From Verrucomicrobiota bacterium (GTDB lineage: Bacteria; Verrucomicrobiota; Verrucomicrobiia; Limisphaerales; CANJSG01), in NCBI GenBank assembly GCA_038209745.1, contig JBBQXJ010000056.1:1-32460 (forward strand): a DNA stretch of 32,460 bases. Direction: 5' to 3'. Made by a program: the position numbers and the translations under genes. This document shows positions 1 through 32,460 of this stretch, piece after piece. The stretch's first letter is position 1, and every line of letters begins with the position of its first letter. The notes beneath the pieces are model-generated. The model was not told the DNA's origin and ran no database searches. It saw nothing but the letters and a program-made list of their open reading frames with translations.

Positions 1-139
1 GGAAGGCCTCAACAGCGTCTTCTCCGCCGTCAAGCGCAAGGCCCGCGGCTTCCGCTCCACCAAGAACCTCATCACCATGCTCTACTTCACCGCCGGCCGC
101 CTCGACCTACCCTCTACCCACTGAAAACAGCGAGGAACC
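1..139 (+). mobile_element. Right end of an ISL3-family insertion sequence
   Basis: Transposase tail followed by ...CTACCCACTGAAAACAGCGAGGAACC ending at 139. Its reverse complement GGTTCCTCGCTG... resembles an ISL3 terminal IR. The AT-rich 8-mer TCAAAACG (140-147) could be the target duplication, but the other end is outside the window. Confidence 0.75.
2..124 (+). CDS. ISL3-family transposase, C-terminal end (truncated by window start)
   Basis: Frame 2 reads EGLNSVFSAVKRKARGFRSTKNLITMLYFTAGRLDLPSTH*, matching the ISL3 C-terminal EGxN...KRxARG(F/Y)R motif. Not in the ORF track. Confidence 0.85.
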   Translation, partial: EGLNSVFSAVKRKARGFRSTKNLITMLYFTAGRLDLPSTH

Positions 140-155
140 TCAAAACGATGCACGG

Positions 156-1112
156 TCACGGCTTGGCCTCCGCCGGGTTTTTCCGGCTGCGGAGAGATTC
201 AAGGGCCGGATATAGGTCCGCCAAGGTCCCTATCTTCAGGGCTCGTATTTCCTCTATGGCGTCGAGGTAGCCGGACGTGGCCCGTCCACCGACGAGAATG
301 GAAACGCTGGCCGGGAGAAACTTGCGCAGACTCACCAGTTCCCCCGCGAGAAACGGGTCGTCGTCCGGATACACGATGCTGAGCAGCACCGCGCGGGCTC
401 CGTTCAAGCGCACGGCGCCCGCGATCTCCGCCGCCGGCAGCGACGTGCCCAGGTAGGTCACGCGCCAGCCCTGGTTCCGCGCCGCGGCCGCCACGATGAT
501 GGCGCCCAGTTCGTGCAGCTGCCCTGCCGGAGTCGCGACGATCAGCCCCGGAGCCGTGTCGGACGGGGCGAATGGGCGGGAGGTGTTCCACAGGAAAACG
601 CGGATGGCGTCGCTGGCGAAATGTTCGTGCGCGATGGTCAATTCCCCCGCGCGCCATCGCGCTCCCACCTCGACCGTCAGAGGAGCGATCACGTGCCCCA
701 GCATCGCCTGATGCCCCAGATCGACGAGGGCCTCCGAGAGAAGCCGATCAAGCTTCGCTTGATCCATCCGGACGATGGCCTCCACACACTCCGGTCGGAT
801 TCGGTCCGCCAATACTTCCATCCGGGGACGACCCACGACCGTCGCGGGTCCCGCGTCCGCCGGCTCGATCGAGATCAATTCCCGCAGGGTCTCATCCGAC
901 AGCCGCGCGATGTTGGAGATGCCGTGCCCGCCCTGAGTCGCCCGCCGCAGCAGCTTCAGCCGCTCGACCTCCTCCGAACTGTAAAGCCTTCTATTGGAAT
1001 CGGTCCGGCTGGGCGTAACCGCCCCATAACGCTTCTCCCATATCCGGATGACGTGGGCATTGAGACCGGTCTGTTGGGCGACGGCTTTGATAGTGTGAAG
1101 GGCATCCGACAT
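156..1112 (-). CDS. carH: MerR-family, cobalamin-binding photoreceptor/repressor (CarH/LitR type)
   Basis: N-terminal MerR HTH with IRIWEKRYG...R.Y; W-x9-EH motif (WRAGELTIAHEH); B12 Rossmann motif GQLHELG...YLG...SIV...VGG; divergent from carotenoid genes. Confidence 0.88.
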   Translation of the reverse strand: MSDALHTIKAVAQQTGLNAHVIRIWEKRYGAVTPSRTDSNRRLYSSEEVERLKLLRRATQGGHGISNIARLSDETLRELISIEPADAGPATVVGRPRMEVLADRIRPECVEAIVRMDQAKLDRLLSEALVDLGHQAMLGHVIAPLTVEVGARWRAGELTIAHEHFASDAIRVFLWNTSRPFAPSDTAPGLIVATPAGQLHELGAIIVAAAARNQGWRVTYLGTSLPAAEIAGAVRLNGARAVLLSIVYPDDDPFLAGELVSLRKFLPASVSILVGGRATSGYLDAIEEIRALKIGTLADLYPALESLRSRKNPAEAKP

Positions 1113-1121
1113 AGGCGATCT

Positions 1122-1288
1122 GACTTAGACAAATTTTGAACGGTTAACCGGGTAGCACTTCGGATCCGCAATGTAAAGGGACCCGGAATTAACCAAATCG
1201 CCAATGCAACCCACTGAATCCATGCCGATTCGATACATGTTAAACAAAACTTTGACAATCCATTTGAACATAAACAATACTTAGACAG
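1122..1288. promoter_or_regulatory. Divergent promoter region with CarH-type 11-bp direct-repeat operators and a consensus -35
   Basis: AT-rich spacer. nAnnTnnACAn matches at 1122-1132, 1248-1258, 1267-1277 and 1278-1288; TnnACA pairs spaced 11 bp (1241/1252, 1271/1282); TTGACA at 1252-1257. Confidence 0.75.
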
Positions 1289-1320
1289 TCAGACAACGCG
1301 AACCTCAAACCTCACTCGCC

Positions 1321-2472
1321 ATGTTCAACAAAATTCCCCTCAGCTCCAATTCGGTAATCCGGACTCAACCCGCTCTTTTGAAGGCCGCTCCTAGATTGAG
1401 CCTGCCCGCCCAAGCACGACTGCTCTCCAAGGCAACCTTGGACCCAGTGCGGAAGCCCGTCGCGGTAGCGAAGACCCGGCCCAGCCGAACTGGCAAAGTT
1501 CGTTCGACCAACCGACTGAGTCCAGTCACGTCCGGCTTCCGAACCCAAGCGGTCGAGGCTTTGCCGCCGATCATCGTGATGCGGGACCCGATTCCCGTGA
1601 CCCGTCAGGAGGAATCCTCCAAACCCGCTGTCCGCGCCCCCTACGACTCCGATTCGTCCCTCAGCCTCTACATGCGCCACGTCGGTGAAGTGCCCTTGCT
1701 GACCATCGCGGAGGAGATCGCCCTGGCCGCCCGGATCAAGGCCGGCGACGACATCGCCCGGGAACACATGATCCGCGCGAACCTCCGGCTCGTCGTGAAA
1801 ATCGCCCGGGAATATGAAAACCTCGGTCTCCCGCTGCTCGACCTGATCAACGAAGGCAACATTGGTCTGATGAAGGCGGTCGAACGCTTCGACCCGGCCA
1901 AGGGGGGCAAGCTTTCCACCTACGGTTCCTGGTGGATCAAACAGTCCATCCGCCGCGCCTTGGCCAACCAGTCGAAGACCATCCGCCTGCCGGTCCACGT
2001 GGTCGACAAGCTCTGCAAGATTCGCCGTGCCGCCAACCTCCTCCACGAAGTCCTCGGCCGCGACCCGACGGATGACGAATTGGCCGTCGAGATGAACATG
2101 CCCGCTTGGCGAATCGCGGAGATGCGGGCCGCCTCGGTCCGTCCCGCCTCTCTCGAAGCGCCACTCGGGGACGATGATTCGTCCCGCCTGAGCGATGTCG
2201 TCGAAGATCAGAACGCCGTCGATCCGTTCCAGGACCTCCAGGACAAGTCGATGACCCACATGGTCCTCGATTTCGTGGAGGAACTGCCCGAACGCGAAGC
2301 CACCATCCTCCGTCGCCGTTTCGGACTGGACGGAGACAAGGAACAAACGCTGGAAGAGATCGGCCAACGTTTTGGAGTGACGCGGGAGCGCATCCGACAG
2401 CTCCAGAACATCGCACTGGCCAAACTCCGCCGGATGGTGGAGAAGATGGAGTCGTTTGGCGAAGCGGCTTGA
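1321..2472 (+). CDS. RNA polymerase sigma-70 factor, RpoD/RpoS-like (regions 1.2, 2, 3, 4; non-ECF)
   Basis: LSLYMRHVGEVPLLT (1.2), ANLRLVVKIA...DLINEGNIGLMKAVERFD...STYGSWWIKQSI (2), TLEEIGQRFGVTRERIRQ (4.2). Start uncertain (ATG 1321 or 1579); no acidic region 1.1. Confidence 0.92.
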   Translation: MFNKIPLSSNSVIRTQPALLKAAPRLSLPAQARLLSKATLDPVRKPVAVAKTRPSRTGKVRSTNRLSPVTSGFRTQAVEALPPIIVMRDPIPVTRQEESSKPAVRAPYDSDSSLSLYMRHVGEVPLLTIAEEIALAARIKAGDDIAREHMIRANLRLVVKIAREYENLGLPLLDLINEGNIGLMKAVERFDPAKGGKLSTYGSWWIKQSIRRALANQSKTIRLPVHVVDKLCKIRRAANLLHEVLGRDPTDDELAVEMNMPAWRIAEMRAASVRPASLEAPLGDDDSSRLSDVVEDQNAVDPFQDLQDKSMTHMVLDFVEELPEREATILRRRFGLDGDKEQTLEEIGQRFGVTRERIRQLQNIALAKLRRMVEKMESFGEAA

Positions 2473-2501
2473 AGCGCGATTCGAGCACCACCACCACTCC
2501 C

Positions 2502-3230
2502 ATGGTTACGCTCATCTTCGGAGGCACCGGCGGCATCGGTTCGGAACTCGCCCGGCAAATGGCGGCTTGCGGCGACACCGTGGTCGTGGCCGGCCGCAGT
2601 TCAGAAAAGGTCGCATCCATCCCGAACACGACGGGCATCGTTGGGCGGGTGGTGGACGCGACCCGCTCCGACGCCGTGGAAGAATTGATCCGCTCGACCG
2701 TCGAAGAACATGGGCAACTTGACGCGGTGGCGAACTGCATCGGTTCGCTCCTTCTAAAACCCGCCCACCTGACGACGGACGATGAATGGGTCGAAACCCT
2801 GGCCACCAACTTGACGACCTCTTTCGTCATCCTCCGCGCCTGCGTCCGCCAGATGATGAAACAGCGTTCTGGTTCGCTGGTGCTCCTGGCTTCCGCGGTC
2901 GCCGAACGCGGCATGGTCAACCATGAGGCCATCGCCGCGGCCAAAGGCGGAGTCGCCTCGCTCGCCCGCTCCGCCGCCGCCACCTACGCCCGCTATGGCA
3001 TCCGGGTGAACTGCATCGCGCCGGGTCTTGTGCAGACACCGCTCACCCGATCCATCACCGAAAGCGAACCCAGCCTCAAAGCCTCGGTCTCGCTGCACCC
3101 GCTCGGACGCATCGGCCAGCCCTCCGAAGTCGCCGCCGCGATCCATTGGTTTCTGCGACCCGAGCAGGGATGGATCACCGGCCAATGTCTCGGGGTCGAC
3201 GGAGGCCTGTCCACTCTTCAAGCCCGCTGA
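2502..3230 (+). CDS. Short-chain dehydrogenase/reductase (SDR), atypical active site
   Basis: GGTGGIG Rossmann motif, IRVNCIAPG and WITGQCLGVDGG; HEAIAAAK occupies the YxxxK position. Start at ATG 2502, or TTG 2469 overlapping the sigma stop. Confidence 0.88.
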   Translation: MVTLIFGGTGGIGSELARQMAACGDTVVVAGRSSEKVASIPNTTGIVGRVVDATRSDAVEELIRSTVEEHGQLDAVANCIGSLLLKPAHLTTDDEWVETLATNLTTSFVILRACVRQMMKQRSGSLVLLASAVAERGMVNHEAIAAAKGGVASLARSAAATYARYGIRVNCIAPGLVQTPLTRSITESEPSLKASVSLHPLGRIGQPSEVAAAIHWFLRPEQGWITGQCLGVDGGLSTLQAR

Positions 3231-3246
3231 AAACACACCAAAGTCC

Positions 3247-4788
3247 ATGAGCAAAGAAGCCCTCATCATCGGCGCCGGTCCCGGCGGTCTGGCCTCGGCC
3301 ATCCTCCTCGCCGCCGCAGGTGTCCGCACCCGGATCATCGAGCGTCTGCCAGTTGTAGGCGGGCGCACCTCGTCCATCGAAGCCGACGGCTTCAAGTTCG
3401 ATCTCGGGCCCACCTTCTTCCTCTACCCGCGCGTGCTGGAGGAGATCTTCGCCGCCGCCGGCACGACCCTGGCCCGCGAAGTCGAGATGGTCCGGCTCGA
3501 CCCCCAGTACCGCATCATGTTCGGCAGCGGCGGACAGATCGACGCCACCCCGGACGAGCAGCGCATGGCCGCCGAAATCGCCAAGCTCTCGCCCCAGGAC
3601 GCGGGCGGTTTCCGGCGCTTCATGGACGAGAACCGCGCCAAACTGAAAGCGTTCGAACCAATCCTCGAATCGCCCTTCGTCGGCTTCAAGGACCTCCTCA
3701 ATCCCAAGCTGTTCAAAGCGCTCCCATTCCTGCATCCGACCAAATCCCTCGACGGCTACTTGGAGCGCTTCTTCAAAGATCCACGCGTGCGGTTGGCCTT
3801 CTGTTTCCAGTCGAAATACCTCGGCATGTCTCCGTTCCGCTGCCCGAGCCTCTTCTCTATCCTGTCGTTTCTGGAATACGAATACGGCGTCTTCCACCCC
3901 ATCGGCGGCTGTGCGGCCGTGACCCAGGCCATGGCGCGCCTCGCCGAACGCATGGGCGTAGAAATCCATCTCGGAGAACCCGTCGAAGAGATGCTCTTCA
4001 CCGGGAAAAAAGCCACCGGCGTCCGGACGTCCAAAGCCTCCTACAAGGCCGACGCCGTGGTGGTGAACGCCGATTTCGCCCGGGCGATGAAGTCACTCGT
4101 GCCCGACGCGCTCCGCTCCAAATGGACCGATGCCAAGCTCGCGAAGAAGAAGTACTCCTGCTCGACCTTCATGATGTATCTCGGCGTGGACGGCACCTTC
4201 GACCTGCCCCACCACACCATCCACATCTCCGGCGACTACGAGAACAACCTCGAAGACATCGAGAGCCGCCACGTCCTCAGCGAAGACCCCTCGTTCTACG
4301 TCCAGAACGCCAGCGTGACCGACTCCTCACTGGCGCCCAAGGGCCAGAGCGCCCTCTACGTCCTCGCACCGGTCACCCACCAGCACGGCAACGTCGATTG
4401 GCAGAAGGAGACCCCGGGGTTCCGCGCGCTCGTGCTGAAGCAAATGCGCAAAGCCGGCTTCGAGCTGAAGCAAAAGAACATCAAGTTCGAACGCGTCATC
4501 ACGCCCAATGACTGGGAAAACCGCTACCAGATCTATCGTGGCGCCACCTTCAACCTTGCGCACAGCATGGATCAGATGCTTCTGATGCGTCCTCGCAACC
4601 GTTTCGAGGATCTCGAATCCGTGTATCTTGTCGGTGGCGGCACCCATCCCGGAAGCGGCCTGCCCGTGATCTTCGAATCCGCGCGCATCTCCACCCGGCT
4701 CATGCTCGAAGACTTCGGTCTCAGTACCGCCAAGCTCCGGGCGCCCGCTGCGAAAGCACCATGCCCGTTGTCATTGGAAACCGCTTAA
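3247..4788 (+). CDS. crtN: Phytoene-desaturase-family protein, CrtN-like (C30 diapophytoene desaturase)
   Basis: MSKEALIIGAGPGGLA FAD motif, FKFDLGPT and C-terminal YLVGGGTHPGSGLP. Start reassigned to ATG 3247. The CrtN (rather than CrtI) call rests on context. Confidence 0.8.
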   Translation: MSKEALIIGAGPGGLASAILLAAAGVRTRIIERLPVVGGRTSSIEADGFKFDLGPTFFLYPRVLEEIFAAAGTTLAREVEMVRLDPQYRIMFGSGGQIDATPDEQRMAAEIAKLSPQDAGGFRRFMDENRAKLKAFEPILESPFVGFKDLLNPKLFKALPFLHPTKSLDGYLERFFKDPRVRLAFCFQSKYLGMSPFRCPSLFSILSFLEYEYGVFHPIGGCAAVTQAMARLAERMGVEIHLGEPVEEMLFTGKKATGVRTSKASYKADAVVVNADFARAMKSLVPDALRSKWTDAKLAKKKYSCSTFMMYLGVDGTFDLPHHTIHISGDYENNLEDIESRHVLSEDPSFYVQNASVTDSSLAPKGQSALYVLAPVTHQHGNVDWQKETPGFRALVLKQMRKAGFELKQKNIKFERVITPNDWENRYQIYRGATFNLAHSMDQMLLMRPRNRFEDLESVYLVGGGTHPGSGLPVIFESARISTRLMLEDFGLSTAKLRAPAAKAPCPLSLETA

Positions 4789-4792
4789 GCCC

Positions 4793-6643
4793 ATGAACGC
4801 CGCAGCTGATCCGGAAAACCACCATGGACACCCGTGGGCCGAACCGACCAAAGCTGTGGCTGGAAATGGAAATTCACCAAATCCCTTACCCGGCCTCCGG
4901 CCACCCTCTCTCCGTCGGACGGGGAGAGGGCAGGGTGGGGGCCTGCGGCGACTCGTTCGAACAGACTCCTTTTTTCAGAACGGTGATGAGCACGCCTTCG
5001 GCGGAACGGCAGCGCAGCCCCACCCGCCCGGTCGGGCTGCGCTGCCGCGCAGCGCCGGCTTCAACTCGCCGCCGGACCAGGCAAAGGTCGTCCTCCTGGC
5101 AGCCCGCTCGGCTCAAGCAGCTTGGCGCACTGTGGCGATCCAAGACCGTCTCGCCATCGTGCGTCGCGTCCGCCATCTCATCGCCGAACGCGCCGACTGG
5201 TTGACGGAAAGCCTCGCTCTTTCCCGCCCACGTCCTGCCGCCGAACTGATCACCTCCGAGATCATTCCGCTCGCCGAAGCCTGCCGCTTCTTGGAGCGGC
5301 AAGCATCTCGTCTCCTCAAAGCCCGCAAGCTGGGCAACGCAGGACGGCCACTGTGGTTGAGTTCCGTGCAGACGACCGTTTCCCGCGAACCGCTCGGAGT
5401 CGTTCTCATCCTCGCGCCGTCGAACTACCCGCTCTTCCTCGCCGCGGTGCAGACATTGCAGGCGCTGGTCGCCGGCAACGCCGTGTTGCTCAAACCGGCC
5501 CCCGGCTGCATCGACGCCCTGCTCGCTTTCCGCCAACTTGCCGAAGAAGCCGGACTGCCTGCGTCGCTGCTCCAGCTCCTCCCGGAAAATCCGGCCGCCG
5601 CTCGCGCCTTGATGAAGCTAGGCGTGGACAAAGTCGTGCTCACCGGCTCGGCCGAGACCGGCGCCACCATCCTCGCCGAACTCGCTCCCACGCTCACCCC
5701 GGCCACGGTGGAACTCTCCGGCAGCGACTCTGTCTTCGTCCGCTCCGACGCCGACTTGGATCTCGTCGCCCGCGCCTTGACCTTCGGCCTCCGTCTCAAC
5801 AACGGAGCCACCTGCATCGCTCCACGACGCGTCTTCGTCCCCCACGAACTGCTGGCCGCACTGGAAACCAAACTCGCAGCGGCGCTTGGCGAGCTGGGAC
5901 CTCTTCCCATCAACGAGCAAACCTGGAGCAAAGCCGCCCCGCTCATCGATGCCGCCCTCAGATCCGGCGCCCGCTATTTCGCAGGAAGTGGTAGGGCGAA
6001 GGCTCCCGCCGAGCCACCCGCCTCTGGTTCCAGAGCCGCCGATTTCGAACCCGGTTCCCCTCAAGGCGCCTCGGCAGGAGCGTTGGCCCCACCGTTCGGC
6101 CCCATTCTCCTGGCCCACGTCCCGCCCGCCGCCGCTCTTTTCCGCGAAGACCTCTTCGCCCCGATCCTTTCGTTGGTCCCGGTGAGCGACGACTCCGAGG
6201 CGGTGCGCTTCGCTGCCGAGTGCCCCTACGCGCTGGGAGCCTCCATCTTTTCCCGCGATGAATCCGCCGCCAGCGCCTTGGCCAACCAGGTCCGCGCCGG
6301 CGTGGTCACGATCAACGACCTGATCGTCCCGACTGCCGATCCACGCATTCCTTTCGGCGGACGCGGCCGTAGCGGCTTCGGCGTCACGCGCGGGGCGGAA
6401 GGCTTGCTGGAGATGACCGTTCCCAAAGTCGTCGCCGTGCGACGCTCCCGTTTCCTTCCGCACTTCGACGCCCCGAAGCCCGGCGACGCGGCGCTCTTCA
6501 CCGCGTTTCTCCGCCTGTCCCACAGCGGCGATTGGTCGTCGCGTTTGAGCGCCTTGCGCCAAGTCTTCCACGGCTTCCGACGGCGCGACCACGACCCGGA
6601 CGCGGCACCGGTCAAACCTTCAACCCGAAAGAATCTCCCATGA
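4793..6643 (+). CDS. Aldehyde dehydrogenase (diapocarotenoid-aldehyde dehydrogenase AldH/CrtNc-like)
   Basis: REPLGVVLILAPSNYP, LKPA, LTGS, catalytic ELSG and NNGATC, EDLFAP, PFGGRGRSGFG. The N-terminal ~95 aa and an internal ~35 aa look repeat-derived. Confidence 0.88.
   Translation: MNAAADPENHHGHPWAEPTKAVAGNGNSPNPLPGLRPPSLRRTGRGQGGGLRRLVRTDSFFQNGDEHAFGGTAAQPHPPGRAALPRSAGFNSPPDQAKVVLLAARSAQAAWRTVAIQDRLAIVRRVRHLIAERADWLTESLALSRPRPAAELITSEIIPLAEACRFLERQASRLLKARKLGNAGRPLWLSSVQTTVSREPLGVVLILAPSNYPLFLAAVQTLQALVAGNAVLLKPAPGCIDALLAFRQLAEEAGLPASLLQLLPENPAAARALMKLGVDKVVLTGSAETGATILAELAPTLTPATVELSGSDSVFVRSDADLDLVARALTFGLRLNNGATCIAPRRVFVPHELLAALETKLAAALGELGPLPINEQTWSKAAPLIDAALRSGARYFAGSGRAKAPAEPPASGSRAADFEPGSPQGASAGALAPPFGPILLAHVPPAAALFREDLFAPILSLVPVSDDSEAVRFAAECPYALGASIFSRDESAASALANQVRAGVVTINDLIVPTADPRIPFGGRGRSGFGVTRGAEGLLEMTVPKVVAVRRSRFLPHFDAPKPGDAALFTAFLRLSHSGDWSSRLSALRQVFHGFRRRDHDPDAAPVKPSTRKNLP
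4904..4930. repeat. REP-like hairpin within the aldH 5' extension
   Basis: CCCTCTCTCCGTC-G-GACGGGGAGAGGG; 13-bp arms with one G:T pair, inside CCCTTACCC...GGGTGGGGG flanks. Confidence 0.75.
5007..5047. repeat. Inverted REP pair within the aldH 5' extension
   Basis: CGGCAGCGCAGCCCCACC / GGTCGGGCTGCGCTGCCG, 17 of 18 complementary, 5-nt spacer. Confidence 0.8.
5990..6093. repeat. GTAG-type inverted REP pair (REPIN-like) inside aldH
   Basis: GGTAGGGCGAAGGCTCCCGCCGAG ... CTCGGCAGGAGCGTTGGCCCCACC, 20 of 24 complementary; related intergenic copy at 29220-29245. Confidence 0.8.
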
Positions 6644-8220
6644 CCTCCAACACCCACGACAAAATCGGCGTCATCGGCTCCGGCCTCGGCGGATTGGCCG
6701 CTGCCTGCACCCTGGCGGCCCGCGGCTATTCGGTGGTCCTCTTCGAGAAGAACGACTGGCTCGGCGGCAAGGCGGCGGAACATACCGACGCCGGTTTCCG
6801 CTTCGACATGGGTCCGACCATCCTCACCATCCCGTCGGTTCTGAAGCGGATCTATCAAGAAGCCGGCCTGCGCTTGGAGGACCACATCGATCTGGTCGAG
6901 CTGGATCCCCAGTGGCGTTCGTTCTTCAGCGACGGCTCCATTCTCGATCTCCACAAGAACACCGACCTGATGTGTCGGAACTTGGAGCGGTTCGCGCCGG
7001 GCAGCGGCACGGCCGAGGGTTACCGCAAGTTCCTCGGGCTCTCGGAGAAGCTGGACGACATCTCCCGGCGTTTCTTCTTCTGGAAGTCCATCGGCGGCAT
7101 GCGCGACATGTTCGACGCCAAGGCGTCCTTCAAACCGGGCGTCCTGAAAGACGTGCTCACCATGCGCATGGGTCGCACCGTCGGGGCGACCGTGCGCTCC
7201 CATGTGCCGGATGCGCGCGTGGCCCAGATGGTCGACCACTTCACCCAGTACGTCGGCTCTTCCCCGGACGCTTCGCCCGCCGTGCTCTGCGGCATCGCCC
7301 ACATGCAGACCGACGAAGGCGTGTGGTATCCGATGGGTGGCACCCGCGCCGTGCCCGTGGCTCTGACCAAGCTGGCCCGCAGTCTCGGAGTCGAGATCCG
7401 CACCGGCACCGGGATCCAGCGCATCCTCAACGACGGCACCCGCGTGACCGGTGTGGTCACGGATTCGGGAGACACCGTCCCCTTGGCGGCGGTGGTTTCG
7501 AACTGTGATTCCGTCCGCACCCACCGTGAACTGCTCGCCGGTGAACCCGCCGCGAAGAAGTTCGAAAAACGTCGAAGCTACGAAGCGGCCTGCTCCGGGG
7601 TGGTGCTGTATCTCGGCCTGAAAAAGCGTTACCCGCACTTGCTGCACCACAACTTCGTCTTCTCCCGAGATCCGCATGAAGAGTTCGACAGCATCTACCG
7701 GCAGGGCGAACCCGCGCCCGACCCCACCGCCTACGTCTGCGCTCCGGCGATCACCGATCCCGGCGTCGCCCCTGATGGATGCGAATCCCTCTACGTGCTC
7801 GTCCACACGCCCTATCTCCGGCCCCACCACGACTGGAAGAAGATGCTCCCCGCCTATCGCCGCGTGATCCTCGACAAGCTGGCCAGCACCGCCGGTTTGA
7901 AGGATCTGGAGGCGAACATCGTCACCGAGCGCGCGCTCACTCCGCAGGACATCCACGACCGCTACCGCGTGCTCAACGGCGCGATCTACGGATTGGCCAG
8001 TCACGGCCGGTTCTTCGGCGCATTCAAACCCGGCAACCGCAGCAACGATCTCTCCGGTTTCTACCTCGCCGGCGGCGCGGCCCATCCCGGGCCCGGCATG
8101 CCGATGGTGATGATGTCCGGCTGGATCGCCGCCGACGCGCTGGACCAGGACGGGAAAGTCCCCAAGGCGCCCCGCGCCCCCAGTGAACAATTCAGCGAAG
8201 CGGATGCCGTAGCCGCGTAA
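6640..8220 (+). CDS. crtP: Phytoene-desaturase-family protein, CrtP/CrtNb-like diapolycopene oxygenase
   Basis: IGVIGSGLGGLAAA, FRFDMGPTILT, QYVGSSP...AHMQ...GVWYPMGG and YLAGGAAHPGPGMPMV. ATG 6640 overlaps the aldH stop (ATGA). Confidence 0.8.
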   Translation: MTSNTHDKIGVIGSGLGGLAAACTLAARGYSVVLFEKNDWLGGKAAEHTDAGFRFDMGPTILTIPSVLKRIYQEAGLRLEDHIDLVELDPQWRSFFSDGSILDLHKNTDLMCRNLERFAPGSGTAEGYRKFLGLSEKLDDISRRFFFWKSIGGMRDMFDAKASFKPGVLKDVLTMRMGRTVGATVRSHVPDARVAQMVDHFTQYVGSSPDASPAVLCGIAHMQTDEGVWYPMGGTRAVPVALTKLARSLGVEIRTGTGIQRILNDGTRVTGVVTDSGDTVPLAAVVSNCDSVRTHRELLAGEPAAKKFEKRRSYEAACSGVVLYLGLKKRYPHLLHHNFVFSRDPHEEFDSIYRQGEPAPDPTAYVCAPAITDPGVAPDGCESLYVLVHTPYLRPHHDWKKMLPAYRRVILDKLASTAGLKDLEANIVTERALTPQDIHDRYRVLNGAIYGLASHGRFFGAFKPGNRSNDLSGFYLAGGAAHPGPGMPMVMMSGWIAADALDQDGKVPKAPRAPSEQFSEADAVAA

Positions 8221-8229
8221 GGACCGTCG

Positions 8230-9147
8230 ATGGCCGCACACGCCCAACCGAATCAGACGAGCCACCCCCGCTCAGTGGCACAGGCGCTGCCGCCTGCCGA
8301 TTCGGGCGTGGGTGCCCGGAGAACGGCCAACGGCGAGGACGGCTGTGCCACTAGGCCTCCGCACGTCTCGCCTTGGCTGCTGAATTGGTTCGGCCGTTAC
8401 ACCGCCCACTACCTGCGCAGCCACTTCTCCCACGTCTGGCTGGCAGGAGAGGTTCCCCGGCTCGAAGGCCGACCCGTCATTGTCTTCGCCAACCATGCTT
8501 CGTGGTGGGACCCGCTCGTCTGCCTCCATCTGCATCGCAAGTGCTTTGCGGACCGCCCCGCCTTCGCTCCCATCGACGCAAAGGCTCTAGCGCGATATGG
8601 AATCCTCGGGCGGCTTGGCTTCTTCCCGGTGGAACAAGACTCCCGACGCGGTGCCGTCCAATTCCTCCGGGCCAGTCAAGCGATACTGGCCGATCCCGAC
8701 GCCATGCTCTGGCTCACACCCCAAGGAGAATTCCAGGACCAACGCGCCCGACCCTTGCGCTTCAAGCCCGGTCTCGCCCATCTCGTCGGAAGGCTCGACG
8801 CCGCGCTGCTCGTCCCCTTGGCGATCGACTATTTCCACGGTGTCGAGCGTCTGCCCGAGGTGGCCGTGCGTTTCGGCGAACCCATCGAGGTAGCCTCTGA
8901 AGGAACGAGGCGGATCGAGAGCGGACGTCCGGCTCGTCACCTCGGCGGCTACTCGTCCTTTGAAAACGCTCTCGAACAGACCCAGGACCAACTCGCCGAG
9001 GATGTGATGCATCGATCCACCCGTCCTCTCTCGTCCCTGCTTTCGGGTCGCAGCGGCATCGGCGGGATCTACGACCTCTGGCGCCGCGCGAACGCGACGC
9101 TCCGGGGCAGACATTTCGAGGCGGGCCACGGAGATCTGTTGAAATGA
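8230..9147 (+). CDS. PlsC/lysophospholipid-acyltransferase-family protein (probable glycosyl-carotenoid acyltransferase)
   Basis: NHASWWD (HxxxxD), LTPQG and FKPGLAHL motifs; lies between the crtP-like and crtQ-like genes. Confidence 0.82.
   Translation: MAAHAQPNQTSHPRSVAQALPPADSGVGARRTANGEDGCATRPPHVSPWLLNWFGRYTAHYLRSHFSHVWLAGEVPRLEGRPVIVFANHASWWDPLVCLHLHRKCFADRPAFAPIDAKALARYGILGRLGFFPVEQDSRRGAVQFLRASQAILADPDAMLWLTPQGEFQDQRARPLRFKPGLAHLVGRLDAALLVPLAIDYFHGVERLPEVAVRFGEPIEVASEGTRRIESGRPARHLGGYSSFENALEQTQDQLAEDVMHRSTRPLSSLLSGRSGIGGIYDLWRRANATLRGRHFEAGHGDLLK
8274..8352. repeat. Inverted repeat element in the acyltransferase 5' region
   Basis: Perfect 10-bp ends AGTGGCACAG ... CTGTGCCACT with partial further pairing. 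Confidence 0.65.
8890..8952. repeat. 63-bp GTAG-type palindromic element, exactly in frame in the acyltransferase
   Basis: GTAGCCTCTGAAGGAACGAGGCGGA ... TCCGGCTCGTCACCTCGGCGGCTAC, 19 of 25 complementary; encodes VASEGTRRIESGRPARHLGGY. Confidence 0.75.
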
Positions 9148-10403
9148 CGACGCTGCTCCTCATCTGCGCGGTGCTGGCGTTCATTCCCGTCGGACAGTTT
9201 CTGGTCAACCTGTTCTGCTATCGACCGCTGCCGCTCCCAAAAGGTGGACCGGCAGGTCCGTCCTGCCAGGCCGGTGGGGCCGCCTTGCCGCGCAGCCCTG
9301 ACTTCCCCTCGCCACAAGGCGAGTCACCGGCCGTATCCGTCCTCATTCCCGCCCGCAATGAAAGCGCCTCCATTGAAGCCGCCGTCCGATCGGCCTTGAT
9401 CGACCCGAATCCCCACCTTGAAGTCGTGGTGCTCGACGATCATTCCAGCGATGACACCGCCGATATCGTCCAGCGGATTGCCGTCGAAGATCCGCGCGCC
9501 GTGCTCCACCACGCGCCTCCGCTTCCAGCCGGGTGGTGCGGCAAACAGCACGCCTGCCACGTGCTCTCCAGACTGGCGCGTCACGAATGGTTTCTCTTCA
9601 TGGATGCCGACGTCCGCCTGGCTCCAGGATCCGTGGATCGCATGGTAGACTTCGCCAATCGCCAGAAAGCGGACCTGATAAGCGGTGTTCCGCGACAGCT
9701 CACCGGAACCTTCTCCGAACGGCTGCTGATTCCTCTGATCCACTTCGTCCTTCTCGGATATCTGCCGATGCTGCTCATGCGATTGAGTCGGGCACCCGCA
9801 TTCGCCGCCGGCTGCGGTCAGCTCTTCCTCACCCGCCGGGGGGCCTACCGCCTCAGCGGAGGCCACGCGGGCATCCACTCGTCTCTGCACGACGGGCTCA
9901 GCCTTCCCGCTCTGTTCCGCGTCGCCGGGTTTCGCACCGATCTCTTCGACGCCACCCAGGAAGCCGTGTGCCGAATGTATCGAAGCAACGCCGAGGTCTG
10001 GGCCGGGCTTGGGAAAAACGCCACCGAAGGCCTCGGCCATCCCGCACGCATCCTGCCGATGACCCTCCTGCTCATCGGAGGCCAGGTGCTCCCGTGGTTT
10101 CTCCTGCCGTGGAGCTGGCAGGCCGGAGACGCCTGGTGGCGCTTCAGCCTGTTGGTGGTCGCCCTGCCGCTGGCGATCCGCCTCATCGCGGCCCGGCGCT
10201 TCCGGCAGTCGCTGCTCGGGGCCCTCCTCCATCCGCTGGGCGTGGCAGCGCTCATCTGGATCCAGTGGTGCGCCCTGTTCCGACAGTGGCGCGGGCAGCC
10301 GCAGAGCTGGCGCGGGCGGATCTATCCTCCCGTCGTCACCACCTCCAAGGCAGGTTTGATCGCGCCTTCACCCATCGCCCCGTGCGACCCTCCTCGGCTG
10401 TGA
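9144..10403 (+). CDS. crtQ: GT2 glycosyltransferase, CrtQ-like (diapocarotenoate glycosyltransferase)
   Basis: VSVLIPARNE, VLDDHSSD, GWCGKQHAC, FMDADV and C-terminal TM helices; ATGA overlap with the acyltransferase. Confidence 0.82.
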   Translation: MTTLLLICAVLAFIPVGQFLVNLFCYRPLPLPKGGPAGPSCQAGGAALPRSPDFPSPQGESPAVSVLIPARNESASIEAAVRSALIDPNPHLEVVVLDDHSSDDTADIVQRIAVEDPRAVLHHAPPLPAGWCGKQHACHVLSRLARHEWFLFMDADVRLAPGSVDRMVDFANRQKADLISGVPRQLTGTFSERLLIPLIHFVLLGYLPMLLMRLSRAPAFAAGCGQLFLTRRGAYRLSGGHAGIHSSLHDGLSLPALFRVAGFRTDLFDATQEAVCRMYRSNAEVWAGLGKNATEGLGHPARILPMTLLLIGGQVLPWFLLPWSWQAGDAWWRFSLLVVALPLAIRLIAARRFRQSLLGALLHPLGVAALIWIQWCALFRQWRGQPQSWRGRIYPPVVTTSKAGLIAPSPIAPCDPPRL

Positions 10404-10981
10404 ATCCCTCCGCTGTCCGACTCAACATACTGCGTCTCGCCACGCTTCTCTGGTGTCTGGTTGGAATGAGGGTCCAAGCAGAAGCCCCTCCAAAGCCGGC
10501 TCCGGATCGATTCCATCCATTCCAACTCCCGGACCAGTTCCGCCACGCGCACGTCGTCGTGTTCACCAACGCTCCGCTCCAGCTCCTGACCGTCGCGGAC
10601 CAGAAAGGGGCCCGCGGAATGGACGGATGGATCGAAGCCGTGAAAACCCGCTTCGGAACGAACCTCCCCATGATCGCCGTGGCCGATGTGTCCACGGTGC
10701 CGCGACTTCTGCGCGGCTTCATTCGCGGCAAGTTCGTCGATCGCTACCCGTATCCGGTGCTGCTCGATTTCACGGGCGACACCATCGCCGCGTGGAGGCC
10801 GCAGACCGGCCAGCCGAACCTCTACCTCGTGGCAAACGACGGGAAAGTGCTCGGCCGTTTCGTCGGCCACGCTACGCCTTCAAACACGGATCCGCTCCTC
10901 AGCCTGATCGAAACGCAGCGTGTGGACCCAACGGCCGAAACCAACGCTCCACCGAATTCTGTCCGCAGTTCCAAGCCCTAG
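10400..10981 (+). CDS. Secreted hypothetical protein, thioredoxin-like fold without CxxC
   Basis: GTG start overlapping the crtQ stop (GTGA); signal-like N-terminus; FQLPDQF...PVLLDFTG...YLVANDGKV pattern. It is the 3' part of track ORF 9533..10981. Confidence 0.65.
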   Translation: MNPSAVRLNILRLATLLWCLVGMRVQAEAPPKPAPDRFHPFQLPDQFRHAHVVVFTNAPLQLLTVADQKGARGMDGWIEAVKTRFGTNLPMIAVADVSTVPRLLRGFIRGKFVDRYPYPVLLDFTGDTIAAWRPQTGQPNLYLVANDGKVLGRFVGHATPSNTDPLLSLIETQRVDPTAETNAPPNSVRSSKP

Positions 10982-11475
10982 CCGGACGGAGGTTCCCCGG
11001 GTCGGACGTCGTTCAAATCCCCGGCGAAACCCTGTTGGCGCAGCGCCTCGTAGAGCGTCAAGGCCACACAGTTCGACAGGTTCAGGCTGCGCGCCTTGGG
11101 ATTGAACATCGGGATGGTCAGCCAGCGATCGGGGAACCGTTCCAGGAGCGCTTTGGGCAGGCCCGCCGTTTCGCGACCAAAGACCAGGTAGTCGTCGGGA
11201 CCGAACTTCGCCTCGGAGTAGCGCGTCGCCCCCTCCTGTTCGATGAACCAGAGCTTCGCACCGGCAGGCAACTCCGCCTCGAAAGCCGGCCAGTTCGACC
11301 AACGATGCCAGACGAGGTGCCGCCAGTAATCCATGCCGGCGCGCTTCAGCCGGGAGTCGTCGATCTGGAATCCCAGCGGCTCGATCAGATGCAGCGTGGT
11401 GAACGTCGCCGCGCAGAGCCGGGCGATGTTGCCGGTGTTGGGCGGGATCTCCGGTTCGACAAGGACGACGTGCAT
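10978..11475 (-). CDS. trmL: tRNA (cytidine/uridine-34 2'-O)-methyltransferase
   Basis: MHVVLVEPEIPPNTGNIARLCA, KRAGMDYW, FGRETAGL and RSLNLSN SPOUT motifs; start reassigned to 11475. Confidence 0.95.
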   Translation of the reverse strand: MHVVLVEPEIPPNTGNIARLCAATFTTLHLIEPLGFQIDDSRLKRAGMDYWRHLVWHRWSNWPAFEAELPAGAKLWFIEQEGATRYSEAKFGPDDYLVFGRETAGLPKALLERFPDRWLTIPMFNPKARSLNLSNCVALTLYEALRQQGFAGDLNDVRPGEPPSG

Positions 11476-11523
11476 GGAGATCGAAACGGATTTAGCCGGG
11501 CAAAGGCGAACGCCCGGGAGAAC

Positions 11524-11667
11524 AACCCCAGACGGACCCAACTGGACCTAGATGCCCGCGCCTCTCGGAGTCCATGAATTTGGCGAGTCCATGGTGCGGA
11601 CACGGCTGAGACGGGCAGGGCACTCCTGCGAATTTCAATCTGTGTTCATCTGTGTCCATCTGTGGTT
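11524..11667. repeat. Inverted pair of 3x10-bp tandem-unit arms (ATCTGTGTTC-type)
   Basis: AACCCCAGACGGACCCAACTGGACCTAGAT ... ATCTGTGTTCATCTGTGTCCATCTGTGGTT, 22 of 30 complementary. Confidence 0.7.
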
Positions 11668-11688
11668 TCCCTTCCGAAGGCCATCGCC

Positions 11689-12495
11689 CTATTCGCCGGT
11701 TTCGTTCGGGTCTGCGGATTGCGTGCCCTTGGCCTTCTTCCCGTAAAACACCTTCCACAAGACAAGCCCGTGCGCTGGCGCGGTCATTCCGGCGAGGCGG
11801 CGGTCCCTGCCTTCGAGGATCTCGCGGATGTCAGCGGGTTGGATGCGGCCTTCGCCGACCTGGACGAGCGTGCCGACGATGCCGCGGCACATTTTGTAGA
11901 GGAACGCGGTCCCGCGGATGACCACGGTGTGAAGCGGACCGGTGCCGCGAATCGTGACTGCGGTCAGCGTGCGGACGGTGTGGGCCGTGTCGTAGTCCGG
12001 ATTGGCGCGGAACGAGCGGAAGTCGTGCGTGCCGACGAAGTGTTTCGCCGCCGCGCGCATGGCCGCCAGATCGAGCGGCTTCTTCACGTGCCACGACTGT
12101 TTCCTCAGGAGCGGGTGGTGGGCGGCGTGGTTCCAGAGAAGGTAGCGATATTCCTTTCCGCTGGCGTCGAAGCGCGCGTGGAAGTTCTGCGGGGGATGCG
12201 ACGCCGCCAGGACCCGGACGTCTTCCGGCAAGTGCGCGTTCACCGCCAGCACCAGCTTCGTCGGCGTCATCCGCGCCTCGGTTTTGGGCACCTCGAAGTG
12301 GACGACCATGCCAACGGCGTGGACTCCGGTGTCGGTGCGGCTGGAGCTGTGGACGCGCGGTCCGCAGGAAAAGAGCTTGGCCAACGCCTTCTCCAGAATC
12401 TCCTGCACGCCCGTGCCAACGACCTGCATTTGCCAGCCTTGGTAGCCCGCGCCGTCGTAGCCGACGGTCAGGCGGTATTTGACGCTGTCCATCAT
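11689..12495 (-). CDS. truA: tRNA pseudouridine(38-40) synthase
   Basis: YDGAGYQGWQ, SSRTDTGVHA, FHARF, GTHDFRSF and FLYKMCRGIVG...TAPAHGL. Confidence 0.95.
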   Translation of the reverse strand: MMDSVKYRLTVGYDGAGYQGWQMQVVGTGVQEILEKALAKLFSCGPRVHSSSRTDTGVHAVGMVVHFEVPKTEARMTPTKLVLAVNAHLPEDVRVLAASHPPQNFHARFDASGKEYRYLLWNHAAHHPLLRKQSWHVKKPLDLAAMRAAAKHFVGTHDFRSFRANPDYDTAHTVRTLTAVTIRGTGPLHTVVIRGTAFLYKMCRGIVGTLVQVGEGRIQPADIREILEGRDRRLAGMTAPAHGLVLWKVFYGKKAKGTQSADPNETGE

Positions 12496-12541
12496 CGCCC
12501 GATCTTCCGAGGTGCCCGTCTTGGGGCTGTCTCCAGAGAGC

Positions 12542-12675
12542 AACCACGGATTGACACGGTTGGACCCAGTTGGAGGCGTCTCTCCAGGAAGACGAACCGG
12601 AAGCTCGCCACCAAACCATCAGCCAGCGAAGTCGCTACTCCCATGATGTGTGTTCATCTGTGTCCATCGGTGGTT
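12542..12675. repeat. Second copy of the 3x10-bp inverted element
   Basis: AACCACGGATTGACACGGTTGGACCCAGTT ... ATGTGTGTTCATCTGTGTCCATCGGTGGTT; the right arm is 28/30 identical to 11638-11667. Confidence 0.75.
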
Positions 12676-12688
12676 GAAACCCGCCGGT

Positions 12689-13108
12689 TCAGACATTGCC
12701 GCCGATGGCGTCGAGGTAGCTCTGGAGCAGCAGCGCGGCGGCCATCTTGTCCACCTTCTCGCGCTTGTCCTTGGTCTTCACGCCGCGCTCGCTCATCAGG
12801 CGGTTGGCCTGCACGGAGGTCAGGCGCTCGTCCCAGGAACGCACCGGAATGGGGATGATCTCCTTCAGCACGATGATGAACTGCCGGACCTTCTCGGCGG
12901 CAGGACCGTAGCTGCCGTCCATGTTGCGCGGCATCCCGACGACGATCTGTTCGACCTCCTTTTCGCGGATGAGCAGTTTGAGCCGATCGACGAAAGCATT
13001 GAATGGCTCCGCTGGAATGAACTCCAGCGGATGGGCCAGCATCTTCAATTCGTCGCTAACGGCGACGCCGATCCGGACGGTGCCGTGGTCGAGGGCAAGA
13101 ACGCGCAT
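12689..13108 (-). CDS. ruvX: Holliday-junction-resolvase-like / pre-16S rRNA nuclease YqgF
   Basis: LALDHGTVRIGVAVSD, VVGMP, WDERLTS and VDKMAAALLLQSYLD. Confidence 0.95.
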   Translation of the reverse strand: MRVLALDHGTVRIGVAVSDELKMLAHPLEFIPAEPFNAFVDRLKLLIREKEVEQIVVGMPRNMDGSYGPAAEKVRQFIIVLKEIIPIPVRSWDERLTSVQANRLMSERGVKTKDKREKVDKMAAALLLQSYLDAIGGNV

Positions 13109-13161
13109 GGCGGGACGCTAGCGGCCGGGCGAAGGGGTTTCCAGTCCGGTGACTGGAGAAG

Positions 13162-13962
13162 TCATTTCCGTTGTTGCGACCCAGCGGCCTCAGCCGCTTC
13201 ACCAGCCGCCGCGGCTGCTGGGCCAAACTTGCGCAGCACGGCCTTCGCTCGCTGCCCCAGGCCTAGCTCTGCATGTTCCATGAACTCCACCAATTGTGGG
13301 ACGCAGTCTTCAGTTCGACTCGGGATGACTTCCATCGCCATCACCGCAACAGAATGGCGGTATTCGGATTTGGTCCGGTTCAAGCCTTCGGCGATGAAAG
13401 ACACAGCGGGAGAAGCGGCTTTGTTTAGGTTGACCAAGACACTGACTGTGTTCGCCCACTGCGCGTCATCGATGCTACCCTCCAATTCGTCGATCAAGGT
13501 CTGGATCGGCTCGTTTCGAATGCGAAACAGGGCGCCTCTCGCAAAAATCGGCAGATTCAGGTCGCCGTCCGATCCCGCCAACGCGACGGCTCTCTCCAAA
13601 GCTGGAATGGCCACCGCCGCCCTCGGACCCAACCGACCCAATCCGATCGCGGCTTCGGCACGATGATGAACCTTCATCGGAACCCGAATGCGCCAATTCC
13701 AAGCCGCCTGTTGAAGCCAAATCATGGGGCCAGAAGGCCTCCATTCCACCTCGTCGATCAGCCACCTCACGGCCCGATCATCCATCTCTGAAAATGCAGC
13801 CAAAGCTTCTTCGTCGGCATCCGAATTGACCCTTTCCCGCTCGATCCAGTGGCTGATCGGCTGCCCACGACAGACCGGCTCGGAGCGTGAACGCACGAAC
13901 CAAGCCCCGGCTGCCACAGCGGCAACCAAGGCGATCAGCGCTAATGTCCGTCTGCGTTTCAT
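13162..13962 (-). CDS. Hypothetical membrane-anchored HEAT-repeat-like protein
   Basis: Basic plus hydrophobic N-terminus; AAIGLGRLGPRAAVAIPAL and VLRKFGPAAA HEAT-like helical repeats; more A/T-ending codons than its neighbours. Confidence 0.65.
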   Translation of the reverse strand: MKRRRTLALIALVAAVAAGAWFVRSRSEPVCRGQPISHWIERERVNSDADEEALAAFSEMDDRAVRWLIDEVEWRPSGPMIWLQQAAWNWRIRVPMKVHHRAEAAIGLGRLGPRAAVAIPALERAVALAGSDGDLNLPIFARGALFRIRNEPIQTLIDELEGSIDDAQWANTVSVLVNLNKAASPAVSFIAEGLNRTKSEYRHSVAVMAMEVIPSRTEDCVPQLVEFMEHAELGLGQRAKAVLRKFGPAAAAAGEAAEAAGSQQRK

Positions 13963-14035
13963 GGGAATTTCACCTCGGTGTTCGGCGATTGAGGGAGGCT
14001 AAGGCGCAGGCCGTAGGTTGGCGAGCGGTTGGACG

Positions 14036-14186
14036 GGTGGGGACGTTTCGCCGAAAAGTCCCCACCTACCGCCGCAGGTGGTGCGAGCGGAGCGTGCATC
14101 TCGGAGTCTGGCCGACAGGCGGAGATCCTCCCTGCGGTCGTCTCGCGCCGCTCGATTCTGGGACGGCTCGGCGAACCGTCCCTACC
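14036..14186. repeat. Intergenic GTAG-type inverted REP pair (REPIN-like)
   Basis: GGTGGGGACGTTTCGCCGAAAAGTCCCCACC hairpin and the inverted partner GGGACGGCTCGGCGAACCGTCCCTACC. Confidence 0.8.
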
Positions 14187-14196
14187 TTTCGTCGGT

Positions 14197-15486
14197 TCAG
14201 GCAATCGCCTTCATCACCTTCGCCGCCGCTTCCACCGTCGTTTCGATGTCGGCCTCTGTGTGGGCGGCGGAGATGAAGCCCGCTTCGAACTGGGACGGAG
14301 CGAGGTAGACGCCGGCTTCGAGCAGTCCGTGGAAATACTTCGCGAAGCGTTGGCGGTCGGCCTTCATCGCGTCGGCCAGATTGTGGACCGGCCCATCGGT
14401 GAAGTAGCCGCAGAACATGGAGCCGATGCGCTTGAAGGTGACGGGCACGCCGGCGGACTTGGCGGCGTCCTTCATCCCGGCTTCAAGCTGGGCGCCGCGC
14501 TGTTCCAGGATCGCATAACGATTGCCATCCTGGAGTTCCTTCAACGCGGCCAAACCGGCGGCCATCGCGAGCGGGTTTCCGCTCAAGGTGCCGGCCTGGT
14601 AGACGGGGCCAAGCGGCGCCAAGTAGTCCATGATCTCGGCGCGGCCGCCGAAGGCCCCGACCGGGAGACCGCCGCCGATGATCTTGCCGAAGCAGCTCAG
14701 GTCGGGCGTCAGGCCGAAGAGCTGTTGCGCGCCGCCCGGGGCCAGCCGGAAGCCGGTCATGACCTCGTCGAAGACGAAGAGGGCGCCGCTCTCACGGCAA
14801 AGCTTGGCCAGCAGATCGTAGTAGCCGGGTTTGGGGAGATAGAGGCCGGCATTGCCCGGGACGCCCTCGACGATGACGCAGGCGATCTCGCGTCCGCGTT
14901 CGGCGAAGAGCGTCGTGATGGCGCCCTCGTCGTTGTAGGGGAGGACGAGCGTGTGTTTGGCCAGATCGGCCGGGACGCCGGCGCTGTCGGGATGGCCGAA
15001 GGTCAGCGCACCGGAACCGGCTTTGACCAGGAGCGAATCGGCGTGGCCATGGTAGCAGCCGTCGAACTTGACGATGGTGTCTCGCTTGGTGAAACCGCGG
15101 GCGAGCCGAATGGCGGACATGCAGGCCTCCGTGCCGGAGCTGCAAAACCGCACCTTCTGGACGCTGGGGACGAGTCCGCAGACGGCCTTGGCCATCTCGA
15201 CCTCGAAGGGGTTGGAAATCCCGAAGCTGGTGCCGTGTTCCGCCGCCGCTTTGATGGCGTCGATGATTGGCTTGGCCGCGTGACCGAGGATGGCGGGGCC
15301 CCAGGTGCCGACGTAGTCGATGTATTCATTGCCATCGACGTCCCAGATGCGGGCGCCCTTGGCGCGATCGACGAAGAACGGCGTGCCGCCGACGGCGCGG
15401 AAGGCGCGAACGGGCGAATTCACGCCACCGGGAATGTAGTTCAGGGCTTCGGCGAACAGGGCTTCAGATTTGGCATGAGACCGCAT
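14197..15486 (-). CDS. hemL: Glutamate-1-semialdehyde 2,1-aminomutase
   Basis: [49 protein letters not shown] and QAGTLSGNP; start reassigned to ATG 15486. Confidence 0.96.
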
Positions 15487-15614
15487 GGGCCAATGATAAG
15501 CACCCGGGAGAAAACAAGAAAGAGGCGAACCGCAGACGACGCGGAACAGGCGGATCTCCAATCTGCTTGGCCCGGGTTTTCAGCCGCCCAGCTCCGGCGA
15601 CGAATCCCGGCGGC

Positions 15615-17945
15615 TCACTGCCAACCCAGCAGCCGGCCGCCCTGATAGGTGATGAAGGCCAAACCCCAGGCGAGGACCAGCATGTAGGCCCATTGGAACA
15701 GCGGCCATTTCCAGGAATTGGTCTCGCGGCGGACGACGGCCACGGTGCTGACGCACTGGAGCGCGAAGACGTAGAAGACCATCAGCGATACGGCCAGCAG
15801 CGGAGTATAGACCACGGTGCCATCGGGCCGGGTCTGGGACTTGAGCGTGTCCTCCAAGGTGGACATTCCTTCTTCCGAATCGTCGCCGCCGAGGTTGTAG
15901 ACGGTGGACATGGTGCTGACGAAGACCTCGCGGGCGGCGAAGGAGCCGATGATGCCGATGCCGATCTTCCAGTCGTAGCCGAGCGGTTTGATCAAGGGTT
16001 CGATGGCGAGGCCCATCCGACCGGCGAAACTATAGCGGAGAAGTTCCCCCGCCTTGGCGTGGTCCAATCCGCTCAAAGTCTCGACCAGGGCGGCTTCGGC
16101 GACGTTCGTGACGGCTTGATCGGCGGTGAACTTGGTCCGCAACGCGTCGAGCTTCTGGCCGAGATTGATCGCGGAGACATCGGGCAGCACCGATTGGGCG
16201 GCGGCAAGCCGCTGCGTCTCGAACTTGGTGTTGATCTCGGTGCTCTTCGGATAGGTGGCCAAAAACCACAGGATGATGTTGATGCCAAGAATGACCGTGC
16301 CGGCGCGTTTCAAGAACATCCGCGAGCGGTCCCACATGTGGCGGAGCACCACAGAAACCAAGGGCCGTTTATAGGGTGCGAGTTCCATGATGAGCATGGG
16401 CGGTTCGCCTTTCAGGATGCTGCGTTTGAAGACCCACGCCATGCCCATCGCGCCGACGATGCCGAGCAGATACATGGCGAGCATGGTCAGCCCCCTGAGA
16501 TTGAAGATCCCGAGGAAGTTCATGCCGGGAATGCAGGCGCCGATCAGCAGGGTGTAGACGGGAAGACGAGCGGAGCAGCTCATGAGCGGCGCGACGAGGA
16601 TCGTGGCCAGGCGGTCCTTGGGGCTCTCGATGGTGCGCGTGGCCATGATGCCGGGAATGGCGCAGGCGAAGGAGCTGAGCATGGGGATGAAGCTCTTGCC
16701 GTGCAGGCCGACGCGGCTCATCACGCGGTCCATGAGGAACGCGGCCCGCGACATGTAGCCGGTGTCCTCCAGCAGGGCGATGAAGAGGAACAGGAGGATG
16801 ATCTGGGGCAGGAAGATGACGACCGCGCCCGCGCCCTTGATCACGCCGTCCACCAGGAGGCTGTGGAGATCGCCCGGCGGGATCATTCCACCGACCCAGT
16901 TCCCAAGCTTGCCCTGGGCCCATTCGATGGCGTGCATCGGATACCCGGCCAGCCAGAAGATGCTCTCGAACATCAGGAACATGATCCCGACGAAGATGAG
17001 GGAGCCCCACCATTTGTGCGTGACGATGCGGTCGACGCGGTCGCTGAAATTCTCGCCCGGCGGAGGCGCCTCGGTCGTGACGGCCTGCTGGATGGCCGCG
17101 ACCCGCGCGTAACGGGCTTCAATGGCGACCGAGCGCCAATCGGCACCGGCGGCTTCCAGTCGCTTCCGAGCGTCGGTCACCGCCCGGACGATCGTATCCG
17201 AGTAGTGGTCGGCGTTCTTGGCGAGGAGCTTTTCATCGGTCAGGACCAGCAGCGCCTCGGCGTCGGCGGAAGTGTGGCGCTGGGGAAACTGTTTCTGGAG
17301 CGCGGCGGAGACCGTCTCGATTTCACGTCCGAACGCTTCCGGCAATTCGCAGAAAGTCCGGGGAATGGTGCGTCGAGTGCCTGCCTTGGCGGCATCGCGG
17401 ATCCGCCTTTTCAGCTCGGGAATCCCTTGCCCCTTGCTGGCGACGACCGGGAGGACCGGAGCGCCCAGAGCGCTGGACAATTGCTCCGGATCGATCTCGT
17501 GGCCGTTCTCCACGGCCACGTCCATCATGTTCAACACGACGAGCGTGGGGTAGCCGAGCTCGATGACCTGGGTGGCGTAGTAGAGGTTGCGCTGGAGGTT
17601 GGAGGCATCGACCACGACGACCACGAGCTGCGGCGCGGGGACGTCCTTCAAGCGATGGAACATCACGTCGCGCGAAACCTGTTCGTCGAGCGACTGCGGG
17701 CTGAGGCTGTAGGTGCCGGGAAGATCGAGGATGACGACCGGTGATTCCCCCGATTTTCCCAGCAGCCGGCCTTCCTTCCGTTCAACCGTGACGCCGGCGT
17801 AGTTCCCGACCCGGGCGCGCATCCCGGTCAAGGCGTTGAAGACGGTGGTCTTGCCGCAGTTCGGATTGCCCGTGAGGGCGACATACGGCAGGGCAACGCG
17901 TCCGGATTTGGCGCCGGCGCCGTGGGTGGGAGCGGACGGGCTCAT
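15615..17945 (-). CDS. feoB: Ferrous iron transporter FeoB
   Basis: GNPNCGKTT, GNYAGVTVE, DLPGTYSL and NMMD G-domain motifs; gate domains with LEDTGYMSRAAF and CSARLP. Confidence 0.96.
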   Translation of the reverse strand: MSPSAPTHGAGAKSGRVALPYVALTGNPNCGKTTVFNALTGMRARVGNYAGVTVERKEGRLLGKSGESPVVILDLPGTYSLSPQSLDEQVSRDVMFHRLKDVPAPQLVVVVVDASNLQRNLYYATQVIELGYPTLVVLNMMDVAVENGHEIDPEQLSSALGAPVLPVVASKGQGIPELKRRIRDAAKAGTRRTIPRTFCELPEAFGREIETVSAALQKQFPQRHTSADAEALLVLTDEKLLAKNADHYSDTIVRAVTDARKRLEAAGADWRSVAIEARYARVAAIQQAVTTEAPPPGENFSDRVDRIVTHKWWGSLIFVGIMFLMFESIFWLAGYPMHAIEWAQGKLGNWVGGMIPPGDLHSLLVDGVIKGAGAVVIFLPQIILLFLFIALLEDTGYMSRAAFLMDRVMSRVGLHGKSFIPMLSSFACAIPGIMATRTIESPKDRLATILVAPLMSCSARLPVYTLLIGACIPGMNFLGIFNLRGLTMLAMYLLGIVGAMGMAWVFKRSILKGEPPMLIMELAPYKRPLVSVVLRHMWDRSRMFLKRAGTVILGINIILWFLATYPKSTEINTKFETQRLAAAQSVLPDVSAINLGQKLDALRTKFTADQAVTNVAEAALVETLSGLDHAKAGELLRYSFAGRMGLAIEPLIKPLGYDWKIGIGIIGSFAAREVFVSTMSTVYNLGGDDSEEGMSTLEDTLKSQTRPDGTVVYTPLLAVSLMVFYVFALQCVSTVAVVRRETNSWKWPLFQWAYMLVLAWGLAFITYQGGRLLGWQ

Positions 17946-18175
17946 TTCACGAAGACGAGCGAGGCGTCGCTCCGCCGCAGGGTGAGATGATAGCCGCGGA
18001 CTTTGATCTCTACGGGATCGCCCATCGGAGCGAACCGGACGAGTTCGACCGGCGTGCCGACGAGAAGGCCCATCTCCATGAGCCGCGGCTTGTGTTCGGG
18101 CAGGACCCGGATTTCGGCGACGACGCCGGCACCGCCGAGGGGCAGGTCGGTCAAGGGTTTGGATTCAGCGGCCAT
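17942..18175 (-). CDS. feoA: FeoA SH3-like protein
   Basis: RLMEMGLLVGTPV...APMGDPVEIKVRGYHLTLRR; overlaps the feoB start. Confidence 0.93.
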   Translation of the reverse strand: MAAESKPLTDLPLGGAGVVAEIRVLPEHKPRLMEMGLLVGTPVELVRFAPMGDPVEIKVRGYHLTLRRSDASLVFVK

Positions 18176-18176
18176 G

Positions 18177-18470
18177 TCAGGCGATACGACGGGGGATGGT
18201 TTGGACGAGGATCGTCTCCGCCAGCGCCATGCTCAGGCCCAGCCGGGCATTGCACACCTGGCAGATGATGCTGGCGTGGCGGCTCACGAGGCGGATCGTC
18301 TGGTCTTCCGTGAAGCCCATCTCGCGGAGTCGGCGGGTGGTCTCGGGCGCGGCCGTGAGCTGTTTGACCCGAACCGAAGTGCCGACAGCGACCTTGCTGA
18401 GCGGGCAGAGCTCGCCGTGCGGACAATCATCCGGCGTCTGGCAGCAAGGTTCTGGGATCGGTTGGCTCAC
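18177..18470 (-). CDS. feoA: Second FeoA-family protein with Cys-rich N-terminus
   Basis: PLSKV...RRLREMGFTED...RLGLSMALAETILV. Start uncertain (GTG 18470 chosen; track ATG 18581). Confidence 0.8.
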   Translation of the reverse strand: MSQPIPEPCCQTPDDCPHGELCPLSKVAVGTSVRVKQLTAAPETTRRLREMGFTEDQTIRLVSRHASIICQVCNARLGLSMALAETILVQTIPRRIA

Positions 18471-18638
18471 AACTAGCAAGCAAGGTCCGGGAATCGGGAC
18501 CGGGGCGCAAGCGGAGGAATTGTCGGTGGCCTGCACAAGGCTATCGGCGGATTGCGGTCCGGTGCGCAAGCCATTGAACATTCAGGGAGATTCGGGGAAC
18601 TGAGCCGTCGCGGTCGCCGGCCAAAATGGTCCGGCGCT

Positions 18639-20405
18639 TCAGGGAATGACTTCGTTGCGCTTCTGGACTTCGCGGCGGAGTTCTTCCCCGCGCTCCGTTA
18701 AGCGCTTGCCCCGCGCGGCCTCGAGGACGCCGATGAGTTCGGCGGCCTCGACGAGGCGGGTGAGCAGCACATGGCTCGCGCCGGCCGCGTAGAGCTCGGG
18801 CACGTCCTTGATCAGCTCGGCGTGGACGACGATTTCTGCGGTGGCGTTGAGTTCCCGCAATTGCCGGAGCAGCCGGAGATTGGAGGATCCCTTCAGCAGC
18901 GTGTTCGGCAGCGTGCAGAGGATCATCTCGGCGGTGGCGATGCCCGCGTGGATGAGCGTGTCGCGTTGGCTGATGTCGCCGTAGATCGCGCGGACGCCGC
19001 GGCGTTTGAGCTCGTGGTGGACGTTGGGATTGAAGTCGATGACGGCGAGCTCGCGGACGGCGTCGGGCTGGGTGCGCTGGAGTTCCTCCAGCAGGGAGCT
19101 GGCGGTCCAGGAGAAGCCGAGCAGGAAGACCTTGGCCCCGCCGTGGCCGTGGGCGCCCGCCTCGTCGGCCGCGTGGCCTTCATTCGTCTGGCCGATGTCC
19201 TTCAGGCCCAGGGAACGCATGAAGCGGAACCCGATCGGGAGGAGCTTGTCGCTCCGGTTGACCCCGAGGGTGGCGAGCACCGCGAGGATCACGAAGGCGT
19301 AGCTCACCATTCCGAACAGGCCTTCCCCGATGTGGTGCGACGCCAGCCCCATCGCCACCACCACGACCGACAGCTCGCTCAGCGCGGTCAGATGGATCGC
19401 GGGCAGGAGACTCGCCCGGAGCCCCTGTTTCAAAAAATAGAGGGGCAGACTGACCGTGATGAAACGGCTCACGATGACGAACAGCGCGATGACGAACGCC
19501 CAGCCCAGAACGCTCCATTCCGGCTGGGGAATCTGCATGCCGAGCGCCACGAAGAACAAGGTGATGAAGAAATCGCGGATGGTGGTGACCTTGGCCGCGA
19601 CATCCAGCGTGTAGGGAAAGGTGGAGATGGCGACACCCGCCACCAGGGCGCCCATTTCCCGGGACAAGCCCAGCCAGGAAGCGCCAAGCGCCACCAGGAA
19701 ACACCATGCGAGCGCCCCGACCAACACCAGCTCGGGCAGGCGCGCGAAGGCGGAGAAGATCTCCGGCAGCACGTACCGGCTAAGAAGCAGGGCCACGCCC
19801 ACCAGCACCACCACCTTCAGGAGCACGGCACCCAGCACGGCCAACGACGGGTCGTTCAACTGCGGCTGGAGCGCAAAAAAGATGATGGCCAGGATGTCCT
19901 GCAGCACCAGGACACCGAGCGAGATCCGGCCCGGAAGCGTGTCCAACTCCCGCCGTTCGTAGAGGATCTTGATGATGATGACCGTGCTGCTCAGCGTGGC
20001 CGCCACCCCGAGATACACTGCTTCCAGCGAGCCGGAGTTCATCTTGAATCCGCAGAGAAGGAAAAACCCCACCCCCAAGACCAGGGTCCCCAGGATCTGC
20101 GTCGCTCCCGTGACGAGGATCGGCCGGCCCGCGCTGATGATCTTCTTCAGGTCGATCTCCAGACCGATCATGAACATCAAGAGGAGCAGGCCGAGACTGG
20201 CGATCGTTTCGACCGAGTGACGGTCCTGGATCAGCTCGAATCCCTGCGGCCCGATCACATAACCGGCCACCAGATACGCGAGGATCAGCGGCTGCTTGAG
20301 CTGGTGCGCCACGACGGACGCTCCCCAAGCGCATAAAATGCACAGTGCGACGTCGTTGACGAGACTGGGATGGTCCACCGGCCGGGACAGTAGCCATGGC
20401 CGCAA
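18639..20405 (-). CDS. CPA2/Kef-type cation:proton antiporter with C-terminal TrkA-N (RCK) domain
   Basis: About 12-13 TM segments with FMIGLE, LSSTVIIIK and LVLQD motifs; C-terminal VIDFNP...IYGDIS...AGI. Start may be GTG 20378. Confidence 0.9.
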   Translation of the reverse strand: MRPWLLSRPVDHPSLVNDVALCILCAWGASVVAHQLKQPLILAYLVAGYVIGPQGFELIQDRHSVETIASLGLLLLMFMIGLEIDLKKIISAGRPILVTGATQILGTLVLGVGFFLLCGFKMNSGSLEAVYLGVAATLSSTVIIIKILYERRELDTLPGRISLGVLVLQDILAIIFFALQPQLNDPSLAVLGAVLLKVVVLVGVALLLSRYVLPEIFSAFARLPELVLVGALAWCFLVALGASWLGLSREMGALVAGVAISTFPYTLDVAAKVTTIRDFFITLFFVALGMQIPQPEWSVLGWAFVIALFVIVSRFITVSLPLYFLKQGLRASLLPAIHLTALSELSVVVVAMGLASHHIGEGLFGMVSYAFVILAVLATLGVNRSDKLLPIGFRFMRSLGLKDIGQTNEGHAADEAGAHGHGGAKVFLLGFSWTASSLLEELQRTQPDAVRELAVIDFNPNVHHELKRRGVRAIYGDISQRDTLIHAGIATAEMILCTLPNTLLKGSSNLRLLRQLRELNATAEIVVHAELIKDVPELYAAGASHVLLTRLVEAAELIGVLEAARGKRLTERGEELRREVQKRNEVIP

Positions 20406-20512
20406 ATCGGAGGGAAGCGTTCATTGGACCGATCCGTTCAAAACCATGCGCGTCCACCGCAATCCGTTTTCCGGTTCCCTGCCGCCGCGCTTCAGGTTTC
20501 AATTCCACGAGC

Positions 20513-20974
20513 ATGGCGCACATCCACGAACAGATCGATTTCACCGTCGCCATCTTCGTCGTCCAGAACGCGAAGGTGCTGATTATCCTGCATCGCAAGC
20601 TGGGCAAGTGGCTCCCGCTCGGCGGCCACGTCGAGCTGGACGAAGATCCGGAGATCGCCGCCCTGCGCGAGGCCAAGGAAGAGAGCGGCCTCGACGTGGA
20701 ACTTCTCGGCGAACGGCCGCCCACGACCGAACCCGGCACCCGGGCCCTGATCGCCCCCCGCTTTCTCGACATCCACCGCATCAGCGACACCCACGAGCAT
20801 ATTGGCATGATTTATTTCGCCCGACCGACCGGCGGCGACCTGTCGCTGGCGGAGGAGGAGCACCACGACATCCGCTGGGTTTCCTCCGAGGAGCTGGACG
20901 CGCTCCAGCCCCCCATGAGCAAAGCCGTGACGTGGTATTGCCGGAAAGCCATCGAGGAAGTGTCCGGCGTTTGA
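20513..20974 (+). CDS. Nudix hydrolase
   Basis: Nudix box GGHVELDEDPEIAALREAKEESGL; start reassigned to ATG 20513. Confidence 0.92.
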   Translation: MAHIHEQIDFTVAIFVVQNAKVLIILHRKLGKWLPLGGHVELDEDPEIAALREAKEESGLDVELLGERPPTTEPGTRALIAPRFLDIHRISDTHEHIGMIYFARPTGGDLSLAEEEHHDIRWVSSEELDALQPPMSKAVTWYCRKAIEEVSGV

Positions 20975-21101
20975 ATCCTTCTCGCCCTCGACCTCGTTCT
21001 CCTTCTTGAACGAACCGAGAGCGCGGAGGAGAACAGCAAGGCTCGATGGCCGAAAAATTTCCCTGTTCCCCCGCCCGCCAGCCGCTTAAACCACCCCACC
21101 A

Positions 21102-21872
21102 ATGTCTATGCTCGCAGGAAAAACCGGTATCGTCTTCGGCGTCGCCAACAAGCGCTCCATCGCGTGGGCCATCGCCCAGGCCTGGCACAAGGCCGGAGCC
21201 AAGCTCGCCTTCACCTATCAGGGCGAACGCCTCAAGGACAACGTGGAGGAGCTCGCCGGCACCTTCGGCCCCGACACCCTCCTGATGCCGTGCGACGTCA
21301 CCAAGGACGAGGACATCGCCACCGTCTTCCAGACCGTCGGCGAAAAGTTCGGCAAGCTGGACCTCCTCCTCCACAGCGTCGCCTTCGCCCCGAAGGACGC
21401 GCTCGAAGGCCAGTTCGTGAACACCAGCCGCGAAGCCTTCCGCATCTCCCACGACATCAGCGCCTATTCGCTCGTCGCTCTCGCCCGCGGCGCGGCGCCT
21501 TTGATGACCGACGGCGGCAGCATCGTGGCCATGAGCTATTACGGAGCCGAGAAAGTCGTGCCCCACTACAACGTCATGGGCGTGGCGAAGGCCGCTCTCG
21601 AAGCCAGCACCCGTTACCTGGCCTACGATCTGGGCACGAAGAAGATCCGCGTGAACTGCATCAGTGCCGGCCCGGTCAACACCTTGGCCGCGCGCGGCAT
21701 CTCCGGTTTCGGCGAGATGATCAAGCACTACGAGGCCCATTCCCCCCTCAAGCGCAACGTCCTGCCCGACGAGCTCGGCGCCACCGGCACGTTCCTCGCC
21801 AGCGACGGCGCCGCCGCCATCACCGGCCAGGTGCTCTACGTGGATTGCGGCTATCAGATCATGGGCATGTAG
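21102..21872 (+). CDS. fabI: Enoyl-ACP reductase
   Basis: GVANKRSIAWAIA, HSVAFAP, YNVMGVAKAALE and ISAGPVNTLAA. Confidence 0.96.
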   Translation: MSMLAGKTGIVFGVANKRSIAWAIAQAWHKAGAKLAFTYQGERLKDNVEELAGTFGPDTLLMPCDVTKDEDIATVFQTVGEKFGKLDLLLHSVAFAPKDALEGQFVNTSREAFRISHDISAYSLVALARGAAPLMTDGGSIVAMSYYGAEKVVPHYNVMGVAKAALEASTRYLAYDLGTKKIRVNCISAGPVNTLAARGISGFGEMIKHYEAHSPLKRNVLPDELGATGTFLASDGAAAITGQVLYVDCGYQIMGM

Positions 21873-21958
21873 GCCCGCAAAGTTCCCCTCGTGGTCGATC
21901 AGCGCCGCATCCGCGCCCATTTGGCCCTCATCGGACGCTTCGTGAAGTAGCACGGGTC

Positions 21959-22675
21959 CTAGCCCGTCACGGCCGCGGCCAACCGCGCCAGCACCAAGGC
22001 ACCATTTTTCGGAATCCGCGCGGTCGCCAGCTGGGCCACGAATTCGACGGACAAGCGAGGCATTCGATGCACGCGTTCCGGGCCGAGCCGTTCCGCCAAC
22101 ATCTCCCCGTTCGTCCGCGCGACGACGTCCGTTCGTGACGGCTCCATCAACACCAGCTGCGCCGCCCTCCGCGCACCGGGGGACAGTGCCTCCCACGTCA
22201 GCAGGACGTGGTTGAGGACTCCCAGTCGGTTTGCGGCCACGACGATCGGCACCGCCTTCAGCCGCGCGATCAACCCCCGTGCGTCGCAGCCTTCCGCCAA
22301 GGGGCTGAGCAGCCCGCCCGCTCCCTCCACGATCAGGACTTCCCGGCCGAGACCCGAGTTCCTCAAAAACGCAGTCGCTTCTCCGAAAGTGACTGGGCAA
22401 CCGGCCCGTCGCGCCGCCAGCAACGGGGTCAATGGCTCGCGGAAATACCAGGGATTGACCGCGTCCAAGGACAATACCGGGGGTCCCTCCTCGTCCCGTC
22501 GCTCCTGCCCTTGGGCCGCCCACAAAGTCTCGGCGTCATCGCGAGCACCGGAGCAAAACGGCTTCACCGCCAGGACATCGGTGCCGCGCTCCCGCAAGGT
22601 CCGGGTGAGCAGCACCGTCAGGACGGTCTTGCCGACGTCGGTGTCGGTGCCGGTGACGAAGAGATTCAATGGCAT
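21959..22675 (-). CDS. bioD: Dethiobiotin synthase
   Basis: FVTGTDTDVGKT, VKP, VEGAGGLLSP and LGVLNH; start reassigned to ATG 22675. Confidence 0.93.
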   Translation of the reverse strand: MPLNLFVTGTDTDVGKTVLTVLLTRTLRERGTDVLAVKPFCSGARDDAETLWAAQGQERRDEEGPPVLSLDAVNPWYFREPLTPLLAARRAGCPVTFGEATAFLRNSGLGREVLIVEGAGGLLSPLAEGCDARGLIARLKAVPIVVAANRLGVLNHVLLTWEALSPGARRAAQLVLMEPSRTDVVARTNGEMLAERLGPERVHRMPRLSVEFVAQLATARIPKNGALVLARLAAAVTG

Positions 22676-22771
22676 CGTGTCGAGGATCGAATGCTTCAGT
22701 TTGGAACGCCGCAACGCTTCGCCGACATTGGGAGACCGTCCAGCGATCATCCGGCTTCACTCCCGGATCTT

Positions 22772-23314
22772 TTACGGGCAGGGATGTTCCGCCGACCGAG
22801 GGTCGCAGACCGTGACCGCCAGCAGGTAGTCGAGCCAGGCCCGGCGCCGGAATTCGGCCGCGGGAGGGCCGTCCCAACGGTGCTCGATGAAATACGACGC
22901 GTCGTTGCCCTCGATGTAGAGCAGGAGGCTTTCAGTGCCCTCTCCCCCGGGCAGCGTCGACTCGGTCCGCCAGGCAATCCGCCGATACCCGTTGATCCGC
23001 GCCTCCGTCAGCACGGTGCTGCGAAAGGCCAGCCGAGGCCGTCCCTGGGCATCGGCATCGGCATCGTGGCGGAACAGGTCGGGCGGCATGACTGCGCGGG
23101 AACGCCGCACGCTCAGCAGCATGGATTCGCCGGCTCGGTGCCAGCGTTTTAGCGTCGCCTCCGCGTTCCGCTCCGTGGTGACGCCCCATCCACCTCCAGG
23201 GAGGTCCTGAGGCAAATGGATGGTTTCGTATTCCAGGCCCGAAAGCGGCGCGGGCCGGTAGGCGCACCCGGCCAGGGCAACGACCAAAGACAACAATAGA
23301 AAGGCGTGTTTCAT
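22772..23314 (-). CDS. Hypothetical lipoprotein
   Basis: MKHAFLLLSLVVALAGC lipobox (start ATG 23314); C-terminal VCDPRSAEHPCP. Confidence 0.7.
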   Translation of the reverse strand: MKHAFLLLSLVVALAGCAYRPAPLSGLEYETIHLPQDLPGGGWGVTTERNAEATLKRWHRAGESMLLSVRRSRAVMPPDLFRHDADADAQGRPRLAFRSTVLTEARINGYRRIAWRTESTLPGGEGTESLLLYIEGNDASYFIEHRWDGPPAAEFRRRAWLDYLLAVTVCDPRSAEHPCP

Positions 23315-23438
23315 CGATGAACTCGACCGGACCGCCACACGGTCGGAATCCCGACCCCATCGTGCAAACGCCCGGCAGAGGAGAAAGCTTGGAGCCTTCT
23401 CCCGCCAAACGCAAAGCACGGAACGGGCCCCCGAGCTC

Positions 23439-25028
23439 TCAGCGCATCCGCCACCAGGCCGGATCGAGCGAAGGGAAGAGCGCCGCGTCGGTCACGAGGG
23501 AAGCGGCTTCATCAGGACGTCCCTCGCGCCAGAGCGTCTCCAGTTTCCAGAAGGTCTCCAGGTGATGGACGATGCGTTGCCGGGCGTAGTCCGGGCTGGT
23601 GCCGGTGCGGAGGATGAAGGGCCAGTCGCTGGCCTGCGCCAGCAGCAGTTCGCGGCCGGCGAACTTGAGCAGCGTCCAGCGGGCCGCATCGGTTTCCATC
23701 GTGCCGGAGGCCATCTCCGTCATTCGCCGATCGGCCGGCCGCAGATGTCCCTGGACCCAGGCGTTCCCCTCGTTCAGCCAGAGGCGCCAATAGCCGTGCT
23801 CGCCCCAGCTGGAAGCCGCCGGATGGGTGAGCGCCTGTTCGGGATGCGCGGCGAGAAAATCCGTCGGTGTCGCCAGATCCAGCCCGCGCTCGGCGGCGAT
23901 CCGACCGACGGCGTCGAGGAACTCCGGCCCTTCGAACCACCAGTGCCCGAACAATTCGGCGTCATACGGGGCCGTCACCAGCAACGGGATGTCAAGGCGC
24001 CCGGCCGCTTCGGCACATTGGGCGAGGCGCCCCTCCACGAAGTGCTCGGCATGGACCCGGACCCGCTCCAGCGCCACCGCGCGATCATAGGGTTCCTTCG
24101 CGTCGGTCGGGCCGGTGATCCGGGAATACTTGAACCCGGTGAAGCCGCGGATGCCGGGCGCCGGCAAACAAGCCTCGACATAGTCCGCATCCAGCTCGAA
24201 GCCGATGTCGTGGTAGAAGTCGCGATAGACGACATCGCCGGGATAGCCCGTCTCCCGGCTCCACACCTGTCGGGCGGACTCCGGATCCCGTGCCACCACC
24301 GCCAGACCTTCCGGGGTGATCGCCGGGGCCAGATGAAGCGCCGGTGGCAACGGGTCCGCATGGTGCAGACCGTGGGTCTCGAGCACGCACCATCGGAATC
24401 CCGCCTCCCGCACCGGCCGCTCGACTTCGCGGCTGTAGCTGCATTCCGGCAGCCACAGCCCCTGCGACGGCTGCCCGAACCAACGCCGGAACTCGGCCTG
24501 CGCCAGCTTGGTCTGGGCGCGCAACGATCCCGGTTGGTCGGCGAGGAACGGCAACAACCCATGGGTGCCCGCGCAGGCGATCATCTCCACGACTCCCGCT
24601 TCCGACAGCGCGCGAAACGCCTTCAAAACCTCCCCGCCGATCTCGTCCCAAAACGCGGCCATCCACTGGAAACGTTCCTGGTAGAAGTTCGCCACCTCGT
24701 TGACCGGTCCCAGCCAGCGCGTGCGGAAGGTCTCCTGCTCGGCGAGGTCCACGCGCGCCTCGAGCCAGCGCCCGAAACGTTCGCGCAACAATGGATCCTC
24801 CAGCATGGCTCCAAGCGTGGGGGAAATGGAGACGGTGATGCGCGCGGGCAAGTGGTCCCGGGCCCAGCCTCCCAGCACCCGGAGCAGCGGCAAATAGGAC
24901 TCCGCCACAGCTTCGAAAAACCAGCTCTCCTCCAGGAAGCGCTCATGTTCCGGATGTCGCACCCACGGCAGGTGCGCGTGCAGGACCAGGGCAAGGGAGG
25001 GGCGTCTCACTCCGGGAACATGCGCCAC
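23439..25028 (-). CDS. GH57 family 1,4-alpha-glucan branching enzyme (DUF1957)
   Basis: LHAHLPWV, ESYLP, WLPEC (nucleophile), PYDAELFGHWWFEG and LAQASDWPF. Confidence 0.92.
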   Translation of the reverse strand: MAHVPGVRRPSLALVLHAHLPWVRHPEHERFLEESWFFEAVAESYLPLLRVLGGWARDHLPARITVSISPTLGAMLEDPLLRERFGRWLEARVDLAEQETFRTRWLGPVNEVANFYQERFQWMAAFWDEIGGEVLKAFRALSEAGVVEMIACAGTHGLLPFLADQPGSLRAQTKLAQAEFRRWFGQPSQGLWLPECSYSREVERPVREAGFRWCVLETHGLHHADPLPPALHLAPAITPEGLAVVARDPESARQVWSRETGYPGDVVYRDFYHDIGFELDADYVEACLPAPGIRGFTGFKYSRITGPTDAKEPYDRAVALERVRVHAEHFVEGRLAQCAEAAGRLDIPLLVTAPYDAELFGHWWFEGPEFLDAVGRIAAERGLDLATPTDFLAAHPEQALTHPAASSWGEHGYWRLWLNEGNAWVQGHLRPADRRMTEMASGTMETDAARWTLLKFAGRELLLAQASDWPFILRTGTSPDYARQRIVHHLETFWKLETLWREGRPDEAASLVTDAALFPSLDPAWWRMR

Positions 25029-25082
25029 TGGAAACCGTTCCGGGAATGGAAAATTGTTGGGGTGGATCCAGCCAAGAACGGG

Positions 25083-25376
25083 TCAGCCATCACGTCCGGA
25101 TTCGTCGTCCGAATCCAGCAGCTCCTCCAACGACTTTTCCTCCACTTCGTCGAACTGCGCCGTGAACCGGTGCGCGAGCTTGCGGGACCGCCACAGGAGC
25201 ACGGCCCCGATGATCATGACGAGGAATTCCAGCGGGACAACCCAGGCCCGGGTGGCCACCGGGGAACGGGCCATCCAGTTCACCACGTCGCCCGACAAGA
25301 GCATGAACCCCGTCAAAACCAGACCGATCGCCCCCAACCGGATGAGGAACAGGGCCGCTCTGCAGTAAGGATTCAC
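25083..25376 (-). CDS. Small two-TM hypothetical membrane protein
   Basis: Two hydrophobic helices and an acidic tail; co-oriented between the DUF4912 and GH57 genes. Confidence 0.65.
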   Translation of the reverse strand: MNPYCRAALFLIRLGAIGLVLTGFMLLSGDVVNWMARSPVATRAWVVPLEFLVMIIGAVLLWRSRKLAHRFTAQFDEVEEKSLEELLDSDDESGRDG

Positions 25377-25385
25377 GGCTCTGCT

Positions 25386-26882
25386 CTACCCCGAAACCGC
25401 GTTGTCCGCCAGCGGCGGCCGCAGCGCCGGATCATGCGGGTGCACACCGATCCCACCCCGGCGCTCCGTCGCCTTTTCCAGGTGGAAGACGACTTCCCGC
25501 GGACTGTAGCCATCGGCCGCCGACGCCTTCACCGGCAGCGTGAAGGAACCGTCCGGCAGGCTGAAACGAAAGCTGAACGAACCGTCCGGCCGCAGCCGCA
25601 CCGGGCGACCGTCGATCGTCACTTTCGCATCGCGTTCCGTGGAGCCGTAGACCACGACCTCGGCGTTCACCTTGAACCAAAAGTCGCGTCCCGCTTCTAC
25701 CGGCACCGGCACGGCGGCTCCGCTGGAAATCCCCAGTTCAAGACTCGTCGGCGCCTGCTTCGGAGCCGCACCGACACCCGGTGGAATCGCGGGCCCGGGA
25801 CCGATCAGCATCTCCGACGCACCCGCCTGAACCGGCGACCAGGTCGCAGTCACCACGGGCGGATGCCACGGCGCCGAAGGGGCCGGAGCGGCGGTGGAGA
25901 CCACCCAGCGTTCGACTGGCGGAGCGAGACGGATCCAAGCCGGCAGCATCGCCTCCACCGGCACCGGACTCAGCGCCGGGGAGATGTCGACCCTCGCCAT
26001 CTGCGGAACACCAGGCCGCGCTCTTTTCGAAACCGGGGGCGCGATTTCCGGAGGCACAAACGCGACCCGCGAGCGGGCCAATTCGCGCCACTCCAGCTCC
26101 AGCGTGATCAGACCCAGCACCGCCCGGTACGCGGTGCCGGAAACCGGCGCCGGAATGAACTCGTGCCGCCGTGCCGGATCCACCGGCAACTCCACCACCA
26201 TCGGGCCTTCCGATTCACCCCGGAAGATCCGCAGCAGCACCTGGCCGCGGGCCGACGCGCGTTGAGCTTCGACGATTTCGTCCACCGAGAAATCCCATCC
26301 CGCAAACAGCGTGAATGGATCCCGTGCGATCAAACTCAGCTCCCGGGTGCCGTAGTGCGGGGGCAACGTCGGAGCGGGCGTGGGCTCCTCGGCCACAACG
26401 ACAGGCTCGGGCTCGGCTTCGACCCTCGGATCTGGTTCCGGATCCGGCGGAGGGGGGGCAAAGCGGACGACCCACTCCGGCGGCAGCGTATCGTCCTCCA
26501 GGAGGATCTTGGGCACCTGGAGATGGGCCGGCAGCTTCTTGGGAGCGTGGGCCGGTTTCAGCGCAGGAAGAACCGCAGGGGGAACAATGGCAACAACCGC
26601 GGCCGCCGCTGCTCGGGAAGTCGGCTTTTTCGGGATTCCGGCGGAAGCCGAAACGCCCACGAACTTTGCGGGTGGCTGCGCAGCGGCTTTCACCGTGGCC
26701 GGTGGAGTGGCGACCTTCTTCAGTGGCGGCTTCCGGGGCGCAGGTTTTTTGGCGGTCGACGCGGGAGGAGCGTCGGACTTCTGCGGCGGTTTTAGGGTCG
26801 CTTTGTGAACCACCGGCTTCGGGGCGGCGGCGAGTGGTTTGTCGGCGGAGGGTTTGGACGCGGTTTTTTTCTTGGAGTGCAT
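25386..26882 (-). CDS. DUF4912-domain protein with Lys/Ala/Pro-rich N-terminus
   Basis: LPPHYGTRELSLIARDPFTLFAGWD (DUF4912-like); C-terminal FWFKVNAEVVVYGSTERDAKVTIDG...PDGSF; start reassigned to ATG 26882. Confidence 0.8.
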   Translation of the reverse strand: MHSKKKTASKPSADKPLAAAPKPVVHKATLKPPQKSDAPPASTAKKPAPRKPPLKKVATPPATVKAAAQPPAKFVGVSASAGIPKKPTSRAAAAAVVAIVPPAVLPALKPAHAPKKLPAHLQVPKILLEDDTLPPEWVVRFAPPPPDPEPDPRVEAEPEPVVVAEEPTPAPTLPPHYGTRELSLIARDPFTLFAGWDFSVDEIVEAQRASARGQVLLRIFRGESEGPMVVELPVDPARRHEFIPAPVSGTAYRAVLGLITLELEWRELARSRVAFVPPEIAPPVSKRARPGVPQMARVDISPALSPVPVEAMLPAWIRLAPPVERWVVSTAAPAPSAPWHPPVVTATWSPVQAGASEMLIGPGPAIPPGVGAAPKQAPTSLELGISSGAAVPVPVEAGRDFWFKVNAEVVVYGSTERDAKVTIDGRPVRLRPDGSFSFRFSLPDGSFTLPVKASAADGYSPREVVFHLEKATERRGGIGVHPHDPALRPPLADNAVSG

Positions 26883-27049
26883 ACGCGGGCCGGAAGAGCG
26901 GGACGGAAGGCGCCTGAGCCGGCCGCAACTTAGTGAGACCCGACCGCCGGGGGCAACGGCAAATTCCATGGGCTGAAAAGCGGCCGGCTCGCGCGGTGGT
27001 TGAAGATGGGAGTCCGCCACGATCTTTCAACCAAAGGAACCGGATCAGC

Positions 27050-27077
27050 AAAAAGGCGGAGCCTAAGCTCCGCCTTT
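27050..27077 (-). terminator. Intrinsic terminator downstream of glyQS
   Basis: AAAGGCGGAGC-CTAA-GCTCCGCCTTT perfect stem; five-U tract on the minus strand. Confidence 0.8.
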
Positions 27078-27115
27078 AACTTGGGACCCTGGACTTCAAG
27101 CTTGGGAAGCGCCGC

Positions 27116-29008
27116 TCAGCGCACCCGGGCCAGCAGCCAGGGCAACAGCTCGGCGATGGGCAACCGCTCCTGCTTGCCGTCGTCGCGATGGCGGATCGTC
27201 ACGGTGTCCAACAGCTCAGGCTTCTCGCCGAGGGTGTCGAAGTCGATCGTGATGCAATACGGCGTGCCGGCTTCGTCCTGACGGGCGTAGCGGCGGCCGA
27301 TGGCGCCGGCCTCGTCGTAGGAGGCGTTCATCTGGCCACGGAGCGACTGGAAAACCGCCCTGGCCTTCGCGACCATCTCCGGCTTGTTCTTCATCAGCGG
27401 GAACACGCCCACCTTGATCGGCGCGATGCGGGGATGGAACTTCAGGATCACACGGGTCTCGCTCTTGCCCTTGTCGTCGGTCGTGGTGACTTCGGAGAAG
27501 GCGTTCGAGAGCAGCGCGAGGATCAAACGGTCCACCCCGGCCGACGGCTCGATGACGTGCGGGATGTATTGGCCCTTGGCCAGTCCTTCGGCGTCTTCCT
27601 TCGCGTCGGCCTCGGCCTTGGCCTGGTCCACGCCGGCCTTCACCAGATACTTCAGGCGGGCGTTGTAATAGCGGTCGGAAAGCTCCTTCTTCTTGGCGTC
27701 GTCGAGCTTGGCCCAGCCGGTGCGCAGGTCCTCGTCGAAGACGCCCATCGTCTTGCCGGAATGGCGCTCGTGCTGGCTGAGATCGAAGTCGCTGCGGGCG
27801 GCGATGCCTTCCAGTTCCTGCGTGCCGAAGGGGAACTTGAAGAGCAGATCGACCGTGGCCCGGGCGTAGTGCGCGAGCTCCTCCGGCTTCTGCCAATACT
27901 CTTCCAGCGACGTGCGGGGCAGACCGATCGCTTCGTAGAAGGCGATGCGTTCCTCGACCCAGTATTTGTGCCACGCCTCCCAGCCCCAATCGGGTTGGGG
28001 AGTGATCGGTGGACAGTTTTCAGTCTCCAGTGAGCCGGACGGATCACGGGCCTCTGGATAGTGCCCTATTCTCCCGCAGATGGCCTCGACGGCTTCGTCG
28101 GGCTTGATGAAGAACTCCAGCTCCATCTGCTCGAACTCGCGCGAGCGGAAGATGTAGTTGCGGGGCGTGACCTCGTTGCGGAAGGCCTTGCCGGTTTGGG
28201 CGATGCCGAACGGCACCTTCTGGCGCGAGGTTTCGTGGACGTTCTTGAACTGCACGAAAATGGCCTGCGCGGTCTCGGGCCGGAGATAGGCGACATCCGC
28301 CTCCGTGGCCGTGGGGCCGACGTAGGTCTTGAACATCAGGTTGAACGGGACGGGTTCAGTCAGCTCAGCCCCATTCTCCGGGTTGAAACCCTGTGAATTT
28401 TCAACCTTTTCAGCTTTCTCCCCAACCAACACCGGATCTTTGATCCCCCGGGATTGATAAAATAGAACCGCAGTCTTCCGGGCGGATTCAGGCGGTTTCC
28501 CGGGTGTAAGCAGCACTGAAAACTTCTGGCCCGATTCCTTACCAGCAACAGTCGTGGCAAATAACTGATTGCCGAACGGCCGATCGGAGGCGAGGTCGAC
28601 ACCACCACCGGTAGATGCTTTGCATTGCTCAAAATACTCACGATCAAGAGCGCCGGCGTAGCGGTAAACCAAGCCGCTCTGCGGCTCAACTTGGTCCGCA
28701 CGGAACCGCTTCTTGGTCAGCAAGCAGTCGCACATCGGATCGCTGAAGGTGTCCACGTGGCCGGAAGCGCGCCAGATCTGCGGCGCCATGATGATGGTGG
28801 CTTCGAGGCCGACGACGTCGTCGCGCAGGCGGGTCATGGTGGTCCACCAAGCGTCCTTGACGTTGCGCTTCAGCTCGGCGCCCAGCGGGCCGTAGTCCCA
28901 GAATCCCTGGATACCGCCGTAGATCTCCGAAGACGGGAAGATGAAGCCACGGCGTTTGCAGAGGGAGACGATCTTCTCCATCTGCTCGTTCTGTTTCGGT
29001 TCGGCCAT
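27116..29008 (-). CDS. glyQS: Glycine--tRNA ligase, alpha2 (GlyQS) type
   Basis: SEIYGG...WDYGPLG, YLRPETAQ, GKAFRNEVTP...FRSREFEQME, HVIEPSAGVDR and IGRRYARQDEAGTP; contains three insertions. Confidence 0.96.
   Translation of the reverse strand: MAEPKQNEQMEKIVSLCKRRGFIFPSSEIYGGIQGFWDYGPLGAELKRNVKDAWWTTMTRLRDDVVGLEATIIMAPQIWRASGHVDTFSDPMCDCLLTKKRFRADQVEPQSGLVYRYAGALDREYFEQCKASTGGGVDLASDRPFGNQLFATTVAGKESGQKFSVLLTPGKPPESARKTAVLFYQSRGIKDPVLVGEKAEKVENSQGFNPENGAELTEPVPFNLMFKTYVGPTATEADVAYLRPETAQAIFVQFKNVHETSRQKVPFGIAQTGKAFRNEVTPRNYIFRSREFEQMELEFFIKPDEAVEAICGRIGHYPEARDPSGSLETENCPPITPQPDWGWEAWHKYWVEERIAFYEAIGLPRTSLEEYWQKPEELAHYARATVDLLFKFPFGTQELEGIAARSDFDLSQHERHSGKTMGVFDEDLRTGWAKLDDAKKKELSDRYYNARLKYLVKAGVDQAKAEADAKEDAEGLAKGQYIPHVIEPSAGVDRLILALLSNAFSEVTTTDDKGKSETRVILKFHPRIAPIKVGVFPLMKNKPEMVAKARAVFQSLRGQMNASYDEAGAIGRRYARQDEAGTPYCITIDFDTLGEKPELLDTVTIRHRDDGKQERLPIAELLPWLLARVR
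28001..28033. repeat. Degenerate 7-bp tandem repeat inside glyQS
   Basis: AGTGATC-GGTGGAC-AGTTTTC-AGTCTCC-AGTGA. Confidence 0.55.
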
Positions 29009-29149
29009 AAGACCGTGGATGTTCCGCCGGCCCGAAGCCGAGTGTCAAGGCGGCCACCGGTCGCAAAGTGCCGCTTCGCAATTTTACCCGGAAGGGGAGA
29101 GCGACGGCTCCGGCCGGGCCGCCTTGGGGCGATGAGGCTTTCTGAACGA

Positions 29150-29191
29150 CCACACTGGCGACTCCGGAACGAAACGGAGTCGCCAGTGTGG
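29150..29191. terminator. Perfect 17-bp stem-loop between the EIIA gene and glyQS (terminator-like)
   Basis: CCACACTGGCGACTCCG-GAACGAAA-CGGAGTCGCCAGTGTGG; no strong U-tract. Confidence 0.5.
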
Positions 29192-29219
29192 CCTCCATAA
29201 ATCCAGCAGATCCTCCGGC

Positions 29220-29245
29220 GGTTTGGCGGGAGCCAGCGCCCTCCC
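29220..29245 (-). repeat. Solitary REP copy related to the aldH-internal element
   Basis: Reverse complement GGGAGGGCGCTGGCTCCCGCCAAACC vs GGTAGGGCGAAGGCTCCCGCCGAGCC at 5990 (21/26). Confidence 0.6.
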
Positions 29246-29254
29246 GTTCCCGCT

Positions 29255-29719
29255 TCACTCGCCCTCGGCGTTCCAGAGGAGCTCGATCGCCAGAGCGGGC
29301 GTGGCGGCGGTCATCAGAGTACGGCGCAGCTTGGGATCGCGCAGCATCCGGCTGATCCGCGCGAGCAGGCCGAGGTGGATGGTGACGTTGGGCGCGGCCA
29401 GGAGGAAAATCAGGTGGGCGGGCTGTCCGTCGATGGCGTTGAATTGCAGTCCGGCGACGTGCCGCGCGAAGATCACCGCCGGCTGGCTGACCAGGCCCAC
29501 CAGGGCGTTGCGCGAATGGGGCAACGCGATGCCATCGCCGATACCCGTGCTATGGAGCTGTTCGCGCTCGATCAGCGCCTTGAAGAGCGTGTCCTGTCCG
29601 GCCTCGTCGCCGGCAAGGTCCGGCACCATCTCCACCATCTTGCGGAACACTTCGTCCCGGCTGTTGGTGACAAGGTTCATCAGTTCTTTGCTGGTCACGA
29701 GGTGGTCGCTGAGTCGCAT
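29255..29719 (-). CDS. PTS EIIA (fructose/mannitol/Ntr-type) domain protein
   Basis: EREQLHSTGIGDGIALPH (phospho-His), FNAIDGQPAHLIFLL and HLGLLARISRML; it is the 3' part of track ORF 29255..31288. Confidence 0.9.
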   Translation of the reverse strand: MRLSDHLVTSKELMNLVTNSRDEVFRKMVEMVPDLAGDEAGQDTLFKALIEREQLHSTGIGDGIALPHSRNALVGLVSQPAVIFARHVAGLQFNAIDGQPAHLIFLLAAPNVTIHLGLLARISRMLRDPKLRRTLMTAATPALAIELLWNAEGE

Positions 29720-29863
29720 AGGATGGGATTTTGAGTGGAAGGGGCTCTGAGTTAGGAGAAAATAGGGTCTTCGGCGAGGGTTCCAAGCAAATGTTCCCGT
29801 CCGTCCCCACCAGCTTCCCAGTCGTGCCTCGACTCCCGTTCCGCGACCTTCCACGCTCATTTC

Positions 29864-31198
29864 ATGATTCAGCGTTATTCGCGCCCCGAGATGCGCGCTA
29901 TTTGGACCGACGAGAACAAGCTCAAGATCTGGCTCCAGATCGAGCTGCTCGCCAGCGAAGCCCTCGTCGCCGACGGCGTCGTGCCCAAGAAGGATTTCGC
30001 CAGGATGAAGGCCGGCGCCGACAAGTGCTTCGCCGACACCAAGGCCCTGACCGAGCGCGCCAAGGAACTGGAGAAGACGCTCAACCATGACGTCATCGGC
30101 TTCACCACCGCCGTCTCCGAGCAGATCGACGATCCGGCGAGCCGCTGGCTCCACTTCGGCCTGACCAGCTCCGACATCGTGGACACCGCGTTCGCTGTCC
30201 AGATGGTCCAGTCGGCTGACATCCTCATCCAGGACGTCGAGACGCTGCTGCCCGTCATCGCCCGCCGCGCCAAGGAACACATGATGACGCCCTGCATCGG
30301 CCGCAGCCACGGCATCCACGGCGAACCCACCACCTTCGGCCTCAAGCTCGCGTTGATGCACGAGGAGTTCGTCCGCGCGTTGTCCCGCCTCAAGCACGTC
30401 CGCAAAGTTGTCGCGATTGGAAAGCTCAGCGGTGCCGTCGGCACCAACGCCCACTTGTCTCCGAAAGTTGAGGCGGCCGTGTGCAAACACCTCGGTCTCG
30501 CGCCCGCGTCCATCGCCACCCAGGTCGTCCAGCGCGACATCCACGCCGAGTTCATGAACTGCCTCGCGCTCATCGCGTCCGGCTTCGAGCATTGGGGCGT
30601 CGAGTTCCGCCACCTCCAGCGCACCGAGGTGCTGGAAGCCGAGGAGCCCTTCGCCAAGGGCCAGAAAGGCAGCAGCGCCATGCCGCACAAGCGCAACCCC
30701 ATCACCTGGGAACGCCTCACCGGCCTCGCCCGCGTCATCCGCGCCAACGCCATTGCCGGCATGGAGAACGTCGCCCTCTGGCACGAGCGCGACATCAGCC
30801 ACAGCTCCGTCGAGCGCATCATCTTCCCCGACTCCTGCACGCTGCTCGACTACATGTTCGGCCTGCTCACCCGCCTGATGGACGGCCTCCTCGTCTATCC
30901 GGAGAACATGAAGAAGAACCTCGGGCTCAGCCTCGGCATGTGGAACAGCCAGACCGTCCTCCTCGCCCTCATCCGCAAGGGCCTGACCCGCGAGGACGCC
31001 TACGGTCTCGTCCAGCGCAACGCCATGAAGACCTGGGAAGTGAAGCACGCCGGCCGCGACGACGCCGACTTCCTCGAAGTCCTCAAGTCCGACGCCGACG
31101 TGGCCCAGCACTTCAAGAAGGGCGAACTGGAGAAACTCTGCTCCCTCGACTTCCACCTGAAGGAAGTGAAGAACCGCTTCAAGAAGCTCGGACTGTAA
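29864..31198 (+). CDS. purB: Adenylosuccinate lyase
   Basis: MIQRYSRPEM, HFGLTSSD, GRSHGIHGEPTTFG, GSSAMPHKRNP signature and WHERDISHSSVER. Confidence 0.97.
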   Translation: MIQRYSRPEMRAIWTDENKLKIWLQIELLASEALVADGVVPKKDFARMKAGADKCFADTKALTERAKELEKTLNHDVIGFTTAVSEQIDDPASRWLHFGLTSSDIVDTAFAVQMVQSADILIQDVETLLPVIARRAKEHMMTPCIGRSHGIHGEPTTFGLKLALMHEEFVRALSRLKHVRKVVAIGKLSGAVGTNAHLSPKVEAAVCKHLGLAPASIATQVVQRDIHAEFMNCLALIASGFEHWGVEFRHLQRTEVLEAEEPFAKGQKGSSAMPHKRNPITWERLTGLARVIRANAIAGMENVALWHERDISHSSVERIIFPDSCTLLDYMFGLLTRLMDGLLVYPENMKKNLGLSLGMWNSQTVLLALIRKGLTREDAYGLVQRNAMKTWEVKHAGRDDADFLEVLKSDADVAQHFKKGELEKLCSLDFHLKEVKNRFKKLGL

Positions 31199-31232
31199 AA
31201 GTCCGACCCGATGCTCCAAGATTTCGCCACCC

Positions 31233-31790
31233 ATGAAGGAGCCAAAGCCAGCCCAGCCCGTGCCGATGGAGCGGATCGAACGGCTCATCCATCTCGTGCG
31301 CGGTGAGAAGGTGATGCTCGACGCCGATCTGGCGGAGCTCTACGGCGTGACGACCAGTGCGCTGAACCAAGCCGTCCGCCGCAACGCCTCCCGGTTCCCG
31401 GACGATTTCATGTTCCGTCTGAGCAGTGACGAAGCGGAAGTGCTGCTTCGTTCAAGATCACAGTCTGTGACCTTGAAGCGCGGACAGAACCTCAAACACC
31501 TCCCCCATGCCTTCACCGAGCAGGGCGTGGCCATGCTCTCCAGCGTCCTGCGCAGCGAACGCGCCGTGCAGGTGAACGTCGCCATCATGCGGGCCTTCGT
31601 GGGCCTGCGCCGGATGCTGGCCGACAACCGCGCCCTCGCCATCAAGCTGGCCGAAATGGACCGCAAACTCGAAGGCCACGACCAGGCCATCCGCTCGCTC
31701 TTCGACGCCATCCGCGAGCTCATGGACCCGCTAACCAAACCTAAACGGGAGATGGGCTTCCATGCCGGCAAACCAGCCAGGCAAAAATGA
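31233..31790 (+). CDS. ORF6N-domain DNA-binding protein
   Basis: VRGEKVMLDADLAELYGVTT..LNQAVRRN..RFPDDFMF and PHAFTEQGVAMLSSVLRSERA; coiled-coil tail ending REMGF. Confidence 0.9.
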   Translation: MKEPKPAQPVPMERIERLIHLVRGEKVMLDADLAELYGVTTSALNQAVRRNASRFPDDFMFRLSSDEAEVLLRSRSQSVTLKRGQNLKHLPHAFTEQGVAMLSSVLRSERAVQVNVAIMRAFVGLRRMLADNRALAIKLAEMDRKLEGHDQAIRSLFDAIRELMDPLTKPKREMGFHAGKPARQK

Positions 31791-31810
31791 ACCCAGCGAC
31801 AACCCCGGGG

Positions 31811-31898
31811 CTTCGAGATGGGCGAACCGGAGAAACTCTGCTCCCTCGCCTGCCTCCTGAAGGAAGTGAAGAACCGCTTCAAGAAGCTGGGGCTGTGA
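31811..31898 (+). pseudogene. Duplicated, decayed 3' end of purB
   Basis: 79/88 nt identical to 31111-31198 (offset 700 bp); reads FEMGEPEKLCSLACLLKEVKNRFKKLGL*. Confidence 0.9.
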
Positions 31899-31919
31899 GC
31901 AAACTCAAGTAACGAACAA

Positions 31920-32324
31920 ATGACCAATCTTGTTCATGAATTCACTGGGAAGAGTGTTTCGGAGCTAAAGATTCCCGTGTTTCTCGGGATTCTTGGCCTA
32001 GCCGGCCCTTTGCTGACCTATTTTGCCAGAAGATGGTGGGAGAGCCGAAAACCACTATCTGCAAATGCGAAGCGTCTTTTGAATCGGATCAAAGGCGATC
32101 CGACGCACGAGGCAAAGGGGATCACCCTTCACTTTGTGATAGGCCGTATGAACTATTGGTCCTATCGCGTGCTTGAATCCGATTCGACTGAGCTTGGAAT
32201 GTTCTACGAGATCGATGGTGACTACCTGAAAGTGTGCAAAGCAGTTGAAGAATTGGTTCAAGCCAACAAGCTCCAGCTAGACCCCCAATCTCATTCCGGG
32301 TTGAAGATATACAGCCTCACTTAA
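31920..32324 (+). CDS. Hypothetical low-GC protein with N-terminal TM helix
   Basis: 134-aa ORF; hydrophobic IPVFLGILGLAGPLLTYFA; clearly AT-richer than the window. Confidence 0.65.
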   Translation: MTNLVHEFTGKSVSELKIPVFLGILGLAGPLLTYFARRWWESRKPLSANAKRLLNRIKGDPTHEAKGITLHFVIGRMNYWSYRVLESDSTELGMFYEIDGDYLKVCKAVEELVQANKLQLDPQSHSGLKIYSLT

Positions 32325-32329
32325 GGGGA

Positions 32330-32355
32330 CTTCCAAAAACCGACCTTTTTGGAAG
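32330..32355. terminator. Hairpin after the low-GC ORF (possible terminator)
   Basis: CTTCCAAAAA-CCGACC-TTTTTGGAAG, perfect 10-bp inverted repeat 5 bp after the stop. Confidence 0.45.
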
Positions 32356-32460
32356 CGGGGCGTTGAAAATGGAAATGGGAAAGCAAAGGGGAAGACCCGG
32401 GGTGGCCCGATGGAAGGGAGCGGCTGGATCTGCGAAGGACGGAAGGGGGTCGCGAGGTGT

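Follow-up and report, generated by a model that had tools for sequence, protein, structure and literature searches.

A CarH-type regulator divergent from a group-2-like sigma factor gene suggests a B12-dependent light cascade in Limisphaerales

Our analysis points to a probable two-step cascade of the LitR-LitS type, in which a CarH light switch would govern one mRNA encoding a group-2-like sigma factor and carotenoid (crt) enzymes, and the sigma would then act on further photoprotection genes. The proposal is built on the following features of the window, that is, the whole 32,460-nt stretch of DNA analysed:

156 to 1112, minus strand: carH/litR-type gene, class I and of the AdoCbl type by sequence (Pfam, translation, alignment to Thermus CarH)
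1125 to 1142, no strand given: Site 1, two 11-bp direct repeats of the TnGACA type, the second copy ending in ACG (sequence; conserved pair)
1241 to 1287, plus strand: Site 2, four CarH-type 11-bp direct repeats over the sigma promoter (sequence; conserved layout)
1252 to 1281, plus strand: promoter-like site with −35 TTGACA at 1252-1257, which is repeat 2, and −10 at 1275-1281 (sequence)
1321 to 2472, plus strand: non-primary group-2-like sigma-70 factor (Pfam, NCBIfam scores, separate RpoD, trees)

The 318-aa product of the carH gene matched the Pfam families MerR_1 (residues 7-73, 1.8e-16), B12-binding_2, which corresponds to the four-helix bundle (2.1e-12), and the Rossmann-type B12-binding domain (1.5e-11), and it aligned with Thermus CarH (5C8D/3WHP) at an E-value of about 2e-31, DNA-binding domain included. 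This alignment revealed that both the W-x9-E-H motif and the lower-axial His are retained, which we take from Thermus structure work to lie over the adenosyl group and to serve as the cobalt-binding ligand, respectively; two residues ahead of the axial His, the protein has Q and Thermus CarH has E. The score against the NCBIfam CarH equivalog NF052513 (TransRegCarH), 124.5 bits, falls short of the cut-off of 400, which is the threshold of one curated model and not a mechanistic feature. A gene for a PduO-type adenosyltransferase was found in the same genome. By sequence, the protein is a class I CarH/LitR-type regulator with predicted dependence on AdoCbl and light.

The carH and sigma genes are divergent and 208 nt apart, and the domains of both products were matched, which confirms the pair proposed in the preliminary description. 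Site 2, placed 34-80 nt upstream of the sigma start, has its ACA cores at 1244, 1255, 1274, and 1285 (spacing 0/11/30/41). Among 77 related carH upstream regions, 38 show this spacing with all four repeats, as compared with none of 1540 shuffles, and a further ten show it with three of the four (24/1540 shuffles), so that 48 of the 77 regions have at least three. Repeat 2 reads exactly TTGACA in 41 of these 48 related high-scoring sites. The −10 element can be read as CAATAC with a spacer of 17 or as AATACT with a spacer of 18. The resulting promoter-like site is the sole sigma-70-type match on either strand between positions 1 and 14000, and no second one was found between the array and the sigma gene or ahead of the short-chain dehydrogenase/reductase (SDR) gene that follows. 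According to the accessible part of PMC8156234, known CarH repeats conform to the consensus nAnnTnnACAn, and CarH operators overlap sigma-A promoters. The Site 2 repeats fit that consensus and likewise overlap a promoter of the sigma-A type; the TTGACA that had been noted under the operator does lie inside the repeat array, at 1252-1257. The conserved CarH-type operator over the sigma promoter also supports the proposed control of the sigma gene by light and B12, and its light induction is, by comparison, a well-supported prediction.

Site 1 lies 13 nt from the carH start codon and is likely an operator for autoregulation, placed over the promoter or leader of carH; among the 77 related upstream regions, 58 have paired repeats no more than 45 nt from the start of carH (21/1540 shuffles). 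Searches of the window and three related loci against Rfam at gathering thresholds yielded no match. The same TTGACA promoter and operator also precede operons without a sigma gene, and they occur in orders for which no linked sigma was found; a promoter of the 1252-1281 type therefore does not need the linked sigma. Being a consensus sigma-70-type promoter shared with such orders, it gives no hint of the specificity of the sigma.

The 383-aa sigma matched Sigma70 regions 1.2, 2, 3, and 4 in Pfam (1.7e-10 to 2.7e-18), as had been described; the Pfam search reported no match to region 1.1, and the N-terminal ~110 aa are basic and variable. With regions 1.2 and 3 present, the protein does not have the ECF (group 4) build of sigmas such as LitS and CarQ, which consists of regions 2 and 4 only. 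SigA and RpoS chains both gave 260-residue alignments with it, and its scores stay under every NCBIfam RpoD and RpoS equivalog cut-off, the RpoS ones being 301 versus 378.7 for TIGR02394 and 297.7 versus 394 for NF004207. Contig C72 of the same genome encodes a separate, 717-aa primary RpoD that has region 1.1 and passes its NCBIfam cut-offs (NF004208, 596.9 versus 555; RpoD_Cterm, 394.2 versus 354), which shows that the sigma is not the primary one and agrees with its group-2-like reading in the preliminary description. Both proteins are identical in the recognition stretch of region 4.2, whereas the sigma has R where the primary RpoD has T in region 2.4 (the position of T440 in E. coli sigma-70) and D where the latter has E in region 3.0.

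Downstream of the sigma gene, the same strand carries the following genes:

2503 to 3230, plus strand: SDR (Pfam adh_short_C2, 9.5e-54; sequence)
3247 to 4788, plus strand: CrtI/CrtN-family carotenoid desaturase (NCBIfam crtI_fam, 536 bits versus a cut-off of 238; start codon)
4793 to 6643, plus strand: aldehyde dehydrogenase, probably a carotenoid aldehyde dehydrogenase (Pfam Aldedh, 2.6e-82)
6640 to 8220, plus strand: second CrtI/CrtN-family enzyme, CrtP/CrtNb-like by context (NCBIfam crtI_fam, 411.7 bits)
8230 to 9147, plus strand: acyltransferase (Pfam Acyltransferase, 9.3e-08)
9144 to 10403, plus strand: family 2 glycosyltransferase, CruG/HpnB-like (Pfam Glycos_transf_2, 1.8e-19; NCBIfam scores under the cut-offs)
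10453 to 12858, plus strand: two ORFs, 10453-11577 and 11662-12858 (ORF list)

By its sequence context, the sigma gene heads a tightly packed operon for a C30-type carotenoid, and the claim that it comes first is borne out by the six same-strand genes that follow, from the SDR through the glycosyltransferase. The SDR probably starts at ATG 2503, 30 nt past the sigma stop codon (the ORF list starts it at TTG 2469), and the start of the second CrtI/CrtN-family gene overlaps the stop of the aldehyde dehydrogenase gene (ATGA). Co-transcription of the sigma and crt genes fits the gaps of −4 to +49 nt between neighbouring genes, the conserved gene order, and a search that found no plus-strand terminator after the sigma gene. 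The last two ORFs, neither of which matched a Pfam or NCBIfam family, are a possible tail of the operon. Comparison of positions 100-5000 with a metatranscriptome run (X20; 9% of sampled words), the sole RNA library with related sequence, retrieved eight contig fragments, all of them short and 90-99% alike, which covered parts of the sigma gene and of the first desaturase gene; none of these pieces bridged two genes, DNA carry-over is possible, and the run was not counted as support.

Other genomes share the adjacency. It was evident in five of six same-genus genomes, the sixth being cut by contig ends, in 8 of the 12 CarH-bearing genomes within a sample of 34 genomes (one per family), and at 23 of 71 assessable CarH loci, all Limisphaerales, and none of 13 CarH loci from other parts of the phylum showed it. 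The linkage recurs in at least nine families. Recurrence of both the pairing and the repeat array in many related genomes indicates that the arrangement is more than chance. At the remaining 48 of the 71 loci no sigma is linked, and in 20 of these cases the same operator-promoter directly drives crt genes; the sigma is therefore dispensable for CarH control of crt genes, and these 48 loci also provide an indirect hint that it may be dispensable for growth.

Where present, the sigma gene stands first or second in operons whose remaining genes vary, with crt genes behind it at 12 loci and PQQ-propeller, photolyase, or amine-oxidase genes at 7. In four further genomes (G013, G015, G018, and G021), blast with the window's set of light genes found none of them behind the sigma gene, and the ORFs closest to it on the same strand matched either unrelated Pfam families or none. 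For at least three of the four, the sigma appears to be all that the CarH-controlled promoter expresses. The crt clusters of G015, G018, and G021 are located elsewhere than the carH-sigma locus, and scans of 18 kb around them turned up no repeat operator. A gene for a 65-aa membrane protein behind the sigma gene at one locus (L094) was considered as an anti-sigma candidate and rejected, the same gene heading operons without a sigma (L095, L116).

Phylogenetic trees were all quick searches with key branches below 95. Three very long rows (L003, L004, and L109) skewed a first tree; once this was rebuilt with 56 rows, without L004 and L109, all 31 linked sigmas fell into one clade (SH-aLRT 89). 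In a larger tree of 83 rows, generated by adding 27, one clade of 28 (SH-aLRT 91) contained 27 of the 38 linked sigmas together with one unlinked sigma, ten linked ones were basal with no resolved branching, and another lay in an unlinked clade. Linkage labels changed 6 times on the tree, compared with a mean of 27.5 after shuffling. Limisphaerales genomes also encode several RpoS-like or group-2-like paralogues not linked to CarH.

Scanning the genome itself for paired repeats returned eight matches in six places, of which only the sigma promoter and a site upstream of a fasciclin gene on contig C3 (C3:32758) were convincing, the latter being another cluster of CarH-type repeats, accompanied by a TTGAC-like element. 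A repeat pair at C72:22927, between ORFs with no informative family, was dropped as a probable chance match. Reading of the regions upstream of the genome's own photolyase, UvdE, and DoxX2/DUF2071 genes yielded no recognisable promoter motif for the sigma, and no shared motif was recognised in the squalene/phytoene-synthase upstream region and the 18 kb around the crt clusters of G015, G018, and G021.

We envisage the following sequence of events. In the dark, an AdoCbl-loaded CarH tetramer would sit on the four repeats and cover both the −35 (TTGACA) and the −10 of a housekeeping-type promoter, while CarH on the repeat pair at its own gene would keep the second divergent unit off as well. Light would photolyse the cofactor and CarH would leave the DNA, upon which RNA polymerase, carrying the primary sigma or another one resident in the cell, could transcribe, from a start predicted downstream of this promoter, one long mRNA for the group-2-like sigma followed by enzymes for a glycosylated, acylated C30-type carotenoid. 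Since this mRNA would be transcribed only once CarH is released, the sigma would be made only in the light, and it would then direct polymerase to putative further photoprotection targets lacking a CarH operator. Of the two roles suggested for the sigma in the preliminary description, redirection of a wider regulon and amplification of its own operon, both are ones that we only infer.

Such amplification could be all that the sigma does: with no regulon of its own, it would act as an RpoD-like amplifier of derepressed CarH-controlled promoters, namely those of its own operon and the fasciclin gene, in a positive feedback. The region 4.2 stretch shared with the primary RpoD, the perfect TTGACA of the controlled promoter, and the repeat cluster with its TTGAC-like element on C3 all speak for this reading. 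We nonetheless consider it unlikely, since in the four families with no recognised light gene behind the sigma, feedback alone would amplify nothing useful; moreover, the same promoters work in genomes devoid of a linked sigma, and the R in region 2.4 in place of the primary T hints at a different reading of the −10. Alternatively, the sigma could be an RpoS-like general-stress factor that hitch-hikes in the operon and is expressed from an unrecognised promoter of its own, with CarH controlling only itself and the pigment genes. RpoS models do figure among its best NCBIfam matches (301 bits at a cut-off of 378.7), and similar paralogues occur unlinked to CarH in the order. Yet this is very unlikely given the array and sole promoter-like site just upstream of the sigma gene, the linkage across families and its clustering on the tree, and the persistence of the sigma in first or second position while the other genes differ.

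Doubt can also be raised about the sensor itself, which might not be a photoreceptor here but report B12 supply, or work free of B12 like Myxococcus CarA, leaving the operon outside light control. B12-independent CarA-type relatives of CarH exist (PMC8156234, as far as the accessible part goes), the protein scores far under the CarH equivalog cut-off, and sequencing runs containing this DNA are mostly labelled sediment metagenome. All the residues associated with AdoCbl photochemistry (W-x9-EH, axial His) are however present, and the genes that relatives place under the same operator are typical of light damage, that is, photolyase, UV endonuclease, and carotenoid enzymes, which renders this alternative highly improbable.

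Beyond the two-step cascade at this locus, it is quite possible, if not quite probable, that in Limisphaerales the AdoCbl photoreceptor acts mainly through a lineage-specific clade of RpoD-like sigmas, which would switch on a dispersed regulon of photolyase, UV endonuclease, DoxX/DUF2071, and unlinked carotenoid clusters. RpoD-like sigmas are competitors of the primary one at similar promoters, and should the sigma here possess a separate regulon, light would reshape transcription on a wider scale than a pigment switch does. Operons with the sigma, operons without it, and the sigma alone form a natural series for asking under what conditions direct repression gives way to a cascade. In addition, a consensus promoter covered by the conserved 2+2 repeat operator would make a compact and predictable light-off/on element and a candidate optogenetic part.

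As described in the accessible part of PMC11519972, LitR of Streptomyces coelicolor is an AdoB12-bound MerR-type photoreceptor that represses bidirectional promoters serving both its own gene and litS, a divergent sigma gene that light releases as part of a carotenoid circuit. The locus reported here shares with it a photoreceptor gene divergent from a sigma gene and a putative operator over the common control region. The two differ in that LitS belongs to the ECF (group 4) sigmas and acts at a dedicated crtE promoter, whereas the sigma here is RpoD-like, with regions 1.2 and 3, and the crt genes are predicted to share its transcript and not to stand behind a sigma-specific promoter.

The regulator resembles CarH of Thermus thermophilus and Bacillus megaterium in its three-domain build and key residues. 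These proteins act directly on crt genes or, in the case of Thermus, on a CRP/FNR activator gene, and a sigma gene is not known among their targets. The operators are similar as well, in that 11-bp direct repeats with T-n-n-A-C-A cores overlap a sigma-A-type promoter; however, the published ones comprise three (Thermus) or four (Bacillus) tandem repeats, according to the part of PMC8156234 available, whereas the four repeats here form two pairs with 19 nt, instead of 11 or 22, between the ACA cores of the pairs. The extra repeat pair at the carH start is also unlike the published Thermus and Bacillus operators.

Non-ECF sigmas have served as second-tier regulators elsewhere, as RpoHII does in photo-oxidative regulation within the RpoE-RpoHII singlet-oxygen cascade of Rhodobacter sphaeroides, and as the light-responsive group 2 sigmas do in cyanobacteria, but these are induced via an ECF/anti-sigma pair or other signals and not by a B12 photoreceptor repressor. 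Expression of CrtS, a non-ECF alternative sigma of Streptomyces griseus, switches on carotenoid production, and the accessible part of PMC11519972 describes no link of CrtS to a B12 photoreceptor or light. CrtS is a SigB-like group 3 sigma tied to a crt cluster, while the sigma here is group-2-like. The preliminary description had held this wiring to be without a characterised example; this stands in that the sigma is RpoD-like and not ECF, but non-ECF sigmas in carotenoid and photo-oxidative control have precedents in CrtS and RpoHII. In known B12-photoreceptor circuits, either the effectors are under direct control or the signal is handed on, with an ECF sigma or else a CRP/FNR activator as the relay, whereas here the same type of sensor and operator appears wired to an RpoD-like sigma in many families of Limisphaerales, an order of Verrucomicrobiota that is abundant and for the most part uncultured. 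If true, this would be the first B12-photoreceptor cascade acting via a housekeeping-like sigma, arisen independently of the ECF-based cascades of Actinomycetota.

A consensus scan of both strands of positions 1-14000 returned one promoter-like site only, with TTGACA at 1252 and a -10 element ending at 1281, in the region shared by the divergent carH and sigma genes. The window places ACA cores at 1244, 1255, 1274 and 1285, so that the repeats cover both promoter elements, and the repeat core fits nAnnTnnACAn, the CarH repeat published in PMC8156234. The features of this locus are as follows.

156..1112, minus strand: carH/LitR-type gene, 318 aa, with a MerR HTH, a B12-binding_2 four-helix bundle and a B12-binding Rossmann domain
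1125-1142: extra repeat pair near the carH start
1321..2472, plus strand: sigma-70 gene, 383 aa, with regions 1.2, 2, 3 and 4; lacks region 1.1
2503 (likely start ATG, 30 nt past the sigma stop), plus strand: SDR
3247-4788, plus strand: CrtI/CrtN-family desaturase
4793-6643, plus strand: aldehyde dehydrogenase
6640-8220, plus strand: second CrtI/CrtN-family enzyme, with an ATGA overlap
8230-9147, plus strand: acyltransferase
9144-10403, plus strand: GT2 glycosyltransferase
10453-11577 and 11662-12858, plus strand: two ORFs at the operon end, with no Pfam or NCBIfam match

We compared 77 carH upstream regions, namely that of the window and those of the 76 of 80 related loci with at least 200 nt upstream. 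ACA cores at 0, 11, 30 and 41 nt were all present in 38 regions and three of them in 10, the other 29 scoring 2 or 1; among shuffled controls (20 per region, n=1540), four cores never occurred and three did so 24 times. Of the 48 high scorers, 41 have a perfect TTGACA as their second repeat, and CATATT is the commonest hexamer 17 nt past it. An extra repeat pair no more than 45 nt from the carH start was evident in 58/77 regions versus 21/1540 shuffles. The layout in two pairs, with a 19-nt step between them, is a local variation on the published operators, which PMC8156234 describes as tandem repeats overlapping sigma-A promoters, three in Thermus and four in Bacillus.

The regulator aligns to Thermus thermophilus CarH (5C8D, 3WHP; E about 2e-31) with both the W-x9-E-H motif and the histidine that ligates cobalt in register, but has Q instead of E two residues before this histidine, and it scores far under the NCBIfam CarH equivalog cut-off (124.5 vs 400). 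Its sequence reads as class I, the AdoB12-based type in the scheme outlined in PMC9758184. The host genome (4.58 Mb, 92%-complete), in which the window is contig C56, has a PduO-type cobalamin adenosyltransferase gene, and a search of it for the CobA type found none. Downstream of the operator, a consensus scan of the plus strand from the sigma gene to the next genes found no terminator-like site. The domain content suggests a C30-type carotenoic acid pigment that would be both glycosylated and acylated; the genome's two squalene/phytoene-synthase genes lie on contigs other than the window's. Blast with the two ORFs at the operon end gave no match in the 80 related loci, most of which stop short. 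The locus agrees with the established mechanism of CarH in its sensor, in the placement of its operator over a consensus promoter and in how tightly the operon is packed, and we consider it quite probable that the sigma gene is expressed together with the pigment genes in a light- and B12-dependent manner.

As the preliminary description required, the sigma factor under this operator is not the primary RpoD. That role falls to a separate 717-aa protein on contig C72, which has region 1.1 and canonical stretches in regions 2.4, 3.0 and 4.2, and scores above both the RpoD equivalog (596.9 vs 555) and RpoD_Cterm (394.2 vs 354) cut-offs, whereas the window sigma is under every NCBIfam RpoD and RpoS equivalog cut-off, its best solved relatives being SigA and RpoS chains. 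The genome yields four matches to the window sigma: the gene itself, the C72 RpoD, a paralogue on contig C48 (58%) and a distant 291-aa match on contig C42. The region 4.2 stretch is common to the window sigma and the primary RpoD. In region 3.0 the former has D and the latter E, and in region 2.4 R replaces T at a position that we take to be T440 of E. coli sigma-70.

The adjacency of carH and sigma proved not to be unique to this genome. Within the genus, carH is divergent from an orthologous sigma (66-76% identity) in 5/6 other genomes, the sixth having both genes at contig ends. CarH occurs in 131/301 genomes sampled from the order, and in 12 of 34 genomes sampled one per family, with a divergent sigma adjoining in 8/12, as scored from search coordinates and confirmed on genome DNA. 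Among 80 CarH loci from MAG records, nine have too little upstream DNA; of the 71 assessable, 23 carry a sigma on the divergent strand no further than 1.5 kb away and 48 do not. Behind the linked sigma we found crt genes at 12/23 loci, three of which have a fasciclin gene in between; genes for a PQQ propeller, photolyase or amine oxidase at seven; and nothing recognised, or a contig end, at four. The 48 loci without sigma present crt genes directly (20), fasciclin first (15), amine oxidase-DUF1365 (5) or nothing recognised (8). In a phylum sample CarH was found in 15/401 genomes, and at none of the 13 loci outside the order was a sigma found within 6 kb; seven face a fasciclin gene and one faces amine oxidase-DUF1365.

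In the order, the CarH-facing operons repeatedly include genes for DNA photolyase, a PQQ_2 beta-propeller protein, DoxX_2, DUF2071, amine oxidase with DUF1365, a DUF6268 outer-membrane-like protein and a UvdE-like UV endonuclease, the last identified by eye and blast alone (loci L105, L132, L141, L163, L164, L114, L118, L120 and L072); together they have the look of a mosaic regulon for light damage. Whether or not they include a sigma, CarH-controlled operons also encode a conserved two-helix membrane protein of ~65 aa (L094:5748-5945, minus strand), whose gene comes first in the L095 and L116 operons. Its start, MF-x-KI, resembles the MFNKI of the window sigma, a likeness that may be fortuitous or a relic of how the sigma gene came to be inserted.

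Fasciclin is the commonest divergent carH neighbour in the phylum sample (7/13 loci outside the order), and it heads 15/71 assessable Limisphaerales loci, or 22 counting those with crt or sigma behind. In the window's own genome, three CarH-type 11-bp repeats and, after them, a TTGAC-like element form a second operator-like cluster (C3:32758-32800), ~200 nt upstream of a gene for a secreted fasciclin-domain protein (C3:32954-33367). Alignment of L114:7618-7827 (minus strand) with 14 further loci uncovered a ~170-nt leader, conserved at the nucleotide level, that separates the fasciclin start codon from the CarH-controlled promoter. This leader contains a 5' hairpin, in which a few changes are compensatory, and perhaps an upstream ORF in a different frame; it finds no match in Rfam, and is unlike the fasciclin leader of the window's genome. 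Public runs holding window positions 100-5000 number 20, of which 19 are DNA (18 labelled sediment metagenome, one soil), a sediment label being unexpected for a light-response module.

We placed the sigma factors in quick IQ-TREE searches, with SH-aLRT as the only support. In a 56-row tree that had the primary RpoD as its root and excluded two very long rows, all 31 CarH-linked sigmas grouped in a single clade (SH-aLRT 89). A separate, tight clade comprised 22 unlinked sigmas, which are 80-92% identical across families (two members checked) and, in the loci checked, each have a phosphoribosyltransferase gene behind them. Addition of 20 unlinked paralogues and seven linked sigmas (83 rows) left 27/38 linked sigmas, the window's included, within a 28-member clade (SH-aLRT 91); the rows left basal and unresolved were ten linked and two unlinked ones, and one linked row sat inside a second unlinked clade alongside the C48 paralogue. 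The linkage label needs six changes on this tree versus a shuffled mean of 27.5. CarH linkage is thus strongly clustered, which does not imply a single origin. In other families the sigma just ahead of the phosphoribosyltransferase gene is a highly conserved group-2-like protein of ~354 aa (loci checked); in the window's genome that gene (C40:26285-26950) has no sigma beside it. The seven genus genomes, 78-93% complete, have no more than three sigma matches each at E <= 1e-40 (two in one genome), the second resembling the C48 paralogue, and the genus may have lost the ~354-aa paralogue.

The strongest argument for the cascade proposed in the preliminary description, an argument rather than a measurement, comes from four families (G013, G015, G018 and G021) in which blast found none of the window's light-related genes behind the linked sigma. 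Their intergenic regions hold repeat-plus-TTGAC elements; the nearest same-strand ORFs belong to unrelated Pfam families or none, after a gap of 190-340 nt in three, the fourth having a metallo-beta-lactamase-fold gene 7 nt behind. A photoreceptor with a sigma as its only local target could act only through the targets of that sigma. Crt clusters of other layout lie elsewhere in G015, G018 and G021, with no repeat array found in 18 kb around them, and a close CrtN was not found in G013 or in G034, another family representative.

First-round transcription would not need the window sigma, because the same operator-promoter drives sigma-less operons and occurs where no linked sigma was found. The sigma might serve pure self-amplification, or have a general stress role; over both we favour a separate regulon, given the families in which it stands alone and the changed region 2.4 residue. 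No promoter motif that decides among these roles was recognised upstream of the genome's own photolyase, UvdE and DoxX2/DUF2071 genes, upstream of a squalene/phytoene-synthase gene, or in the 18 kb around the unlinked crt clusters.

A full-text literature search, with subscription-only papers outside its scope, found no paper on a CarH-controlled RpoD-like sigma. PMC11519972 mentions that in S. griseus carotenoid genes are turned on by CrtS, a sigma of the SigB family, and describes LitR-LitS, in which AdoB12-LitR represses the promoters of litR and litS, which are bidirectional, and LitS recognises the promoter of crtE. LitR-LitS is the nearest characterised circuit to the window module, but LitS is an ECF sigma, whereas the window sigma has regions 1.2 and 3.
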